DNA from: Candidatus Bathyarchaeia archaeon
Lineage (GTDB): Archaea > Thermoproteota > Bathyarchaeia > Bathyarchaeales > DTEX01
Direction of reading: 5' to 3'
Length of the DNA stretch: 64,000 nucleotides
Assembly: GCA_038882715.1 (NCBI GenBank)
Contig: JAVZNR010000001.1
Location: 14,313 to 78,312, forward strand
Position numbers and translations under genes: made by a program. Under the pieces are notes generated by a model. It saw only the letters and a list, made by a program, of their open reading frames with translations. It made no database searches and was not told where the DNA came from. Shown piece by piece: positions 1-64,000 of this stretch; the first letter of the stretch is position 1; each line of letters begins with the position of its first letter.

Positions 1-113
1 CCCTCGGCAAAACGCTCATAATTAACCCCGGACCCGCTAGGCACGGCAACTACGCTATCCTACATGCCGAAAAAAATAACGTTAAAGCTGCTTTTCTCGC
101 AATAAAACCTTAA
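1..113 (+). CDS. 3' end of a calcineurin-like metallophosphoesterase (partial, runs off window start)
   Basis: Manual translation from nt 3: LGKTLIINPGPARHGNYAILHAEKNNVKAAFLAIKP*; the GKTLIINPG..G.YAI motif is typical of the C-terminus of this family. Confidence 0.65.
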   Translation, partial: LGKTLIINPGPARHGNYAILHAEKNNVKAAFLAIKP

Positions 114-185
114 CACTCAGATTAAGCAAAACCTTAATAAACAGGTTTATCATTGATGGTTTTAATTCTCCGCTGAGGTGTCTGC

Positions 186-911
186 TTGCCATTTGAGAAA
201 GGAGACTTCGTACTGATAGATTATGTTGCTAGGGTTGCCGAGACCGGTGAGGTCTTTGACACAACGATCGAGGAGGTTTCACGCAAAGAGGGAATTTATC
301 AGGAAGGCGCGATATATGAGCCTAAGCTCGTCGTGATAGGGGAAGGGTGGATTTTAAAGGCTCTGGAAGAAGCGCTGCTAAACCTTGATGTGGAGAAAAC
401 CGCGACAATAGAGATCCCGCCGGAAAAAGGTTTTGGAAACAGGGATCCGGAGAAAATCAAAATGTATCCATTAAGAAAATTCATAGCTCAAGGGATAACT
501 CCGAAGGTCGGCATGAAGGTTGAGGTTAACGGAAAGGTGGCTACTATACGTGCAATAGGCGCTGGAAGAGTTCAATTAGACTTCAATCCTCCATTAGCCG
601 GTAAAACCCTCATATATGAGGTCACCGTGAGAAAGAAGCTCGAAACCATCGAGGAGAAGATTAAGGCGCTGATTCATCGTAGAATCCCGCAGGTAGACAT
701 TGAAAAATTCTTGATTGAAATAGGCGAAGACTATGTCTCAATAAATATACCGGAAGAAGCATTCTACGTGGAGGGTTTACAGCTCATTAAGCGCGGGATC
801 TTTATGGACATACAAAAATTCTATCCAGATAAGAAAATTGTACGGTTCGTAGAGGTCTTTAAGAGGGAGGCGCCCTCCTCAGCAGCACCTTCCTCAGCTG
901 TAAATCCTTAG
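186..911 (+). CDS. FKBP-type peptidyl-prolyl cis-trans isomerase (long archaeal SlyD-like)
   Basis: GDFVLIDY..G.VFDTT, VVIGEGWILKALEEAL, DFNPPLAGKTL motifs; TTG start. Confidence 0.92.
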   Translation: MPFEKGDFVLIDYVARVAETGEVFDTTIEEVSRKEGIYQEGAIYEPKLVVIGEGWILKALEEALLNLDVEKTATIEIPPEKGFGNRDPEKIKMYPLRKFIAQGITPKVGMKVEVNGKVATIRAIGAGRVQLDFNPPLAGKTLIYEVTVRKKLETIEEKIKALIHRRIPQVDIEKFLIEIGEDYVSINIPEEAFYVEGLQLIKRGIFMDIQKFYPDKKIVRFVEVFKREAPSSAAPSSAVNP

Positions 912-1329
912 GGCACCCAATGGCCCCGTAAACCTCAACAATTTCGCAGCGATCCCCATCTTTTAAGTATTCTGGCGAACAAAACTCGTAGCTTTCGCAG
1001 CCCTGTTTATCGCATTCTTGCGAATGGAAGGTTATTAATGCGCCTACAATTGCCTGTTTAGATGGAATGGCTGCTAAAACCTCCGCTTCGACAACTTCAA
1101 CTACACGCATTTCAATATCGTAGGCTTCGCATTTTAAAACTTTGTCACGTAAACCAACAACCCTATATATTCGGCCGCACTCCAAGTTTTTAACACAAAC
1201 ATTAAGGTATCTGCATTCACGACATTTTGCGCTAAAACCTTTATGTACAAATAATTCTCCCACTCTAGCTTGGCCTACACCTACCAGAGTGATTATGGGC
1301 TTCATGCGCTTCCCGTTTTCTCCGCTCAT
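859..1329 (-). CDS. UPF0179 family protein
   Basis: ITLVG, CRECR..C, Cys-rich second half; usual neighbour of egsA; true start may be the internal Met (MKPIITLVG). Confidence 0.8.
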   Translation of the reverse strand: MSGENGKRMKPIITLVGVGQARVGELFVHKGFSAKCRECRYLNVCVKNLECGRIYRVVGLRDKVLKCEAYDIEMRVVEVVEAEVLAAIPSKQAIVGALITFHSQECDKQGCESYEFCSPEYLKDGDRCEIVEVYGAIGCPKDLQLRKVLLRRAPPS

Positions 1330-1333
1330 TTGC

Positions 1334-2422
1334 CTAATCTATCACCCCGGTTTCTTTAGCTAAAGCCCATGCATCCTTATAATCCAGTTTTTTCTCGCTG
1401 AGAATCGTGTACCTTTCAGGTCGGATTTTAGGCGCCATCACTAGAGCCTCAACTATGTATTTTGGCTCTATGCCTATTTCCTCAGCGGTAACAGGGGCCC
1501 CAATCTTTTGCAGTGTGCGCCTAATAAGATTCCAGTCTAATCCATGTAGGGAAGCCATCATTATGGTTCCAATGCCACACTGCTCTCCGTGAAGCGCTGG
1601 CTTAGGTGCTATCAAGTCTAATGCGTGACTAAATAAGTGTTCTGATCCACTGCACGGTTTGCTGCTTCCAGCTATGCTCATAGCTATGCCGCAGCTGACG
1701 AGCGCCTCTAGAAGTATCCTTAACCCTTCCTCAGAGTTAGGTTTAATTAAGTGGGCATTCTCAACAACGTGTTTGGCGCTCATTAATGCGAGGCTAGCCG
1801 TATACTGCGCGTAATACTCTTTTATTCTCTCGTGAGCCAGCTTCCAATCGCATGTTGATGTAAACTTCGCTATAACGTCTCCACAGCCGCTCGCAATAAA
1901 TCGATAGGGCGCCTTCATTATTATCTCCGTGTCAGCTATTACCGCTATTGGAGGCTGAGCCATAACTGAGTACGGCCTATTCAGGCCTTTCAGGGAGGCG
2001 AAGGGGCTGGCTATGCCATCGTGAGAGGCCGTTGTTGGAACGCTTATGAACGGTATGCCCTGCCTAGCGGAGCTTAGCTTCGCGATGTCAATTTTCGTTC
2101 CTCCACCTACGCCGAGAACAACATGAGGCTTAAGCTTCTTTATCTTCTCCTCAGATAAATCCACGTCTCTAACCGTTGGCACGCTGGAGGATACTATATG
2201 CTCCTCAACCTTTAGCCCGCCGCTTTCGAGAATCTCTTTAACCCTCCGCCCAGCCGTTTCAAAGGTTTTCTCCCCAGCAATTATCAGAGCCTTGCCGGTG
2301 AAACCCAAATCGCCGCATATTGAGCCAATAGTCTCTAGACTCCCGCTTCCAATGATTATCTCTCTGGGCAACCTCATTCGATGAACTTTAAATTCCAATC
2401 CCATCAACCCAGAAGCTAACAT
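1334..2422 (-). CDS. egsA: NAD(P)-dependent sn-glycerol-1-phosphate dehydrogenase
   Basis: GVGGGTKIDIAK, VPTTASHDGIASP, SGSEHLFSHALD, HGEQCG motifs. Confidence 0.95.
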   Translation of the reverse strand: MLASGLMGLEFKVHRMRLPREIIIGSGSLETIGSICGDLGFTGKALIIAGEKTFETAGRRVKEILESGGLKVEEHIVSSSVPTVRDVDLSEEKIKKLKPHVVLGVGGGTKIDIAKLSSARQGIPFISVPTTASHDGIASPFASLKGLNRPYSVMAQPPIAVIADTEIIMKAPYRFIASGCGDVIAKFTSTCDWKLAHERIKEYYAQYTASLALMSAKHVVENAHLIKPNSEEGLRILLEALVSCGIAMSIAGSSKPCSGSEHLFSHALDLIAPKPALHGEQCGIGTIMMASLHGLDWNLIRRTLQKIGAPVTAEEIGIEPKYIVEALVMAPKIRPERYTILSEKKLDYKDAWALAKETGVID

Positions 2423-2631
2423 TATTTTCCGCCAAACTTCTAGAGATTCCCTTTAATATTTTTCGAACAGTTTAAATCTCAGATCATCACAATAATATTT
2501 TAAGTAAATATGCCCCTAATATAAGCGTTTAAATACGAAAGGGCTGTGATAAATTCGTTTGATTGTTAATTATTGCTCAATAATAAGTTTTAAACATGAG
2601 GAAATAAGGAAAAGAGGAAGGAGATTTAAAA

Positions 2632-4548
2632 TTGCCGTCGATTGAAAAAAGTAAGGCTGAACTGAGACAAATAATACTAGAGAATATTCCGAAGGAGGCT
2701 GAAATAACACGTATAGAGTTTGAAGGGCCAGCGCTAGCCATCTACGCGAGGAAACCTGAAATACTAATAGAGCAAGAGCATATTGTAACAAACATAGTTA
2801 ACATAATAAAGAAGAGGATAGTGCCGCGCTCAGACCCGTCTGTTAGGCTCCCTGAGAAGGAAGCTGAGAAAATAATATATGAAATAGTGCCCAAGGAGGC
2901 TGAAATAACTAACATAACCTTTGACCCCCCGCTAGGTGAAGTGATAATAGAGGCTAAGAAGCCCGGCCTCGTTATAGGTAAGAACGGGTCAACCCTTCAG
3001 GAGATAATACTTAGAACTAAATGGAGACCGCGCACCGTGAGGAGACCGCCGAAACAATCAAAGATAATGATGCATTTACAGCACTTATTGTACGCTAGCA
3101 GTAAAGAGCGGGAAAGAATTCTCCGCAATGTTGGCGAGAGAATATTTAGACCCATGCTATATGAGGTGGGCGACGTCAGGATAACTATGCTTGGCTCAGC
3201 TAGGGAGGTTGGCCGCTCAGCTATCCTCGTCCAAACCAGGGAGAGCCAAATCCTGCTGGATTGCGGAATAAATCCCGGGTCAACAAAGCCTTTTGAAGCG
3301 TTCCCGAGACTGGATGCGCCGCAGTTCGATATTGAGTCTTTAGATGCTGTTGTGATAAGCCACGCTCACCTAGACCATTGTGGCTTCTTACCTTACCTGT
3401 TTAAGTACGGTTATGATGGGCCGGTTTACTGCTCGGTTCCAAATGTAGGTTTAATGACGTTGCTGCAGCTCGATTACCTAGATGTCTTATCTAGGCAGGG
3501 GGCTCCGCTCCCATACGATCAGAAAGATGTTCGTGAAGTGGCATTACACGCTATACCGCTACGATATGGTGTTGTCACGGATATAGCGCCAGACGTGAGA
3601 TTAACTTTACATAATGCTGGGCACATACTTGGATCATCAATTGTGCATCTGCATGTCGGTGAAGGCTACCATAACATAGTTTACACGGGGGACTTCAAGT
3701 ATGGTAGAACCATGCTCTTAGAGGCGGCTGCCACAGAGTTCCCAAGGGTTGAAACCATCATAACCGAGAATACGTATAGCGCCCCAACGGACGTTATGCC
3801 TTCTAGAGCTGAAGCGGAGAAGAACCTTGTATCGGTGATAAACAGGACGCTTGAAAGGGGTGGAAAAGCTATGATCCCTGTACCGGCGGTCGGCAGAGCT
3901 CAGGAGATAATGCTCGTCATAGACGAGTACATGAGGCGCGGTGAGCTTAAGGAGGCTCCGGTATTCATTGAAGGCATGATATCCGAGTCAACGGCGATAC
4001 ATATGGCTTACCCAGAATACCTGTCAAGGGAGGTGCGCAATAAAATAATTAACGAGGGGATAAACCCGTTCGAGTCAGAGTACTTCACAATAGTTGAGCA
4101 TCCAAGCGCTAGAAGCGAGATAATTGAGGGTGAGCCATGCATAATATTGGCAACATCGGGAATGCTTGAGGGCGGACCTATAATAGACTACTTCCAGAAC
4201 CTCGCCCACGACGAGCGGAATTCACTGATATTTGTCAGCTACCAGATCGAGGGAACATTAGGCCGAAGAATTCAGAAGGGTGCACGCGAAGTGTCCATTA
4301 TAGATCAGGATGGGAAGATCAGGGTTATAAAAGTTGGCTTAGAGACTCATACTGTAGAGGGTTTCTCTGGGCATTCCGATAGGCGGCAGATAATAAATTA
4401 CTTGCGTAGAATAGCGCCGAAACCGGAGAACATAATCATATGCCATGGAGAGAGGAGTAAATGCTTATCTCTTGTAGAGTTCCTTCGAAGAAGATACAAG
4501 GTTAATGCTATGGCGCCGGATATACTGGAAACCGTTAAGCTCAGATAG
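2632..4548 (+). CDS. fttA: beta-CASP ribonuclease aCPSF1 / transcription termination factor
   Basis: N-terminal KH domains (IEFEGP, GLVIGKNG), SHAHLDH metallo-beta-lactamase motif, GFSGHSD; 638 aa. Confidence 0.95.
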   Translation: MPSIEKSKAELRQIILENIPKEAEITRIEFEGPALAIYARKPEILIEQEHIVTNIVNIIKKRIVPRSDPSVRLPEKEAEKIIYEIVPKEAEITNITFDPPLGEVIIEAKKPGLVIGKNGSTLQEIILRTKWRPRTVRRPPKQSKIMMHLQHLLYASSKERERILRNVGERIFRPMLYEVGDVRITMLGSAREVGRSAILVQTRESQILLDCGINPGSTKPFEAFPRLDAPQFDIESLDAVVISHAHLDHCGFLPYLFKYGYDGPVYCSVPNVGLMTLLQLDYLDVLSRQGAPLPYDQKDVREVALHAIPLRYGVVTDIAPDVRLTLHNAGHILGSSIVHLHVGEGYHNIVYTGDFKYGRTMLLEAAATEFPRVETIITENTYSAPTDVMPSRAEAEKNLVSVINRTLERGGKAMIPVPAVGRAQEIMLVIDEYMRRGELKEAPVFIEGMISESTAIHMAYPEYLSREVRNKIINEGINPFESEYFTIVEHPSARSEIIEGEPCIILATSGMLEGGPIIDYFQNLAHDERNSLIFVSYQIEGTLGRRIQKGAREVSIIDQDGKIRVIKVGLETHTVEGFSGHSDRRQIINYLRRIAPKPENIIICHGERSKCLSLVEFLRRRYKVNAMAPDILETVKLR

Positions 4549-4939
4549 AAGAAGCGTCGGACGCTACCGTCCTCTCCTTCCATATACGAACGTTCTGCGG
4601 CGTTAACACTATTCTCTCCTCCCCTAACCGAGCTATATCGCCACCTATAGACTCAATGAATTCGCCTAATTCGCCAATGGCGCGCTTAACATCTTCAACG
4701 TTTTTCTCCAGCAGGGGAGTAATCTTAACTATCAATATATTTCCGGATTTAATCTCGCTCTTAATCTTCTCTAGGTCGTTGAGTGAGTGTAAGGATAACG
4801 CCTTAAGATATATTATACTTGGTTCTTTCTGAGAAGCCTCTTCGGCTTTAATCTCCCTCTCCTCTTTCTCCTCCACTTCCTCCCTCTTCTCCTTACCAAC
4901 GATTTTCTCAATCATCTTTCTCAGGTCTGATTTAGCCAA
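4541..4939 (-). CDS. sepF: Archaeal cell division protein SepF
   Basis: IKSEIKSGNILIV, GGDIARLGEERIVLTP..VRIW motif. Confidence 0.85.
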   Translation of the reverse strand: MAKSDLRKMIEKIVGKEKREEVEEKEEREIKAEEASQKEPSIIYLKALSLHSLNDLEKIKSEIKSGNILIVKITPLLEKNVEDVKRAIGELGEFIESIGGDIARLGEERIVLTPQNVRIWKERTVASDASSI

Positions 4940-4995
4940 AACTATCCCCTCAAGGATTAGCAGGATAACCTAGCTAAAAATCCACCTTTTAAGTC

Positions 4996-5511
4996 TTAAC
5001 TCTTTCGTTTCTGAAAAATATCCATTATCACCCTCCAAGCGGTATCCCCAACATAATGCAAATTCTTCAAAACTTTCCCACTCTCAACTGTTTTCAAACT
5101 CCTTGAGTCTAGCAGGGCTCTGGTCACAGCTATCACCCTACCGTGCTTTTCATCCAGAACTAGCACCAGATCACCCTCTCTAAATTCTCCCTCAACCCTA
5201 ACTATGCCCGGCGCCATTACATCAGCGCCATTGCATATGTGGGGGACAGCGCCCATGTCAACGACAACCTTCGGAAGCCGGTGAATTAAATCCTCGAAAA
5301 CTAAAGTTGGTATAAACATGCCCTTAGATTCCAATAAAAGTGGCTTACTGTTAACTGCAAAGATTTTACCTTCGGATACCTCTATAACTTCAACCTTAGG
5401 CTTAGACCCGAAAAGGCTCTCGTGATTGATGCCGAATTTTCCAGAGACCTCTCTTAAAAACTCTTTTCTCTCGCTTTCCCTTAAAAGGTATCTGCGCTTA
5501 ACGTGGCTCAT
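4996..5511 (-). CDS. PUA-domain RNA-binding protein (DUF1947 + PUA)
   Basis: VVVDMGAVPHICNGADVMAPGIV, LHYVGD motifs. Confidence 0.9.
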   Translation of the reverse strand: MSHVKRRYLLRESERKEFLREVSGKFGINHESLFGSKPKVEVIEVSEGKIFAVNSKPLLLESKGMFIPTLVFEDLIHRLPKVVVDMGAVPHICNGADVMAPGIVRVEGEFREGDLVLVLDEKHGRVIAVTRALLDSRSLKTVESGKVLKNLHYVGDTAWRVIMDIFQKRKS

Positions 5512-5607
5512 ATAATCTTAAATTTCAGCATAATACATATAAATTTGCGCTGCATCATAAGGAGATTAGTTAGGTTAACAGATTGGTAAGGCAGGGTTGT
5601 TGAGTAA

Positions 5608-5826
5608 ATGGCGACGCAAATACTTGAGGAAAGTCTTGGAAAGATTGTTCTAATAAAGCTTAGGGGCGGAAGGAGCATAAGAGGGCGGCTCCAAGGCTTC
5701 GACCAACACCTTAATTTAGTCCTTGAGAAAGCTGAGGATGTCACAGACGCTGAAAACATCAAGGAGTTAGGTCTAATAATAGTTAGAGGAGATAATGTCA
5801 TAATGATTTCACCACCCCCAAGGTGA
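5608..5826 (+). CDS. Sm-like (Lsm/SmAP1) RNA-binding protein
   Basis: GRLQGFDQHLNLVL and VRGDNV Sm1/Sm2 motifs; directly upstream of L37e as usual. Confidence 0.95.
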   Translation: MATQILEESLGKIVLIKLRGGRSIRGRLQGFDQHLNLVLEKAEDVTDAENIKELGLIIVRGDNVIMISPPPR

Positions 5827-5833
5827 AGGATGA

Positions 5834-6019
5834 ATGACGAAGGGTACGGCTTCGTTTGGGAAAAGATCTGGGAAGACGGTTCACATAAGATGTAGAAGAT
5901 GCGGCCGCAGATCATATCATGTTAGAAAGAAGAGGTGCGCTGCTTGCGGCTACCCGGATCCGAGGATAAGAAGATACTCTTGGCAGACTAAAAGCCTCCA
6001 GAGAGAACGATTAATTTAA
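5834..6019 (+). CDS. rpl37e: 50S ribosomal protein L37e
   Basis: MTKGTASFGKR..HIRCRRCG..YH..K.RCAACGYP. Confidence 0.96.
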   Translation: MTKGTASFGKRSGKTVHIRCRRCGRRSYHVRKKRCAACGYPDPRIRRYSWQTKSLQRERLI

Positions 6020-6094
6020 CATGTCTATCGCCATTGAGAGAAAAGAATTTAAATGTGTAGTCTTGAAGAATAAGGAGACTGCGAGGGCGTACAC

Positions 6095-6403
6095 TTGGTA
6101 AGAAAAGCTAGAATAAAGCTTACAAGCACGGATTACAGTAAGCTTGATGAGATATGCAGGGAACTTAAGACCATAGCTGAAAAATCAGGGGTGAAGGTTT
6201 CAGGCCCGGTTCCACTACCAACAAAAAGGCTTAAGGTGCCCGTGCTCAGAACGCCTTGCGGTGAGGGGACGAAAACATGGGATAGGTGGGAGATGCGGAT
6301 ACATAGGCGTCTAATAGATGTGGATGCCGATGACCGCGTTATGCGTAGAATTATGCGAATGAGGGTTCCGGAAGAAGTTTACATAAGCATAGAATTAATA
6401 TAG
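6095..6403 (+). CDS. rps10: 30S ribosomal protein S10 (uS10)
   Basis: KARIKL.S, GPVPLPTK, RTPCGEGTKTWDRWEMRIHRRLID. Confidence 0.96.
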   Translation: MVRKARIKLTSTDYSKLDEICRELKTIAEKSGVKVSGPVPLPTKRLKVPVLRTPCGEGTKTWDRWEMRIHRRLIDVDADDRVMRRIMRMRVPEEVYISIELI

Positions 6404-7198
6404 GATTATTAGGTTGACAGCAACCAACATTAATGATGCTAAAAACGTTACAGCCCAAAAGTACTTATTCCACCACAAAATTTTAGCCCCATCTAAAACG
6501 CCGAAAGGTATTAAGTTAAATGAAGCCACAAAAGCGTTAATTATGGAACCTTGAGCGAAAACTATCTCAAGCAGCTTGACGCTTGAAACGCTACTTAAAG
6601 CCAAGAAGACTACTGCAAGACCCACATTCACCAAAGGCCCAGACAACGATACTTTGCCAATGGTTTTTCGGGTAGCCTCACCTGAAATTATGACCGCTCC
6701 TGGGGAGACGATTTTTATCGGGGATAATATTGAGATCAAAGTTATTATTACGCCTATAAGGGATAGTCTGAATTCGGCCCATAAACCATAATATTTGGCT
6801 GTAAATTTATGCGCAAGCTCATGTGGTATGAACGCTGAGACAAGTATAAGGGCAAAGAATAATATTGACTGTAAGCTCGGGGAGCCGGCTTCATTTATCG
6901 CTATGGATAAGCCGACCAATACCACCATTAATGTGCCTAGAAAAATGTGAATTAGCTCCGTAGAACCGAACAAATTACGAAAACTTTCGAAAAACCTCGA
7001 AAAATTCCCTTTGACATGCTTTACCCTAACGCCCTCATCAAATCTCCCCCTCATAAAGTATTCAGGGGGAGAAGCGCCCCTTCTCATGCCTTGGCAAGCA
7101 TGAAACTCCGGCAACCGGTGGTCGGCGCAAAAATATCCGCCGCAGAAGGGGCATCTAAATGGGAGATCGACATTTAAGCCACAATACTGGCACTTCAA
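6395..7198 (-). CDS. AN1-type zinc finger fused to site-2 (M50) membrane metalloprotease
   Basis: N-terminal CxxC..PFRCPFCGGYFCADHRLPEFHAC; HELAH, GPLVN, FNLIPFGVLDG motifs; several TM segments. Confidence 0.88.
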   Translation of the reverse strand: MKCQYCGLNVDLPFRCPFCGGYFCADHRLPEFHACQGMRRGASPPEYFMRGRFDEGVRVKHVKGNFSRFFESFRNLFGSTELIHIFLGTLMVVLVGLSIAINEAGSPSLQSILFFALILVSAFIPHELAHKFTAKYYGLWAEFRLSLIGVIITLISILSPIKIVSPGAVIISGEATRKTIGKVSLSGPLVNVGLAVVFLALSSVSSVKLLEIVFAQGSIINAFVASFNLIPFGVLDGAKILWWNKYFWAVTFLASLMLVAVNLIILY

Positions 7199-7298
7199 CT
7201 CTGATCATCTTCCTTTTTTATCGTTAAAGATAATTGGGAAAGAAAATCATAAATCTTATTAAAGAATTATTCAAGATGAACTAGATTGATGCCGCGTA

Positions 7299-7403
7299 GC
7301 CGGGGTGGCCGAGTGGATAAGGCGCAGGCCTTGAGCACTAGGCGTCTAGAAAGCCTGTGGCCCATTATGGGCCGCATGGGTTCGAGTCCCATCCCCGGCG
7401 CCA
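7299..7403 (+). tRNA. tRNA-Ser(UGA) with 16-nt intron at 37/38 (7336-7351); CCA encoded
   Basis: Acceptor GCCGGGG/CCCCGGC, discriminator G, anticodon stem CAGGC/GCCTG around CT-TGA-G|intron|A, long variable arm GGCCCA-TTA-TGGGCC, T-arm ATGGG-TTCGAGT-CCCAT. Confidence 0.93.
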
Positions 7404-7460
7404 AACCTTTAACGTGAATCCACTATGGTGGATGGCGGCGAAGGGAATCTGGACTCTATT

Positions 7461-7811
7461 CTATACCTCGATGAGTCCCTCAGATGGTATGAAGATTTTA
7501 TACCATTTTTCCAGAATCCCCTCGGTGATCACATGTAGCTCCTCATAAATATATGGAATAAGCCCCCTCAAACCTAGCCACATAACGCAACTTATCTTCA
7601 TCTTTAATGAGAGATTGCAGACTAGGATTTAGCTTCATTAGCTCCCTTATGAGGCGTCTAAGGGAATGCGTCCTCAGGTAAGATCCTACTTTACCAGCAA
7701 TTTAATACTAAAGACTGATAGATCCCATTCACCCTTCTCAAGTAAATGTTCCGCGTTTCTCAGAAAAGCCTCAGCCCTACGCCTAATAACTTCAGCTTCC
7801 TCAAAGGACGT
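7461..7811 (-). pseudogene. Decayed HEPN-MNT (nucleotidyltransferase) module
   Basis: Manual translation: (ACG in place of ATG)SFEEAEVIRRRAEAFLRNAEHLLEKGEWDLSVFS, then a frameshift, VGSYLRTHSLRRLIRELMKL..., then the MNT-like C-terminal remnant ELHVITEGILEKWYKIFIPSEGLIEV*. Confidence 0.75.
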
Positions 7812-7930
7812 CTTTAACCACCACGCATATCGCATCCTAAGACTAAGAGATACTTCAAAAGCGTGTCCATCTAGATGTCTCTAATTAATGGCGGCGTTTC
7901 AAAGCGATCCTCTGTATTCTGTTAAACCTT

Positions 7931-8554
7931 TTACCACCACATTTTCTTGAGGGGCATTGCTAATATCTCTCTGATTTCAAGCCTCTTGGATTTGTCTCTG
8001 CTAAACATGTCGCTGGTCTTGCAGGCTCTGACCACTATGGCTGTATCTGAGCCCCTGCCTGTACCAGCAACGGCTATAACATCTTCCCCGGGGTTTAATG
8101 CGCCTAAATCCGAGGCTATTAAAACTATTTCCACGCAGACCTTGAAGCCTTGCCCCAACGTGTAGAAGCTATTTCTAACAGCGTCCATTCCACGCGCATG
8201 TAGAGGTAGATGAGTTTTATCTAACGGTTTACCGCCAAGCCTTGAGATCTCCTCCCTATATTCCCGCCTCATTTCCTCATGGGAGACAACTACAACGTTG
8301 CATAATCCTTTAAGGGCTTTCGTAAACTTAACCCCTGTCTCTCCGGACGTGCTCGCAACAACAACGGTTTTAATGTCGCCCTCTCTAACCCTCCTATGAA
8401 CGCAGTCTAGAACAGCGTCGGTGTTCTCCGGCCCCGGCTCCCTAAAATACGTGATCTGTTTTACCACGCTCATAGAGATACGTTGATTCTCCGGCCTTAA
8501 AAAGATTTTTCCCCATGCATGTTCTTTAAAGCCTTTTATGCGCGTCTGCAGCAT
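7931..8554 (-). CDS. Pyruvate kinase C-terminal-like domain protein (MTH1675-like); likely start 8473
   Basis: ITYF.EPGPENT, VVVASTSGETG, GQGFKVCVEIVLIASD.G, AVAGTGRGSDTAIV motifs. Confidence 0.8.
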   Translation of the reverse strand: MLQTRIKGFKEHAWGKIFLRPENQRISMSVVKQITYFREPGPENTDAVLDCVHRRVREGDIKTVVVASTSGETGVKFTKALKGLCNVVVVSHEEMRREYREEISRLGGKPLDKTHLPLHARGMDAVRNSFYTLGQGFKVCVEIVLIASDLGALNPGEDVIAVAGTGRGSDTAIVVRACKTSDMFSRDKSKRLEIREILAMPLKKMWW

Positions 8555-8577
8555 CTTATATTTGGTGAGAACCTTTT

Positions 8578-9756
8578 ATGGATAGGGATGTCTTCAAGAT
8601 TGCGGAAAACGTTTACTGGGTTGGTGTGAGGGACTGGAACCGTAGGCTATTTGACGCGTTAATTCCTCTGTCTAGGGGAACATCCTACAACGCCTATCTT
8701 ATCGCGGGCGATGGTGGAAAAGCTTTGATAGACACCGTGAACCCCGGCTTTGAGAAGGATCTCGAAGAGAAGATTCACACCGTTACAGGCCTAGAGGAAA
8801 TAGATTATGTTGTCATGAACCATGCGGAGCCGGATCATGCTGGCGCAATCCCCTACATAATGGAGAGAGCACCTAAAGCGAAGCTTGTAACCACTAGTAG
8901 AGGAGCTAGGATGGCGCAGGTCTACTACCGTGTTCCACAGGAAAGAATAAGGGTTGTTAGCGACAATGAAGCCATAAACCTAGGCGATAAGACTCTCCTC
9001 TTCATAGAGGCGCCCATGCTCCATTGGCCTGAAACAATGTTCACATACCTAAAAGAGGACGGCATCCTTTTTCCATGCGACTTCTTCGGCGCCCACTTAG
9101 CCGACGGCGTCTACAGCGATGAGGTTGAGGACTATATTGTTCACGCTCAGAGATACTGGGGTGAAATAATGATGCCCTTTAGACTTATGGCGCAGAGAGC
9201 TCTCGATAAAATCGCTAATCTAGATATCCGCATTATGGCGCCCAGCCACGGCCCAATCCATAGGAAACCCGAATTCATCTTAAACGCCTATAAGAGGTGG
9301 GCTGCTGGTGAAACCCGCCGAAAAGCCGTTATAGCTTATGTGAGCATGTGGGGAAGCACCGATATGATGGTGAAACGGATAGCTGAGACATTAATGGCTG
9401 AGGGTGTTGAACTCGCCTTCCACAACCTCGCTGTAGCGGGCGCAGGCGACCTAGCAAAAGACCTCGTAGATTCAAGAGCCATAATTTTAGGCGCGCCAGC
9501 AGTCCTAGGAGGGGCTCATCCTCTATCAGTCTACGCCGCTTATCTCTTTAAGGCGCTTCGCCCACCAACAAGGTGGGCTGCCATTTTAAGCTCCTATGGT
9601 TGGGGCGGAGGCGCCGTGAAACAGATTCAGGAAATATTTAAAGACTTTAAGATTGAAGTCGTCGGCACATTTGAGATTAATGGTCCGCCAAGAGAGGAAG
9701 ACATGAAGAAGATCGCTGAGTTGGGCAGATCCCTAGCCGACAAAATTAAGGGGTGA
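8578..9756 (+). CDS. fprA: FprA family flavodiiron protein (O2/NO reductase)
   Basis: GTSYNAYLI, NHAEPDHAG, MLHWPETM, APSHGP, C-terminal flavodoxin domain (SMWGST, SYGWGGGA). Confidence 0.93.
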   Translation: MDRDVFKIAENVYWVGVRDWNRRLFDALIPLSRGTSYNAYLIAGDGGKALIDTVNPGFEKDLEEKIHTVTGLEEIDYVVMNHAEPDHAGAIPYIMERAPKAKLVTTSRGARMAQVYYRVPQERIRVVSDNEAINLGDKTLLFIEAPMLHWPETMFTYLKEDGILFPCDFFGAHLADGVYSDEVEDYIVHAQRYWGEIMMPFRLMAQRALDKIANLDIRIMAPSHGPIHRKPEFILNAYKRWAAGETRRKAVIAYVSMWGSTDMMVKRIAETLMAEGVELAFHNLAVAGAGDLAKDLVDSRAIILGAPAVLGGAHPLSVYAAYLFKALRPPTRWAAILSSYGWGGGAVKQIQEIFKDFKIEVVGTFEINGPPREEDMKKIAELGRSLADKIKG

Positions 9757-9781
9757 AGCTCAACGGTATACGAAAACTCTC

Positions 9782-10735
9782 ATGTATGGGAGGACGCGCC
9801 TTATGGAAGGGAACTATTACGATGTGATAATTGTTGGCGGCGGGCCATCAGGGTTAACCGCCGCAATATATGCTTCCAGAATGGTGTTAAAAACACTTGT
9901 TCTAGAAGAGAACATGCCTGGCGGAAGAGCTCTGGAAGCACCGTTAATAGAGAACTTTCCCGGCTTTCCAGATGGGATATCTGGCGCTGAACTTGTTGAG
10001 AGAATGCTTAAGCAGGCTGAGCGCTTCGGCGCAGAGATACGGTTTCCGGAAGAGGTTCTCGACATGGATCTTTCGGGGCTGATTAAAAGCGTGGTTACCA
10101 GACATAGCAGATATTATGGCTACAGTGTTATAATTGCGACTGGAACGCAGAGAAAAAAGCTAACCGTCCCCGGGGAGGTAGAGTTTCTTGGCCGCGGCGT
10201 CTCGTACTGCGCTGTCTGCGATGCGCCATTCTTTAGAGACAGGGTTGTGGCCGTGGTCGGCTTCAATAATGAGGCGCTGGAAGACGCATTGTATATATTG
10301 GGCTTCGCAAGTAGAGTTATCATGGTATCTCATGGAGAGAAGACCGCTGTTGAGTGGGCTTTGCTCCAGCAAGCCCGCGAAAAGCGGAATATAGAGTTTA
10401 TTGATGCAAAAGTTAAATCAATAAATGGCGACGTATATGTTAACTCTATAACCGTAATGGATCAAAAAGGAATTGTGGATATCCCTGTTAACGGGGTCTT
10501 CATAGTTTTAGGAAGTGTCCCAGTTACAAGCATCGTTAAGAAAGCCGGCATTATGGTCGATGAGAGGGGATGCATAAAAGTTGATAGAAGCCAATCAACT
10601 AACATTGAGGGTGTCTTCGCGGCTGGCGACTGCACATGTGGCGGAATGCAGGTGGCAACAGCCGTGGGCGAAGGGGCAATGGCAGCTTTACAGGCATATA
10701 GATATATCAAAAGGGTAAAAATGAAGGGAACGTAA
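9782..10735 (+). CDS. trxB: Thioredoxin-disulfide reductase
   Basis: GGGPSGLTAAIY, GRGVSYCAVCD redox motif, GVFAAGD. Confidence 0.9.
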   Translation: MYGRTRLMEGNYYDVIIVGGGPSGLTAAIYASRMVLKTLVLEENMPGGRALEAPLIENFPGFPDGISGAELVERMLKQAERFGAEIRFPEEVLDMDLSGLIKSVVTRHSRYYGYSVIIATGTQRKKLTVPGEVEFLGRGVSYCAVCDAPFFRDRVVAVVGFNNEALEDALYILGFASRVIMVSHGEKTAVEWALLQQAREKRNIEFIDAKVKSINGDVYVNSITVMDQKGIVDIPVNGVFIVLGSVPVTSIVKKAGIMVDERGCIKVDRSQSTNIEGVFAAGDCTCGGMQVATAVGEGAMAALQAYRYIKRVKMKGT

Positions 10736-10795
10736 GAAGATACGTCAGCGGTTTAATAGAAAACTTCTGTCCGCTAGATGGAGCTGAAAGATCTA

Positions 10796-12817
10796 TTAAT
10801 AAGTGGGCGCGGGTCTATAGATTATTAAGGTGGAGGATGGAGCTGCCTCGGACGATATTTCAATTCCATCAGTAAGCTGCTTGCCTGTTGCTTGACACGT
10901 CTTCCGATTTAGCTGTTCATCAACTATTTCAATAAGATAACGAGTTGTCTCCGATAATCCGCGTAATTTTAAATAAATTGATGGGTAACCGCATTCGCTT
11001 CTTCGAAACGCTAAGACAACGCCAGCACTAAGATCTGGGTCATGAAATTGATAAGTCATCCATGCATCATCAGCGGTGCTGTATGGCGTCAATGGATAGA
11101 AATCGCCAAAAAAGAATCGACATATCTCCTTGAACTCCTCGATGAGCGCTTTTGCAAAATCAACGTCGATAGGTTTGTCCGCTCTCCAATCCACATAACG
11201 GGGTAGATAACGACTATAGATCTCGTGTGATGCGTTAGGCGACCAAGGAACCCATAAGTTAACACCGCTATTCGCAGCACTCCTAAGCAGATACGCCTTA
11301 GGATAGCCGCATCCAGTAGCCGTTGTTGGGAGCCAAAGACTGATACCATACGTATGGCACTGCTGCCCAACCGGTTCAAAATACTGGTAATCGCTACGCC
11401 AAAGCACAATACTTCTTGAAATAGTCTCAAGATCAATTCGTCTGCCGCCAGATGCGCAATTATCAATTAGCAGGCCTGGATGCCTCCGCAAAAGCTCGTC
11501 CCAAAACTCATATAGTCCCTCAATGTAACGTATCTCCGTGATCCCCTGCCTATCCGGTGGATCGGCGGCACGCCAGAAGGGCAGCGGATCAATGTTAAAG
11601 TCATGCCGATAAATACTGATGCCTTCACTCTCAATCATCGCTGAGATATGTTCCGTCAGCCATTTCCGGGCGCTTTCATTACCAAGATTAAGCAGACCAT
11701 TTGGGTTATCAGGGAGGCGTAAAACCCAGTCTGGATGCTCTCGGTCTATCCATGTGCCTTGAAAAACACGCTCGGGCTCAAACCATAAGATCATCCCTTT
11801 CATACCCATCCTTTTCACAGCGTCTGAAATGGGGCGAAGACCATTTGGGAAACCATCCTTACGCGGAAACCAGTTACCGACACCATTAGGCCAGCGCCCC
11901 TCAAACCAACCTGCATCAAGCCAAAAATATTCGACGCCATAACGGACAAACTGTGATGCGAAATTAATTTGATTCTGCTCAGTTGCTTGATTCGCTTCAT
12001 CTGGCGGCCCGCATGATGAGCAGGAGAGAGGAAGCATAACAGATTTGCCATCCTGCTTAGGTGATCGATGCTTGAGAATGAAGCGGCGGAACATGTTTTG
12101 CCCGATAAGAAAATCATTGCCGCGCCAGAAGAGTAGCAATACGCGTGGAGTGCGGATCTCTTCGCCGCTATAAAGGCTTAAGCGAGTTAACTCCATACCA
12201 GCTTGGACTTTGACGCCATCTCCTTCATGCGTGAATAGTGACGACCATTGGCCAGACCAACCTATTGCAATTATGACTCCGCCCTCATCGGTGGCTTCAA
12301 GATTAAAGAAGGGCGATGCAGTTGTGTTTGATGAGCGCCCGCCAATTGGAGCAAAACTAAGTGTGGTGTTTTGTTTTATCTCTTCATGTATCGGCGCGAA
12401 ATCATTTCGCTGAGCACTACTGCCGAGAGAACGATGGAGAATGAAGCCTTTACTTGACTGAGATATGAATTTCAGATCAAGCGTTTGAATATCCTCGATC
12501 AGCGGCGACTTATTGGCGGCACCTTTAAGAAAATTAAACCTTAGGACCCACTCAACAGCTGGGAAATCTGAGAATAATGTGCATTCGCATTTCAATTCAA
12601 GGTTTGTTTGCGGGTCACCCCAAGTGAAAAGGCATAGGGATCTTTCATCATCAATTTGTTTCTGCTCGCTCGCAAAATCCCATGAATGAATAAAATACGA
12701 TGAAGGCTTACCGGCGTAAGTAAATGAGAATGGCGGTATAGTGTTTTGAGCGAAAATCCGCATTACCCAGGTTTTAACCTCTACAGAATCCGCGAGAGAC
12801 CAAACGAGGGGGAACAT
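10796..12817 (-). CDS. Alpha-galactosidase (GH36-like)
   Basis: WLDAGW, LWFEPE, YRHDFN (nucleophile), IDNCASGGRRIDLE, WRSD (acid/base). Confidence 0.85.
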   Translation of the reverse strand: MFPLVWSLADSVEVKTWVMRIFAQNTIPPFSFTYAGKPSSYFIHSWDFASEQKQIDDERSLCLFTWGDPQTNLELKCECTLFSDFPAVEWVLRFNFLKGAANKSPLIEDIQTLDLKFISQSSKGFILHRSLGSSAQRNDFAPIHEEIKQNTTLSFAPIGGRSSNTTASPFFNLEATDEGGVIIAIGWSGQWSSLFTHEGDGVKVQAGMELTRLSLYSGEEIRTPRVLLLFWRGNDFLIGQNMFRRFILKHRSPKQDGKSVMLPLSCSSCGPPDEANQATEQNQINFASQFVRYGVEYFWLDAGWFEGRWPNGVGNWFPRKDGFPNGLRPISDAVKRMGMKGMILWFEPERVFQGTWIDREHPDWVLRLPDNPNGLLNLGNESARKWLTEHISAMIESEGISIYRHDFNIDPLPFWRAADPPDRQGITEIRYIEGLYEFWDELLRRHPGLLIDNCASGGRRIDLETISRSIVLWRSDYQYFEPVGQQCHTYGISLWLPTTATGCGYPKAYLLRSAANSGVNLWVPWSPNASHEIYSRYLPRYVDWRADKPIDVDFAKALIEEFKEICRFFFGDFYPLTPYSTADDAWMTYQFHDPDLSAGVVLAFRRSECGYPSIYLKLRGLSETTRYLIEIVDEQLNRKTCQATGKQLTDGIEISSEAAPSSTLIIYRPAPTY

Positions 12818-12964
12818 GACTGGATATATGGATAAATAGTGTCATAAATCTTTTTAGCGGTGGCTTTAGAGGCGTAAGGAGACACTAAAGAAAAAGTGAA
12901 TTTAAAGTGACGCTAGATTTGATGCTAAAGTTGCTGGCAAAGATATGCGAGATTTCATTTGTTT

Positions 12965-13582
12965 TCATTTCAATTTTTCTTCAAGCCTTCTATTAACTTC
13001 GTCCCAGTTGACTATGTTCCAGAAGGCTTCGACGAAGTCCGCTCTCCTATTCTTGTAGTCTATGTAGTAGGCGTGTTCGAAGACGTCTAGGACCATTAGG
13101 ATTGGGAAGGTCGGATATATGTTAGTATTATGCTTCTCTATCTGCATAATTATTAGGCGTCCGGTCTGCCCGCATATTGTCAGCGCAGCCCAACCGGAAC
13201 CCTCAACGCTGACAGCAGCCTGAGTAAACTCCTTCCTAAACCTCTCAAAGCTCCCGAACTCGCCCTCGATGAGACTGGCTAGTTTTCCGCCAGGTTTGCC
13301 GCCGCCCTTACCTGGAGGAGCAAGGTTCCTCCAGAACAACGAGTGCAGCAAGTGCCCTCCAATGTTCCATGAGAACTCCTTTAAAGCCGCCTTCACATCT
13401 ATATCCGCGTTCTCTCTTCGGGCGCTGTCCAGCCTCCTAAGTATAGCATTAGCCCCATTAACATAGGCTTGGTGATGAACCGTGTGATGAACTCGCAGCT
13501 GCTCCTCAGACATATATGGCGCTAAATCACCATAACCGTAGGGCAGCTGAGGCAAAACATATAATTTAGCGGTCTCCAACAA
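12965..13582 (-). CDS. sod: Fe/Mn superoxide dismutase
   Basis: [28 protein letters not shown] metal-binding motifs. Confidence 0.96.
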
Positions 13583-13630
13583 GAAACCTCCCTAAACAAT
13601 ATATTCTTTATTACGACATTTATATTTATT

Positions 13631-13792
13631 TTAACCTATTCTCCTGAACATGTTTTTTGAGGCCCCGCATATTGGGCAAACCCAGTTGTCCGGCAACTCC
13701 TTGAATGGTGTTCCCGGCGCTATATTTTGGGTTGAGTCGCCTATCTCTGGGTCGTAGATGTAGCCGCAGATCCGGCACTCCCACTTATCCAA
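13631..13792 (-). CDS. Rubredoxin (53 aa, below the ORF-track cutoff)
   Basis: Manual translation from TTG: MDKWECRICGYIYDPEIGDSTQNIAPGTPFKELPDNWVCPICGASKNMFRRIG*; two CxxC motifs. Confidence 0.95.
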   Translation of the reverse strand: MDKWECRICGYIYDPEIGDSTQNIAPGTPFKELPDNWVCPICGASKNMFRRIG

Positions 13793-13824
13793 TTTTCAGC
13801 CCCCAATCTAGGTTATAACATGCT

Positions 13825-14325
13825 TTAGAATTTCTTTATTTTATCCCTAGTGGCGCCGCATATTGGGCATCTGTCAAGTTCTTCTTCCGACGTGTAGCCG
13901 CACACGCTACATATGTATATTGCTTCCAGCGATATGTCTTTGCCGCTTTCAACGGATTGCTTAGCCCTCTGATACATTGCCGCATGGATCTTCTCCGCCT
14001 GCAGAGCCCACTTAGTCGTCCTCTGGGCGCCCCTCTCATCCTGTAGCTTAGCAACAGCGTTATACGCCGGATACATTTCGTTAACCTCATAGGTTTCTCC
14101 GTTTATAGCCTCCTGAAGGTTATCCGCTGTACTGCGAATCATTCCCAAAACACTGTAATGGTTAGCGGCGTGAACCTGCTCAGCGTACGCTATGGCCCTA
14201 AATAGCCTAGCAACATTCCTAAACCCATCTTCCTCAGCCTTCTCTGCGAAAATCAGGTAACGCATATGCGCTTGGCTTTCCCCGGCGAAAGCGCTCTTTA
14301 AATTATCTTCAGTCATCTTTCTCAT
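13825..14325 (-). CDS. rbr: Rubrerythrin
   Basis: AFAGESQA, EQVHA, GETYE, EKIHA di-iron ligands; C-terminal CSVCGY..CPICG. Confidence 0.94.
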   Translation of the reverse strand: MRKMTEDNLKSAFAGESQAHMRYLIFAEKAEEDGFRNVARLFRAIAYAEQVHAANHYSVLGMIRSTADNLQEAINGETYEVNEMYPAYNAVAKLQDERGAQRTTKWALQAEKIHAAMYQRAKQSVESGKDISLEAIYICSVCGYTSEEELDRCPICGATRDKIKKF

Positions 14326-14430
14326 GTATATAATTCCTCCATAACCTCACAATAAATTTATTATTCTGTATTAAATTTAAAAGTTTTATGTGTGTTTTTC
14401 GGATAAAAAATAGTTAAATAATGAATTAAG

Positions 14431-14871
14431 GTGAAGGAAAGTATGGTGGATAATACTGATTTAGCAATCCTAAAGATCTTGCAGAAAGATGCTAGCGTAT
14501 CTTTCACTGAGATTGCTCATCAGCTTAAGGTAAGTGAGTCCACTGTTAGAAAGAGAGTGGAGAAGATGAGGCAGGAAGGTGTTATAAAGAGGTTCACGGT
14601 TATAGTTGAGCCCTCTAAGATAGGTTTTAACGTTATTGCGATAGTTGGCATAGACGTTGAGCCTTCAAAGATTCTAGAGGTGTCCCAGAAGCTATGTGAG
14701 CTGCCCGAGACAAGATATGTGGCTACTTCCACAGGAGACCACATGATTATGGTTGAGGTGTGGGCTAAAGATACAAGGGATTTAATGAGAATAATATCGG
14801 AGCGAATAGGCGCAATAGACGGCGTTAAAAGAGTTTGCCCCTCAATAATATCGGAGAAACTTAAAGAATAG
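14431..14871 (+). CDS. Lrp/AsnC family transcriptional regulator
   Basis: DLAILKILQKDASVSFTEIA..LKVSESTVRKRVEKM..GVIKRF HTH plus RAM domain. Confidence 0.92.
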   Translation: MKESMVDNTDLAILKILQKDASVSFTEIAHQLKVSESTVRKRVEKMRQEGVIKRFTVIVEPSKIGFNVIAIVGIDVEPSKILEVSQKLCELPETRYVATSTGDHMIMVEVWAKDTRDLMRIISERIGAIDGVKRVCPSIISEKLKE

Positions 14872-14937
14872 TTAGCGGAACGCTAATATTGTAGTCTAAG
14901 ACTCTATTATTGTTTATCGTCCCGTAGCGGAGGACAG

Positions 14938-15429
14938 TTGGTGGAAAATTTGACCGTGAAAGATGATTTGCTGGATTTTATTAGGAAACAGATCACTGTT
15001 GAGAATGAAATTGTGAAGTCTCTCAACGAAGCCCTACAGGATATGCAAAACCCGGCCGTTAAAGGGGTTTTGAGGGGGATATCCCTAGACTCCGCTAAGC
15101 ACACAGACATGTATGCCTCAGCCCTAACGCTTTTAACAACAGCGCCGCAGGCCCTTTCGCAGGAGCAGCTTGATAGGCATAGAATGGTTGTGGAGAAGCA
15201 TATACGGATAGAGGCCGAGCTAATAGAGAAGATTAACAGCATTCTACCTACTGTGGAGAACGAGAAGGTTAAGCTACTCCTAACAGCTATATTAGAGGAT
15301 GAGAAAAGGCATCACGCACTCCTAAAACAGGTTCTGGAGATCATTGTTCGCGGAGAAACAATAACTGAAGACGAGTGGTGGGATATAGTGTGGAAAAGCA
15401 CACCATTTCATGGAGCCCCCGGAGGATAG
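14938..15429 (+). CDS. Ferritin-like four-helix-bundle protein
   Basis: Helical; DSAKH and EDEKRHH ligand-like motifs; lies in redox cluster. Confidence 0.7.
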   Translation: MVENLTVKDDLLDFIRKQITVENEIVKSLNEALQDMQNPAVKGVLRGISLDSAKHTDMYASALTLLTTAPQALSQEQLDRHRMVVEKHIRIEAELIEKINSILPTVENEKVKLLLTAILEDEKRHHALLKQVLEIIVRGETITEDEWWDIVWKSTPFHGAPGG

Positions 15430-15506
15430 GATGAAAATAATCCGGGAGTTGATGTAAAGTATTTAAGCGAATACATAAATATATTTAAGGTAAAGGAGGT
15501 AAAAAT

Positions 15507-15926
15507 TTGGCTTCCAAAGAACTTCTGGATTTATTGAATGATGCTATAGCGCGCGAACTTCAGGTATCCATACAATACATATGGCAGCACGTCCAGTGGA
15601 GCGGCGTTAAGGGCTTCGCCGTCCAAGAGGAGTTGAAGAAGATAGCCATAACCGAGATGAAGCATGCTGAAGCTATAGCGGAAAGGCTTGTCTATTTAGG
15701 CGGCACCCCAACAACTAAGCCTTCAGAAATATTTGTGGGGAAGACGCTGAAAGAGATGATTGAGCGGGACGTGAAAGACGAGGAGAACGCGATAAAACTC
15801 TATAAAATAATAATAGAGAAGGCTCGCAAAGAAAACGATGTAACAACGGCAGTTCTATTCGAAGGAATACTAAAGGATGAAGAAGAACACCACGACTTCT
15901 TCACAACACTCCTAGAAGAAATCTAA
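15507..15926 (+). CDS. Short bacterioferritin-like protein
   Basis: ARELQVSIQY, ITEMKHAEAIAERL..LGG.P, DEENAIKLY, DEEEHH ferroxidase-type ligands. Confidence 0.85.
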   Translation: MASKELLDLLNDAIARELQVSIQYIWQHVQWSGVKGFAVQEELKKIAITEMKHAEAIAERLVYLGGTPTTKPSEIFVGKTLKEMIERDVKDEENAIKLYKIIIEKARKENDVTTAVLFEGILKDEEEHHDFFTTLLEEI

Positions 15927-16028
15927 AATAGATTCCCGTCAAACTCAATCCAATTTTTTCCTCTTATTCTCAAAATTATTGTAAGGCTTAAATTAACAGT
16001 TTTCCTTAAAAGGTATTGTGGTGAAATT

Positions 16029-16403
16029 ATGGCGAGCGTGCTGGATGTTGATGCTGAGGACTGGGAAAGAGAGGTTTTACAGTCCGACATATTAACCGTT
16101 GTGGATTTCTGGCATGAGAGGTGCCCATGGTGCATTAGGCTGAACCCGGTCTTCGAGGAGGTTGCTGAGGAGTATAGGGATAGGGCAAAATTCGTGAGAT
16201 TCAACGTGCTTAAGAGCCCTAGGAATAGGGATATAGCGATTAGAAACGGCGTTATGGGTACGCCCACAATCGCCTTCTACTGCAGCGGCAGACATATCAG
16301 CTCAATAGTCGGCTTTGTTCCAAAAGCCCACCTAAAACATGTTATTGAGGATATAATGGAGCGCTATAGAGAATGCGTCAAACAAAGCACGAAACTAGAG
16401 TAA
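16029..16403 (+). CDS. Thioredoxin family protein
   Basis: VVDFWHERCPWC, GVMGTPT cis-Pro loop. Confidence 0.9.
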   Translation: MASVLDVDAEDWEREVLQSDILTVVDFWHERCPWCIRLNPVFEEVAEEYRDRAKFVRFNVLKSPRNRDIAIRNGVMGTPTIAFYCSGRHISSIVGFVPKAHLKHVIEDIMERYRECVKQSTKLE

Positions 16404-16571
16404 CTTGATACGACTCCTATAACATTAGCCTTTTTTTATTGATGAGATGGAAACCATGATGTATCTCCCAGACGCGCTATCTAAGCTATTATTGCAGAAA
16501 TAGTTTCGTGATTAATTTTAATGGATACAAAAGCATCAACATGACGCTGCGCTGTTAAGAGAGGCTGCTGT

Positions 16572-17135
16572 TCATCTCATAAACCTTTTCATAATGGTCT
16601 CTAATATTTTCTCGGCGCATTCCTCTGGGCTGATCTTATCCGAGTCAACCGTGACCTCCGGGTCTAACGGCTCCTCATATGGTGCCCCTAACCCCGGAAC
16701 AGTTTTGCTCTCGCCCTTAAAGGCTTTAGCGTAAACCTCTCTAGGCGCTCCATAGGCGTCCGCTTTACGCTTAGACTCCCTCTCAATGCAGACCTCTAGG
16801 GGGCATCTTAAGTAGGCTTCCATAAATGATGGTATCTGGCGCCTAGCGTTATCGCGGTACCTACGCCTATTGCCAGTAGCATCAATAATAACGTTCACAC
16901 CGTTCTCCGTTAGAATCTTAGCGATGTAGACGAGCGCGCCGTAAACAATGTCGCGTTCCTCCTCAGTGTATTTGGGGTTAGGCGTTATAACCCTACGTAG
17001 AGCATCCGAAGAAAGAACATAAGCGTGTACGCCCATTGCCTTAAGCTTATCGGCCAATAGATGTGCGACAGTGGACTTGCCGCTGCCGGGCAAACCGGTA
17101 ACCCAAACGCACCAGCCACTGTTAAACATTTTCAC
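16572..17135 (-). CDS. Adenylylsulfate-kinase-like P-loop small-molecule kinase
   Basis: WVTGLPGSGKST, VIIDAT, CPLEVC, PYEEP motifs; GTG start overlaps upstream TGA (GTGA). Confidence 0.75.
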   Translation of the reverse strand: MKMFNSGWCVWVTGLPGSGKSTVAHLLADKLKAMGVHAYVLSSDALRRVITPNPKYTEEERDIVYGALVYIAKILTENGVNVIIDATGNRRRYRDNARRQIPSFMEAYLRCPLEVCIERESKRKADAYGAPREVYAKAFKGESKTVPGLGAPYEEPLDPEVTVDSDKISPEECAEKILETIMKRFMR

Positions 17136-17341
17136 CCTTTCCTTCGGCGCGTAACTATTAGTCCATATATCCCATGATAGCCTATTAGTAGACCCGCAAA
17201 TGATGACGTGAACGCGGCTATCGATAGAACATACGATTTCTCTAGAATCCCGATGACCATGAGAAACGATATTAAGAAGCTTACTACTAGCATTATTCCC
17301 CCGATGATTATTTCAATATGTTCTTTTCGCATGTTAACCAT
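17132..17341 (-). CDS. Small two-TM membrane protein at the end of the ABC operon
   Basis: 69 aa, two hydrophobic stretches, overlaps both neighbours. Confidence 0.7.
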   Translation of the reverse strand: MVNMRKEHIEIIIGGIMLVVSFLISFLMVIGILEKSYVLSIAAFTSSFAGLLIGYHGIYGLIVTRRRKG

Positions 17342-18359
17342 AAAGCCAACACTTCACATAATGCCCTCTACTGGCTTCTATTAATGGGGGCTCCTTAACG
17401 TCACATACCCCTTTCATGAAGTTTGGGCATCTTGGATTAAAGCGGCAGCCTGTCGGCGGATTTATTAGGTTGGGTGGTTCACCCACCGGCACATCTCTAA
17501 TTATAAGGCGGTTTGCCGGGTCAGGATCCGGTATAACGTTCAGTAAAGCTTTAGTATACGGATGTAACGGGTTGACCAATATTTCCCTTGTTTCAGCAAC
17601 CTCAAAAATATGGGCTGCATACATTATACAAATTTTCTCCGAGAAGTATTTTGTGGTGGAAAGGTCGTGTGTTATATATATTATGCTCAGACTATATTTC
17701 TGCTGCAATTCTTGGAGCAGATTTAAAATCTCTATTCTAACTGATGCATCTAGCATGGAGACGGGCTCATCGGCAACTATCATCCTTGGCTCTAGGATTG
17801 TAGCTCTGGCTATAACCAGCCTCTGCTGCTGCCCCCCACTCAACATATGCGGATACTTATTGATGAAGTCTTCAACTGGTATCAGCTTAACCCTCTCTAA
17901 GGCCCTATAAATTCTCTCTTCTTTATCCTTCTTACTTTCTATTCCATTAATTATCAGCGGCTCCTCCAATATCCTCTTCACGGTCATGAATGGCGGTAAC
18001 GCACCAAAAGGATCCTGCTGGACTAAGCCTGTCTCACGTCTATACCACTTTAAATCTTTCCACTTTAAATGAGTTATATCTTTTCCATCAAATATTATTC
18101 TTCCATCGGTTGGCTCATACAGCCTAAGTATTGTTTTGCCGAGAGTTGTCTTTCCACAGCCGCTCTCACCGACCACCGCGACAGCTTCCCCTCTATTTAA
18201 TGTTAGGTTCACATTATCGACAGCCTTTAGATAGAGTTTCCTGCCGAATAAACCTCTTTTTATCTCAAAATACTTTTTCAGGTTTTCGACCATCAATAAT
18301 GGTGTGCTCATACTCCTACTCCTTCGCATAAAGCCAACATTTAACATAAAAATCTTCAT
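17334..18359 (-). CDS. Oligopeptide/dipeptide ABC transporter ATP-binding subunit (OppF-like); start probably MSTPLL
   Basis: GESGCGKTT, LSGGQQQR, ADEP, C-terminal P.GCRF.PRCP. Confidence 0.93.
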   Translation of the reverse strand: MKIFMLNVGFMRRSRSMSTPLLMVENLKKYFEIKRGLFGRKLYLKAVDNVNLTLNRGEAVAVVGESGCGKTTLGKTILRLYEPTDGRIIFDGKDITHLKWKDLKWYRRETGLVQQDPFGALPPFMTVKRILEEPLIINGIESKKDKEERIYRALERVKLIPVEDFINKYPHMLSGGQQQRLVIARATILEPRMIVADEPVSMLDASVRIEILNLLQELQQKYSLSIIYITHDLSTTKYFSEKICIMYAAHIFEVAETREILVNPLHPYTKALLNVIPDPDPANRLIIRDVPVGEPPNLINPPTGCRFNPRCPNFMKGVCDVKEPPLIEASRGHYVKCWLYG

Positions 18360-19278
18360 TCAAATAGGTTATAGGAGGATCCTCAATGCATTTACCGAAG
18401 GCAAATGGGCATCTTTCAGCGAACCTACATCCCCTAGGCGGATTTAAGAGGCTAGGCGGCGAGCCGGGTATGAAACCTAGCTTCTTATCGGTTCTAAGCG
18501 TCGGGACGCTCTCCATTAACTTTTGGGAGTATGGGTGCTTCGGATCGCCATAAAATTTTTCCGTCGTATTAAACTCAACTATTTGGCCAGCGTACATCAC
18601 CGCAATTTTATCCGCTAATTCGCTTGAGAGCCCGATGTCATGGGTTATAAATATCATACTTAACCCTACATCTCTCTTAATGCTCTTTAAAAGGTTCATG
18701 ATGCTAGCTTGAGTTAACACGTCCAGGGAGGAGGTAGGCTCATCTAGAATCATCAGTTCCGGGTTTGTAAGGAGAGCCATCGCTATTATTATTCGCTGCT
18801 TCATTCCACCGCTTAACTCAAATGGATAGCACTCTATGAAGCTTTCACTTATGCCAACTTTTCTTAATGCTTCAACAGCCTTCTTAAGTGCTTCCCTTTT
18901 ATCCATCTTATGGATTAGGATGAGGGGCTCTATCATCTGCTCTCCAACCTTAACTACAGGGTTCAAGGAATTCAGCGCTGCCTGCGGGACATACGTAATC
19001 TTACTCCATCTAATTCTCTTCCTGAATTCTTCTTCGTCTAAACCCGCTATGTTTGTGCCGTTAAACATGATCACACCCTTGTATACAGAAACATTTCTGG
19101 GCAGCAACCTTATTATTGACTTTGCTAGTGAACTCTTTCCGCAGCCAGATTCACCTATTATGGCGATCGTTTCCCCTTTAGATAATGAAAAGGACACGTC
19201 ATCGACCGCTCTAACTTCGCCCCTCATCGTCCTGTAATACATCACTAAATTCTTTACGTTCAAGTGTTCCCCGACCAT
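18316..19278 (-). CDS. Oligopeptide/dipeptide ABC transporter ATP-binding subunit (OppD-like)
   Basis: GESGCGKSS, LSGGMKQR, LDEPT, GCRFAERCP. Confidence 0.93.
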   Translation of the reverse strand: MVGEHLNVKNLVMYYRTMRGEVRAVDDVSFSLSKGETIAIIGESGCGKSSLAKSIIRLLPRNVSVYKGVIMFNGTNIAGLDEEEFRKRIRWSKITYVPQAALNSLNPVVKVGEQMIEPLILIHKMDKREALKKAVEALRKVGISESFIECYPFELSGGMKQRIIIAMALLTNPELMILDEPTSSLDVLTQASIMNLLKSIKRDVGLSMIFITHDIGLSSELADKIAVMYAGQIVEFNTTEKFYGDPKHPYSQKLMESVPTLRTDKKLGFIPGSPPSLLNPPRGCRFAERCPFAFGKCIEDPPITYLNEDFYVKCWLYAKE

Positions 19279-20679
19279 TTACATCTCCTTTAACCTTGGA
19301 TTAAATATTTTATCTAGTGCGAAGCCCAGCATCGCGAAGCTTAGCGAGGTCAAAGCTAACATTACTGACGGTTGTAAAACCCAGTAATATAACCCTTTAT
19401 ATAATGCTCCCTGCGTATATGCGTCATCAATTATTTTCCCCCATGTAGGGGCTAACGGGTCACCTAAGCCAAGTATCGCCAACGCGGCCTCAAGGAAGAC
19501 GAAGTCTGCAACCGAGATAACTATTGATGGAATCATTGTTGGGAGAACCTTCGGGATCAAATAAAACATTATTATTCTAAGGTTACCAGCCCCGTAGGCT
19601 CTAGCAGCCTCCACGTATGGAAATTCCTTGACCTGTAGGAAAATTGCTCTATAATTTTTAACACCACTGCCGAACACCGTGAGCGCTATGACAACTGCTA
19701 AAAGAACCCATATATTGAACTTATAGAACGTGGATATCATTATTAGTAGCGGTAGGAATGGAAGAATCATAAAGACTTCGGTAACCCTTTGTAGAACAGT
19801 ATCCGCCTTCCCTCCAAACCAGGCGCTAATGGCTCCGATAAACATCTGTATTAAAGCTATTGTGACCGAAGCGGTTACGCCGAAGGAGAGCGCTATAGGC
19901 GTGCCCCATAAGAGCGCTATGCTTAGATCCCTTCTATAATGATCTGTACCAGCCAATCCATAAACCTTGCCATACACTACTAATTTAGCATTCAGATCCG
20001 CATTAGACTCGAAGGCGATACCATCTATTAGAAGCTCATATGTTCCCTTCATAACTTTAACCGTGTCAGGGTTCAAAATACTGGCATCCTCCTGCGCAAA
20101 GAGCAGAATTGTGACCGGTGTCTCATATTCTATAGTAACGTTGATCTTCTTTGAAATATATCTCCTAAGATCCTTAGCCACATCCTCGTCGCCTGACACA
20201 TAATATCTATCTTCCCTCGATACTAAAAGCGTCTTTAGATTTATTTGGTCCCCATTGGGTTTAACCCAGTAAATTGTCAAATAGGGGCTAGATTCGTTAA
20301 ATTTCGCCTTAAAAAACAGGTTTATTTCGCTTGGAAAATCATCATATTCATAGTTAAATGAAAACTTAATCTTAATAATACTGAACTTTTCAGTGGGAAC
20401 TATCGCCTTAGAGACGCCTACTTGAGCTTTCTCCGTGGTTAAAACTATTGTTTCTGGAAGCCTTTTCTGTGAAAAAATGTTCATCCATGATGGTAGGGCG
20501 TTACGTGGGTTATCCAGCCAATACTGTTCGCCAGCTCTCCAGAGCCGCGTAGCTTCCTCATAGGGTAGGGTTATGATCGTATAAATAGAGACCCCGACTA
20601 GAAACAGGATGATGATTGATCCAATGAGCGCAGACTTGTAAAGCAGTAATTGACTTAAGGCTTGCTTAACCTTCGACAA
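19279..20679 (-). CDS. ABC permease (OppC-like) with large extracytoplasmic insertion
   Basis: LAGTDHYRRD, YVEAARAYGA EAA motif, LGLGDP..PTWG. Confidence 0.9.
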   Translation of the reverse strand: MSKVKQALSQLLLYKSALIGSIIILFLVGVSIYTIITLPYEEATRLWRAGEQYWLDNPRNALPSWMNIFSQKRLPETIVLTTEKAQVGVSKAIVPTEKFSIIKIKFSFNYEYDDFPSEINLFFKAKFNESSPYLTIYWVKPNGDQINLKTLLVSREDRYYVSGDEDVAKDLRRYISKKINVTIEYETPVTILLFAQEDASILNPDTVKVMKGTYELLIDGIAFESNADLNAKLVVYGKVYGLAGTDHYRRDLSIALLWGTPIALSFGVTASVTIALIQMFIGAISAWFGGKADTVLQRVTEVFMILPFLPLLIMISTFYKFNIWVLLAVVIALTVFGSGVKNYRAIFLQVKEFPYVEAARAYGAGNLRIIMFYLIPKVLPTMIPSIVISVADFVFLEAALAILGLGDPLAPTWGKIIDDAYTQGALYKGLYYWVLQPSVMLALTSLSFAMLGFALDKIFNPRLKEM

Positions 20680-20682
20680 TTT

Positions 20683-21744
20683 TTATGTCCCTCCAGCCCT
20701 GATCCTCGGATCTAAGAGCACATAAACGAATTCAAGAACGAACACCGTTGCTGCGAGGAGGTAAGCGTAAATGACTACGAGCCCTACGAGTACAGGTGTA
20801 TCAAATATCACGGATGCCGCGTAGAATAGGCTTCCTATCCCAGGCCAGTTGAACACCCTCTCGGTTATTATTGCTCCCATCCATGAGCCGATCAATGTTA
20901 ATGAGAAGTCTGTTATTATTGGTGGTAGTGTTGGTCTAAGTATATATCTCCTCTGTATTAGGGAGTCCGGTAAACCCTTAGCCTTTGCAAACTCCACATA
21001 ATCCTCGCTTGAAAACATTAGGAAGAATGTTCTCCTCACATAGACGTTTATGAACGAGTAAGCTATTAGCCAAGATAAGACCGGTAGAATCATATGTTTT
21101 AGGACGCTTAAAGCGTAAGCCAATCTATCCGTCGGCGGCGGGATATCAACCATTCCCCCATATGGCAATAGCCTTAGGAATGAGGCAAAAATTAATATGA
21201 GGAATATTCCGTAAAACCACCCGGGTAGGGATGAGAGGGGGGCAAGTAAGACTGAGAGCCTATCCAGAAAACTTCCATATCTCCTTGAGAGGAATAGCCC
21301 GAGAAACAATCCTATAAAGAATAGTATCATCTGCGTTGTTGTAAATAGGAGAACGGTGTTTGGCAGCCTTTCAAGAATTATTATCCGGACATTCTTCGAC
21401 CCGCTGTCGCTGCTTAAGAATAGTGCTCTTCCAAGACTGAGAGTTATGGCATCCCTCAAATAAATGAAGCTTCTATATATGAACGGTTTGTCAAAACCTA
21501 TTTTCTTCAGCTCATTATCATAAATTTCATTTATTATTTTCATTATTTGGGTCTCATTTAATCCCCTATACAGAGGGTTTTGCCGAACGCTCTGCGAAAC
21601 TGAGAGGAGTATATCGCTCTTAATTATTTCATCGACGTATCCGCCCATGTTTGCAATCCAAATTGTTACATAGACTGCAATAACTACAGTCACTAAAAGC
21701 GTGACAGCGCGCTTCAATATATACTTCGCTACTCTTGTAAACAT
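20683..21744 (-). CDS. ABC permease (OppB-like)
   Basis: RLPNTVLL, DYVEFAKAKGL, ERVFNWPGIG, LDPRIR. Confidence 0.92.
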   Translation of the reverse strand: MFTRVAKYILKRAVTLLVTVVIAVYVTIWIANMGGYVDEIIKSDILLSVSQSVRQNPLYRGLNETQIMKIINEIYDNELKKIGFDKPFIYRSFIYLRDAITLSLGRALFLSSDSGSKNVRIIILERLPNTVLLFTTTQMILFFIGLFLGLFLSRRYGSFLDRLSVLLAPLSSLPGWFYGIFLILIFASFLRLLPYGGMVDIPPPTDRLAYALSVLKHMILPVLSWLIAYSFINVYVRRTFFLMFSSEDYVEFAKAKGLPDSLIQRRYILRPTLPPIITDFSLTLIGSWMGAIITERVFNWPGIGSLFYAASVIFDTPVLVGLVVIYAYLLAATVFVLEFVYVLLDPRIRAGGT

Positions 21745-21812
21745 TCGCTCCTTCCTCGTGATCTAGAGAAAAAATAGGTGAAAAGGATAAATAAAAAAGT
21801 AGTGGTTTTTCT

Positions 21813-24515
21813 TTACTTCTTTCTTAGCATTGGTAGTATTATCGCTACTACGGAGAGTATTATGGCTATTACGCCAACGTACATGGCTGTTGTGGCTGCA
21901 CCCACCATACCTCTCAGCTCATCAATCCTCGCATTAAGCTCATTGATTTTGCCTTCCAGCCCAGACTTTAGATCAGACATCTTTATTTCGTAGTCGGCTT
22001 TAGCCTTCGCCAACTCGCTCATAAGATATTCTGTTTCACTCATAACGATAGCTGACCCGCTCGCAGATACTGGCATGCCAACTAGTTTAGACACAGCTAT
22101 CACATCTATGCTGGCCGCCCCGGCAGCCAACATTGACGTCTCCTCCGGCTTAAGTTTAATAACCCATTCGCCGTCCGCTACCGGTTCAGCGGTGCCGATA
22201 AGCGTTATTGTTGGACTGGTAACAATATACTTGACATAGCTCATATCTGCCGCACCGTATGGTTTGCCCTCAAATGTTACTGAAACCCTAATCTCCGCTG
22301 AGAGACCAGGCACAATTTTAGGTGCAGCGGCAATTTTAACCTCCGGTATCATAGGCTTAGAGAATTTAAGCCACTTGTCGGCTGAGTCTATGAATTCTCT
22401 GTTAGCCTTCAACACCACTATTCTAGCTGTTGGGTCGACTCTATCTAGGTAGAATGGCCCATGACCGATGAGGAAGTGGCCCTTCGCCTCATACCACCTC
22501 TTCAAGTTATTATATCTTTCTAGAGCTTCTGCCTCGCTAACATATTTGCCTAGCACGTTCTTGTAGGGTATGAATTTCTCTGAAATGGCTTTGTCTAAGG
22601 ATTCGGCAAGTATTGGTATTGATGGACCAGCAATATAGCTCATCCACTCAACTTTAAGGCTCTCAGCCTTATCGGCTGAGAATGCCAGCTTATTATCCGC
22701 CTCAGCAAGCCAGCCGATGGCAACCATATGCCATGGGGCCGGGCCATACGTGTACTCTGGGTAGAATGCTGTTGCAGCAGCCCACGCTATCCACTCAGCG
22801 TCAAGGTACAGTTGATCCGAATAGTATTCTATGACCAATGGATTAGTGCTCAATATCTTAAAGCCCTTAAAGTACTCTCTAAAAGCCTCAAATGTGGGAA
22901 CATATGATTCATCGTAAACCGGGCTTTCAGACTTAGCTCTATCAAAAGTCAATATATAGGCGAACACAAAGTCTGCCAGCGAGAGTTTACTGCCATCATG
23001 GAACTTTATGTTAAATAAGTTATCGTCGTAGTAGACTACGGTCTTCGTTTTGGCTTTTGTTCCTGAAGGAGCATAAACTATCTCCTGCTTCTCCGGGTTC
23101 CAATCATACCATGCGTCCGTTGGCACCGCTATTTCGTCAACAAATTTTAGAGACACCCAGTCTAGGGTGACGTCCACAGGCAATCCTTTTTCGACATAGA
23201 CCTCTGCTTTTTTAACCCTCTGTGGCCAGTAGAGTCCGGTGAACGGGTCTGGCATAACGGCTGGGTCAGATAAAGCCCTATAGAACATGGCATCATATAT
23301 CCAGTCGCTTCCACTAACAGGATTTATAGGGTCTACGAGTAGATCTGTAGACATTATTCTAACCGTGCCGCCAACCTTATCAATGTATCTAATAGTGTAT
23401 GGCCATAACCTTGCGCCAGAGAAACCTGCTGCCAAGTCATACGTTAGCGATACCTCTTTTCTAGCTGGCCAAGGAGCTGTCTGACTAACCAGCCACACTC
23501 TCACGGAATCCTTCATTGAAAGCGTTAGGGCTTTCCTCATGAGATCGTCTCTTTCTTCAATGGTTCTATAGTCTCTAGTCCATAATCTACCAGCTACGTA
23601 GTCGAATTCTGGTGCTGGCTTATAAGCGCTCCATAGGGGCCCTAAACCAGCCCTCGGCGTATAGAAGAAGCCAAAGTTATCCGCTTCGTCCCTAGAGACA
23701 AGGGTTGTTATCCATCCACCCGTATAGACGTGCCATTTTCCATCCGCTGGGTTGCCTCTAATCCATATGGGCGCTGCCTCCCTACTGGTCTTATATTGCC
23801 TGTCAACTGTGAAACCCAGCTTCTCAAGCTGCGAGGCCACATAATCGCCTATTGCTCTCCTCTGGTCTTCAACCCTAATAATGAATATTATTGTAACCGG
23901 CTCATCCTTATAATGCCATTTTCCGCCAACGAGCTGGGCGCCGAGCTTAATCATCTCCTCAGTAATTATCTCCCTAGCCTTCTCAAAATTGTAACTGTAC
24001 TCCCTCTCGATCTCCTTGACTACGTCTGCGTATCTCGCATAGTCTGGGAAGGCTGGCGTCAGGGTCGTGTATCTCGGCACGCCCATTCCGGCCATTATCT
24101 CATCACAGATATATTTTCTATCAACTAGGTAGTTCATCGCTTCCCTTATCTGCGGGACAGAGAAAGGATTCAATTTACCAGTTGCAGGAAACTCTGGCCC
24201 CACAGGGTTAAATGTCAATTCAAAGTATAATCCATAAGATGTAACGTACCAGAGATCCGGTGAAGCCTTTATCTTCTTGAACAACTCTGGATCCCTTATA
24301 TCCCTAAAGTACACTTGTATCTCGTTTTTAAGCAACATATCCACGGTCTTCGCTTCATCTGTTTCCACAGAGAATACGACTTCGTCAACCCATGGACCCT
24401 TGGGGGCAGCTTGAGCTGAAGCCGCAGGAACATTTGCTAACACTATGCTAAGAGCAAAGGTTGTCAGAAGGAATGCTGCTAATATATTTGTTTTAAATTT
24501 CATATCAGACATCAC
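21813..24515 (-). CDS. Family 5 ABC substrate-binding protein, signal peptide and C-terminal coiled coil plus TM anchor
   Basis: N-terminal signal, NPFSVPQIREAMNY, GHGPFYL, C-terminal hydrophobic anchor; 900 aa. Confidence 0.88.
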   Translation of the reverse strand: MMSDMKFKTNILAAFLLTTFALSIVLANVPAASAQAAPKGPWVDEVVFSVETDEAKTVDMLLKNEIQVYFRDIRDPELFKKIKASPDLWYVTSYGLYFELTFNPVGPEFPATGKLNPFSVPQIREAMNYLVDRKYICDEIMAGMGVPRYTTLTPAFPDYARYADVVKEIEREYSYNFEKAREIITEEMIKLGAQLVGGKWHYKDEPVTIIFIIRVEDQRRAIGDYVASQLEKLGFTVDRQYKTSREAAPIWIRGNPADGKWHVYTGGWITTLVSRDEADNFGFFYTPRAGLGPLWSAYKPAPEFDYVAGRLWTRDYRTIEERDDLMRKALTLSMKDSVRVWLVSQTAPWPARKEVSLTYDLAAGFSGARLWPYTIRYIDKVGGTVRIMSTDLLVDPINPVSGSDWIYDAMFYRALSDPAVMPDPFTGLYWPQRVKKAEVYVEKGLPVDVTLDWVSLKFVDEIAVPTDAWYDWNPEKQEIVYAPSGTKAKTKTVVYYDDNLFNIKFHDGSKLSLADFVFAYILTFDRAKSESPVYDESYVPTFEAFREYFKGFKILSTNPLVIEYYSDQLYLDAEWIAWAAATAFYPEYTYGPAPWHMVAIGWLAEADNKLAFSADKAESLKVEWMSYIAGPSIPILAESLDKAISEKFIPYKNVLGKYVSEAEALERYNNLKRWYEAKGHFLIGHGPFYLDRVDPTARIVVLKANREFIDSADKWLKFSKPMIPEVKIAAAPKIVPGLSAEIRVSVTFEGKPYGAADMSYVKYIVTSPTITLIGTAEPVADGEWVIKLKPEETSMLAAGAASIDVIAVSKLVGMPVSASGSAIVMSETEYLMSELAKAKADYEIKMSDLKSGLEGKINELNARIDELRGMVGAATTAMYVGVIAIILSVVAIILPMLRKK

Positions 24516-24613
24516 TCCTAAGAGATATATGAGGCCCCATCTTGTTAATAAAATTTTTCAATCAAATATGAAAAGAAGGTATCAGAAGCCTTGAAAATTT
24601 ATCATGCCTTAGT

Positions 24614-25735
24614 TTAGGGAAACAAGAGATTTATATTTTTCACGTCAACCTTTTCGATTTCCAAGATGTCTCTTATGAACCCGAATATTTTCATCCTCGT
24701 CTCCCTTGCTAGGTTTGGATACCATATTGGTGACGCTATTACTAAGCCTCTCCACGCATAGTATGGTTGTACAACTGTTAGGATTTCTTCGTCCCCAGTC
24801 TTGTTCAAGTAGTTTTCCCAGAATAGATCGAACAGCCTCTTAAACGGGTCTTTTATTTCGCCGTATGCCTGCAACGAGTAGAATAGATAGTTTATCGTCA
24901 TGGCTGCTAAGTCGTCTGCCGGTTCACCCCACTCGCCGCGACTGCGGTCTAAGGCTGTGAAGTCTGTACCCTCGCGGAACAATATGTTCCATGGGTGGAA
25001 GTCTCCGTGAACCCTAGCGCACCTATAGGCCTTCTTCTTCAGCCTCCAGCGCCAATCGACGCATTTACGCTCAATCTCCATCAACGTCTTCTCGCCAGCG
25101 TAATCCAGCCCCGGCGGATAGCTGTCTATTAAGCCCATTATGCATTCCCCATGCCCAACAAGATCCCTAACACGCCTAACATAAAGCGGTTCCAGCCCAG
25201 CACCCTTAACCGAGTGAACTTCAACGAGGTAGTCTGATAAAGCCAGGCAACGCTCAACGTCTAGGCTTGTTAATTCACCCCTAGATTTTATCGCCTCTAA
25301 ATCTAGATAGTAGGGTTTACCCTCAACAAACTCCGTCAATATGAAGAACTCCCTGCAGTCTCCAAGCGATTTTAGCGCTCCGCCCGCCGTGAACGCGCCA
25401 ACATCAATGGATCTCACATGCTTTGGTAGGTTGTTGAAGGCTGAGTACTGCCATAAAAGTATCTGGGCTCTATCCGAAAAATGCTCGTGTCCGAAGCCGC
25501 CCGGCCTAATAGTCTCCAAAACAACCCTCTTAACCTCATCGTTAACTGAGATCTCAATTAAATATGGGACGCCGTAGCCGAACCCCTTAAGCTCCTCGCC
25601 GCTTTTCTCCTTTCCGGAAGCCATCTCTAAAACCCTCAGAACATCAGCCTTAGGCCCATAAACCTCACGAAAATACTTTCTTAAACTCTCTAAGCCCGAT
25701 AAGGCTATCTCCATTAAGCATCCTCCGTAAACCAA
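24614..25735 (-). CDS. Aminoglycoside phosphotransferase/choline kinase-fold protein
   Basis: HGDFHPWN catalytic loop, LDRSRGEWGEPADDL. Confidence 0.8.
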   Translation of the reverse strand: MVYGGCLMEIALSGLESLRKYFREVYGPKADVLRVLEMASGKEKSGEELKGFGYGVPYLIEISVNDEVKRVVLETIRPGGFGHEHFSDRAQILLWQYSAFNNLPKHVRSIDVGAFTAGGALKSLGDCREFFILTEFVEGKPYYLDLEAIKSRGELTSLDVERCLALSDYLVEVHSVKGAGLEPLYVRRVRDLVGHGECIMGLIDSYPPGLDYAGEKTLMEIERKCVDWRWRLKKKAYRCARVHGDFHPWNILFREGTDFTALDRSRGEWGEPADDLAAMTINYLFYSLQAYGEIKDPFKRLFDLFWENYLNKTGDEEILTVVQPYYAWRGLVIASPIWYPNLARETRMKIFGFIRDILEIEKVDVKNINLLFP

Positions 25736-25868
25736 TTATAATAACGCTGGGGCCATATTTAAAAATCCTATTGCGGACGAAGCTTCAAGCGTTCACGAGG
25801 CAAGGTCAGGGTTAATAATTTAGGGTTTCAGTAGCTCTTATTTATATTGAGCTATTTAAAAGTAAGTT

Positions 25869-27230
25869 TTGGAGGATGTTTTCATGGATCTCATAATACT
25901 TGGCGGAACAATCGTTACGATGGGGGATAAAGGCGTTATACGTGATGGAGCTATCGTGGTGGAGGGCGACACCATAGTTGATGTTGGAAGAAGCGATGAG
26001 ATTAAACACAAGTATTCAGGGTATGAGAAGATTGATGCGAGCGGAAAGATTGTGATGCCCGGCTTGATTAACGCACATCAGCATGCGGCCATGAGCCTGC
26101 TGAGAGGGTACGTTGACGATTATCCGCTTAAGGAGTGGCTTGAGAGGTGGGTTTGGCCCTTCGAGAGACACATGACTGGCTACGATATTTATGTTGGCGC
26201 GCTTCTGACGGCTGTTGAATCTGTTATGGGCGGGACAACAACCATTAACACAATGTATCATTATGCTGAGGAGTATAATGAGGCTATGGCTCTAGCCGAA
26301 GTCGGATTACGCGGGGTTGTTGGACATGTCTGCTTCTCATGGCGCAAAGAGCAGGACATAAAAGCCCTAAAAGACTCTGCAAGAAAATGGCATAAAGGAG
26401 CCGATGGAAGGATACGCGTCAGCGTTGATCCCCACGCCCCATACACCGTTGACCCAGAATACATGAGGGAGCTAAGAGCCATAACACGTGATTTAAACGA
26501 GAAGTATGCCTCAGCCAGCGCGCCTATAATATGGCATACTCATCTGGCTGAGACCGAGGATGAGGCGCAGAAGATTAAGGATTCATTCGGCATCTCCGTA
26601 TCTAACGGCGTCGTGGATTACGTGGATTCGCTAGGCGTTCTAGGTGGGGACGTTGTCGCAGCGCACTGCGTTCATTTAACGCCGAGAGACATAGAGGTCT
26701 TAAGCTTAAGAGGGGTTAAGGTTGCCCATAACCCCATCTCGAACATGAAGCTGGCTTCAGGGGTTAGCCCCATCCCTAAGCTTTTGAAAGCTGGTGTAAC
26801 CGTGGCCCTTGGAACAGATAGCCCGTGCTCAAACAACTCGGCGGATATGTTTGAGGTCATGAAGTTCACCGCGCTTCTACATAAAGGCGTTAACCGTGAT
26901 CCGACACTGTTGCCGGCTGAAACGGTTCTCAGGATGGCGACTGTTGATGGCGCTAGGGCGCTCCTATGGGATAGAGAAATAGGGTCCATTGAGGTGGGCA
27001 AGAAAGCCGACATAATCATAGTTGATTTTCAGAGGCCGCATCTATGGCCGCTCTACAGTGAGGTGAGCCATCTGGTTTACGCGGCTAAGGCGTCGGACGT
27101 TGAGACCGTTATCGTTAGTGGCCGCATAATTATGGAGCGCAGAGAGCTAAAAACCATTAAAGTCGAGGAGGTCATGGAAAAAGCCAAGAAGGTTCAGGAG
27201 AGATTGCTTGAACGCGTAGGTGCAAGATGA
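25869..27230 (+). CDS. Amidohydrolase, MtaD/DadD-like (methylthioadenosine/SAH/5'-deoxyadenosine deaminase)
   Basis: PGLINAHQH, PHAPY, HTHLAET, AAHCV, HNPISNMKLASG, LGTD. Confidence 0.85.
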   Translation: MEDVFMDLIILGGTIVTMGDKGVIRDGAIVVEGDTIVDVGRSDEIKHKYSGYEKIDASGKIVMPGLINAHQHAAMSLLRGYVDDYPLKEWLERWVWPFERHMTGYDIYVGALLTAVESVMGGTTTINTMYHYAEEYNEAMALAEVGLRGVVGHVCFSWRKEQDIKALKDSARKWHKGADGRIRVSVDPHAPYTVDPEYMRELRAITRDLNEKYASASAPIIWHTHLAETEDEAQKIKDSFGISVSNGVVDYVDSLGVLGGDVVAAHCVHLTPRDIEVLSLRGVKVAHNPISNMKLASGVSPIPKLLKAGVTVALGTDSPCSNNSADMFEVMKFTALLHKGVNRDPTLLPAETVLRMATVDGARALLWDREIGSIEVGKKADIIIVDFQRPHLWPLYSEVSHLVYAAKASDVETVIVSGRIIMERRELKTIKVEEVMEKAKKVQERLLERVGAR

Positions 27231-27236
27231 TTCTCC

Positions 27237-28472
27237 TTGTGGGAGGGGTTTATTATCGAGCCGATCTCGTTTGGATTGGTTGGTGTAGGGGGTTATGCCG
27301 CAGTCTATCTAAGGGTTTTAAGGGCTCTAGAGGATGAAGGCTTAGCTAAGATTTCAGCTGTGGTTATAAGAAGCCCGTGGAAATACGTTAGGGAGGTGGA
27401 ATATTTTAGGGGTAGGTCTACGGCTATTTATGGTAGCTTTGAGGAAATGGTTGAGGCTGAGCGTGGCAGAATAGATATTGTCGCCCTGCCCACAGCTATA
27501 TATGAGCACAAAGACATGGCTGTGAAAGCCCTTAAAAGCGGGTTCAACGTTATCCTCGAGAAGCCTCCTGCCGTGACGGTACAGGACTTGGATGAGATGA
27601 TTGAGGCTGAGCGGGCTTCGGGCAAGTTCTGCGCAGTGGGCTTTCAACTACAATCGAAGACTGTTGTCCGCAGGATTAAGGAGGCTGTTTGCGAGGGAAA
27701 AATAGGTGAAGTGAAGTACGTTTTGAGTAAGGGGAAGTGGAAGAGGCTTGACTCCTATTATGAGAGGAACGCTTGGGCTGGCAAATTCATGTATGAGGGA
27801 AAGTATGTTTTGGATGGAACTGTCAGTAACCCCTTATCCCATTATTTAATGAGCTCGCTGTTCTTTGCGAGTGGGGAGGAGGGGCGAGCTGCCTATCCGG
27901 TAGGGGTTAGGGCTGAGCTCTATAGGGGTCATAAAATAGAGGGTGAAGATACATCGTGCCTTGAGGCTGAGGTTGATGGCGGTGCACGGGTCTTCTTTTT
28001 CGCCACGCTTTGCAGTCCACATCAAAGTAGCCCATCTCAGCGGATAATTGGGACTAGAGGCTTGATCGACTGGACTTTTGGGGATAACGCCTACATAAGG
28101 TATGCTGATGGAGGCGTTGAAACAATAGAGGAGGACGGAAAGAATGAGCGCATCGAGCTCTTTCGGAACGCCATCAGATATTTAAGGGAGTTGGACGAGA
28201 GTATCAACTGCACCCTCGAATTAACCAGACCCTTCGTCCTAACGCTAAATGGGGCATATGAGTCAGCTAGGCGGATAAAGGATATTCCAAACGAATTCAT
28301 AATTAGGAGGGCGGAGGAGGATTCTATAGCCACAGTAATCATAGGCATCGACGATATAATTGATAAAGCCTTCGAAGCGAAGCAATTGTTCTCGGATCTC
28401 GGCGTTGAATGGGCCTATAAAACGGAGTATTTCCCACTTGAAAATTATAGGCGCTTCAACCTAGTATTATAA
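27237..28472 (+). CDS. Gfo/Idh/MocA family oxidoreductase
   Basis: GLVGVGGYA, EKPPA motif. Confidence 0.85.
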   Translation: MWEGFIIEPISFGLVGVGGYAAVYLRVLRALEDEGLAKISAVVIRSPWKYVREVEYFRGRSTAIYGSFEEMVEAERGRIDIVALPTAIYEHKDMAVKALKSGFNVILEKPPAVTVQDLDEMIEAERASGKFCAVGFQLQSKTVVRRIKEAVCEGKIGEVKYVLSKGKWKRLDSYYERNAWAGKFMYEGKYVLDGTVSNPLSHYLMSSLFFASGEEGRAAYPVGVRAELYRGHKIEGEDTSCLEAEVDGGARVFFFATLCSPHQSSPSQRIIGTRGLIDWTFGDNAYIRYADGGVETIEEDGKNERIELFRNAIRYLRELDESINCTLELTRPFVLTLNGAYESARRIKDIPNEFIIRRAEEDSIATVIIGIDDIIDKAFEAKQLFSDLGVEWAYKTEYFPLENYRRFNLVL

Positions 28473-28479
28473 CTGTGGG

Positions 28480-29304
28480 ATGCCCATGAAAATCTGCATA
28501 GTTACCGATGAAGTGAGCTCCGATCCCGAGACCGCCATGGAGCTCATCTCCGACTGGGGAGTGAGGCACATTGAGATAAGAAGCGTTTGGGGTAAGAGGG
28601 TTCCAGATATTGAGCCTTTTGAGCAAGAACGCTTGAAAGAGCTGGTTTCAATGTACAATTTGGGGGTTGCTGCAATCTCGCCCGGCATTTTTAAATGCAG
28701 GATCAATGACGAAGCGACGGTTATGAATCATTTGAATGAAAGGCTTCCACGCTCCATTGATCTTGCGAGGAGTTTAGGGACGAATACTGTGATAGTGTTT
28801 GGCTTTTTATGCGATGACCCCCATAATATAAAGTACTTTGACTATGCTGTAAGAATTTTGAGGAAGGCTTCAGACTATGCCGCTGAAAGGGGGGTTCTCC
28901 TAGCCCTTGAAAACGAACCGTCAAGTCTGGCGGATACTGGTGAGAGAACCGCCAACCTCGTTAAATCTATTGGAATAGAGAGTCTGCGAGTAAACTGGGA
29001 TCCGTGCAACGCATATGTTGCTGGCGAACAACATTCTAGAGGCTACGAGCACGTGAGGGGTTTAGTGGCACATGTCCATCTAAAGGATGTCACCATGGAC
29101 AGCAAGTCCGGTAGAAGGGTTTATGTGCCCTTTGGGGATGGGGAGGTAGGGGTCTTCAGCCAAGTGAGGCATCTTGTAAACGATGGCTATAGGGGCTTCT
29201 TCTCAATCGAGACCCATGTGAGCCAAAACCGCGTGAAAAGCACCCTCAAGTGTTTAAGGAGACTCCAAAATTTCATCGAGGAGTTGGGTGAGAAACTTGA
29301 ATAG
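28480..29304 (+). CDS. Sugar phosphate isomerase/epimerase (xylose isomerase-like TIM barrel)
   Basis: LALENE, NWDPCN, HVHLKD, SIETH metal ligands. Confidence 0.85.
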   Translation: MPMKICIVTDEVSSDPETAMELISDWGVRHIEIRSVWGKRVPDIEPFEQERLKELVSMYNLGVAAISPGIFKCRINDEATVMNHLNERLPRSIDLARSLGTNTVIVFGFLCDDPHNIKYFDYAVRILRKASDYAAERGVLLALENEPSSLADTGERTANLVKSIGIESLRVNWDPCNAYVAGEQHSRGYEHVRGLVAHVHLKDVTMDSKSGRRVYVPFGDGEVGVFSQVRHLVNDGYRGFFSIETHVSQNRVKSTLKCLRRLQNFIEELGEKLE

Positions 29305-29309
29305 AGCCC

Positions 29310-29747
29310 TTATACCCGCCCATATTCTTTTATGAGCCTTAAGCACATGTCTAAAACTTTTCTGGCGGACTCTAGAGCATCCTCAGCATCCATTAGACTA
29401 TATAATTGGTCTGGTGGCGTGCCAGTCTCCTCGTCGCCATACATGCTTGGCTCCCTTTCACGCCTAAGCCTCCTCGAGATCGAAGCGATCTCATCAATAT
29501 CTTCTCTAAACCATTCGGGAAAAAGATGCTTGTTTCTTTTAATTATTGGTCCAACGTCATGCCATTTCGGAGGCTCTATAGCCAGTAGTCTTAGCGCACC
29601 TTTTAGGGCTAGTTCGACGGTCTCTTGGCTCTGGCGTATCGTGAACGCATAGTTTCCCGTCTTTATAGCCTCTTCGGCATGCTTAACCCTCTCTTCAGCC
29701 TGCCTTAAATATGATTTAGCCATCTCAACGTTATTCAATCTCAACAA
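29310..29747 (-). CDS. HEPN domain protein (MNT partner)
   Basis: SQETVELALKG, PPKWHDV, RREREPSMYGDE; overlaps MNT gene. Confidence 0.88.
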   Translation of the reverse strand: MLRLNNVEMAKSYLRQAEERVKHAEEAIKTGNYAFTIRQSQETVELALKGALRLLAIEPPKWHDVGPIIKRNKHLFPEWFREDIDEIASISRRLRREREPSMYGDEETGTPPDQLYSLMDAEDALESARKVLDMCLRLIKEYGRV

Positions 29748-30252
29748 CCTCGCCGAACCTTATGTCGGGCTTAAGAACCCAATACCATTTATCGCCAACC
29801 CAAACTCTTTTCGCGCCCAGCTCCTCAAGCCTTTTCCTCAGCCTATCCATGATATTCTTAAAGAAACCGTTTCTATCATAGAGTATTATTGAGTCTTCGA
29901 CCATGTCTAAGTAAATTGGCCTGATCCTAGAGGCTTCTTCCAAAGATAGGATTATGGGCGAGAAATCCACATGGAAGCCCTTATCCCAGAGATCGTCTAT
30001 AAGCGGCTCAAGAGGCTCCTCAATTAAAAGGAATAGTTTTTGTCGCATCATGCGGCTTTTAGGCAGAGTCTCGGCAACTATTAAGATGTCTATGTCGCTG
30101 TCTTTACGTGTGGATCCACGCGCAACGCTACCGTAAACGATCACTGATACAAGTTTATCGCCTAGCTTGGCGAACAGCGAGTTAAGAAGTTTTTCAATCA
30201 GGGATCTATACGGTTCCTTAATCTTCTCTAGGCTCAAATCTCGGTATCCCAC
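29731..30252 (-). CDS. Minimal nucleotidyltransferase (MNT)
   Basis: YGSVARG...SDIDILIV (GS-x10-DxD). Confidence 0.9.
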   Translation of the reverse strand: MGYRDLSLEKIKEPYRSLIEKLLNSLFAKLGDKLVSVIVYGSVARGSTRKDSDIDILIVAETLPKSRMMRQKLFLLIEEPLEPLIDDLWDKGFHVDFSPIILSLEEASRIRPIYLDMVEDSIILYDRNGFFKNIMDRLRKRLEELGAKRVWVGDKWYWVLKPDIRFGEVVEIE

Positions 30253-30314
30253 AAAACTAAATATTTATGCGATTGCTTAAATAGGCTACCTTAAAGAAAT
30301 GCTCAAGATAATTT

Positions 30315-31484
30315 TTACTCATATTGGAATTCACCGTATTGGCTTTTTATGGTCAGCCTGTTTTTTCCATCGCTTCTCTCGCACCTTCCAATTATCTTCG
30401 CCTCCAGGTTAAACTTCTCTGATATGCTGATTATGTCGTCGGCGGCTTCCGGCTTCGCTATAACCTCGAAGCCGACGCCCATATTATAATTTTCAAACAT
30501 CGCTCTCCAAGACTCGTTGGACTCACGTTGTATGAGGATGAAGATCGGATCTGGGTTAAAAAGATTATCTTTAATGTAATGGATGTTTCTGCCAACGCGT
30601 AGGCATTTCGTTTGGCCGCCGCCGGTATTATGAACTAGGCCGGAAATATGGTCGCCGAGATCATCAATTATTTTCAGTATGACTGGCGCGTAGAACCTCG
30701 TTGGCGAAAGTATGGCTTCACCGACGGTCATGCCGAGATCATCAATATAATCGTCAAATCTAAATCTCCCATAGTAAGATCTCTTACCATCTCCGCCCTC
30801 AAGGATCTCAGGGTACTTCTCTTGATAGTCTCTATGAATAAGGCATAGCCGGGCCAGCGTTATGCCATTACACATTATCCCGCTATTCTCCCTCTTCTCA
30901 TATTTTGTTTTTCCCCCACTTCTAAAACCTATGATGACATCGCCCGGCTCAATCCTGCCGCCGGATAAAACTTTAGAGAGGTTTACACGTCCATTCATCA
31001 TCACAGCTATGTCCAGAGTCCTAAGCTGATCCGGCAGATCAGCCGTCTCGCCACCAGAGAACATGATCTTAACATCTAAGCCCTCCAGCGTACTCATGCA
31101 TTCTCTGAAGCCAGCGCTTAAAGCCTTGAGTAAGCCGACCTTATCAACTTTAAGGGGGTTTACCGCCACGTAATCTACAAAGTTTATTGGCGTAGCGCCC
31201 ACGCAAATAATGTCGTCTATATTCATGGCTAAAGCATCTTGGGCTAAACCCATAAACCAGCTTATGTCCCCGGTCTCCCTCCAATGGAGATACGCTTGAA
31301 CCGGCTTGCTGCCAGCGCCATCAACATGGGTCACGATGCCGAAGCCGGGTAGATCAGGGTCTTCGCTTACGACGCAGAAGGCTTCTGGAAACAAATCATT
31401 TATTACGCCCTTAAAGAATTCTACACCCCTCTTCTTAACATCTACCCCCGACTCAGCATACTTAGATGACAAGGACGTGATCAC
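30315..31484 (-). CDS. purM: AIR synthase (PurM), long variant
   Basis: YAESGVDV, HVDGAGSK, AMNIDD, SGGETA, HNTGGG, NMGVG. Confidence 0.8.
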   Translation of the reverse strand: MITSLSSKYAESGVDVKKRGVEFFKGVINDLFPEAFCVVSEDPDLPGFGIVTHVDGAGSKPVQAYLHWRETGDISWFMGLAQDALAMNIDDIICVGATPINFVDYVAVNPLKVDKVGLLKALSAGFRECMSTLEGLDVKIMFSGGETADLPDQLRTLDIAVMMNGRVNLSKVLSGGRIEPGDVIIGFRSGGKTKYEKRENSGIMCNGITLARLCLIHRDYQEKYPEILEGGDGKRSYYGRFRFDDYIDDLGMTVGEAILSPTRFYAPVILKIIDDLGDHISGLVHNTGGGQTKCLRVGRNIHYIKDNLFNPDPIFILIQRESNESWRAMFENYNMGVGFEVIAKPEAADDIISISEKFNLEAKIIGRCERSDGKNRLTIKSQYGEFQYE

Positions 31485-31493
31485 CCGGTGAAA

Positions 31494-32291
31494 TTACCAT
31501 ATCGTGTAGCCGCCGTCCACCACTAAATCGTGTCCAGTTATATAGTCTGCGGCTCCAGAAGCCAAAAAGATAACCGCGCCCACTATGTCAGCTGGCTCAG
31601 CGAATCTTCCGAGAGGTATTAGAGCGCGCCACTGATCAGCGTACTCCGGCTGGCACTTTAGCAAGTTTTCAACCAGCGGAGTCAATGTGTATCCGGGGCT
31701 GACACAATTAACGTTCACTCCGTATTTAGCCCATTCAGCCGCCAAGCTCTTCGTTAGCATGATTACCCCAGCCTTTGAAGCATTATAATGGGCTTGCGGC
31801 TGAGGCCTATTGACGATCCTGCCGGACATAGACGCTATATTTATTATCTTACCGCTTCCCCTCCCTATCATGTGCCGGCCAACCACCTGGCACATTATGA
31901 AGACCCCGGTAAGATTAACATTTATCATCTTGTTCCAGTCTTCATCGGTCATGTTCTCGAAGGAAACCCATTGCCCAATGCCATGGCTATTCACTAATAC
32001 GTCTATTTGCCCAAAATTTTTCAGAACCAGGTTAACGGCTTCCTCAACTTGATCACGGTTGCACACATCCACCCGCATAGCAAGAACCTTAACCGGAAAT
32101 CTTCGCTCTAGAATCTCTTTTAGATCCGCTATTTTCTCTGAATCTAGGTCGAATAACGCTACATCGGCTCCGAGCCCCGCAAGAGCGTACGCTATTGCTC
32201 TTCCGATGCCCCCGCCAGCGCCGGTAACTATAGCTTTTCTACCATTCAGCATGAACATTTCTTTAATGGACTTAAACTTGCTTAAACTCAA
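31494..32291 (-). CDS. Short-chain dehydrogenase/reductase (polyol/ketose type)
   Basis: TGAGGGIG, YNASKAG (YxxxK), VNCVSPG, PQPQAHY. Confidence 0.9.
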   Translation of the reverse strand: MSLSKFKSIKEMFMLNGRKAIVTGAGGGIGRAIAYALAGLGADVALFDLDSEKIADLKEILERRFPVKVLAMRVDVCNRDQVEEAVNLVLKNFGQIDVLVNSHGIGQWVSFENMTDEDWNKMINVNLTGVFIMCQVVGRHMIGRGSGKIINIASMSGRIVNRPQPQAHYNASKAGVIMLTKSLAAEWAKYGVNVNCVSPGYTLTPLVENLLKCQPEYADQWRALIPLGRFAEPADIVGAVIFLASGAADYITGHDLVVDGGYTIW

Positions 32292-32307
32292 ATCCGCACA
32301 CCATAAA

Positions 32308-32985
32308 CTACTTATAGAGCTCCTCCACGATTTTCATTCTCCACTTCTCGCTCTCAAGAGTTCTAAGCCTATAAACCTCCTCTTCCGGCAGTAGCACCGG
32401 GCCCCCTAGGATCTTGGCTATCAGCAGCATTCTAGCGAAATCTTCAAGGGTCTCGGCTCTTTGGAAAGCTTGCTCAAGGTTGGCGCCCAGAGTTATTATA
32501 CCATGGTTCTTCATTAGGAGGGCGTTTGCCTCCTTAAGGTGTTCAGCGACCTTCCTCGCGTACTCCATTGTTGTTGGCGTCGCATAATCCATTAGCGGTA
32601 TCCTGCCGACTTGTATTATAACTTCGGTGAATGTCGGCACGTCTAAAGAGACTCCGGCGCAGGCGAACCCACCACATATTGGCGGATGGACATGAACTAT
32701 TGCGTTAACGTCAGCTCTTGCGGCATATATCATTAGATGCCACGGGGCGTCGGTTGAGGGCGGATACTTACCCTCTAAAACCTCCCCCTTCAAATTCATC
32801 TTGACAATATGTTCCGGCCGCATATCCGCCAAGGAGAAGCCGCTCGGCTTAATTAAAACCTCGTTTCCAGGAGCCCTAACGCTTATGCTTCCGCCAGCTC
32901 CGCTCGTTAAATGCCTCTCATAGAGCCTCCTTCCAATCCTGCATAGTTCCTCCTTAAGCTTCCATTCTTCACTAACTTCGCTCAA
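32308..32985 (-). CDS. Class II aldolase/adducin family (fuculose-phosphate aldolase-like)
   Basis: GGSIS, IKPSG, IVHVHP, LMKNHG. Confidence 0.9.
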   Translation of the reverse strand: MSEVSEEWKLKEELCRIGRRLYERHLTSGAGGSISVRAPGNEVLIKPSGFSLADMRPEHIVKMNLKGEVLEGKYPPSTDAPWHLMIYAARADVNAIVHVHPPICGGFACAGVSLDVPTFTEVIIQVGRIPLMDYATPTTMEYARKVAEHLKEANALLMKNHGIITLGANLEQAFQRAETLEDFARMLLIAKILGGPVLLPEEEVYRLRTLESEKWRMKIVEELYK

Positions 32986-34562
32986 GGTCTCACTCCACCA
33001 TTAAAGCGATCGGATGGTCGATCAAGGTTGTAGAGCTCCCTATATAGACTCTTGTTCGCCTCGTAGAGCTTCAGATACAGCCCATAATATTTATCGTAGA
33101 TCTCAGATGTTTTAGGATCAGGCTCCTGCACCTCAGCCGCCTTAACCCAATCCTTTATAACCTCATAGCCCTTAAGTACGCGGGTTCCAACGCCGCTCAG
33201 AAGCGCGTCTCCCAGCGGCGTCCCAGGGTGCTCAGCGATATACACTAGCGGAAACTTCGTTACATCAGCAAATATCTTCCTCCACAACGGGGATTTCGCC
33301 CCGCCATCAACTATCCCCATACTAGGCTTTAGCGGAATATTGTTGGCTTTAGCGGTCTCAACATTGTGCCGCAGCGCGTAGGCTGCACCCTCCATTAAAG
33401 CCCTAAATATATGTGCCCTAGTATGGGTCAGCGTTAAGCCTATTATCAGCCCCTTTGAGTACGGATCCCATATGGGAGTCCGCTCACCCATAAAATACGG
33501 TAAAACTATTAGGCCATCTGAGCCCGGCGGAACCCTTTCAGCCTCCAGATCTAGGATTTTGTATGGGCTTAATCCAACCTGTTTTCCAAGAGAGACCTCA
33601 ACCTGCCCAAACTGGTCTCTAAACCATCTTAGCATGCCTCCTGAGGTCGCTGAGCCGCCGAACGTGTAGATCTTCTGTCTATCGTAGGCTACATGTGGAT
33701 AATTAATTAGCTTAGGCGTTAACCTCAGCTCATCCTGTATGACGCTCCAGCATGTTGATGTCCCAACCATAGCTGAGTGGTCGCCGTCCTCTAGGCATCC
33801 TAGGCTTAAGGCGGCTACAGGTGCATCCACGCCTCCAGCGCAGACTGGTGTCCCCTTCTTTAAGCCGCATAGTTTGCTCCCCTCCTCCGTTATCTCGCCG
33901 ACAACAGTCTTTGACTCAACAATCTTCTCGGGGAAGAAGCTTCTCGGTATTCCCATCTCCTCCATTAGCTCCTCAGACCAGTCTCTTTTATGTATATCGA
34001 ATATGCCGCCATAGTTTCCAGCTGAAGAATAATCTATGCACACGACGCCGGTTAAACGATAAACGCAATACCCGTAAGTCGTCACAAGCTGCCTCGTCTT
34101 CTCCCAAGTCTTAGGCTCCTTAAACTTGATCCAAAGCATCTTTGTGAAACCAAAGTATGTATCTATAGTGTTTCCAGTAACCTTAAAAACCTCCTCCTCA
34201 CCTATATTTTTCCTAACCCATTCAACCTCATCAACTGCCCGCCTATCCATCCATATGAGGCAGGGTCTTATAGGCTCCATGTTCTCATCACACGGTACTC
34301 CTGAACCGCTATACAACCCGCTTATAGTTAAGCCGCCAACCTCAGCTGGGTCAATCTTAGACTTCGATAGAACCTCACGGATCGTATTGCATACAGCGTT
34401 AAGCCAAACCTGAGGCCATTGCTCAGCCCAAAGTGGCCTAAGCGATATAATATCCGTCTCCTGAAAAGCCTCCGCAATTATCCTTCCATCAGCATCGACC
34501 AGAACAGACTTTGTGCCGAATGTTCCAATATCAGTCCCTATAAGAAAGTTCCCCTCAGCCAA
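32982..34562 (-). CDS. FGGY family carbohydrate kinase (xylulokinase-like)
   Basis: GTDIGTFGTK, WMDRRA, LPYFMGERTP, DGGAKS. Confidence 0.92.
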   Translation of the reverse strand: MAEGNFLIGTDIGTFGTKSVLVDADGRIIAEAFQETDIISLRPLWAEQWPQVWLNAVCNTIREVLSKSKIDPAEVGGLTISGLYSGSGVPCDENMEPIRPCLIWMDRRAVDEVEWVRKNIGEEEVFKVTGNTIDTYFGFTKMLWIKFKEPKTWEKTRQLVTTYGYCVYRLTGVVCIDYSSAGNYGGIFDIHKRDWSEELMEEMGIPRSFFPEKIVESKTVVGEITEEGSKLCGLKKGTPVCAGGVDAPVAALSLGCLEDGDHSAMVGTSTCWSVIQDELRLTPKLINYPHVAYDRQKIYTFGGSATSGGMLRWFRDQFGQVEVSLGKQVGLSPYKILDLEAERVPPGSDGLIVLPYFMGERTPIWDPYSKGLIIGLTLTHTRAHIFRALMEGAAYALRHNVETAKANNIPLKPSMGIVDGGAKSPLWRKIFADVTKFPLVYIAEHPGTPLGDALLSGVGTRVLKGYEVIKDWVKAAEVQEPDPKTSEIYDKYYGLYLKLYEANKSLYRELYNLDRPSDRFNGGVRP

Positions 34563-34738
34563 CCAACTTCACCCTCCACTCATATATCTTACACTAATTC
34601 ACGCAGAAGAATATAAATTATTAAAAGAACACTCACAGAAACAGCAACCGTAAAACAACGAGCACTTCAAGAGATAAATTTTTAAATAAGACTCGATTTA
34701 TAATAATCCTGAAAAATACATAAAACACTATTTAGAGA

Positions 34739-34816
34739 AGCGGGGTGGGGTAGCCAGGTTAACCCGCTGGGCTCATAACCCAGAGATCGGTCGTTCAAAT
34801 CGACCCCCCGCTACCA
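34739..34816 (+). tRNA. Initiator tRNA-Met(CAU); CCA encoded
   Basis: AGCGGGG/CCCCGCT with A1-U72, anticodon stem CTGGG/CCCAG with three G-C pairs, loop CT-CAT-AA, T-arm GGTCG-TTCAAAT-CGACC. Confidence 0.96.
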
Positions 34817-34817
34817 T
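34790..34817 (+). repeat. attL core (tRNA 3' end) GTCGTTCAAATCGACCCCCCGCTACCAT
   Basis: Matches 39125-39148 apart from a 4-nt deletion there. Confidence 0.85.
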
Positions 34818-34822
34818 GTCTT

Positions 34823-34837
34823 TTGCGAGAGGTCGTA
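34823..34837 (+). repeat. Left inverted arm repeat TTGCGAGAGGTCGTA
   Basis: 14/15 identical to the reverse complement of 39092-39106. Confidence 0.75.
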
Positions 34838-34848
34838 CAACCCCAAAA

Positions 34849-35634
34849 CTAAGCCTTTTCAGACTTCTCTTCAAGTTGCTTAAGTTTTTCACGTGTCTTT
34901 TCCAGTCTCTCTGCAATCTGCCTCTTTTTCGTTTCCTGTTTTGCCTTTTCTCTTACTGCTTTGATGTTCTCTTCTAATGCTATATACCATGCCTGTTTTT
35001 TGATGCTTTCAAAGCTGAATAATTCGAAGAGCTGCTTTTCAGTCTCCTTTATGTCTAAGCTTTCCCGCTTGAATGGTAGGTCCGCGTTCATCAAAAACGC
35101 TATTAAGAGTTGTTGTAAATATGGTATCAACCAATCTCGTATATGCCCATAAAGCTTTTCGTTCGCGATCTCACCTATTTTTATCGCTTCCCTCAACATT
35201 TCTTCCGCGCTCTTTTTGTCTCCCTCCTCCACAACCCCAGCCTCCTTGAACGCGGAGAAGACAGAGTCCCAAAAGAAGTAGAGTAACATTTGTTTGATGC
35301 CAGCCATATTGAAGTCAATGAAATTAATGAAAGCAGCCGTTCTCTTTTCTGTGTTATCGATTGCTGTGATCTCCAAACCGAAAAACGGAATCCTAACAAG
35401 AAAGCGCTTAAACATTCTCTTTCCGTTGTCGAGCTTCTCAAGCGGTCGGAAAACTTGAGGTAGACGGTATTTTCCCTCCTCCCGAAACAACACACCCTCC
35501 TTCTCCAAATTATACAGATACTCGCTCAATGACGGAGAAGACAAACCGGTTGCCTTCTTTAGCTCAGTAAACGTTAACCCATCCTTGGCCCCAGCAAGGA
35601 CAAGCAATATTTTCATCTCGCCCGGCTTAAACAT
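34849..35634 (-). CDS. Winged-helix transcriptional regulator (putative element repressor)
   Basis: N-terminal LTFTELKKATGLSSPSLSEYLYNLEKEGVL wHTH; unknown C-terminal domain; SD GGTGAG. Confidence 0.7.
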   Translation of the reverse strand: MFKPGEMKILLVLAGAKDGLTFTELKKATGLSSPSLSEYLYNLEKEGVLFREEGKYRLPQVFRPLEKLDNGKRMFKRFLVRIPFFGLEITAIDNTEKRTAAFINFIDFNMAGIKQMLLYFFWDSVFSAFKEAGVVEEGDKKSAEEMLREAIKIGEIANEKLYGHIRDWLIPYLQQLLIAFLMNADLPFKRESLDIKETEKQLFELFSFESIKKQAWYIALEENIKAVREKAKQETKKRQIAERLEKTREKLKQLEEKSEKA

Positions 35635-35642
35635 ACATTCTC

Positions 35643-35700
35643 ACCTAACTTAGTTAACCAACTAACTTATATATAACCTTTTCCTATCATTAAGTTAGGT
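35643..35700. promoter_or_regulatory. Divergent promoter with palindromic TATA box and CTAACTTA repeats
   Basis: TTATATATAA at 35667-35676; ACCTAACTTA 35643-35652 inverted at 35691-35700; extra CTAACTTA 35662-35669. Confidence 0.7.
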
Positions 35701-35713
35701 AGGTGACTAACAA

Positions 35714-35896
35714 ATGATCAGGTCAATCTACATACCTGATGGGGTTGCCAAGCTCATTGATGAGGCAGCCAGAAAACTCGGCATGAGCCATTCCCGATTC
35801 ATTCAATATTGTGTGCTCCATGTGCTTGGGGAAATAAACATGCTGACCGCGAAAGTGCATGAGGAGGATTCAGAAAATGGAGTCTATCCCTGGTGA
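35714..35896 (+). CDS. Ribbon-helix-helix (CopG-like) DNA-binding protein
   Basis: RSIYIPDGVAKLIDEAARKLGMSHSRFIQYCV fits the RHH pattern; SD AGGTGA. Confidence 0.75.
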   Translation: MIRSIYIPDGVAKLIDEAARKLGMSHSRFIQYCVLHVLGEINMLTAKVHEEDSENGVYPW

Positions 35897-36425
35897 GTGT
35901 TTCGGATTCTTTGGCATGCCCGCATGGCCCAATGAATGTGAAAAATGCGAAGCTAAAGAGCTCTGCAAATACACAGCTAAGCACTTTGTCCCAAAGAAAA
36001 AGTTGCAACCTATATTTCAACGCCTGCTTGCGCTTGAAAAAAGTATGGGGGAGAGGATCATTGATGAGCTTTTGCGGGGGCTTGCTGATTTGTGTGCTTC
36101 TCTCGAAGAGTCTTTTAAGCAATTTCGAGAGAAGGTAGCCGCGCTTGCCCTTGAGGCAACCGCATGGAAAACCCTTCTCGCACCATCTCCAATCGATCCC
36201 AACGACCGCGCTTTTCGCTGGCTGATTGAGAAGTGTTTGCCGGAGGTCGCCCGGAAGCACCCTGAAGTGCGATGGGACTTGATCAAAACCGAGAACGGCA
36301 AGATTGCGGGGTTGCGGTATTTCTGTCAAGACCAAGAAACGGAAAATGACATAGTCAAGCCAACCACTTGGAGTTTCGAGGTTGCATGCAATCGGCCCTT
36401 AGCCGATAGCAAAAACAAAAAGTAA
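35859..36425 (+). CDS. Hypothetical element protein with Cys-rich N-terminus; likely start 35877
   Basis: ECFG....ECEKCEAKELC motif, then helical region; co-oriented in the element operon. Confidence 0.55.
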   Translation: MRRIQKMESIPGECFGFFGMPAWPNECEKCEAKELCKYTAKHFVPKKKLQPIFQRLLALEKSMGERIIDELLRGLADLCASLEESFKQFREKVAALALEATAWKTLLAPSPIDPNDRAFRWLIEKCLPEVARKHPEVRWDLIKTENGKIAGLRYFCQDQETENDIVKPTTWSFEVACNRPLADSKNKK

Positions 36426-36436
36426 GGGGGCACTTT

Positions 36437-36601
36437 ATGCAGATCGAGCGATACGAGGATTTTTGGCGGCTTTGCGAGAACTGTCCCAACTTCCATTTTG
36501 GTTGCGCTTTGAAATGCGAGCTTAGAATCCGTTTGAAGCTGCCCCCGCACGGACCGAAATACATCTTTAGCGGGAGCGTGAGCGAGGATGAAATGTCTTA
36601 G
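36437..36601 (+). CDS. Small Cys-rich hypothetical protein (54 aa; not in ORF track)
   Basis: MQIERYEDFWRLCENCPNFHFGCALKCELRIRLKLPPHGPKYIFSGSVSEDEMS*; GGGGG SD; overlaps ATPase start. Confidence 0.55.
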   Translation: MQIERYEDFWRLCENCPNFHFGCALKCELRIRLKLPPHGPKYIFSGSVSEDEMS

Positions 36602-38096
36602 ATGTCTGGCCGATGTTCCTGATGGCGCGGCAGTCTGTCCTAAATGCGGGGGAACCGTTTTCTCTGGCTCTGAAAGCGGGGAGCCTCTCCGTAATGTTGT
36701 GCAGCTTTACAGCACCCCCCTCCCCTTTTATGTTAAGGCAAAGACACCTATTGTTGTTAATGGCGAGTTAAAAGGATTCGAGGTTGAATGGAAACTATTC
36801 CGCGCGCGCCTACAGTTGAATGCCCCAAGCATATTTCTCTGGGACCGGGACGGCTACCTGCCCGGGAAGCAGGAAGCAGCCCTCCACCTCGTTGAAGGAG
36901 AGGACCTAATGCAGATTCTTCAGACTTTACCAAAGAAGAAAATAGAGGAAATATTAAGGGTTTTACGGGAAGAATGGGGCGTTGTAGCTGATGACAAGAA
37001 TAATCCTATTGAAGTTATAGCATCCTATCCCCTCTTCTTCCAGCCGGTTCCAAAGCTCCGTGATCCAAGCATTTTGGAACGCATGGACTGGCGAGAATAT
37101 ATTTATCGTCTCGCCTGCCCCAAGCCTGGGAAGGATGAAACTTTAATAAAGGTTCACCTAGCGAAAATCCTGCAGCCGTTAGCGATGCAGTATGCCCCGC
37201 ATAGCATTGAAGTTACTAATTCAGGCACCGGGAAAACTCGGTTCTATGATGCCGCGGGCATCAAGATTGACAAGGCTACGAGGCGGGCTGTTTTAGGCTT
37301 CGCGAAAAGCCCCACGGAAGTTTATCCCGGAACCGTGCATGGCTCCACTTTGCCTACAGCCTTCGATCAGATTGAAGCGCAAGATAGTCTTGAACTGGCG
37401 AAATATATGCTCGATTTGATGGAAATTGGACGTGCTTTAGTGGATTCTGGCGGCGTCAGGTTTGTTGTTGAAACCGGTTCCAGCTTCGCATACCTAGGGA
37501 ACCCGATCGCTAAAGATGCTAAGGCGGTGGAGGGCTTCAAAACGCTTCTAACCCATATTTGTGCTAACCCAGCTATGGGCCGGAGATTCGGACTAATCAT
37601 CTTCTCAACCAATCTTAAGGCAATTCAGGGGCAGGCGCGGATGACCCTCAAAGAGCTGGAAGAATGGAAAAGAAGTTTTGTTTTGTTCCGTGCTGTGGAG
37701 GAATACGCCCAGCCCAGGCTCAGGCGCTTGATACGTGATCCAAAGGTTGCGGAGTGGCTTCACCAGCCGATCAAAGGCTATAGGGAAACAATTTATATCA
37801 TTGCAGGTAGTTTCCGGGTGATGGATAGTTTTTCTATCCATCTATTTGAGGAGCTTCTCGAATGCCTTGCGTATCTCGCTTATCTGCCTCTTTATCTCAG
37901 TTATTTCGTCTCTAAGAGACTTGTTCTCTTCCTCAAGCTGGCTTATCCGCTCCCTTGCCTCATGGTTCATTATTTTAACGGCTGGGACCTCTTTGAGGAA
38001 AGTTACGGTTGGCAGGACCTTGAGGTATTCGCTTCTCAGCCACTCAATGTTGCTTATGCAGAAGTCGTAGAGGCTTTCAACCCCAAACTTCGTTAG
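36588..38096 (+). CDS. Divergent MCM/BrxL-like AAA+ ATPase (putative replicative helicase) with N-terminal Zn ribbon; probably 3'-truncated near 37810
   Basis: CxxC/CxxC N-terminus; Walker A TNSGTGKT; Walker B AFDQIE; LMEIGRALVDSGGVRFVVETGSSFAYLGNP (PS1 hairpin/sensor 1); Arg finger GRRFGLIIF. Confidence 0.7.
   Translation: MKCLRCLADVPDGAAVCPKCGGTVFSGSESGEPLRNVVQLYSTPLPFYVKAKTPIVVNGELKGFEVEWKLFRARLQLNAPSIFLWDRDGYLPGKQEAALHLVEGEDLMQILQTLPKKKIEEILRVLREEWGVVADDKNNPIEVIASYPLFFQPVPKLRDPSILERMDWREYIYRLACPKPGKDETLIKVHLAKILQPLAMQYAPHSIEVTNSGTGKTRFYDAAGIKIDKATRRAVLGFAKSPTEVYPGTVHGSTLPTAFDQIEAQDSLELAKYMLDLMEIGRALVDSGGVRFVVETGSSFAYLGNPIAKDAKAVEGFKTLLTHICANPAMGRRFGLIIFSTNLKAIQGQARMTLKELEEWKRSFVLFRAVEEYAQPRLRRLIRDPKVAEWLHQPIKGYRETIYIIAGSFRVMDSFSIHLFEELLECLAYLAYLPLYLSYFVSKRLVLFLKLAYPLPCLMVHYFNGWDLFEESYGWQDLEVFASQPLNVAYAEVVEAFNPKLR
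37820..37842. terminator. Perfect 9-bp hairpin GATGGATAG-TTTTT-CTATCCATC at the integrase stop
   Basis: Inverted repeat seen directly; function inferred. Confidence 0.45.
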
Positions 38097-39047
38097 GCTG
38101 TGGCCCAGAAAAGCTTCGCTCGCCATTCTGTCAACCCCGCTTATGCTACACGCCGTCTTGAAGAACTTCCTCAGGGAGTGGATGCGCGTGTTGTAACGAA
38201 CCGCGTTATTATTCACGCTTTTTCCTCCAGCAACCTTATGGATGCCTTTTATTGGAACCGGCCGCATGTCAAGTCCCGCTTTATTGCATAGCTCACGCCA
38301 AATGTTCTCAAACCTCTTGCCTGTCAGAGCCCGCCCTCCCCTTTCAGCCGCAAAGATAGGTGTTTCAGCCGTTATCTGCTCTCCCCTCCCCTGCCTCATG
38401 ATCAGGTGTGTTCTAATGTAGTCTGCCGCCTCCGCGGAGATGAACGTCACATACGGCTCCCTCTCCTTATTCAGGTTCTCAGGGATCTCGACGGCATAGC
38501 ACGGCAAATCTATGTTGAAGACATCATCCCGAAAATGCTTTAGGCGGAGCCCGAGGCATGTGCTTAACCTGAAGCCTCCGCTCGCCATAGCACATATAAT
38601 CGCCCTCTCCCTAAGCTCAGCCACCTTGAGAAGCCTAACAATCTCCTCTTTACTCACAACATCGCGTTTAAGGAGGGGTTTAACCGAACCGAACTTCCGC
38701 TTAAACTCCCTCGCAATCTCCCTGCTAACCCTATCAACGCCTCGAACTCCATTCTCAACCAGCCAGGCCTTTATGCCTGGAAGCCAACCCCAAGCGCTTT
38801 TGGGAGCCACACGATCCTTAGCCCAGGCAAAGAAGCCGCTAAACTCCTCAACAATCTCATCCTCATTAAGCCTCTTAAAACGCTCAAGAACCTCAGAAGG
38901 CCTGAGACCATAATATTCGCAAAAGAACTTTAAGCCTTTAACATAGTTTTTCGGAGTCTCCCCGCTTAGACTCCTCTTTGAGAGCATAACCTGCACGGTT
39001 GGATCGGAGAGAATATCCTTTATAATTATTTTAGGCTTCTCAGACAT
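37842..39047 (-). CDS. int: Tyrosine recombinase/integrase
   Basis: Catalytic set: SGGFRLS (R), LNK (K), HSLRKFF (HxxR), FLGH, LYD (Y); SAM-like N-terminus; C-terminal coiled coil; next to attR. Confidence 0.93.
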   Translation of the reverse strand: MSEKPKIIIKDILSDPTVQVMLSKRSLSGETPKNYVKGLKFFCEYYGLRPSEVLERFKRLNEDEIVEEFSGFFAWAKDRVAPKSAWGWLPGIKAWLVENGVRGVDRVSREIAREFKRKFGSVKPLLKRDVVSKEEIVRLLKVAELRERAIICAMASGGFRLSTCLGLRLKHFRDDVFNIDLPCYAVEIPENLNKEREPYVTFISAEAADYIRTHLIMRQGRGEQITAETPIFAAERGGRALTGKRFENIWRELCNKAGLDMRPVPIKGIHKVAGGKSVNNNAVRYNTRIHSLRKFFKTACSISGVDRMASEAFLGHSLTKFGVESLYDFCISNIEWLRSEYLKVLPTVTFLKEVPAVKIMNHEARERISQLEEENKSLRDEITEIKRQISEIRKAFEKLLK

Positions 39048-39091
39048 TTCGGATCACAAATAATAATATGGAGAAACATATTTATATATCT

Positions 39092-39106
39092 TACGACCTC
39101 CCGCAA
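39092..39106 (-). repeat. Right inverted arm repeat TACGACCTCCCGCAA
   Basis: Reverse complement matches 34823-34837 at 14/15. Confidence 0.75.
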
Positions 39107-39124
39107 TCCTAATACTTATGGGTA

Positions 39125-39148
39125 GTCGTTCAAATCCCCCGCTACCAT
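39125..39148 (+). repeat. attR core GTCGTTCAAAT[4-nt deletion]CCCCCGCTACCAT
   Basis: Copy of tRNA-iMet 3' end lacking CGAC. Confidence 0.82.
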
Positions 39149-39318
39149 ATAAACTTTTTCGTACAACCGACCGCAACTTTTAGAAAGCCCGTTCCTTTTT
39201 CCCAGATATACTCACAAGCGGGCGCGTTACTTCTACCATGAAATTCATAGGATTTAAATCAACATATATGCCGATCGGAGCAAAATATTTTTAAGCGTGT
39301 TGAGAGAACAAGAGTTGG

Positions 39319-39798
39319 GTGTTGAGGTTGCCTTTTTGTAGGCAGTGTGGGAGAGAGGTTTCTCAGGATGCTAGGTTTTGCCCTTATTGTGGTGCGGATC
39401 AAACCTCTTATGCGTCGCCTTACTCGCCTTCGGTTCAGGCCGGGTTGGAGACTAAGAATACGGGTTTAGCGGCGGTTTTAGCTTTAGTGTTCGGTGTCTT
39501 TGGGCTGTGGGGCGTGGGGCATATATATGTTGGAAAGATAGGTAGAGGATTAGCTATACTTGTGCTAGGCATTATACTTCAATGGGTTCTCGGCTTCTTC
39601 ATATTCTTCGGAATAATATTCGGCGGAATATACGGGGGGCGCCCATTTGGATTATCCCTGTTACTTGGAGGCTTTGCCGGGTTAATTATTTGGGCGCTGG
39701 TAACCATCGCTCTCTTCATTTGGCAGATCTACGACGCATATAAACTAGCTAAATATTATAACGACCATGTTCGACAGCATGGCAAGGCGCCTTGGTAA
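39319..39798 (+). CDS. Zinc-ribbon membrane protein (TM2-like)
   Basis: FCRQCG..FCPYCG, then KNTGLAAVLA..GVGHIYVGKIGRG and TM helices. Confidence 0.75.
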   Translation: MLRLPFCRQCGREVSQDARFCPYCGADQTSYASPYSPSVQAGLETKNTGLAAVLALVFGVFGLWGVGHIYVGKIGRGLAILVLGIILQWVLGFFIFFGIIFGGIYGGRPFGLSLLLGGFAGLIIWALVTIALFIWQIYDAYKLAKYYNDHVRQHGKAPW

Positions 39799-39904
39799 AT
39801 CTGGAGAAAAAGCATGGAGGCGAAACATACTCGTTTTCGAAATAAGGTCTGTTAAGATTATTTAAACCATAATTCTTTTAAATTCCCCTAAAGAATAATG
39901 GTTT

Positions 39905-40099
39905 ATGTCTGAGAAAAGTGGAAATGGGAGTTCGAAGAGAAGGCTTTGGCATTCTGTGTCCGGTGGGGTCTTCCTGATAGGTCTCGCTGTTCTCTTCTAC
40001 GTTGGGTTCTGGCCCTGGATACTTGTATTATTGGGTTTAATGGCGATAATCGAGGGCGTCGGCGAATACTATTCTAGGAAAACTGAGAAGAAAGATTAA
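39905..40099 (+). CDS. Small two-TM membrane protein
   Basis: GVFLIGLAVLFYVGFWPWILVLLG; 64 aa. Confidence 0.65.
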   Translation: MSEKSGNGSSKRRLWHSVSGGVFLIGLAVLFYVGFWPWILVLLGLMAIIEGVGEYYSRKTEKKD

Positions 40100-40175
40100 C
40101 TGGTTTTCTAGGCCTATCAGCCACTCTGTTACATATGCCATAGAAGAGTAGCCTACCCACTAAACGTGTATTTTT

Positions 40176-40378
40176 CGCTGCTTCTAAGCCTAGCTCCTCG
40201 CAGAGCTCATCTGTGCATCTCTTAACCTCTCTCATAACGTCTTTCTTACTAAAATTTTGGAAAGAAGACTCTCACAGAACCTGAATATTTTCTCAGCATA
40301 ATACTTAATTAGCCTCTCAGCCTTCCTACGAGTACATCTTCCTCGTGGCGATGAGGATGGATGAGCATTTGGGTATTA
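40176..40378 (-). pseudogene. Second decayed HEPN-MNT remnant
   Basis: Manual translation: *YPNAHPSSSPRGRCTRRKAERLIKYYAEKIFRFCESLLSKI (HEPN C-terminus), overlapping VRVFFPKF[+1 T]SKKDVMREVKRCTDELCEELGLEAA (MNT N-terminus). Confidence 0.65.
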
Positions 40379-40466
40379 GAAGGGCTAAGTATTCTTCTCT
40401 CAAGGCTTTTAATAATTGATTTTTAGGCGATAGTTTTAAGTCTTCACATGCATCGGTTACTTATGG

Positions 40467-41612
40467 GTGGAAAGGCTTATGGAGATTGTAAGCATGGAGA
40501 CGGTTCTTCTTTCCTGCCCTGTCCCAAAGGAGCAGCAGTTGAATTGGGATGGGGCTGCTTTCGGTCAGAGGGTCATAAAGAACGATATGATGATTATTAA
40601 GCTTAGGAGCGATGAGGGCATCGAGGGCATAGGCGAGCCGAGCGTTTACGGCGACGTAAAATTCATGGATTCTTGGCTAAGGGAGCGTAAATCAATGTTT
40701 ATAGGCAGAGACCCATATGATGCCCTGAAAAACACTCAGCCGCAAGTGTACTATGATTGGCGGGTAAACTGCGCTTTAGCGGGCGTAAACCAAGCCTTAT
40801 GGGATATTATTGGGAAGGCTAATAGGGTGCCTGTCTATAAGCTTCTCGGCGGAAGGCAGACTGATAGAATTATGGTTTATGCCAGCGCGGGACAGCTTGG
40901 AAGAAAACCTGAAGATATAAGGCGGGAAGCCGAGGCTTTCAGGGAGCAGGGTTTCTTGGGCTATAAGTTACGGGTTACTCTTAGCGACTATAGGGAAAAG
41001 GTTAAGGCAGCCAGAGAAGGTCTTGGAAAAGACCTTCACCTAATGGTTGAGTGGAATGAGCGGATACCGAACGCTAGGGTGGCGGCTAACGCCATAAGGA
41101 ACATAGAGAGGTATGAGATCACGTGGATTGAGGAGCCTCTTAGAAAAACGGATATTGAGGGGTACGCTGAGCTGAGGAGGCTCGTTGATACACTAGTATC
41201 TGGCGGAGAAAGCCTGGCAACAAGGTGGGAGTTCAAGGAGAGGCTTGAGAAGGGATGCTACAGCATAGTTCAGCCGGATTGTAATGTTGCGGGCATAAGC
41301 GAGGCGAGAATAATAGCATTGATGGCGAGCCTAGACGAAGTCCTGCTATGCCCCCACAACTGGCACAACGCGATAAACACGGCGGCCAACTTACAGGTTA
41401 TGGCTGCGTCGCCAAACCAGTTCTTCCTAGAAATAAACAAGACTTGGAACAACAGCTGCCCAGAATTCCAACAGGAAATAATAAAAGACCCATTAGTGCC
41501 CAAAAACGGCTACATCGAGGTCCCTGGTAAGCCCGGATTAGGCGTAGAGCTGGATGAGGAGGCGTTGAAAGAGTTCCCGTACCTAGATATTAAGCGCGCG
41601 GAGCCAATATAA
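40467..41612 (+). CDS. Mandelate racemase/muconate lactonizing enzyme family (enolase superfamily)
   Basis: ALWDIIGK, YKLR, WIEEP, GGES, QPD, PHNW, PGLGVELD. Confidence 0.9.
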   Translation: MERLMEIVSMETVLLSCPVPKEQQLNWDGAAFGQRVIKNDMMIIKLRSDEGIEGIGEPSVYGDVKFMDSWLRERKSMFIGRDPYDALKNTQPQVYYDWRVNCALAGVNQALWDIIGKANRVPVYKLLGGRQTDRIMVYASAGQLGRKPEDIRREAEAFREQGFLGYKLRVTLSDYREKVKAAREGLGKDLHLMVEWNERIPNARVAANAIRNIERYEITWIEEPLRKTDIEGYAELRRLVDTLVSGGESLATRWEFKERLEKGCYSIVQPDCNVAGISEARIIALMASLDEVLLCPHNWHNAINTAANLQVMAASPNQFFLEINKTWNNSCPEFQQEIIKDPLVPKNGYIEVPGKPGLGVELDEEALKEFPYLDIKRAEPI

Positions 41613-41643
41613 TGCGGCATGACGCGATAATAGGGGACTATGG

Positions 41644-42681
41644 GTGGCGTATTTTGAGATGCGGAGGCATGTTGTCGGCGTAATTGGGTGCGGATGGGCT
41701 GGCGAAAAACATGTGAAAGCATACTTGGCGTTGAGCAATGTTAGGGTTAAGGCTGTCGCAGACATAGACGAGGAGAAAGCTAGGAGACTGGGCTCATCGA
41801 TAGGCGCATCGTGGCATAGAGATTATCAGCAGATACTAGGGGATCCTGAGATAAACGCTGTGAGCGTCTGCCTGCCGCACTATTTGCATGTTAGGGTTTC
41901 CATAGAAGCTATGGAGGCTGGAAAGCATGTTTTATGCGAGAAGCCTATGGCTACATCGCTGGAGGAGGCGGACGCCATGATAAGGTCGGCTAGGAAGATG
42001 GGAGTCACATTAATGATAGCTGAAAACGTGAGATTCCATTCCTTCAACCTTAAAATGAAGGAGTTGATAGATCAAGGTTTAATTGGGGAAGTCTTCCTGG
42101 CAAGAATATTCAGGGACCATGAGATGCACGATTACCTTAAAAGTAGACCATGGTTCCTAAGCCTAAAGGAGGCGGGCGGCGGAATATGGATCTCCGGCGG
42201 TATCCACGACGTTGATGCATTGAGAATGCTTATTGGCGAGCCGGAGGAGATTAGCCTATTTCAATCTAGAAAAGTTCTTCGAGAGATGGAGGGAGACGAC
42301 ACTGTTGTCGCAGTGCTAAGGTTCAGCGATGGGGCGCTAGGCGTTGTCACGGAGAGCTTCTCAACGAAGATCTTTAGGAGAAGTTCGCCGCTTGGATGCC
42401 CGTCTATAATTAATGGGAGCCTAGGGACAATTGTCTCCACGCCGAATGGATTAGAGGTTTACAGTGAAAACTTGAAGAGCAAAAGCAGGAGTATGGTTAT
42501 GAGAGTAAGGCTGAAGGAGAACGATACTTTCCTCGAGGAGATAAAGCACTTCATAGAGTGCATAGAGCATGGAAAAGAACCTATAACATCGGGTGAAGAA
42601 GAGAGAAAAACATTAGCGGTTATATGCGCAGGCTACGAGTCCCTTAAAAACGGAGGAAAGCCGGTGAAGATAAAATATTAG
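41644..42681 (+). CDS. Gfo/Idh/MocA family oxidoreductase
   Basis: GVIGCGWAG, HVLCEKPMA, GGGIW...GIHDVD. Confidence 0.9.
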   Translation: MAYFEMRRHVVGVIGCGWAGEKHVKAYLALSNVRVKAVADIDEEKARRLGSSIGASWHRDYQQILGDPEINAVSVCLPHYLHVRVSIEAMEAGKHVLCEKPMATSLEEADAMIRSARKMGVTLMIAENVRFHSFNLKMKELIDQGLIGEVFLARIFRDHEMHDYLKSRPWFLSLKEAGGGIWISGGIHDVDALRMLIGEPEEISLFQSRKVLREMEGDDTVVAVLRFSDGALGVVTESFSTKIFRRSSPLGCPSIINGSLGTIVSTPNGLEVYSENLKSKSRSMVMRVRLKENDTFLEEIKHFIECIEHGKEPITSGEEERKTLAVICAGYESLKNGGKPVKIKY

Positions 42682-42808
42682 GCGACTATGTGCGCAGCCA
42701 TGTTATATATCCGTAAACCGGGCTGTTCGGGCTATAGTAGCCTTCGCATTTAATGGAGACTAAGAGTTATAAGGGGATATCGCTGAACTTTGATTTGGGT
42801 GGCATACT

Positions 42809-42997
42809 ATGCCAGTTGTGATAGTTGAGATGTGGGCTGGCAGAACAGAGGAGCAGAAAGCCGCCGTCATAAGGGGTATAACAAAAGCCTTCGAGGAGAT
42901 CGGGATCAAGCCCGAGCATGTTCAAGTGATAATTCATGAGATCCCAAGGAGCAATTGGGGTATAGGCGGGGAACAAGCGTCAAAACTCTTCCCGTAA
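42809..42997 (+). CDS. 4-oxalocrotonate tautomerase family protein
   Basis: Pro-1, GRTEEQKA..I..IT, VQVIIHE....NWGIGG. Confidence 0.92.
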   Translation: MPVVIVEMWAGRTEEQKAAVIRGITKAFEEIGIKPEHVQVIIHEIPRSNWGIGGEQASKLFP

Positions 42998-43123
42998 ACG
43001 AAGCCCTTGATGGCGCCTAAAAATCCCCTCTCCTCCATTTTTTGTGATTAGTATATGGTTAGACCGGAAACACTATATTTTTATCTGTGTTAAGGTGCTC
43101 TTTCAAGTAATCCGTGACCCCCT

Positions 43124-44311
43124 ATGAAGCGCGAAGAGAGCGGTCTGGCGTTAACATTTACTTTAGCCTCATCATTCCTAGTCCAAATGGTTGTTGGGAT
43201 AACTGGGATAATTGTGCCCCTATTCGCCAAGCATATGGGCGCAACGCCGCTGCTCTTAGGTTTCATAGGGGCCGCTGGCGGATTAACATACACCTTCATG
43301 CCGCTCATATCCGGAATGCTATCAGACAAGTTTAAGAGGAAGACTTTCATCACCTTGTCAACACTCCTATACGGGCTATCATGCATATTTTACGCCATGG
43401 CTGAAAACCCACACATACTCATCCCCATAAGGGCCCTAGAATGGTGCTCAATAGCCCTATTCTGGCCGTCCGCCGAAGCATTATTGGCGGAAGTCGGCGG
43501 AAAAAGAATCGATGAAACCCTTGAGAAGTTCAATCTCTCGTGGGGTTCAGCCATGATTGTAGCTCCGATGATCGGCGGCCTACTGGTGAACGCTTTAGGC
43601 GCAGACTCAAAAATACCGTTTATCTCCCTCTCAATCATTTTATTTGCGCTGTCCTGCTCCTCGATTCCAGCGATAAGAGAGGGGAAAGAGAAGCCAATAA
43701 GCCGGGAAAGACGTGGAAAAACTGAGCGGGAGCGGCTGAACGCGCACGTTATAATCGCTGTAATAGCGATTTTCCTTTTCGCTTTCGTCGGCGGAATAAT
43801 ATTTAACCTTTTCCCAGCCTACGCCGTAGACTTAGACGTATCGGCAAGCGAGATCGGGCTGATAATGCTCTTTAATGGTCTGTTTAGGCTGGCAGCATTC
43901 CTGCAGGCATATAGGATAGAGAGTAAAATCGGCGAAGGCCGCATATTTCTCATGGGTTCTGCGGCAATGTCCCTAGCGCTAGCTCTAACAGCCCTAGGAA
44001 GAACGACGCCGGCTTTCTTAGCAGCCCTCTCAATAATGGGCTTCGGCGCCGGAATACTTTACGCGGAATCCATATCAATCATGCTTAAGAACTGGAGGCA
44101 TGCGAGGGGATATGCGGCCGGACTATTTGAGAGCCTCATAGGCACCGGATACTTTTTAGGCTCACTGCTCGGAGGGGTCGTCGCCGACAAATATGCTCCG
44201 AACGCGCCATACATCTTAGGTTTCCTAGCCAGCTTAGCGGTAACCCTAGCGTTAGCTTTAAAGCGACCCCCTAAGAGGGATTCTGGGGCGGAGCGTTTAG
44301 GCCCGGTTTAA
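43124..44311 (+). CDS. MFS transporter
   Basis: About 12 TM segments, GMLSDKFKRK motif A-like loop. Confidence 0.88.
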   Translation: MKREESGLALTFTLASSFLVQMVVGITGIIVPLFAKHMGATPLLLGFIGAAGGLTYTFMPLISGMLSDKFKRKTFITLSTLLYGLSCIFYAMAENPHILIPIRALEWCSIALFWPSAEALLAEVGGKRIDETLEKFNLSWGSAMIVAPMIGGLLVNALGADSKIPFISLSIILFALSCSSIPAIREGKEKPISRERRGKTERERLNAHVIIAVIAIFLFAFVGGIIFNLFPAYAVDLDVSASEIGLIMLFNGLFRLAAFLQAYRIESKIGEGRIFLMGSAAMSLALALTALGRTTPAFLAALSIMGFGAGILYAESISIMLKNWRHARGYAAGLFESLIGTGYFLGSLLGGVVADKYAPNAPYILGFLASLAVTLALALKRPPKRDSGAERLGPV

Positions 44312-45186
44312 ATGGCGTTATTTATCTCAGGGGCCTTAGGGTAAGACCCCAAAATCTTAACGAATAATGTATTAGCCTTCAGCCCCTCTAAGGCTTCGGC
44401 GCACCTAGCCTCAGTTCTATGCCCCTCAAAATCTAGATAGAAATTGTATTCCCAAGGCCTCTGTCTCGTAGGCCTAGACTCTATCTTCGTCAGGTTTATT
44501 CCCCTTAGGGCAAACTCCCCTAAAGCCCTATAGAGCGCTCCCGGAACATGTCTCGTTGAGAAAATTATGGATGTTTTGTCGTTGCCAGTCGGCGGAGCAT
44601 CAGACCTTGAGAGGACGAAGAACCTTGTGTAATTGTTTGGGTTGTCGGCTATATCTCTCGCAAGAATATTCATGCCGTAGATCTTTGCAGCCCTCTCGCT
44701 AGCTATAGCTGCGGCGTTAATCATATTATTCTCCTTAATCATCTTAACGCTTCCAGCAGTATCATACGTAGATATTATCTCACAGTTCAACCTCTCAAGA
44801 AAGTTTCTGCACTGGCCTAGCGCCTGCGGATGCGAGTAAACAACCCTTATGGAGCTAAGCGCGACGTTTGGGTTCGCTATTAAACAGTGGGCTATTTTTA
44901 AGACCACTTCTCCACAAACCTTAACATCATATTCTAGAAAAAGGTCGTAAACCTGCGTTACGCTGCCTTCAATAGAATTCTCTACTGGGACAACGCCAAA
45001 CCCCGTCTCCCCGCTATCCACGTATCTAAACACATCTGAGAAGCGTTTACATGGAACTGGCTGAACATCCTGCCCGAAGAACTCATAGATTGCGCTCTCA
45101 CTATATGCGCCTATCTCACCCTGAAAGGCAACTTTAACAGGCTTCTCTGAGCGTCCATTGCTTAACAGCGCCATTTCCCCTCTCAC
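44308..45186 (-). CDS. pheA: Prephenate dehydratase with ACT domain
   Basis: VAFQGEIGAYSE, PVENSIEGSV, SHPQALGQC, NYTRF, NLTKIESRP. Confidence 0.95.
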   Translation of the reverse strand: MRGEMALLSNGRSEKPVKVAFQGEIGAYSESAIYEFFGQDVQPVPCKRFSDVFRYVDSGETGFGVVPVENSIEGSVTQVYDLFLEYDVKVCGEVVLKIAHCLIANPNVALSSIRVVYSHPQALGQCRNFLERLNCEIISTYDTAGSVKMIKENNMINAAAIASERAAKIYGMNILARDIADNPNNYTRFFVLSRSDAPPTGNDKTSIIFSTRHVPGALYRALGEFALRGINLTKIESRPTRQRPWEYNFYLDFEGHRTEARCAEALEGLKANTLFVKILGSYPKAPEINNAI

Positions 45187-45332
45187 TCTAAAGCCGAACT
45201 CAAAGACGTACGGTAAATCAAATTAGTTTTCGAACTCAAAATATAAATATTATCTCTCTTAAGCGGATAATTAACAAAAAGGTTAAATTCGGCCCATGAT
45301 ATTAGCATAACCAATAGTTCGGGGTGCTATGA

Positions 45333-45833
45333 TTGGCATATAAGTACATGGCTGAAGCCTGGAGAAAGCCCGGTGAATCATATGTAGAGGAGGTAATGCG
45401 CCAGAGAGCGGTGGAGTGGCGTAAGCAGCCGTCAATCATCAGAATCGATAAGCCGACGCGCATCGACAGGGCTAGAAGGCTTGGCTATAAGGATAAGCCT
45501 GGATACGTCGTCGTCAGGGTTAGGGTTAGGAGGAGCGGGTTCAGAAAGACAAGACCGGTCTCCGGAAGAAGACCTAAACGCATGGGCGTCCTCAAATATA
45601 AGTCAGCGAAAAGTTTAAGGCTGATAGCTGAAGAGAGAGCCGCAAGAAAATTCCCAAATCTAGAAGTCCTCAACTCATACTGGGTCTGGGAGGACGGACG
45701 CTACAAGTGGTTTGAAGTCATAATGGTGGACAGAAACCTTTTACCCGAACTGCAACTCGGTAAGGGTAGAGGCAGAGTCTTCAGAGGATTAACGAGCGCC
45801 GGGAGAAAAGTCCGCGGCCTACTGGCCAAATAG
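45333..45833 (+). CDS. rpl15e: 50S ribosomal protein L15e
   Basis: [54 protein letters not shown]. Confidence 0.95.
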
Positions 45834-45920
45834 AGACAATAGAGCCTTCCAGCGAGCCAGCGCCCGTTAACGGAAAACTGAAAGATAACGCTACAGTTTT
45901 CTTAAAAATCGGAATAAAGT

Positions 45921-46472
45921 TCACGGTAAGAAAACCGCTGCGGCGATCACGGTTGTCCAAAGCCCATCTTTATGTCCTTCAGCCGACTGGCATATATGTG
46001 TCGTCTTAAAGATCTTTCCGCTGGCCTTATACACTTTTTTCCGCTCATCCCACGCTTTCTCCGGGTCAAACTCTATTCCGAGGGTTGTGGCAAGCATCGT
46101 CGCCGCAAGATCTTCAGCATACTCGCCAGCCTTCTTAGCGGTCTCTCCAAACGAGTGGTGCTCAGATAAGTAGCCATACCCGTTATCTTTCGGTATAGCT
46201 AATCCAACAGCCGCCGCGATCAAGCGGTTAGGTTCATTGGTCTCATTTTTAGCCATAACGACATATGTTATTTGACCTGGACGTAAGAGCTTAAGCCCCT
46301 CCTCCCTCGGAATTATCTTGCAGCCCGGCGGAAAAATGCTTGAGATGCAGACGAGGTTACACTTCTCTATTCCAGCATCCCTTAACGCGAGCTCAAAAGA
46401 GACTAACCTATCCTTATGCACGCCCACTCCTTTCGTAAAGAACATCTTTGTTGGAATCATCTCTATATTCAT
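45921..46472 (-). CDS. pdaD: Pyruvoyl-dependent arginine decarboxylase
   Basis: [22 protein letters not shown] (Ser-Ser cleavage), [16 protein letters not shown]. Confidence 0.93.
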
Positions 46473-46492
46473 AAAAATTATATGAGCAGGAG

Positions 46493-46508
46493 AACTTTTT
46501 AAAAAGTT
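46493..46508. promoter_or_regulatory. 16-bp perfect palindrome AACTTTTTAAAAAGTT upstream of pdaD
   Basis: Seen directly, 21-36 nt upstream of the pdaD start. Confidence 0.4.
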
Positions 46509-46652
46509 TTTTGTTAAAAAATGCGGAGATAATTAGCCCTTAAAATTTAAATAAACTGGAAAATAATCCTTTCTACCGAATAATTTTTAAATGAGCATTT
46601 AAATGTTAAATCATTATGAGCATTCTTTTTAATTCGGGGTGAAAAACCGCAG

Positions 46653-46844
46653 ATGCTTAACGCAATAGTTTACAGGAGGGGGAAAAAGAGAGCTGGCAAA
46701 GGGTTTAGTAGAGAAGAGCTTAAAGCTGTGGGCTTAAGTCTCAAGGAGGCGTTGGCGCTAAAGATTCCAGTAGATCCGAGAAGGAGAACTAAGCACGAAG
46801 AAAACATAAAAGCCCTAAAAGAATATCTATCCAGAAAAGGTTAA
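46653..46844 (+). CDS. rpl13e: 50S ribosomal protein L13e (short archaeal form)
   Basis: RAGKGFSREELKAVGL....A..L.IPVDPRRRT.HEENI. Confidence 0.9.
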   Translation: MLNAIVYRRGKKRAGKGFSREELKAVGLSLKEALALKIPVDPRRRTKHEENIKALKEYLSRKG

Positions 46845-46898
46845 CGCGTTTTTCCGTAGATTTATATTCTATGAGCGATCATTGATATATGCCTAATT

Positions 46899-49640
46899 TT
46901 GACGAAAACTTCTTATAGATTTTTGCTTAAAAGTTGTTTTGCGTGGTTTATTATGGGTGAAATGGAATATTATTTAGAGGGGCCTGTTGAACTGTTCTGC
47001 GAGTATTGTGTTGACCCGGTGGGCCTACAGGTATCTAGGCCAAGGTTCTCGTGGAAGTTAACGCATCCTGAGCGCGGGCGTATGCAGTCAGCCTACCAAA
47101 TACTGGTAGCATCCTCAGAGGATAACCTAGCGAAGGATTTCGGCGATATGTGGGATAGTGGTAAAGTTGATTCAAATCAATCAGTAAATGTCGAGTATGC
47201 TGGAAAACCCCTAGAAAGCGGCAAAATCTACTATTGGAAGGTTAGATGGTGGGACGATAAGGGGCAAGCTAGCTCTTGGAGCAGAACCGCTAAGTTCGAG
47301 ATGGGGCTGCTTAAGCCGGAGGACTGGAGGGCGAAATGGATAGGTGGCGGAAACCTGCTCAGGAAAGAATTTATTTTAGATGGTAAAGTTAAGCGGGCAA
47401 GAGCCTATGTCAGCGGCTTAGGCTACTACGAGTTAAAGATAAATGGATGTAGGATCGGTGACCGCAAGCTCGATCCCGGATGGACTGACTATGAAAAGAT
47501 AGTTCTCTACGCGGTTTATGACGTTACCTGCTACCTTAAGGAAGGAAGAAACGTGGTTGGTTTAATGCTAGGTAATGGTCGATACAATGTTAAGCCTCAT
47601 AGAAGGAAGCCTCCAAGCCCTGCGCCAGCTCATAAACATTACGGGGAGCCGAGAGCGATACTGCAAATGATGATAGAGTTTTATGATGGAAGGCAGGAGC
47701 TTATTGTCACTGATGAAAGCTGGAAAGCATATAAAGGCCCGATAATCGATGACGATATTTATGATGGCGAAATCTATGACGCTAGGCTGGAAAAGGATGG
47801 CTGGGATCTACCCGGCTACGATGACTCTTCATGGGAGAACGTTAAACTCGTGGAGCCACCAGGCGGAACCCTGATTTCGCAGGCAGCCTTCCCGCCAATA
47901 AGAGCCGTCAAGACCCTTCAACCAGCCAACATAAGTAATCCTAAACCGGGCGTCTATGTGGTTGATTTTGGCCAGAACTTTACTGGTTGGGTTAGATTAT
48001 ATGTTTATGGGCCTAGAGGGGCCGAGGTTAAACTGAGGTACGCGGAACTGCTTAACCCGGATGGAACAATAAATACCGCGCCTAATGTGGGGGCTAAGGC
48101 TGCGGACACATATATTTTAAGAGGAAACGGTGTCGAAATCTATGAGCCGAGGTTCACTTATCATGGATTCCGCTATGTGGAAGTTACCGGCTCTCCGGGC
48201 GTATTAAGCATCAACAATATTGAGGGGGTAGTAGTTCACACGGATGTTGAGCCTACCGGAGGTTTTTCATGCTCAAACCAGTTAATCAACAGCATTCACA
48301 GAAACGTTTTGTGGGGCCAAGTAAGCAACCTAATGAGCATACCGACCGACTGCCCCCAAAGAGATGAGCGCATGGGTTGGATGGGCGACGCGCAGCTCTC
48401 GGCTGAAGAGGCAATATACAACTTTAACATGGTGAACTTCTACGCCAAGTGGCTTAGAGACATAAAGGCGGCTCAGATTGAGGATGGAAGCGTGCCAGAT
48501 GTTGTTCCACCATACTGGAGCCTTTATCCAGCTGATCCAGCGTGGGGAACAGCATGCGTAATAATCCCATGGTACCTATACCTCTACTACGGCGATAAGA
48601 GGATTCTTGAAGAGAACTATGATGTGATGAAGAGGTGGGTTGACTTTTTAACTAGTAAGGCTGAGGATTACATACTTAAGTTCAGTAAGTATGGGGATTG
48701 GTGCCCTCCGGGACAAATAGTGTCGCTGAATACCCCAGGCGAAATCGTTTCCACGCTATGCTATTATGAGGATGCATTGCTGCTATCTAGAATTGCATGT
48801 GTGCTTGGAAAAAATGATGATGCTAAGAAGTATGCTGAGCTAGCTGAGAAGATAAAGGATGCGTTTAACAAGAAATATCTTAGGGGGGATTATTACGCGG
48901 TCTCGGAGGCTGCGGGTTACAGCCAAACAGCTAATGCTATTCCGCTTTACTTCGATATCGTTCCCTCTGATAAAAGAGAAAGCGTCTTAAAGAGACTGCT
49001 AAACGATGTTATGGTTGCCCGCGATTATCATCTTAATACCGGAATAGTTGGCACAAGATACCTTTTTGATGCGTTGACTAAATGCGGCTACGCCGATGTA
49101 GCGTACAGAGTTGCGGCGCAAACGACGTATCCGAGCTGGGGATACATGATTAGAGAGGGGGCAACAACCATCTGGGAGAGATGGGAATATCTAACGGGTT
49201 CTGGAATGAACTCCCACAACCATATAATGTTTGGCAGCGTAGACGCATGGTTCTATAAGGCTTTAGCGGGCATAAATGCTGACCCATCGCGCCCCGGTTT
49301 CGAGAAGGTGATAATTAAGCCTCATATTGTCGGCGACCTAACACATGTTAGCGCATCGCTTAAAACAATCCGCGGGTTAATAGCGTCAAGCTGGTGGAGG
49401 GAAAAAGACTCATTAACCCTAGAAGTCAATATACCGGTGAATAGCGTAGGGGAAGTTTACGTTCCAGTAATAGGTGCCTGGAACCCGGTGGTTAAGGAGG
49501 GAGAAACAATTGTTTGGAGAGATGGGGAACTCGTCCAGAAAGTACAGGGCGTGACATCTGCCAGAAGAGAGGGAGACCACATAGTCTTCAACGTTGGCTC
49601 AGGAAAATACGTATTCCGAGTGGAAGAAGAAAAAAGGTGA
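46899..49640 (+). CDS. Alpha-L-rhamnosidase (GH78); likely start 46953/46962
   Basis: DFGQNFTG, PRFTYHGFRY, PTDCPQRDERMGWMGD, GDWCPP, TTIWERW, SHNHIMFG. Confidence 0.93.
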   Translation: MTKTSYRFLLKSCFAWFIMGEMEYYLEGPVELFCEYCVDPVGLQVSRPRFSWKLTHPERGRMQSAYQILVASSEDNLAKDFGDMWDSGKVDSNQSVNVEYAGKPLESGKIYYWKVRWWDDKGQASSWSRTAKFEMGLLKPEDWRAKWIGGGNLLRKEFILDGKVKRARAYVSGLGYYELKINGCRIGDRKLDPGWTDYEKIVLYAVYDVTCYLKEGRNVVGLMLGNGRYNVKPHRRKPPSPAPAHKHYGEPRAILQMMIEFYDGRQELIVTDESWKAYKGPIIDDDIYDGEIYDARLEKDGWDLPGYDDSSWENVKLVEPPGGTLISQAAFPPIRAVKTLQPANISNPKPGVYVVDFGQNFTGWVRLYVYGPRGAEVKLRYAELLNPDGTINTAPNVGAKAADTYILRGNGVEIYEPRFTYHGFRYVEVTGSPGVLSINNIEGVVVHTDVEPTGGFSCSNQLINSIHRNVLWGQVSNLMSIPTDCPQRDERMGWMGDAQLSAEEAIYNFNMVNFYAKWLRDIKAAQIEDGSVPDVVPPYWSLYPADPAWGTACVIIPWYLYLYYGDKRILEENYDVMKRWVDFLTSKAEDYILKFSKYGDWCPPGQIVSLNTPGEIVSTLCYYEDALLLSRIACVLGKNDDAKKYAELAEKIKDAFNKKYLRGDYYAVSEAAGYSQTANAIPLYFDIVPSDKRESVLKRLLNDVMVARDYHLNTGIVGTRYLFDALTKCGYADVAYRVAAQTTYPSWGYMIREGATTIWERWEYLTGSGMNSHNHIMFGSVDAWFYKALAGINADPSRPGFEKVIIKPHIVGDLTHVSASLKTIRGLIASSWWREKDSLTLEVNIPVNSVGEVYVPVIGAWNPVVKEGETIVWRDGELVQKVQGVTSARREGDHIVFNVGSGKYVFRVEEEKR

Positions 49641-49745
49641 GTGGAAACCCGGGGGCCCCATAGCCCACCATCATTTTTGTCTACCTAAGCGCCTAGAAAT
49701 ATCTGAGAAAACTTAAAGGGGAGAACTGAACGTTAAAAGAAATAG

Positions 49746-50198
49746 GTGTTGAAGGCACAAATGAGGAAGATATCCTACATCGATGTGAGCTTTATAGTCC
49801 ATGCGACGGAAGATCAGGAGAAAGCTCTCATCGCAGCCAAGAACATTTTTCCGCCAGAGCATGCTGACAAAATATCTTTCGGTAAAAGTAGGCTTAAAGG
49901 CGAGTATGGGAACCCGATAATCTTGTTTAAAACGCAGATAAGGGAGCCTGAAATATCTGAGTCGTTTCTACTCCACTTATCTCTAAATCTTCCAAGCGTG
50001 GATAAAGAGGATTTATTTAGGCACCTACACCTACATTTAGATAAGGGAAGCCTATATATGAGGCTGGATAAACAAGAGGCTTATAGGAGAAGATTCAGGC
50101 TCTGTAAGGCAGACCCGATAAGAATCCATGTAAAGTTTAAGACATCAAACGTCGAAGAGATTAGAAAGGCATGTCAAGCAATAGGACTATTACCCTAA
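49746..50198 (+). CDS. COG1325/DUF54-type RNA-binding protein
   Basis: VHATEDQEK, GEYGNPI, LYMRLDKQEAY; upstream of rpp30. Confidence 0.8.
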   Translation: MLKAQMRKISYIDVSFIVHATEDQEKALIAAKNIFPPEHADKISFGKSRLKGEYGNPIILFKTQIREPEISESFLLHLSLNLPSVDKEDLFRHLHLHLDKGSLYMRLDKQEAYRRRFRLCKADPIRIHVKFKTSNVEEIRKACQAIGLLP

Positions 50199-50929
50199 AG
50201 AGGGCGTTTGCAGATCTACACCTCTGCCCACCGATACATCAACCCGATAAGATGAGGAGCTTGTTAGAGAAGTCGGCTACATTAGGATACAATATTGTAG
50301 GATTAACTTTTCCAGTTAACGCTGATAAAGAAGGTATTAAAGACGCCCGTAAAATATGCAATGACCTGAACTTAGATATGGTTGCAAGGGTTGACTTAAC
50401 GCCGAAAAACGCCAGAGACCTCCTAAGGATTTTAAGCGATGCCCGATGGAAGTTTGAAGTTGTCGCGGTCTTCTGCAATAATAGGGAGGTTGCTCTCCAA
50501 GCAGCTAAAGACCGTAGAGTAGACCTGCTTTTATTCTCGTCAAGCGAGCCGAAAAAACACTTTTTTGGAGGCTCGGAGGCGAAGCTTGCCTCTGAGAAGA
50601 ATGCTGCCCTAGAAATCAATATAGCGCCATTAATTTACCTCGATGGGAAAACTAGAATCAATATGATAAGCGTTCTTAGAAGGGAAATATCGATAGCCAG
50701 CGACTTCAACGTACCCATAGTCCTATCAAGCGGAGCCAGCAGCCCAAATATGCTCAGGAGACCTGAAGACTACGCTTTCTTCTCCTACATTATAGGCTTA
50801 GATATACGCGGCGCCAAGCGAGCCTTATCGGATAACCCTATAAACATAGTTGAACGCAACCGAAGGAAGCTTAGCCAAAACTATGTCTGTCCAGGGGTTT
50901 TCATCGTGAAGAGGGGTGAAGACTGCTGA
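50171..50929 (+). CDS. rnp3: RNase P protein Rpp30
   Basis: FADLH, A.KDRRVDLL, ALEINI, IVLSSGA...LRRP. Confidence 0.88.
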   Translation: MSSNRTITLKRAFADLHLCPPIHQPDKMRSLLEKSATLGYNIVGLTFPVNADKEGIKDARKICNDLNLDMVARVDLTPKNARDLLRILSDARWKFEVVAVFCNNREVALQAAKDRRVDLLLFSSSEPKKHFFGGSEAKLASEKNAALEINIAPLIYLDGKTRINMISVLRREISIASDFNVPIVLSSGASSPNMLRRPEDYAFFSYIIGLDIRGAKRALSDNPINIVERNRRKLSQNYVCPGVFIVKRGEDC

Positions 50930-51264
50930 GGAGGGAGAGGTGGCGCTACATTCTCGTTAAAATCGACTGCAATAAGATGCCCAATGAAAGGAGCTTCCAC
51001 AACGCATTATGGTATAGCATTATCCGACTATTTGGTGAATATGGTGCTAGCCAAGCGAACATATCCTTCATCGAATATAATGAGGAGATGAAGTACGCCA
51101 TAATTCGCTGTTCGCATAAGGCATTACCGATGGTTCAGGCTTCAATAGTCGCGGTAACGAAGGTTGACGGCGAAGACGCCGCGATGTATGTGCTCCTCGT
51201 CTCCGGGACTCTTAAATCTTTGAGAAGAAAAATGCTTAACATTCTTCGTGGGAAGAATGAATGA
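50926..51264 (+). CDS. rnp2: RNase P protein Pop5 (probable CTG start at 50926)
   Basis: In-frame extension of the 50977 ORF gives RRERWRYILV; LFGEYG, IIRC, VSGTLK motifs. Confidence 0.85.
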   Translation: MRRERWRYILVKIDCNKMPNERSFHNALWYSIIRLFGEYGASQANISFIEYNEEMKYAIIRCSHKALPMVQASIVAVTKVDGEDAAMYVLLVSGTLKSLRRKMLNILRGKNE

Positions 51265-51353
51265 GAAAAAGAGGCTTCCTCTAAGAATTAAAATAAAATA
51301 ATTATTATGGTATTACATCTTGTTGATTAGACGAAGGCTTAAAGGCGGATTTT

Positions 51354-52070
51354 ATGGATGAAAATAGATCCATAAAGAAATTTACAGACAATAGGGAGGA
51401 TCCGAAGGATTTTCTCCTACTATATAAGCTTGCTGAATTGGGAGCATGCCGCGGCACAATAAAGATTTCGACAACTATCCTCGCTAAGGAAACTGGGCTA
51501 TCGCAGCAAAGCGCATCTAGAAGATTAATTGATTTGGAGAGGAAGGGGCTAATACAGCGGAAGACAACTAAAAATGGGAGCTTCATTAGAATATCTAGGG
51601 ATGGAGAAGAATATCTTCGAAGGATTTATTTAGGTTTACGCGCAATTTTTGGGGAGAAGCCTTTCTCCATAAAAGTCGAGGGGAAAGTTTTCAGCGGTCT
51701 CGGTGAAGGCGCCTACTACATGTCTAAAGAACACTACAGAAAACAGTTCGTTGAGAAACTTGGCTTCGACCCATACCCGGGAACACTAAACCTAAAGATA
51801 ATCAGCAACGAAGAGAGCGTTAAGCTAAGAGCTGAATTAGACGCTCACCCAGGTATAAAAATTGAAGGGTTTAAGAATAAGGATAGGACGTATGGTCCCG
51901 TGAAATGTTTTCACGCCATGATAGATGGAAGGGAGAAGGGCGCCGTTGTACTTGCTTTCAGGAGCCATTACGGTAAGGATGTGCTGGAGATCATCGCTCC
52001 AACCTGCCTAAGGGAGCGGTTAAAACTTAAAGATGGAGATAAGGTTAACGTAGAAATATTTCTCTACTAG
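51354..52070 (+). CDS. ribK: CTP-dependent riboflavin kinase with N-terminal wHTH (RbkR-type)
   Basis: LSQQSASRRL HTH; GKVFSGLGEGAYY, PYPGTLN, LEIIAP..LR..L.LKDGD. Confidence 0.92.
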   Translation: MDENRSIKKFTDNREDPKDFLLLYKLAELGACRGTIKISTTILAKETGLSQQSASRRLIDLERKGLIQRKTTKNGSFIRISRDGEEYLRRIYLGLRAIFGEKPFSIKVEGKVFSGLGEGAYYMSKEHYRKQFVEKLGFDPYPGTLNLKIISNEESVKLRAELDAHPGIKIEGFKNKDRTYGPVKCFHAMIDGREKGAVVLAFRSHYGKDVLEIIAPTCLRERLKLKDGDKVNVEIFLY

Positions 52071-52098
52071 TAGGCTACTTGTGATCTGGAGGGAAACC

Positions 52099-52350
52099 TC
52101 ATTTCTTATTAGCCAGCTGAATAAGCCTTCTCCCCTTAGTTAAAGACGAGACGAAAATTAATCCAGCTATCTCCATCCTCATTAATACCCTATTCAACTC
52201 ATTAAAACTAAGATCCTTATATGCTGAGGAAGACTTTAACATCTCCAATAGCTCAACATCCGACAGTGAACCCTTCTTTTCAAGAGCCTCAATTATGGCC
52301 ACGGGGAGCGGTTGAACCTTCCATGCTTTCACAGACATAGCATTCATCAA
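52099..52350 (-). CDS. Small winged-helix-like conserved protein
   Basis: LSDVELLEML...ELNRVLMRMEIAGLIFV pattern; follows cdc48. Confidence 0.6.
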   Translation of the reverse strand: MMNAMSVKAWKVQPLPVAIIEALEKKGSLSDVELLEMLKSSSAYKDLSFNELNRVLMRMEIAGLIFVSSLTKGRRLIQLANKK

Positions 52351-52383
52351 ACTCCAATAAATCTTAGGCTTAATTACTTATAT

Positions 52384-54561
52384 TTATGTTATTAACGGTG
52401 GAGCTGCCCTCTGTATCTTCTTAAACTGCTGGCTCCAGCTCTTATACCAGTTTTCCATGTCCGGCGTTATACTCGGCCCAACCCTCTTCATGGCTTCTTG
52501 GAAATCAGACATAGTAACTTCCTTAGCATTAGTATCGCGCCTTAAAGCTATTAGCGCTGCTTCACGGCACAGCGCCTCAATATCGGCGCCTGAGTACCCT
52601 TTAGTCATGCTTGCCAGAACCTTTAAATCGACGTCTTTAGATAACGGCATATCTTTTGTATGTATCTTTAATATGGCTAGTCTACCCTCATCGTTAGGCG
52701 ACGGAACATATACGAGGCGATCAAATCTACCGGGCCTCAGTATGGCTGGATCTATAAGGTCCGGCCTATTAGTTGCCGCTAGAACAACAACGTCCTCCAG
52801 CGTTGATATGCCGTCTATCTCCGTTAAAAGCTGGCTGATAACGCGCTCAGTAACCCCGCTGTCCCCGTAACCTAAACCCCTTCTTGGAACCAGTGAATCG
52901 ATCTCGTCGAAGAATATTACCGCCGGAGCAGACATTCTAGCCTTCCTAAAGACTTCTCTAATAGCTCTTTCCGATTCGCCGACCCACTTAGATAAAACTT
53001 CAGGCCCCTTAATAGAAATAAAGTTAGCTTCACTCTCGGTTGCAACAGCCTTGGCTAGAAGGGTTTTACCGCAGCCAGGAGGCCCGAAAAGCAGTATGCC
53101 TTTAGGCGGCTTAATACCCATCCTCTTAAACATCTCCGGATTCTTAATAGGCCATTCAACCGCCTCTTTAAGTTCCTGCTTAACATCCTCAAGATCCCCT
53201 ATATCATCCCAGTGAACAGTGGGAACCTCTATGGCAACCTCCCTTAAAGCCGTCGGCGTAATCTCCTTGAAGGCGTTAAGGAAGTCCTCCATTTTAACCT
53301 CCATCTTCTCAAGAACCTCAGCTGGAACCCTCTCCTGCTCTAAGTCTATTTCCGGAAGATATCTGCGGAGAGCCTTCATTGCAGCCTCCCTGCAAAGTGC
53401 CGCCAAATCGGCCCCAGTGAAGCCGTGAGTTATCTCCGCAAGCCTCTTTAAATCAACATCTTCGGAGAGAGGCATACCCCTAGTGTGAATCACAAGTATC
53501 TCGTATCTACCCTGCTTGTCAGGTATGCCTATCTCTATCTCGCGGTCGAATCTTCCAGGCCTCCTTAAGGCCGGGTCTATGGCGTTAGGTCTATTGGTGG
53601 CGCCGATAACTATAACGTTGCCTCTCTCAGATAACCCATCCATTAAGGCTAGCAGCTGGGCGACAACCCTCCGCTCAACTTCCCCGGTGACCTCCTCCCT
53701 CTTGGGCGCAATCGCATCTATCTCATCAATAAAGATTATGCTTGGAGCGTTCTGCTGGGCCTGCTGAAATATCTCCCTGAGCCTAGCTTCGGACTCGCCG
53801 TAGAACTTATTCATTATCTCAGGGCCATTTATCGATATGAAGTATGCGTCTGACTCATTTGCAACAGCCTTGGCTAGAAGGGTTTTACCGCAGCCAGGAG
53901 GCCCATGGAGCAGTACGCCCTTCGGTGGATCTATACCTAGTCTCTGGAATATCTCCGGATGCCTTAGAGGCAGCTCAACCATTTCTCTGATCCGCTGTAT
54001 CTGCTCCTTCAGCCCACCGATATCTTCATATGTAACCCTTGGAAGACCTTTAACCTCTGGAACCGGCTCCGGCAATATTTGAAGGCTTGTGTCGTATGTT
54101 AATCTAACTATGCCATGCGGCCTAGTCTTCGTGATTATAAACTGGACTGGGTGGCCAAGCATCATAACGAGCGTTGTGTCGCCCTCAACGAAGGTTCTTT
54201 CCAGAAGCCTATTCTTCACAAAGTTAACGAAGTCTTCATCGACGTTTAAGCGCATATCTACTGGCGCAAGGGTTATGCTTGTAGCGTCGACGACTTCAGC
54301 TTTCCGAATGGTGACGTATTCATTTATTGAGACCCCGGCGTTTTTACGCGTTATTCCATCTATTCTTATGATCCCCTTGCCCTGATCTTCCGCGTAGGCT
54401 GGCCAAGCTATCGCTGAGGTTCTTCTCTTGCCCACTATTTCAATCACGTCGCCCGCTGAAACACCTATTTTCTCCATGGTTTTCTGGTCAATTCTAGCGA
54501 TACCCCTGTATACGTCTCTCTGCCTCGCGTCACCTACTCTAAGCTGAACCTCGTTCCCCAT
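52384..54561 (-). CDS. cdc48: CDC48/VCP family AAA ATPase
   Basis: N domain, two AAA modules [29 protein letters not shown]. Confidence 0.96.
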
Positions 54562-54664
54562 GCTATGCCTTTTCCTCCTCCTTTAATTCTTCGATAATCT
54601 TCACTAGATATGAGAGGGAAGTTCTAAAATATAAATGTGCGCATCTCGAAACTAGTCTTCTCGC

Positions 54665-54934
54665 CTAAATTCTCCTAACTAAAATCGTTTGAATGTCGCC
54701 TACGCCTTCTAGACCCTGTATGCACCTCTCTACCTCATCTAAGCCTCCAGCGCGGTCTTCCGGCAGAACTATGTGAGCTATAAGTGCGACCAAACCGAAG
54801 GCTATAGGCTCCTCCTCAAACCTGTAAACTGACGCGTAGCTGGGTATAGACTTCTCTATTTTCTCCTTTAAAACATCTAGGCTAACATCTATGTCTGAAG
54901 GAAATATTTTCAGCGAAACCACGACTTTAGCCAA
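54665..54934 (-). CDS. ef1b: Translation elongation factor 1-beta
   Basis: KIFP.D, EEPIAFGLVAL, VG.IQ. Confidence 0.93.
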   Translation of the reverse strand: MAKVVVSLKIFPSDIDVSLDVLKEKIEKSIPSYASVYRFEEEPIAFGLVALIAHIVLPEDRAGGLDEVERCIQGLEGVGDIQTILVRRI

Positions 54935-55064
54935 CTTTAACCCTCCTCAGAGGATGCACAATAAGTAAGCGCTTGCAGTATTTTAAAGTTACGCTTAATT
55001 AAGCCGATGCATCTAGGTTCAACATGCAGCATCAAACATGAGGCTCTTCAAAAACTAGTCTTTA

Positions 55065-56285
55065 GTGAAGGGGAAATTAATGGGGAGAATTGAGGCGGAC
55101 ATAGCCGTAATTGGAGCAGGCCCTTCGGGGCTAATCTCAGCTCGAGAGGCATCCTTAAGAGGCGTTGAAGTCGTTGTTTTTGAGGAGCATGGAGAAGTTG
55201 GGTTGCCATGCCATTGCGCTGGTCTTTTAAGCATAAAAGGCTTGAGAGAAATTAACGTTCCATTGAATGGCTCCTTCGTACTTAACAGGGTTAGAGGCGC
55301 GCGCTTCTTTTCACCATCAAAACTTTCATTTTCAATCGAGAGGAAGGAGCATATAGCTTGCGTTGTCAATCGCCATATCTTTGACCTATTTCTAGCAGAA
55401 CAGGCCTCTAGAAGCGGCGCCACCATAAAGCTGAACTCACGGGTTAAGAGATCGAGGCGCTGCGGGAGCCGATGGATTCTAGATACTGATGGTGAGGCGG
55501 CTGCAAAAATACTTATTGACGCTGAAGGAGCCGCATCAAGGATACTCAGCATGATTGGCTTAAAAACGCTCGATAAAAGCCGCCTTCTAAGCGGTTTACA
55601 AGTAGATTTAGAAGGGGTGGACTTAGACCCGGACTATGTTGAAGTATACTTCAGTAACAAGTTAGCTCCGGGACTATTCGCTTGGGTTATACCTCTGGGC
55701 GAAGATTCCGCAAGGGTTGGCTTAGCGTGTAGAGGATCTGATGTGAGGATGCGACTATACAAGTTTATAAAAAAGCGTTTTGGGGAAGATTTCGAGAATA
55801 AGATGAGAATCCTCAAATTTTATTCGGGCCCAGTCATTACGCAAGGGGCCATTAAGAGAACTTACGGAGACGGCTTACTCGTCGTTGGCGACTCCGCTGG
55901 GCAGGTTAAACCCATAAGTGGGGGCGGCGTAATTTTCGGCGGAATCTGCGCCTCGATAGCTGGAGAGGTCGCCTCTAAGGCTATTATAGAAAGCAATACC
56001 AGTGAAAGTTTCCTAAAAACCTATGAGGTTAAATGGAGGGAGAAGATTGGGAAGGAGCTTAGAACCGCATTATTCGTTAGAAGAATGCTAGATAGGCTTT
56101 CTGATAGGAACTTAGACAAAGTCTTTTCAATAATAATTGAGAAAGAAATTTATAGGGATCTCACTGAGGGAGAAATGGATTTTCATGGAACTCTGATCAT
56201 GAAGACCGCTAGGAGGAGACTTCTCAGCTTTTTTCCAGTGGCAGTTAAAGCCATGATAACGCGTCTAATAATGTTGGGAGAGTAG
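55065..56285 (+). CDS. Geranylgeranyl reductase family FAD oxidoreductase
   Basis: GAGPSG, PCHCAG, PGLFAWVIP, VGDSAGQVKP.SGGG. Confidence 0.85.
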   Translation: MKGKLMGRIEADIAVIGAGPSGLISAREASLRGVEVVVFEEHGEVGLPCHCAGLLSIKGLREINVPLNGSFVLNRVRGARFFSPSKLSFSIERKEHIACVVNRHIFDLFLAEQASRSGATIKLNSRVKRSRRCGSRWILDTDGEAAAKILIDAEGAASRILSMIGLKTLDKSRLLSGLQVDLEGVDLDPDYVEVYFSNKLAPGLFAWVIPLGEDSARVGLACRGSDVRMRLYKFIKKRFGEDFENKMRILKFYSGPVITQGAIKRTYGDGLLVVGDSAGQVKPISGGGVIFGGICASIAGEVASKAIIESNTSESFLKTYEVKWREKIGKELRTALFVRRMLDRLSDRNLDKVFSIIIEKEIYRDLTEGEMDFHGTLIMKTARRRLLSFFPVAVKAMITRLIMLGE

Positions 56286-56348
56286 AAAATTAAATATATG
56301 AGTGAAGCATTACACAAAATATCTGCGCATCCAATTGAGGTGCAAGGA

Positions 56349-56528
56349 TTGAGTAAAAGGCTCGTAATGCCAACCTGCACATCATGCAATAAAATAATTC
56401 CGCCGGGAAACAACGCAACATCGTTCCAATGCCCAAACTGCGGCGAGGTAACCATATGGAGATGCTCTAAATGCCGAAAGTTTAGAAGGCAATACAAGTG
56501 CCCGAACTGTGGTTTTATAGGACCATAA
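56349..56528 (+). CDS. Small zinc-finger protein (DUF1610/HVO_2753-like); TTG start inferred within ORF 56298-56528
   Basis: CTSC, FQCPNCG, RC.KCR, YKCPNCGF.GP. Confidence 0.9.
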   Translation: MSKRLVMPTCTSCNKIIPPGNNATSFQCPNCGEVTIWRCSKCRKFRRQYKCPNCGFIGP

Positions 56529-56694
56529 AAGTTCTTTCATGGAAACTGGTTAATTTTTCCTCGAAGCGCTGAGCTACTATATAATTACATTAATAGGTGT
56601 CTTTTCAAGCCTTTTATACGCTCACGTAACGCTTTTTTAATGAATCAAGCAAAGCTTAGAATGCAGATGGATTTAAAGGTAAGGAGATGAAAAC

Positions 56695-57807
56695 TTGCTC
56701 AGCCCGAGGGAACGCTGCATCAGAAGCATTTTACTTGAAGATCCCGATAGGGTACCCCTCAACCTAAATGTTCGTCCAGAACCCTACAGGGAGCTTAAAA
56801 AGGCTCTAAAAATTGTTGGAAAAGACAGCTTGGATGAGAGACTTAGGGTTAATAAGGCTCTAGGAGTGGATACGGCCAATGTGAGTTTAGGTTTAAAGGG
56901 CGGGTACCTTCCAGAAGGTGTCGAAGTGAAGGAGGGACCCTATGGGCCCGCCTACACCTTGTGCTTTAAGGATGGATTTGAGGTTAGAAAAGACATATGG
57001 GGAGTATGTAGCATATGGGCGCCCAATCACACATACACTTACACCTATATAGATCACCCTTTGAGAAGCATGGATATCGACGAGTATAATTGGCCTGAAA
57101 TCGATGAGAAAACCATAGATTACGCTAAAAAAGCCCGTAAAATATTTGAAGATTACTGCCTATACGGTGGGGTAACCCATCTTTGGGAGATAGCGTGGCA
57201 GTTAACTGGCTTCCAAGAGATGATTAAAATCATGTTTACTGACCCGCGTAAAGTGGACAACATCCTAGATAAACTTCATAGGCTTAGGATGAACGAAGCC
57301 TCGATCCTATGCGAGGTTGGAGCCGACGTAATAGTTGATGGAGACGATGTGGGAACGCAGAGAGGATTAATGATGTCTCCATCAATGTGGAGGCGCTTCC
57401 TTAAGCCAAGATATGCCGAGCTCGCGAGCCTATGCCATAGAAAGGGCGCGTTCTTCTTCTTTCACAGCGATGGGTGGATAGAGCCTATAATACCAGACCT
57501 AATAGAGATAGGCGTGGACATATTAAACCCGATCCAACCGGAATGTATGGATCCATATAGGCTTAAGAAAATGTATGGAGATAAAATATGTTTTGAGGGA
57601 ACTATCGGTGTGCAGAGCACGCTGCCATTCGGTAGGCCAGAGGATGTCGCCCAAGAGGTCAAGAAGCGCATATATGATCTTGGGCCAACAGGTCTCATCT
57701 TAGGTCCAACCCACTCTATACAGCCGGACACCCCGATCGAAAATATTTTAGCGATGTATAGAACAGCGCTGAAATATGGGCAGAATAGTAGGCGACTGAT
57801 TAGCTGA
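56695..57807 (+). CDS. Uroporphyrinogen decarboxylase / MtaA-CmuA methyltransferase family protein
   Basis: GDDVGTQ, FHSDG, LNPIQP, GPTHSIQPDTP.EN. Confidence 0.8.
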   Translation: MLSPRERCIRSILLEDPDRVPLNLNVRPEPYRELKKALKIVGKDSLDERLRVNKALGVDTANVSLGLKGGYLPEGVEVKEGPYGPAYTLCFKDGFEVRKDIWGVCSIWAPNHTYTYTYIDHPLRSMDIDEYNWPEIDEKTIDYAKKARKIFEDYCLYGGVTHLWEIAWQLTGFQEMIKIMFTDPRKVDNILDKLHRLRMNEASILCEVGADVIVDGDDVGTQRGLMMSPSMWRRFLKPRYAELASLCHRKGAFFFFHSDGWIEPIIPDLIEIGVDILNPIQPECMDPYRLKKMYGDKICFEGTIGVQSTLPFGRPEDVAQEVKKRIYDLGPTGLILGPTHSIQPDTPIENILAMYRTALKYGQNSRRLIS

Positions 57808-57827
57808 GATCCAGTTAAGCGTGTAAT

Positions 57828-59051
57828 CTATTCATATCTTAAGGCTACTATAGGCGGTATTTTCGAAGCCCTGTAGGCCGGCAGAATTCCACCTATTAAA
57901 CCTATCGACATTGTGAGCAACATTGTCTGTGTCAGTAGCTCGGATGTTATCTTTGGGCTTAGTGCGAGTGTCAACCCTATGCCTCTTATAGTTAGGCCCC
58001 TAGAAGATAAGAAGTGAGCGCCAATAACGCCAAGCGATATACCAATTGAGCCGCCGATAACGCTCATGACTATGGATTCTAAAAGGATTAGAAGCAGAAT
58101 TTGATTGTTTGTGTAGCCTATGGCTTTCATCACACCTATTTCACGAGTCCTCTCCATAACGGACGTTATCATCGTGGCGGCGATCCCAGCCACAGCTACG
58201 GCGAAAGCTGAGAGCGAGGTTGAAAAGTTTATGAAGTTTATTGCGCCAGTAACGCTTGAGATCGCTTCAGCTATCGCGCTAAACGCTATTACTTGAAGGC
58301 TGTCCTCATATTTCTCCCTCAGGGTTGAAACAGTGCTCCTAACGTACGAGGGATCGCGCGTGAGAACGAATATCCCAGACCAGCTCTTCATCCCCAAAAG
58401 CTTTTTGCCAGCATCAGGGCTTAGGAAAACTGTTGAGTCTGGATCAACTATTAAGGCTCCGCCATATTCCTCTAGAACCGCGCCAATTTTAACATTTATG
58501 TTTCTCTTACCTATGATTCTGTCGCCCTCAATCTTCGGAACCGTTAAAGTTATGACATCGTTAAGTATGAAGAATTGCTCTCCACCATCCTTAAATGCTA
58601 TCTTCTTACCGACTATAGCATTAAGCGTTCCAGAGGGTATATCGCCCTCAAGTATCTCTAGGCTTCCGATAGCCTCGAATAGCAAGTCATAGTCTATGGC
58701 AAATATTGAGACCCTAACTTCTTCAGACCCCCTTTTAAGCAGCCCTTGAGTTGAATAGAAAGGCTCGGCCCTCGCTACTCCCTCCAAAGACTTGATGAAG
58801 TTAAGCTCCTCTTCCCCTAGCCTATAATTTTCTCGTGGAAAGATAGCTATAGCGTTCTGCCCGAGGGAAGTCACCCTTTCAACTATATAGTCAGAGTAGC
58901 TCCTAACAACTGAGCTCATCATAACTAAAACTAGTGGCCCTATAGATATGCCGATTATCGTGAGAATCGCTCTAGCCCTCCTCTCGCTCAGAGCCTTCAG
59001 CGCCAACCTAATGAAATCCAGCAGCATTAGGTAAAGCGCCATATCTATCAC
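57828..59051 (-). CDS. ABC transporter permease (MacB/FtsX-like)
   Basis: R..LTIIGISIG, ERTREIGVMKAIG, PAYRASK..P..ALRYE. Confidence 0.92.
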   Translation of the reverse strand: MIDMALYLMLLDFIRLALKALSERRARAILTIIGISIGPLVLVMMSSVVRSYSDYIVERVTSLGQNAIAIFPRENYRLGEEELNFIKSLEGVARAEPFYSTQGLLKRGSEEVRVSIFAIDYDLLFEAIGSLEILEGDIPSGTLNAIVGKKIAFKDGGEQFFILNDVITLTVPKIEGDRIIGKRNINVKIGAVLEEYGGALIVDPDSTVFLSPDAGKKLLGMKSWSGIFVLTRDPSYVRSTVSTLREKYEDSLQVIAFSAIAEAISSVTGAINFINFSTSLSAFAVAVAGIAATMITSVMERTREIGVMKAIGYTNNQILLLILLESIVMSVIGGSIGISLGVIGAHFLSSRGLTIRGIGLTLALSPKITSELLTQTMLLTMSIGLIGGILPAYRASKIPPIVALRYE

Positions 59052-59056
59052 CTCAA

Positions 59057-62000
59057 CTACACTTTGTTAAGCGATCTGGATCTTAAAGCCCTATAGATGA
59101 GGAGGAACGCGAAGACTAGGAAGGCTATTACCGCACCGATAACGATCCATCGCTCAAATCCTAAGCCCTCCTCTTTTGGCAGCGTCACAGGAGCTTCGGG
59201 CAGCATCTCGACACTAATCAAAAACTCCTTCGAGAATTGCTCATTAAAGGCATCATAGTATTCTATTCTCAAGGTTCCTGTCTCCCCGTATCTTGGGACT
59301 TCCACTTTAAAAGCCATCTCTTCGCCCGGCGTAACATCGCCCACTAAAACGAACCCGCTCATATTTCCTATGTTGAAGGTGGCCCTTACCCTATACGCTG
59401 TAGCTGAACCGTAATTAGCCACCACTCCGGAGACCGTTGACGAGGAGACTTTTCCAGAGGCGCTAATGTCTTTCACTAAGAGATCTATGAACGGTTCAAC
59501 GACAACTGTTATCGTATTATTGAAGCTTCTCAGCGCCCCGCTCGCATCCCTGTAAATCATTGATGTCATCAGGGGAACCGGACCATAAGTTATTATGGTT
59601 GCTCCGCCAGCCTGCGACATAAAGCCGATCGGATTGTATACTAAAGTTATTGGGATTTCGGCTTTACCGCCCGCATCTATTTTTCCAATATATTTAATGG
59701 TGGGAGACGCTATTAGGATCGGCGTCCCCTGATATGGTGAAATAATAGTGTAAACATCGTATAATGGCGATGTCCCAACATTCTCAATTATTAGAGAAGT
59801 GTTTGTGAACCTGCTCCTAACGTTTAAGCTGCCGCTCATATAGATGTTTATATAATGAGCTCTGCCCAACACAACCACCGAAATAACTACTTTAGCCGAC
59901 CTCCTAGTGCCCCACTGATCAATGTAGGAAACTTCGCCTTCAAAGCTGTGAACGCCGAGACTAACATTCAGAACGTTAACGCTTAACATGAAAGTTAATA
60001 TGTCGCCCCTGCTAAACGCTTGTGCTTGACCCGCTTGAAGAGTCCTTAAATATTCACTTATCTGGGCGCCTAAATCTTGGGGGAAGATCTGCTGTGAAAA
60101 CCCGACAAAGCCGGCTGATAGCGGAGATACCCTAGCAAGCGACGAGTTATCTAAGGCGTTAAGGAAGCCTTCTGGAAACTTTACCTCCAGTATGGCGCCC
60201 CTCATACCATCAATATAGTTGTTCCTTACTGAGATGAGTAGGTGCGCACCATAAGTGTTCGGGCCTACGGAGCCTTCATACCACCTCGCGCTGACGAGCT
60301 CTATGGCGTCGCTATCGTCATTAACGCTTATGGTTAAATTGAATTCCTCATAACACCGCATCCCTGGGCCGCCCGATAGCAGCGTGAAGTCTACGGTTAG
60401 CTTTGCCCAGTATTTACCGGGCCTAACATCCCCAACTGATACTGTAAACGACGCTGTGAAGGTGCTTAGGCTTCTAACCGGGCCCTCAATGTAGGTCTTC
60501 GCAACCTTGCCTCCCTGTGAAGACATGTTTCCCGGCAGGTTCAGTTGAAGGATTATGCCGCTTACTGGGAAAGGAGCCCTATTCGCGATCGTCACTTGAT
60601 AGGTTGCGTTATCGGTTCTCGGAAAAACATTATAGTTGCCCTGCCAGCCGGAATAAACTACCATAAGGTTGCTGGACGAAGCCGGATACTCCTCAACAGG
60701 TAAGTATACGCTGAACTCTCTGGTGACGTTTAAGTGAACGCCAAATTCTTCGAACACGTAGCTTACTGAAACGTCAAGTGGAACCTCCCCTGCATCAGCA
60801 TTCACATCAAAATACAGCGTTACAGATGAGCTTGACCCGGGGATAAGCCTAGGTCCTAATGTCTCGGAGCTCTTTATGGGTCTTAACAGGCTTGAGTTCG
60901 CCTCGACGACTCCCCCAACAACATCATATCTACCATCGTTAATGAAGCGCAACGTTAACGGCACATACCGAGACCCGCTGTACACTGGCATTGGATCCGG
61001 TGAACCCCAGTACGCTGAGATAAGCAATACCTCGGGCACGTAGCTATGAGGGGTCTCAACAATAGCCTTAACGCTCAGACTCTGCCTGCCCACGTAGGAT
61101 GCGCCGGAAACTATTTTAACATACGATAAATCCATCGAAATCTCAATTAGCCCCGGCCTAATTCTCGGGGAAACATCAACTGCTATATCTATGAAGCATG
61201 ATCCCCCCGGCGCCATACCATTAGCGTATGTTCCTGACACCTCCCTCACATTAACGTTATTCGGCGGCCGTATCACTATGCTTATCCCGCCTACAGCCTC
61301 TGGAAGCCTATTAACTAGCGTAACCCTAACTGTAACGCCGTTGGCTGAGGGCAGTAGTGGCGCTGGTGAGCCCTGATATAATATTGAGACCGATGAGATT
61401 ATTATCGGATCCTCTCTAGGCGGATCCGAAACCCTGAATTTTACAGTAACTGTACCCGTAGAATTATAATTCACGTTATCATCGGTTCTCATAGCGGCGT
61501 TCACGTAAATTGTGGCGCTATATGCGCCGACCTCGGCGTTTAATGGGACGGATACGCCGGAAAACATTATAGTGAACCTTTCGCCAACATTAACCGCGCC
61601 AACAGAAGCCCTAGGGCTATTTATCACAAAGCCTTCAGGAAGAGCCACATTAAAGCGCGCGGACACTATGTTTGATTCTCCGGAATTCTCCATCAAAACG
61701 TATAGATTCGTGTTAACTGAACCGGGATAGGACGCTGGACTTAAATAAGCATCGATCACGCTGAGACTTAACCTAGGATATTCTGAAACCTCAAACGGCA
61801 CTTCATGTACTTCCCACCGAAGCGCGCTAGCGGTCTCCAGCCGATACGTTATGTTAAGAGATAAAACGTAAACCCCGGGTTCCAGAGACTTGGATACATC
61901 AAGATAGTAGTCAAATGTTATGTATTCGCCCTTCTCAACCTTCAGATCAATCGAGCCGTTAAGCGCCCTAGCCTGTGCCACTGGCCCGCTTCCGGCACTA

Positions 62001-62269
62001 AAATTTATGCCTTCGGCCGTCCTTAAATGGCCATATACGTGGATCGCTGACTCATCGCCGATATATATGGCTTCTATCCTTAAACTAGCTCTTCTGCTTC
62101 CGGGATAGATCTTTAGAGAGCCAGAAGACGACCTCGCAGTAACGCCGATAACTATGAATAGCTCCTCTTGGATTTGATCACTGGAAGCTTCCATTGTAGG
62201 TGGCGTTAACAGTAAGCCTGCTAGCATAAGCAAGGTCAACGTTATGCTAAACAGTTTTTTAGAATTCAT
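59057..62269 (-). CDS. Large secreted, membrane-anchored S-layer-domain (COG1361-like) protein
   Basis: Signal peptide, repeated beta-rich Ig-like modules, C-terminal TM; between ABC ATPase and permease. Confidence 0.75.
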   Translation of the reverse strand: MNSKKLFSITLTLLMLAGLLLTPPTMEASSDQIQEELFIVIGVTARSSSGSLKIYPGSRRASLRIEAIYIGDESAIHVYGHLRTAEGINFSAGSGPVAQARALNGSIDLKVEKGEYITFDYYLDVSKSLEPGVYVLSLNITYRLETASALRWEVHEVPFEVSEYPRLSLSVIDAYLSPASYPGSVNTNLYVLMENSGESNIVSARFNVALPEGFVINSPRASVGAVNVGERFTIMFSGVSVPLNAEVGAYSATIYVNAAMRTDDNVNYNSTGTVTVKFRVSDPPREDPIIISSVSILYQGSPAPLLPSANGVTVRVTLVNRLPEAVGGISIVIRPPNNVNVREVSGTYANGMAPGGSCFIDIAVDVSPRIRPGLIEISMDLSYVKIVSGASYVGRQSLSVKAIVETPHSYVPEVLLISAYWGSPDPMPVYSGSRYVPLTLRFINDGRYDVVGGVVEANSSLLRPIKSSETLGPRLIPGSSSSVTLYFDVNADAGEVPLDVSVSYVFEEFGVHLNVTREFSVYLPVEEYPASSSNLMVVYSGWQGNYNVFPRTDNATYQVTIANRAPFPVSGIILQLNLPGNMSSQGGKVAKTYIEGPVRSLSTFTASFTVSVGDVRPGKYWAKLTVDFTLLSGGPGMRCYEEFNLTISVNDDSDAIELVSARWYEGSVGPNTYGAHLLISVRNNYIDGMRGAILEVKFPEGFLNALDNSSLARVSPLSAGFVGFSQQIFPQDLGAQISEYLRTLQAGQAQAFSRGDILTFMLSVNVLNVSLGVHSFEGEVSYIDQWGTRRSAKVVISVVVLGRAHYINIYMSGSLNVRSRFTNTSLIIENVGTSPLYDVYTIISPYQGTPILIASPTIKYIGKIDAGGKAEIPITLVYNPIGFMSQAGGATIITYGPVPLMTSMIYRDASGALRSFNNTITVVVEPFIDLLVKDISASGKVSSSTVSGVVANYGSATAYRVRATFNIGNMSGFVLVGDVTPGEEMAFKVEVPRYGETGTLRIEYYDAFNEQFSKEFLISVEMLPEAPVTLPKEEGLGFERWIVIGAVIAFLVFAFLLIYRALRSRSLNKV

Positions 62270-63030
62270 GGTTTTTCCTCCTTAGCGCTATGCGGCATCT
62301 TGGCCACGAGGGATTCCTTCTGGTTAGCTTCATACTCACCAACTATTGCTCCATCCCTTATAATATATATTTTCTCCGTGCAGTTCGCAACTTCCGGGTC
62401 ATGTGTCACAACTATTATGGAATGGCCCTCCTTGTTTAAGTTCAGGAAGGTTTCAATAACGGTTCTAGCCGAAGCCCTATCCAAGTTTCCCGTCGGCTCA
62501 TCGGCGAGAATAATAGGCGGGTTGCCGACAATCGCTCTGGCAATAGCGACTCTCTGCTGCTGTCCGCCAGAGAGCTGGTTTGGCTTCTTTCTCAGCCAGC
62601 TTAAATCCCCTCCAACCTTAAATATGGCCTCCTTAACCATCTCAGCCCTAACACTGCGAGGGATTCCTCTAGGTATTAGCGGCAGCTCCACATTTTCGAA
62701 GACCGTCAGCCTATTGATTAAATTGAAGGTTTGAAAGACGAAACCGATTTTCCTGTTCCTTAGGTTAGCGAGATCCCTGTCGCTAAGTTTTGAGACATCC
62801 CTCTCCTCAAAAAATATTCTTCCCTTAGTTGGCCTATCTAGGAGACCAAGCATATTAAGCAGCGTCGTCTTACCTGAGCCTGAAGGCCCCATTATGGCTA
62901 CCAGATCACCCTCATAGACTCTAAAGGTAATTCCTCTAAGGGCCACGGTAGAAAACTCGCCAACCCTATATTCTTTACTAACATCTAGTAGCTCGATTAG
63001 CGCTCTTCTTGAGGTGGCCATCGCTTTCAC
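62266..63030 (-). CDS. ABC transporter ATP-binding protein (LolD/MacB-like)
   Basis: GPSGSGKTT, GFVFQTFNLI, LSGGQQQRVAIARA, ADEPTGNLD, VTHD. Confidence 0.94.
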   Translation of the reverse strand: MKAMATSRRALIELLDVSKEYRVGEFSTVALRGITFRVYEGDLVAIMGPSGSGKTTLLNMLGLLDRPTKGRIFFEERDVSKLSDRDLANLRNRKIGFVFQTFNLINRLTVFENVELPLIPRGIPRSVRAEMVKEAIFKVGGDLSWLRKKPNQLSGGQQQRVAIARAIVGNPPIILADEPTGNLDRASARTVIETFLNLNKEGHSIIVVTHDPEVANCTEKIYIIRDGAIVGEYEANQKESLVAKMPHSAKEEKP

Positions 63031-63073
63031 TCAACGCAGCCGCTTATCTAATCCAGTGGCAGTGCGGAAATTT

Positions 63074-63113
63074 AAATATATTGGAAATCAATATATCGGA
63101 AACCAATATATTT
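63074..63113. promoter_or_regulatory. Tandem palindromic operator (probable PadR site)
   Basis: ATATATTG-N5-CAATATAT (63076-63096) overlapping ATATATCG-N5-CAATATAT (63091-63111); 15-bp period. Confidence 0.7.
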
Positions 63114-63147
63114 ATAGAATAGATTATAATAAGCCTATATAAGGATT

Positions 63148-63744
63148 GTGTCCACCATGACGAAAAGCGAAGAACCTGAGGTAATGAAGGAGCAGTTGAA
63201 AAGAGGTTACCTAAAGCTGGCAATCTTATACACTTTGTTGAGGAGCCCGACACATGGATACGATATGATTAAAAAGATAAGGGAGAGCACGTTCGGCCTA
63301 CTTTCCCCTAAAGCCGGATCCCTTTACCCATCTCTGAAAGAGCTTGAAGATAACGGTTTTATTAGAGGAGAGTGGCATGATGGGAAAAGAAAGGTAAAGG
63401 TTTACACTATAACAGAAAAGGGTAAGGAAGTGTTCAGGGAAGTTATCGAGAAGCACTTTAGCTTAGCCTCAGCGATCAGAAGGTGGCTTTTTGAGAACCT
63501 CGCTCCGATACACCCCATCGGAGATTACAGCGTATCCTCAGAGCTCATGCAGCAAGCATTGAAGATCATACTTTTAGGCGAAAAAGCAACAGTAGAGGAG
63601 AGAATAGGGTTTTTAAAGGATTTTAGGGATGGTCTTAAACGGGTTAATGAAGCGATAGGTAGGCTAATCGCCAACATTGATAGGAGGATAGAAGAGTTAG
63701 AGACTGATTTAAACAAGGGCGCATTGCGGAATGAAAGATTATAA
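63148..63744 (+). CDS. PadR family transcriptional regulator
   Basis: HGYDMIK, GSLYPSLKELE..GFI, RKVKVYTITEKG. Confidence 0.92.
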   Translation: MSTMTKSEEPEVMKEQLKRGYLKLAILYTLLRSPTHGYDMIKKIRESTFGLLSPKAGSLYPSLKELEDNGFIRGEWHDGKRKVKVYTITEKGKEVFREVIEKHFSLASAIRRWLFENLAPIHPIGDYSVSSELMQQALKIILLGEKATVEERIGFLKDFRDGLKRVNEAIGRLIANIDRRIEELETDLNKGALRNERL

Positions 63745-63790
63745 TTAACCTCTAGAATTAAATTCCTGATTAAAACTCGAGGTTTATTTG

Positions 63791-63999
63791 ATGGAGGAGA
63801 AACTAACATATTCGCTTAAACCCGAAGTAATTAGAGCCTATCACAGGCAGGGCTACAGGTTCGCTGGAAAACATCTCCACAGCGCCGTGAAAATATGTCA
63901 GTGGACTAAGGAGAGCCTTAGATCTAATAGGGTCTGCTACAAGGAGCTATGGTATCCGCCAGTACAGAGCCATAGGTGCATGCAAATGACCCCCTATTT
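63791..63999 (+). CDS. taw1: Wyosine biosynthesis radical SAM enzyme Tyw1/Taw1, 5' part (runs off window end)
   Basis: Manual translation MEEKLTYSLKPEVIRAYHRQGYRFAGKHLHSAVKICQWTKESLRSNRVCYKELWYPPVQSHRCMQMTP; HSAVK.C.W.K, CYK, SHRC.QMTP motifs. Confidence 0.85.
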   Translation, partial: MEEKLTYSLKPEVIRAYHRQGYRFAGKHLHSAVKICQWTKESLRSNRVCYKELWYPPVQSHRCMQMTPY

Positions 64000-64000
64000 C

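Follow-up and report, generated by a model that had tools for sequence, protein, structure and literature searches.

An open reading frame in the window, the whole stretch of 64,000 nucleotides of DNA from a Candidatus Bathyarchaeia archaeon that was analysed, can be assigned with considerable confidence as the 5' 60% of the gene for a very divergent MCM-type helicase, belonging to a clade in which the Walker B motif is naturally D-Q-h-E, and the copy in the window as a relic.

Motifs of the window gene

The mechanical ORF runs from 36588 to 38096 on the forward strand and encodes 502 amino acids. Its homologous part, 36588..37796, encodes residues 1-403, which correspond to residues 1-404 of the closely related 698-aa protein P0001 from locus L004; the two genes are 88% identical at the amino acid level and 81% at the nucleotide level. 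The parts recognized within this segment are an N-terminal zinc ribbon, a beta-rich N-terminal domain, the AAA+ alpha/beta core and the beginning of the lid. All of the motifs named in a preliminary description made from the sequence, the CxxC/CxxC pair, Walker A, AFDQIE, LMEIGRALVDSGGVRFVVETGSSFAYLGNP and GRRFGLIIF, were found in the places where it had put them, and all lie on the forward strand. The zinc ribbon (36594..36647), formed by CLRC at residues 3-6 and CPKC at residues 17-20, gave a Pfam Zn_Ribbon_1 match with E=0.0044, below the cut-off; it occurs in most members of the family and is missing from some. The Walker A motif TNSGTGKT (37215..37238, residues 210-217) aligns with the MCM P-loop. 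It is followed by a predicted beta2-beta3 hairpin, LGFAKSPxEVYPG (37296..37328), where MCM has its helix-2 insert; the strands of this hairpin span residues 238-242 and 245-248 in the AlphaFold (AF2) model of P0001 and 43-47 and 50-53 in the model of the core. Walker B, AFDQIE (37359..37376, residues 258-263, comprising D260, Q261, I262 and E263), aligns with I-D-E-x-D of MCM, and Q261 is encoded by CAG. Helix 3, the pre-sensor-1 beta-hairpin and sensor 1, which ends in YLGNP, are contained in LMEIGRALVDSGGVRFVVETGSSFAYLGNP (37416..37505, residues 277-306) and align with AMExQ…AAANP of MCM; in the P0001 model the hairpin is placed at 283-288 and 291-296, followed by beta4 at 301-305. The arginine-finger motif GRRFGLIIF (37578..37604, residues 331-339) aligns with LLSRFDLIF of MCM, its GRRF occupying the place of SRFD. 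These motifs are not a matter of chance, since the G and K of Walker A, the D-Q of Walker B, the N-P of sensor 1 and the G-R-R of the finger do not vary among 48 homologues, whose identity falls as low as about 28%.

The family and its primase partners

The 57 close homologues are mostly 640-800 aa long (typically about 700 aa) and cover only 80-85% of the 502-aa ORF. A deep search returned 532 clusters, formed at 50% identity, at E<=1e-3 and 234 at E<=1e-30, and the family is at least that large. Its members are annotated as 'hypothetical protein' in every source and are covered by none of the Pfam or NCBIfam models. Searches of Pfam, NCBIfam, PADLOC and PHROGs with the window protein gave no family match, and sequence searches of the PDB gave no match with phmmer and, with family profiles, noise plus marginal Lon matches at E>0.2. 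P0001 had no tblastn match in the phage and plasmid collections, and the phage matches of P0169, a member fused to Toprim, were confined to its primase part. A literature search found no description of the family or of a D-Q-x-E Walker B.

In the full-length relatives the zinc ribbon and beta-rich domain are followed by the AAA+ core, which holds the helix-2-insert-like hairpin, the pre-sensor-1 hairpin, the sensor 1 N and the GRR arginine finger, then by a helical lid with an R-x-R that is a candidate sensor 2 (R428/R430, nearly invariant in full-length relatives), a winged-helix-like domain and a Cys-rich tail. The winged-helix-like domain appears as a helix-helix-strand-strand fold at 519-577 of the P0001 model, and the Pfam family MCM_WH_arc was weakly matched in two of 64 diverse members.

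The gene next downstream of the helicase gene matches PF01896 in all four of the related loci L001-L004 and PF04104 in three of them, above or near the cut-offs, and this partner combines PriS with the C-terminal domain of PriL in one fused protein. Other members are themselves fused to primases, P0082 and P0160 to Prim-Pol and P0169, P0174 and P0188 to a DnaG zinc ribbon plus Toprim, and an intein sits precisely within the P-loop of the member P0104. To judge from this synteny and these fusions, the family most likely provides the replicative helicase of mobile elements. Its genes lie in small elements of Bathyarchaeia and other Thermoproteota that integrate at tRNA genes, immediately upstream of the gene for the PriS-PriL fusion primase, and the proteins would form hexameric rings that unwind the element DNA for priming by the primase. 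The primase partner itself is of a known type, the PolpTN2-type PriS-PriL fusion of archaeal plasmids (PMC3973330, PMC5862659), although that family name covers the primase and not the helicase, and the primase gene is deleted in the window.

Relationship to MCM

Both the full-length AF2 model of P0001 (pLDDT 83.6, pTM 0.72) and a model of the ATPase core alone (pLDDT 89.9) were used for fold searches. The top 50 PDB matches of the full-length model were all MCM, with E-values of 1e-10 to 2e-9 over 510-690 aligned columns, and those of the core were all MCM or MCM8/9, with E-values of 3e-8 to 5e-7 and TMq of 0.37-0.48; such uniformity is inflated by the very numerous MCM chains in the PDB. The TM-scores against MCM were modest (0.23-0.48) and the sequence identity was 10-19%. 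When a profile of the 64 diverse members was compared by hhalign with six annotated viral MCMs from a phage collection, a match of 96.1% probability was obtained (E 3e-9, 167 columns) with Walker A, Walker B, the pre-sensor-1 hairpin, sensor 1 and the arginine finger in register, reproducing the alignment made by eye in the preliminary description. With the close family only, the probability was 37.8% and Walker B was mis-registered by three residues. The Pfam MCM family PF00493 had no match at E<=1 in the window protein or P0001, and weak matches in two of the 64 members (best E 0.0029).

The likeness extends to the order of domains, from an N-terminal beta-rich domain with a zinc site through the AAA+ core and a helical lid to what may be a C-terminal winged helix, to an acidic residue at Walker B +3 and to sensor 1 ('..ANP') and the finger ('xRF') at equal spacing; G/ANP, aligned with AANP, and GRRF are invariant in the family. 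Hairpins of the MCM type are also present at the expected positions in the P0001 model, at 238-248 (helix-2 insert) and 283-296 (pre-sensor-1), and are equated with the MCM elements on the strength of where they lie and of the hhalign register. The family differs from canonical MCM in having D-Q-h-E instead of D-E-F-D in Walker B, D-E being found only in a remote sister clade, and GRR instead of SRF in the finger. Its zinc ribbon is located at the extreme N-terminus, not within the OB domain, and is absent from some members; a Cys-rich C-terminal tail is added, and a primase is always adjacent or fused. By the account of Krupovic 2010 cited in PMC5862659, the MCMs described so far in archaeal mobile elements are recent captures of host MCM, and the present family is no such recent capture. 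No MCM gene was found in the window or in the related loci.

A protein of the superfamily 3 (D5 or Rep-like) or of the Cch/DUF927 type, and not a relative of MCM, could be suspected from BFVD matches to D5-like primase-helicases, a DUF927 protein and NrS-1-like helicases, with E-values of 1e-7 to 1e-3, the more so as fusions of primase and helicase are typical of SF3, DUF927 and VirE proteins (PMC5862659) and Cch homologues are known from archaeal elements (PMC6563490, PMC6972569). Cch itself is the 'MCM-like' helicase of staphylococcal SCCmec, with homologues in integrated elements of thaumarchaea and Methanococcales, and is thought to be a self-loading replicative helicase (PMC7581432, PMC6972569, PMC6563490). 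Like the present family, it is a divergent MCM-like AAA+ helicase of integrative elements that adjoins a recombinase and a replication module. However, none of the 64 members matched DUF927, VirE, D5_N or Primase_Cterm in Pfam at E<=1, MCM and MCM_WH_arc being weakly present, and in BFVD the E-value of the DUF927 protein was 2e-7, against 1e-11 for the top match. With the top 50 PDB matches of both models containing only MCM and no Cch structure, and with a helical lid bearing the candidate sensor 2 and an MCM-like order of domains in the models, an origin among these helicases appears improbable.

A likeness to BrxL had also been proposed. The AAA+ core of BrxL resembles that of MCM, and the cargo of the L001 element, a methyltransferase and a PLD-family gene, could be taken to fit a defence ATPase of the BREX or MoxR type instead of a replication protein. 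The proposal found no support, as PADLOC returned no families at E<=1, BrxL included, no Lon-like protease domain was present in the relatives of about 700 aa, either in the sequences or in the models, and there were no BREX genes nearby, the neighbours being primase, integrase and wHTH genes. Given also the invariable pairing or fusion with a primase, a defence function is very improbable. The assignment to a distinct clade of mobile-element replication helicases, made in the preliminary description, agrees both with this primase association and with the location in a tRNA-integrated element.

The Walker B motif D-Q-h-E

The D-Q of Walker B (D261-Q262 in P0001) was found in 48 of 48 close homologues, and E at +3 is nearly invariant. 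In a census of 198 sequences, about 118 of the 120 with Q at +1 had an acidic residue, E or D, at +3. The sister clade has D-E-h-Q/x, with GSR replacing GRR, and exceptions occur in both directions: P0125 (DEIQ) and P0106 (DEFQ) fall within the Q clade, P0158 (DQAE) within the E clade. Because of the invariance, the pairing with E(+3) and the reciprocal exceptions in both clades, D-Q is not a product of decay, and most likely it does not mark an inactive site either. The catalytic carboxylate has most likely been relocated, to judge from this covariation, and in the Q clade would have moved from position +1 to +3, while Q(+1) would keep a polar role and the enzyme would still hydrolyse ATP. 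Walker B +3 is Asp in canonical MCM (IDEFD). Since E(+3) aligns with this conserved Asp, it may serve a role other than that of replacing E(+1).

The substitution of E by Q at this position is the classic trap mutation of AAA+ proteins, and the whole family could in that case be deficient in hydrolysis, its members being ATP-binding switches (origin binders or loaders, as some ORC/Cdc6 subunits) and not motors. Besides the nature of the substitution, the invariance of Q in the near clade and a C-terminal winged-helix-like domain that could bind an origin are consistent with such switches. Where a protein has been reduced to ATP binding, its sensor, finger and Walker A residues tend to disappear, however, and here the Walker A K, the sensor 1 N, the R-R finger and the R-x-R of the candidate sensor 2 are invariant or nearly so. 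Furthermore, Q(+1) demands E(+3), with reciprocal swaps both ways, both of the MCM-type DNA-translocation hairpins are retained in the models, and the related elements encode no other helicase beside the primase. A family of switches is on these grounds unlikely, and so is the 'hydrolysis-dead' glutamine of the preliminary description. That description had left a choice between a naturally D-Q protein and one recently inactivated; the first is borne out by the 48 homologues, and the second fails as far as the glutamine is concerned, the window copy being truncated instead.

Taking relocation of the carboxylate as the preferred reading, the family might constitute a large undescribed MCM-type branch confined to the mobile elements of Thermoproteota and other uncultured hosts, in which the catalytic Glu has moved from +1 to +3 and this change has been reversed or repeated several times, a proposal to which we give slightly less than an even chance. 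If true, it would be a natural 'glutamate swap', and the canonical hhhhDE would not be obligatory for an active ring helicase.

The integrated element

The window gene is located in a 4.36-kb relic element between a tRNA-Met gene (attL) and a degenerate attR in its bathyarchaeial host. The tRNA-Met (CAT) gene, the target of integration, was identified by ARAGORN at 34739..34816 on the forward strand, with the attL core at 34790-34819. The attR, which repeats the tRNA-Met 3' end in direct orientation but degenerate form, lies at 39125..39150 on the same strand and has 25 identical nucleotides among 26 aligned, with one 4-nt gap, due to which the pair was missed by a direct-repeat finder and was found by reading the sequence. 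A tyrosine integrase and direct repeats of a tRNA 3' end, the hallmarks of tRNA-integrating archaeal elements, are thus both present; related elements adjoin tRNA-Leu and tRNA-Ala. Just inside attL is a 15-nt inverted repeat (34823..34837), 93% complementary to its partner at 39092-39106 just inside attR, and comparison of the junctions with locus L012 suggests an inversion of the element's interior.

The integrase gene (37842..39047, reverse strand; 401 aa) is apparently intact, with matches to Pfam Phage_integrase (3.4e-9) and to an NCBIfam XerA-like model (1.3e-8). A 261-aa winged-HTH regulator (34849..35634, reverse strand), matching Pfam HTH_IclR (1.3e-6), MarR_2 and TrmB, is divergent from the replication operon, and wHTH genes hold the same position in L001 and L002. 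Three further ORFs precede the helicase gene on the forward strand: a 60-aa ribbon-helix-helix protein (35714..35896; Pfam RHH_1 E=0.0043, below the cut-off), a 188-aa ORF of the same operon (35859..36425) with no Pfam match and 36% identity to the 172-aa upstream gene in L004, and a 54-aa Cys-rich ORF (36437..36601) overlapping the helicase start. The last is a conserved upstream partner of the helicase gene, 94% identical in amino acid sequence to a 54-aa gene at the same position in L004.

Truncation of the window copy

By both tblastn and blastn, homology to the relatives stops at nucleotides 37795-37796, at residue 403. The end that had been proposed earlier, 37810, was close to this point, although the truncation relative to the proteins of about 700 aa had been overlooked. 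The ORF continues to 38096 because the antisense strand of the integrase gene is read from 37842 onwards, and the tail, 37797..38096 on the forward strand, is by comparison with the relatives evidently outside the ancestral protein. Residues 405-698 of the relatives showed no similarity anywhere else in the window (tblastn and blastn), and neither did the primase gene. An insertion instead of a deletion was considered, for which the missing C-terminus and the primase were sought elsewhere in the window, and neither was there. What remains of the replication-helicase gene in this decaying mobile element is its 5' 60%. Judged against the relatives, the window copy has evidently lost the C-terminal 294 residues, with the lid bearing the candidate sensor 2 and the winged-helix-like domain, together with the partner primase gene. 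A deletion took out residues 405-698, the primase and the cargo genes, leaving the helicase gene abutting the integrase gene's 3' flank. The join at 37796 could conceivably be chimeric, as the window possibly comes from a metagenome assembly; the flanking att sites and a relic in L014 speak for a real element.

Without the lid bearing the candidate sensor 2, the window copy cannot be a working helicase. It would have been inactivated through the loss of the C-terminus and the primase and not through the glutamine, and the element has probably lost the ability to replicate. No internal decay is seen in the truncated ORF, its 403 codons being free of stop codons and frameshifts, and 59 of the 60 highly conserved residues of the retained part are kept. 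The dN/dS against L004 is 0.045, with dS saturated at 1.69, and the truncation is thus recent relative to that divergence. These same values, together with the start codon, the upstream partner gene and the intact operon, could also be explained if the 403-residue fragment were still functional and kept by selection, for instance by inhibiting related elements that arrive, in a dominant-negative manner. With dS saturated, however, nearly all of the divergence may be older than the deletion; moreover, the gene has been wholly lost in the sister genome L014 and the tail consists of antisense integrase sequence, so we regard a selected function of the fragment as quite unlikely.

Significance

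For this window alone the message is the more modest one that the gene is a truncated relic. At the level of the family, the change of the Walker B Glu to Gln is the routine 'dead' mutation for AAA+ motors, and a natural family with Q at +1, the other catalytic residues kept and Glu at +3 would be a natural experiment on the position of the catalytic base in an MCM-type site. The mobile elements of Bathyarchaeia and related archaea are poorly known. The family is an unannotated replication module, and its recognition would help to flag plasmid-like integrated elements in these archaea.

Truncation of the ATPase gene

The 502-aa ORF spans 36588..38096 (+), and every motif quoted in the preliminary description was found in it: CLRC and CPKC (aa 3-6 and 17-20, nt 36594-36647), TNSGTGKT (aa 210-217, nt 37215-37238), AFDQIE (aa 258-263, nt 37359-37376), LMEIGRALVDSGGVRFVVETGSSFAYLGNP (aa 277-306, nt 37416-37505) and GRRFGLIIF (aa 331-339, nt 37578-37604), all on the + strand. 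The codon of Q261 is CAG. The ATPase was recognised by no curated library: Pfam gave a Zn ribbon alone, below threshold, NCBIfam, PADLOC and PHROGs gave no relevant match, and phmmer against PDB sequences gave none.

Among 5.8 billion proteins searched, 57 homologues were found, nearly all 640-800 aa long, annotated solely as 'hypothetical protein' and, where an organism was named, mostly from Bathyarchaeia MAGs. They matched only the first 80-85% of the ORF. The closest, P0001 (698 aa, encoded on the short contig L004), is 88% identical across 403 codons; the protein alignment extends as far as RETIY (aa 403, nt 37796), and DNA homology to the P0001 gene ends at nt 37795. Nothing in the family corresponds to the remainder of the ORF (37797-38096), which from 37842 on reads the integrase gene 37842..39047(-) in antisense. 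Neither residues 405-698 of P0001 nor the downstream primase was found by tblastn in the whole 64-kb window, so the gene was truncated by deletion rather than split by an insertion; the truncation was missed in the preliminary description. Absent from the window copy are the lid with its candidate sensor 2, the winged helix and the Cys-rich tail, as well as the partner primase, and their loss almost certainly leaves it without helicase function, for another reason than the Gln. The window instance is a degraded copy. The retained part shows no decay: it keeps 59 of the 60 columns at least 90% conserved in the family, and comparison with L004 gives a dN/dS of 0.045 and a saturated dS (1.69). 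Apparently, either the truncation is recent relative to the divergence from L004, or the fragment is still under constraint.

The element at tRNA-Met

A tRNA-Met (CAT) gene lies at 34739-34816, and a second copy of its 3' end (34790-34819) is found at 39125-39150 (26 aligned nt, 25 identical, one 4-nt gap). The two repeats bound a 4.36-kb element of six genes, in the order wHTH regulator (34849-35634, -), RHH protein (35714-35896, +), 188-aa ORF (35859-36425, +), 54-aa Cys-rich ORF (36437-36601, +), truncated ATPase gene (starting at 36588, +) and tyrosine integrase (37842-39047, -). The 54-aa ORF overlaps the helicase start codon and shares 94% identity with its positional counterpart in L004, above the 88% of the helicase; a role as a small zinc-binding partner is possible for its product. 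The wHTH and RHH genes diverge from a 79-nt gap that holds a 20-nt inverted repeat (35650-35669 / 35691-35710, 80% complementary, 21-nt spacer), which could be an operator or origin-like site. The 159-aa product of 39319-39798 (+), immediately beyond attR, combines a zinc ribbon at its N-terminus (Pfam 5.4e-9) with several hydrophobic stretches, and another locus (L003, 15519-16013) has a comparable zinc-ribbon/DUF6114 gene right next to its own element, on the outside. A flanking FGGY kinase is 97% identical to that of a Bathyarchaeia MAG; the host therefore belongs to Bathyarchaeia.

In the closest, 97%-related genome (L012, segment 1-330), the integrase 5' region is 98.8% identical over 241 nt to that of the window and lies against the 3' end of tRNA-Met the other way round, joined to it through a 15-nt repeat. 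In the window this repeat forms an inverted pair, TTGCGAGAGGTCGTA / TACGACCTCCCGCAA, just inside each att site (34823-34837 at attL, 39092-39106 at attR). The opposite junction and the inverted repeats suggest that the interior of the window element is inverted relative to L012. A sister Bathyarchaeia MAG (L014, JAGTQF010000004.1, 4344-8251) carries at the same tRNA-Met a shorter relic in which the wHTH and RHH genes and part of the 188-aa ORF are all that is left, its homology ending at window position 36184; neither ATPase nor integrase is in it. Given this different relic, the element is an old resident that is eroding differently in different lineages.

The D-Q Walker B

D-Q was invariant in all 48 close members (alignment A1), down to ~28% identity. 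It is therefore a family trait, as one of the two readings first offered had it, and not decay. For a wider census, 198 sequences were aligned to the family HMM. Where Gln occupied the position after the Asp (+1; Q261 in the window protein), Glu or Asp was found at +3 (E263) in about 118 of 120 cases (DQIE, DQLE, DQVE, DQFE, EQhE and others). A neighbour-joining tree separated two clades, [D/E]-Q-h-E with a GRR finger (126 sequences) and D-E-h-x with a GSR finger (39 sequences), the latter variable at +3 with Gln most often (DEIQ, DEVQ, DELQ). Exceptions were reciprocal: P0125 (DEIQ) and P0106 (DEFQ) within the Q clade, and P0158 (DQAE) within the E clade, among neighbours with Ala, Leu or a gap at +3. 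Canonical MCM has Glu at +1 and Asp at +3, both invariant in six viral MCMs. In one subclade of short members (~440-600 aa) the motif is E-Q-h-E: Glu stands in place of the Walker B Asp, and Q(+1) and E(+3) are kept (P0107, P0115-P0117, P0126, P0136, P0137, P0144, P0146, P0147, P0150, P0154 and P0161).

The Gln had been called the classic hydrolysis-dead substitution, and a family working as an ATP-bound switch could be considered on that account. The carboxylate at +3 and the conservation of the remaining catalytic residues speak against a dead site, and the switch seems unlikely. Because +1 and +3 covary and the other catalytic residues are kept, the most parsimonious interpretation is a site that would remain active, its carboxylate coming from +3, where the Asp of MCM is extended to Glu, while +1 is Gln.

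Fold and relationship to MCM

Walker A G-K, D-Q, sensor-1 N-P and G-R-R are invariant in A1 (n=48), and E(+3) and the lid R-x-R at 428/430 nearly so. The AlphaFold2 model of P0001 was confident (pLDDT 83.6, pTM 0.72). It has a beta-rich N-terminal domain, an alpha/beta core with hairpins beta2-beta3 (238-248) and helix 3-beta4 (283-296), a helical lid, a winged-helix-like helix-helix-strand-strand unit (519-577), and a disordered linker before the Cys-rich tail. In Foldseek against PDB, MCM subunits took all 50 top places (E 1e-10 to 2e-9, 510-690 aligned columns), and a core-only model (residues 196-450, pLDDT 89.9) matched only MCM or MCM8/9 in its top 50 (E 3e-8 to 5e-7, TMq 0.37-0.48), a ranking to be read with the modest TM-scores and the over-representation of MCM in PDB. 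SF3, chelatase, Lon and packaging ATPase were absent from both top 50 lists. Among viral models, the best match was an unnamed protein (1e-11), then crenarchaeal virus proteins; D5, DUF927 and NrS-1-type primase-helicases were weaker.

In profile comparison with the six annotated viral MCMs, the close-member profile reached only 38%, and a diverse 64-member profile 96.1% probability (E 3e-9, 167 columns). The latter alignment, exactly the one drawn by eye in the preliminary description, placed in register the P-loops, Walker B (D-Q/E-h-E vs D-E-h-D), AMExQ...KAG vs MExG...sGg, AANP vs LGNP, and SRFD vs GRRF. The proposed likeness to BrxL was not borne out, and BrxL was excluded for the family, which lacks a PADLOC match, a Lon-like domain and BREX context.

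The MCM genes of archaeal viruses and plasmids are given as recent captures of host MCM where PMC5862659 cites Krupovic 2010, and Cch/DUF927 is a separate 'distant MCM-like' family of SCCmec and some thaumarchaeal and Methanococcales elements (PMC7581432, PMC6563490, PMC6972569). Neither Pfam model recognises the family described here, apart from weak matches to MCM in 2 of 64 members (0.0029); MCM_WH_arc was likewise weakly matched by 2 of 64 (0.029), and DUF927, VirE and D5 by none. In the literature searched we found no description of this family or of a D-Q-x-E Walker B.

Intact relatives and primase partners

Three longer contigs with full-length relatives (L001-L003) share an intact layout: wHTH(-), small ORFs, ATPase and, overlapping the ATPase stop or almost touching it, a primase gene. 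In L004, too, a primase gene lies directly downstream. In L001 cargo genes and then an integrase beside tRNA-Leu follow, in L003 an integrase beside tRNA-Ala without cargo, and in L002 neither integrase nor tRNA was found. The L001 segment between primase and integrase (13750-16223) encodes an N6/N4 DNA methyltransferase and a PLD-family protein, possibly cargo for restriction-modification or defence. All four loci encode a primase with a PriS domain (PF01896), joined in three of them by a PriL C-terminal domain (PF04104); this is the PriS-PriL fusion of the PolpTN2 type (PMC3973330, PMC5862659).

An hmmsearch of 1.84 billion cluster representatives matched 532 clusters at E<=1e-3 and 234 at E<=1e-30. 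In some long members the N-terminus is a Prim-Pol domain (P0082, annotated from a Thermoproteales MAG, and P0160), while others have a DnaG-type Zn ribbon and Toprim (P0169, P0174, P0188). Two members carry large insertions: P0104 an intein with a LAGLIDADG domain (residues ~186-604) exactly in the Walker A/P-loop (GQ|C...HN|TGKS; VGQ|CLPG…THN|TGKS), and P0145 an insert of ~345 aa (residues ~206-551) at the helix-2-insert hairpin.

Two unrelated kinds of primase thus recur as fusion partners or neighbours of the ATPase, which is strong contextual evidence for a replicative helicase. With primase linkage and tRNA-flanked, integrase-bearing elements, the mobile-element assignment of the preliminary description was supported, and we rate the family as an MCM-type replicative helicase of mobile elements. 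By its MCM fold, it would be expected to form hexamers and to unwind in the 3'-5' direction.
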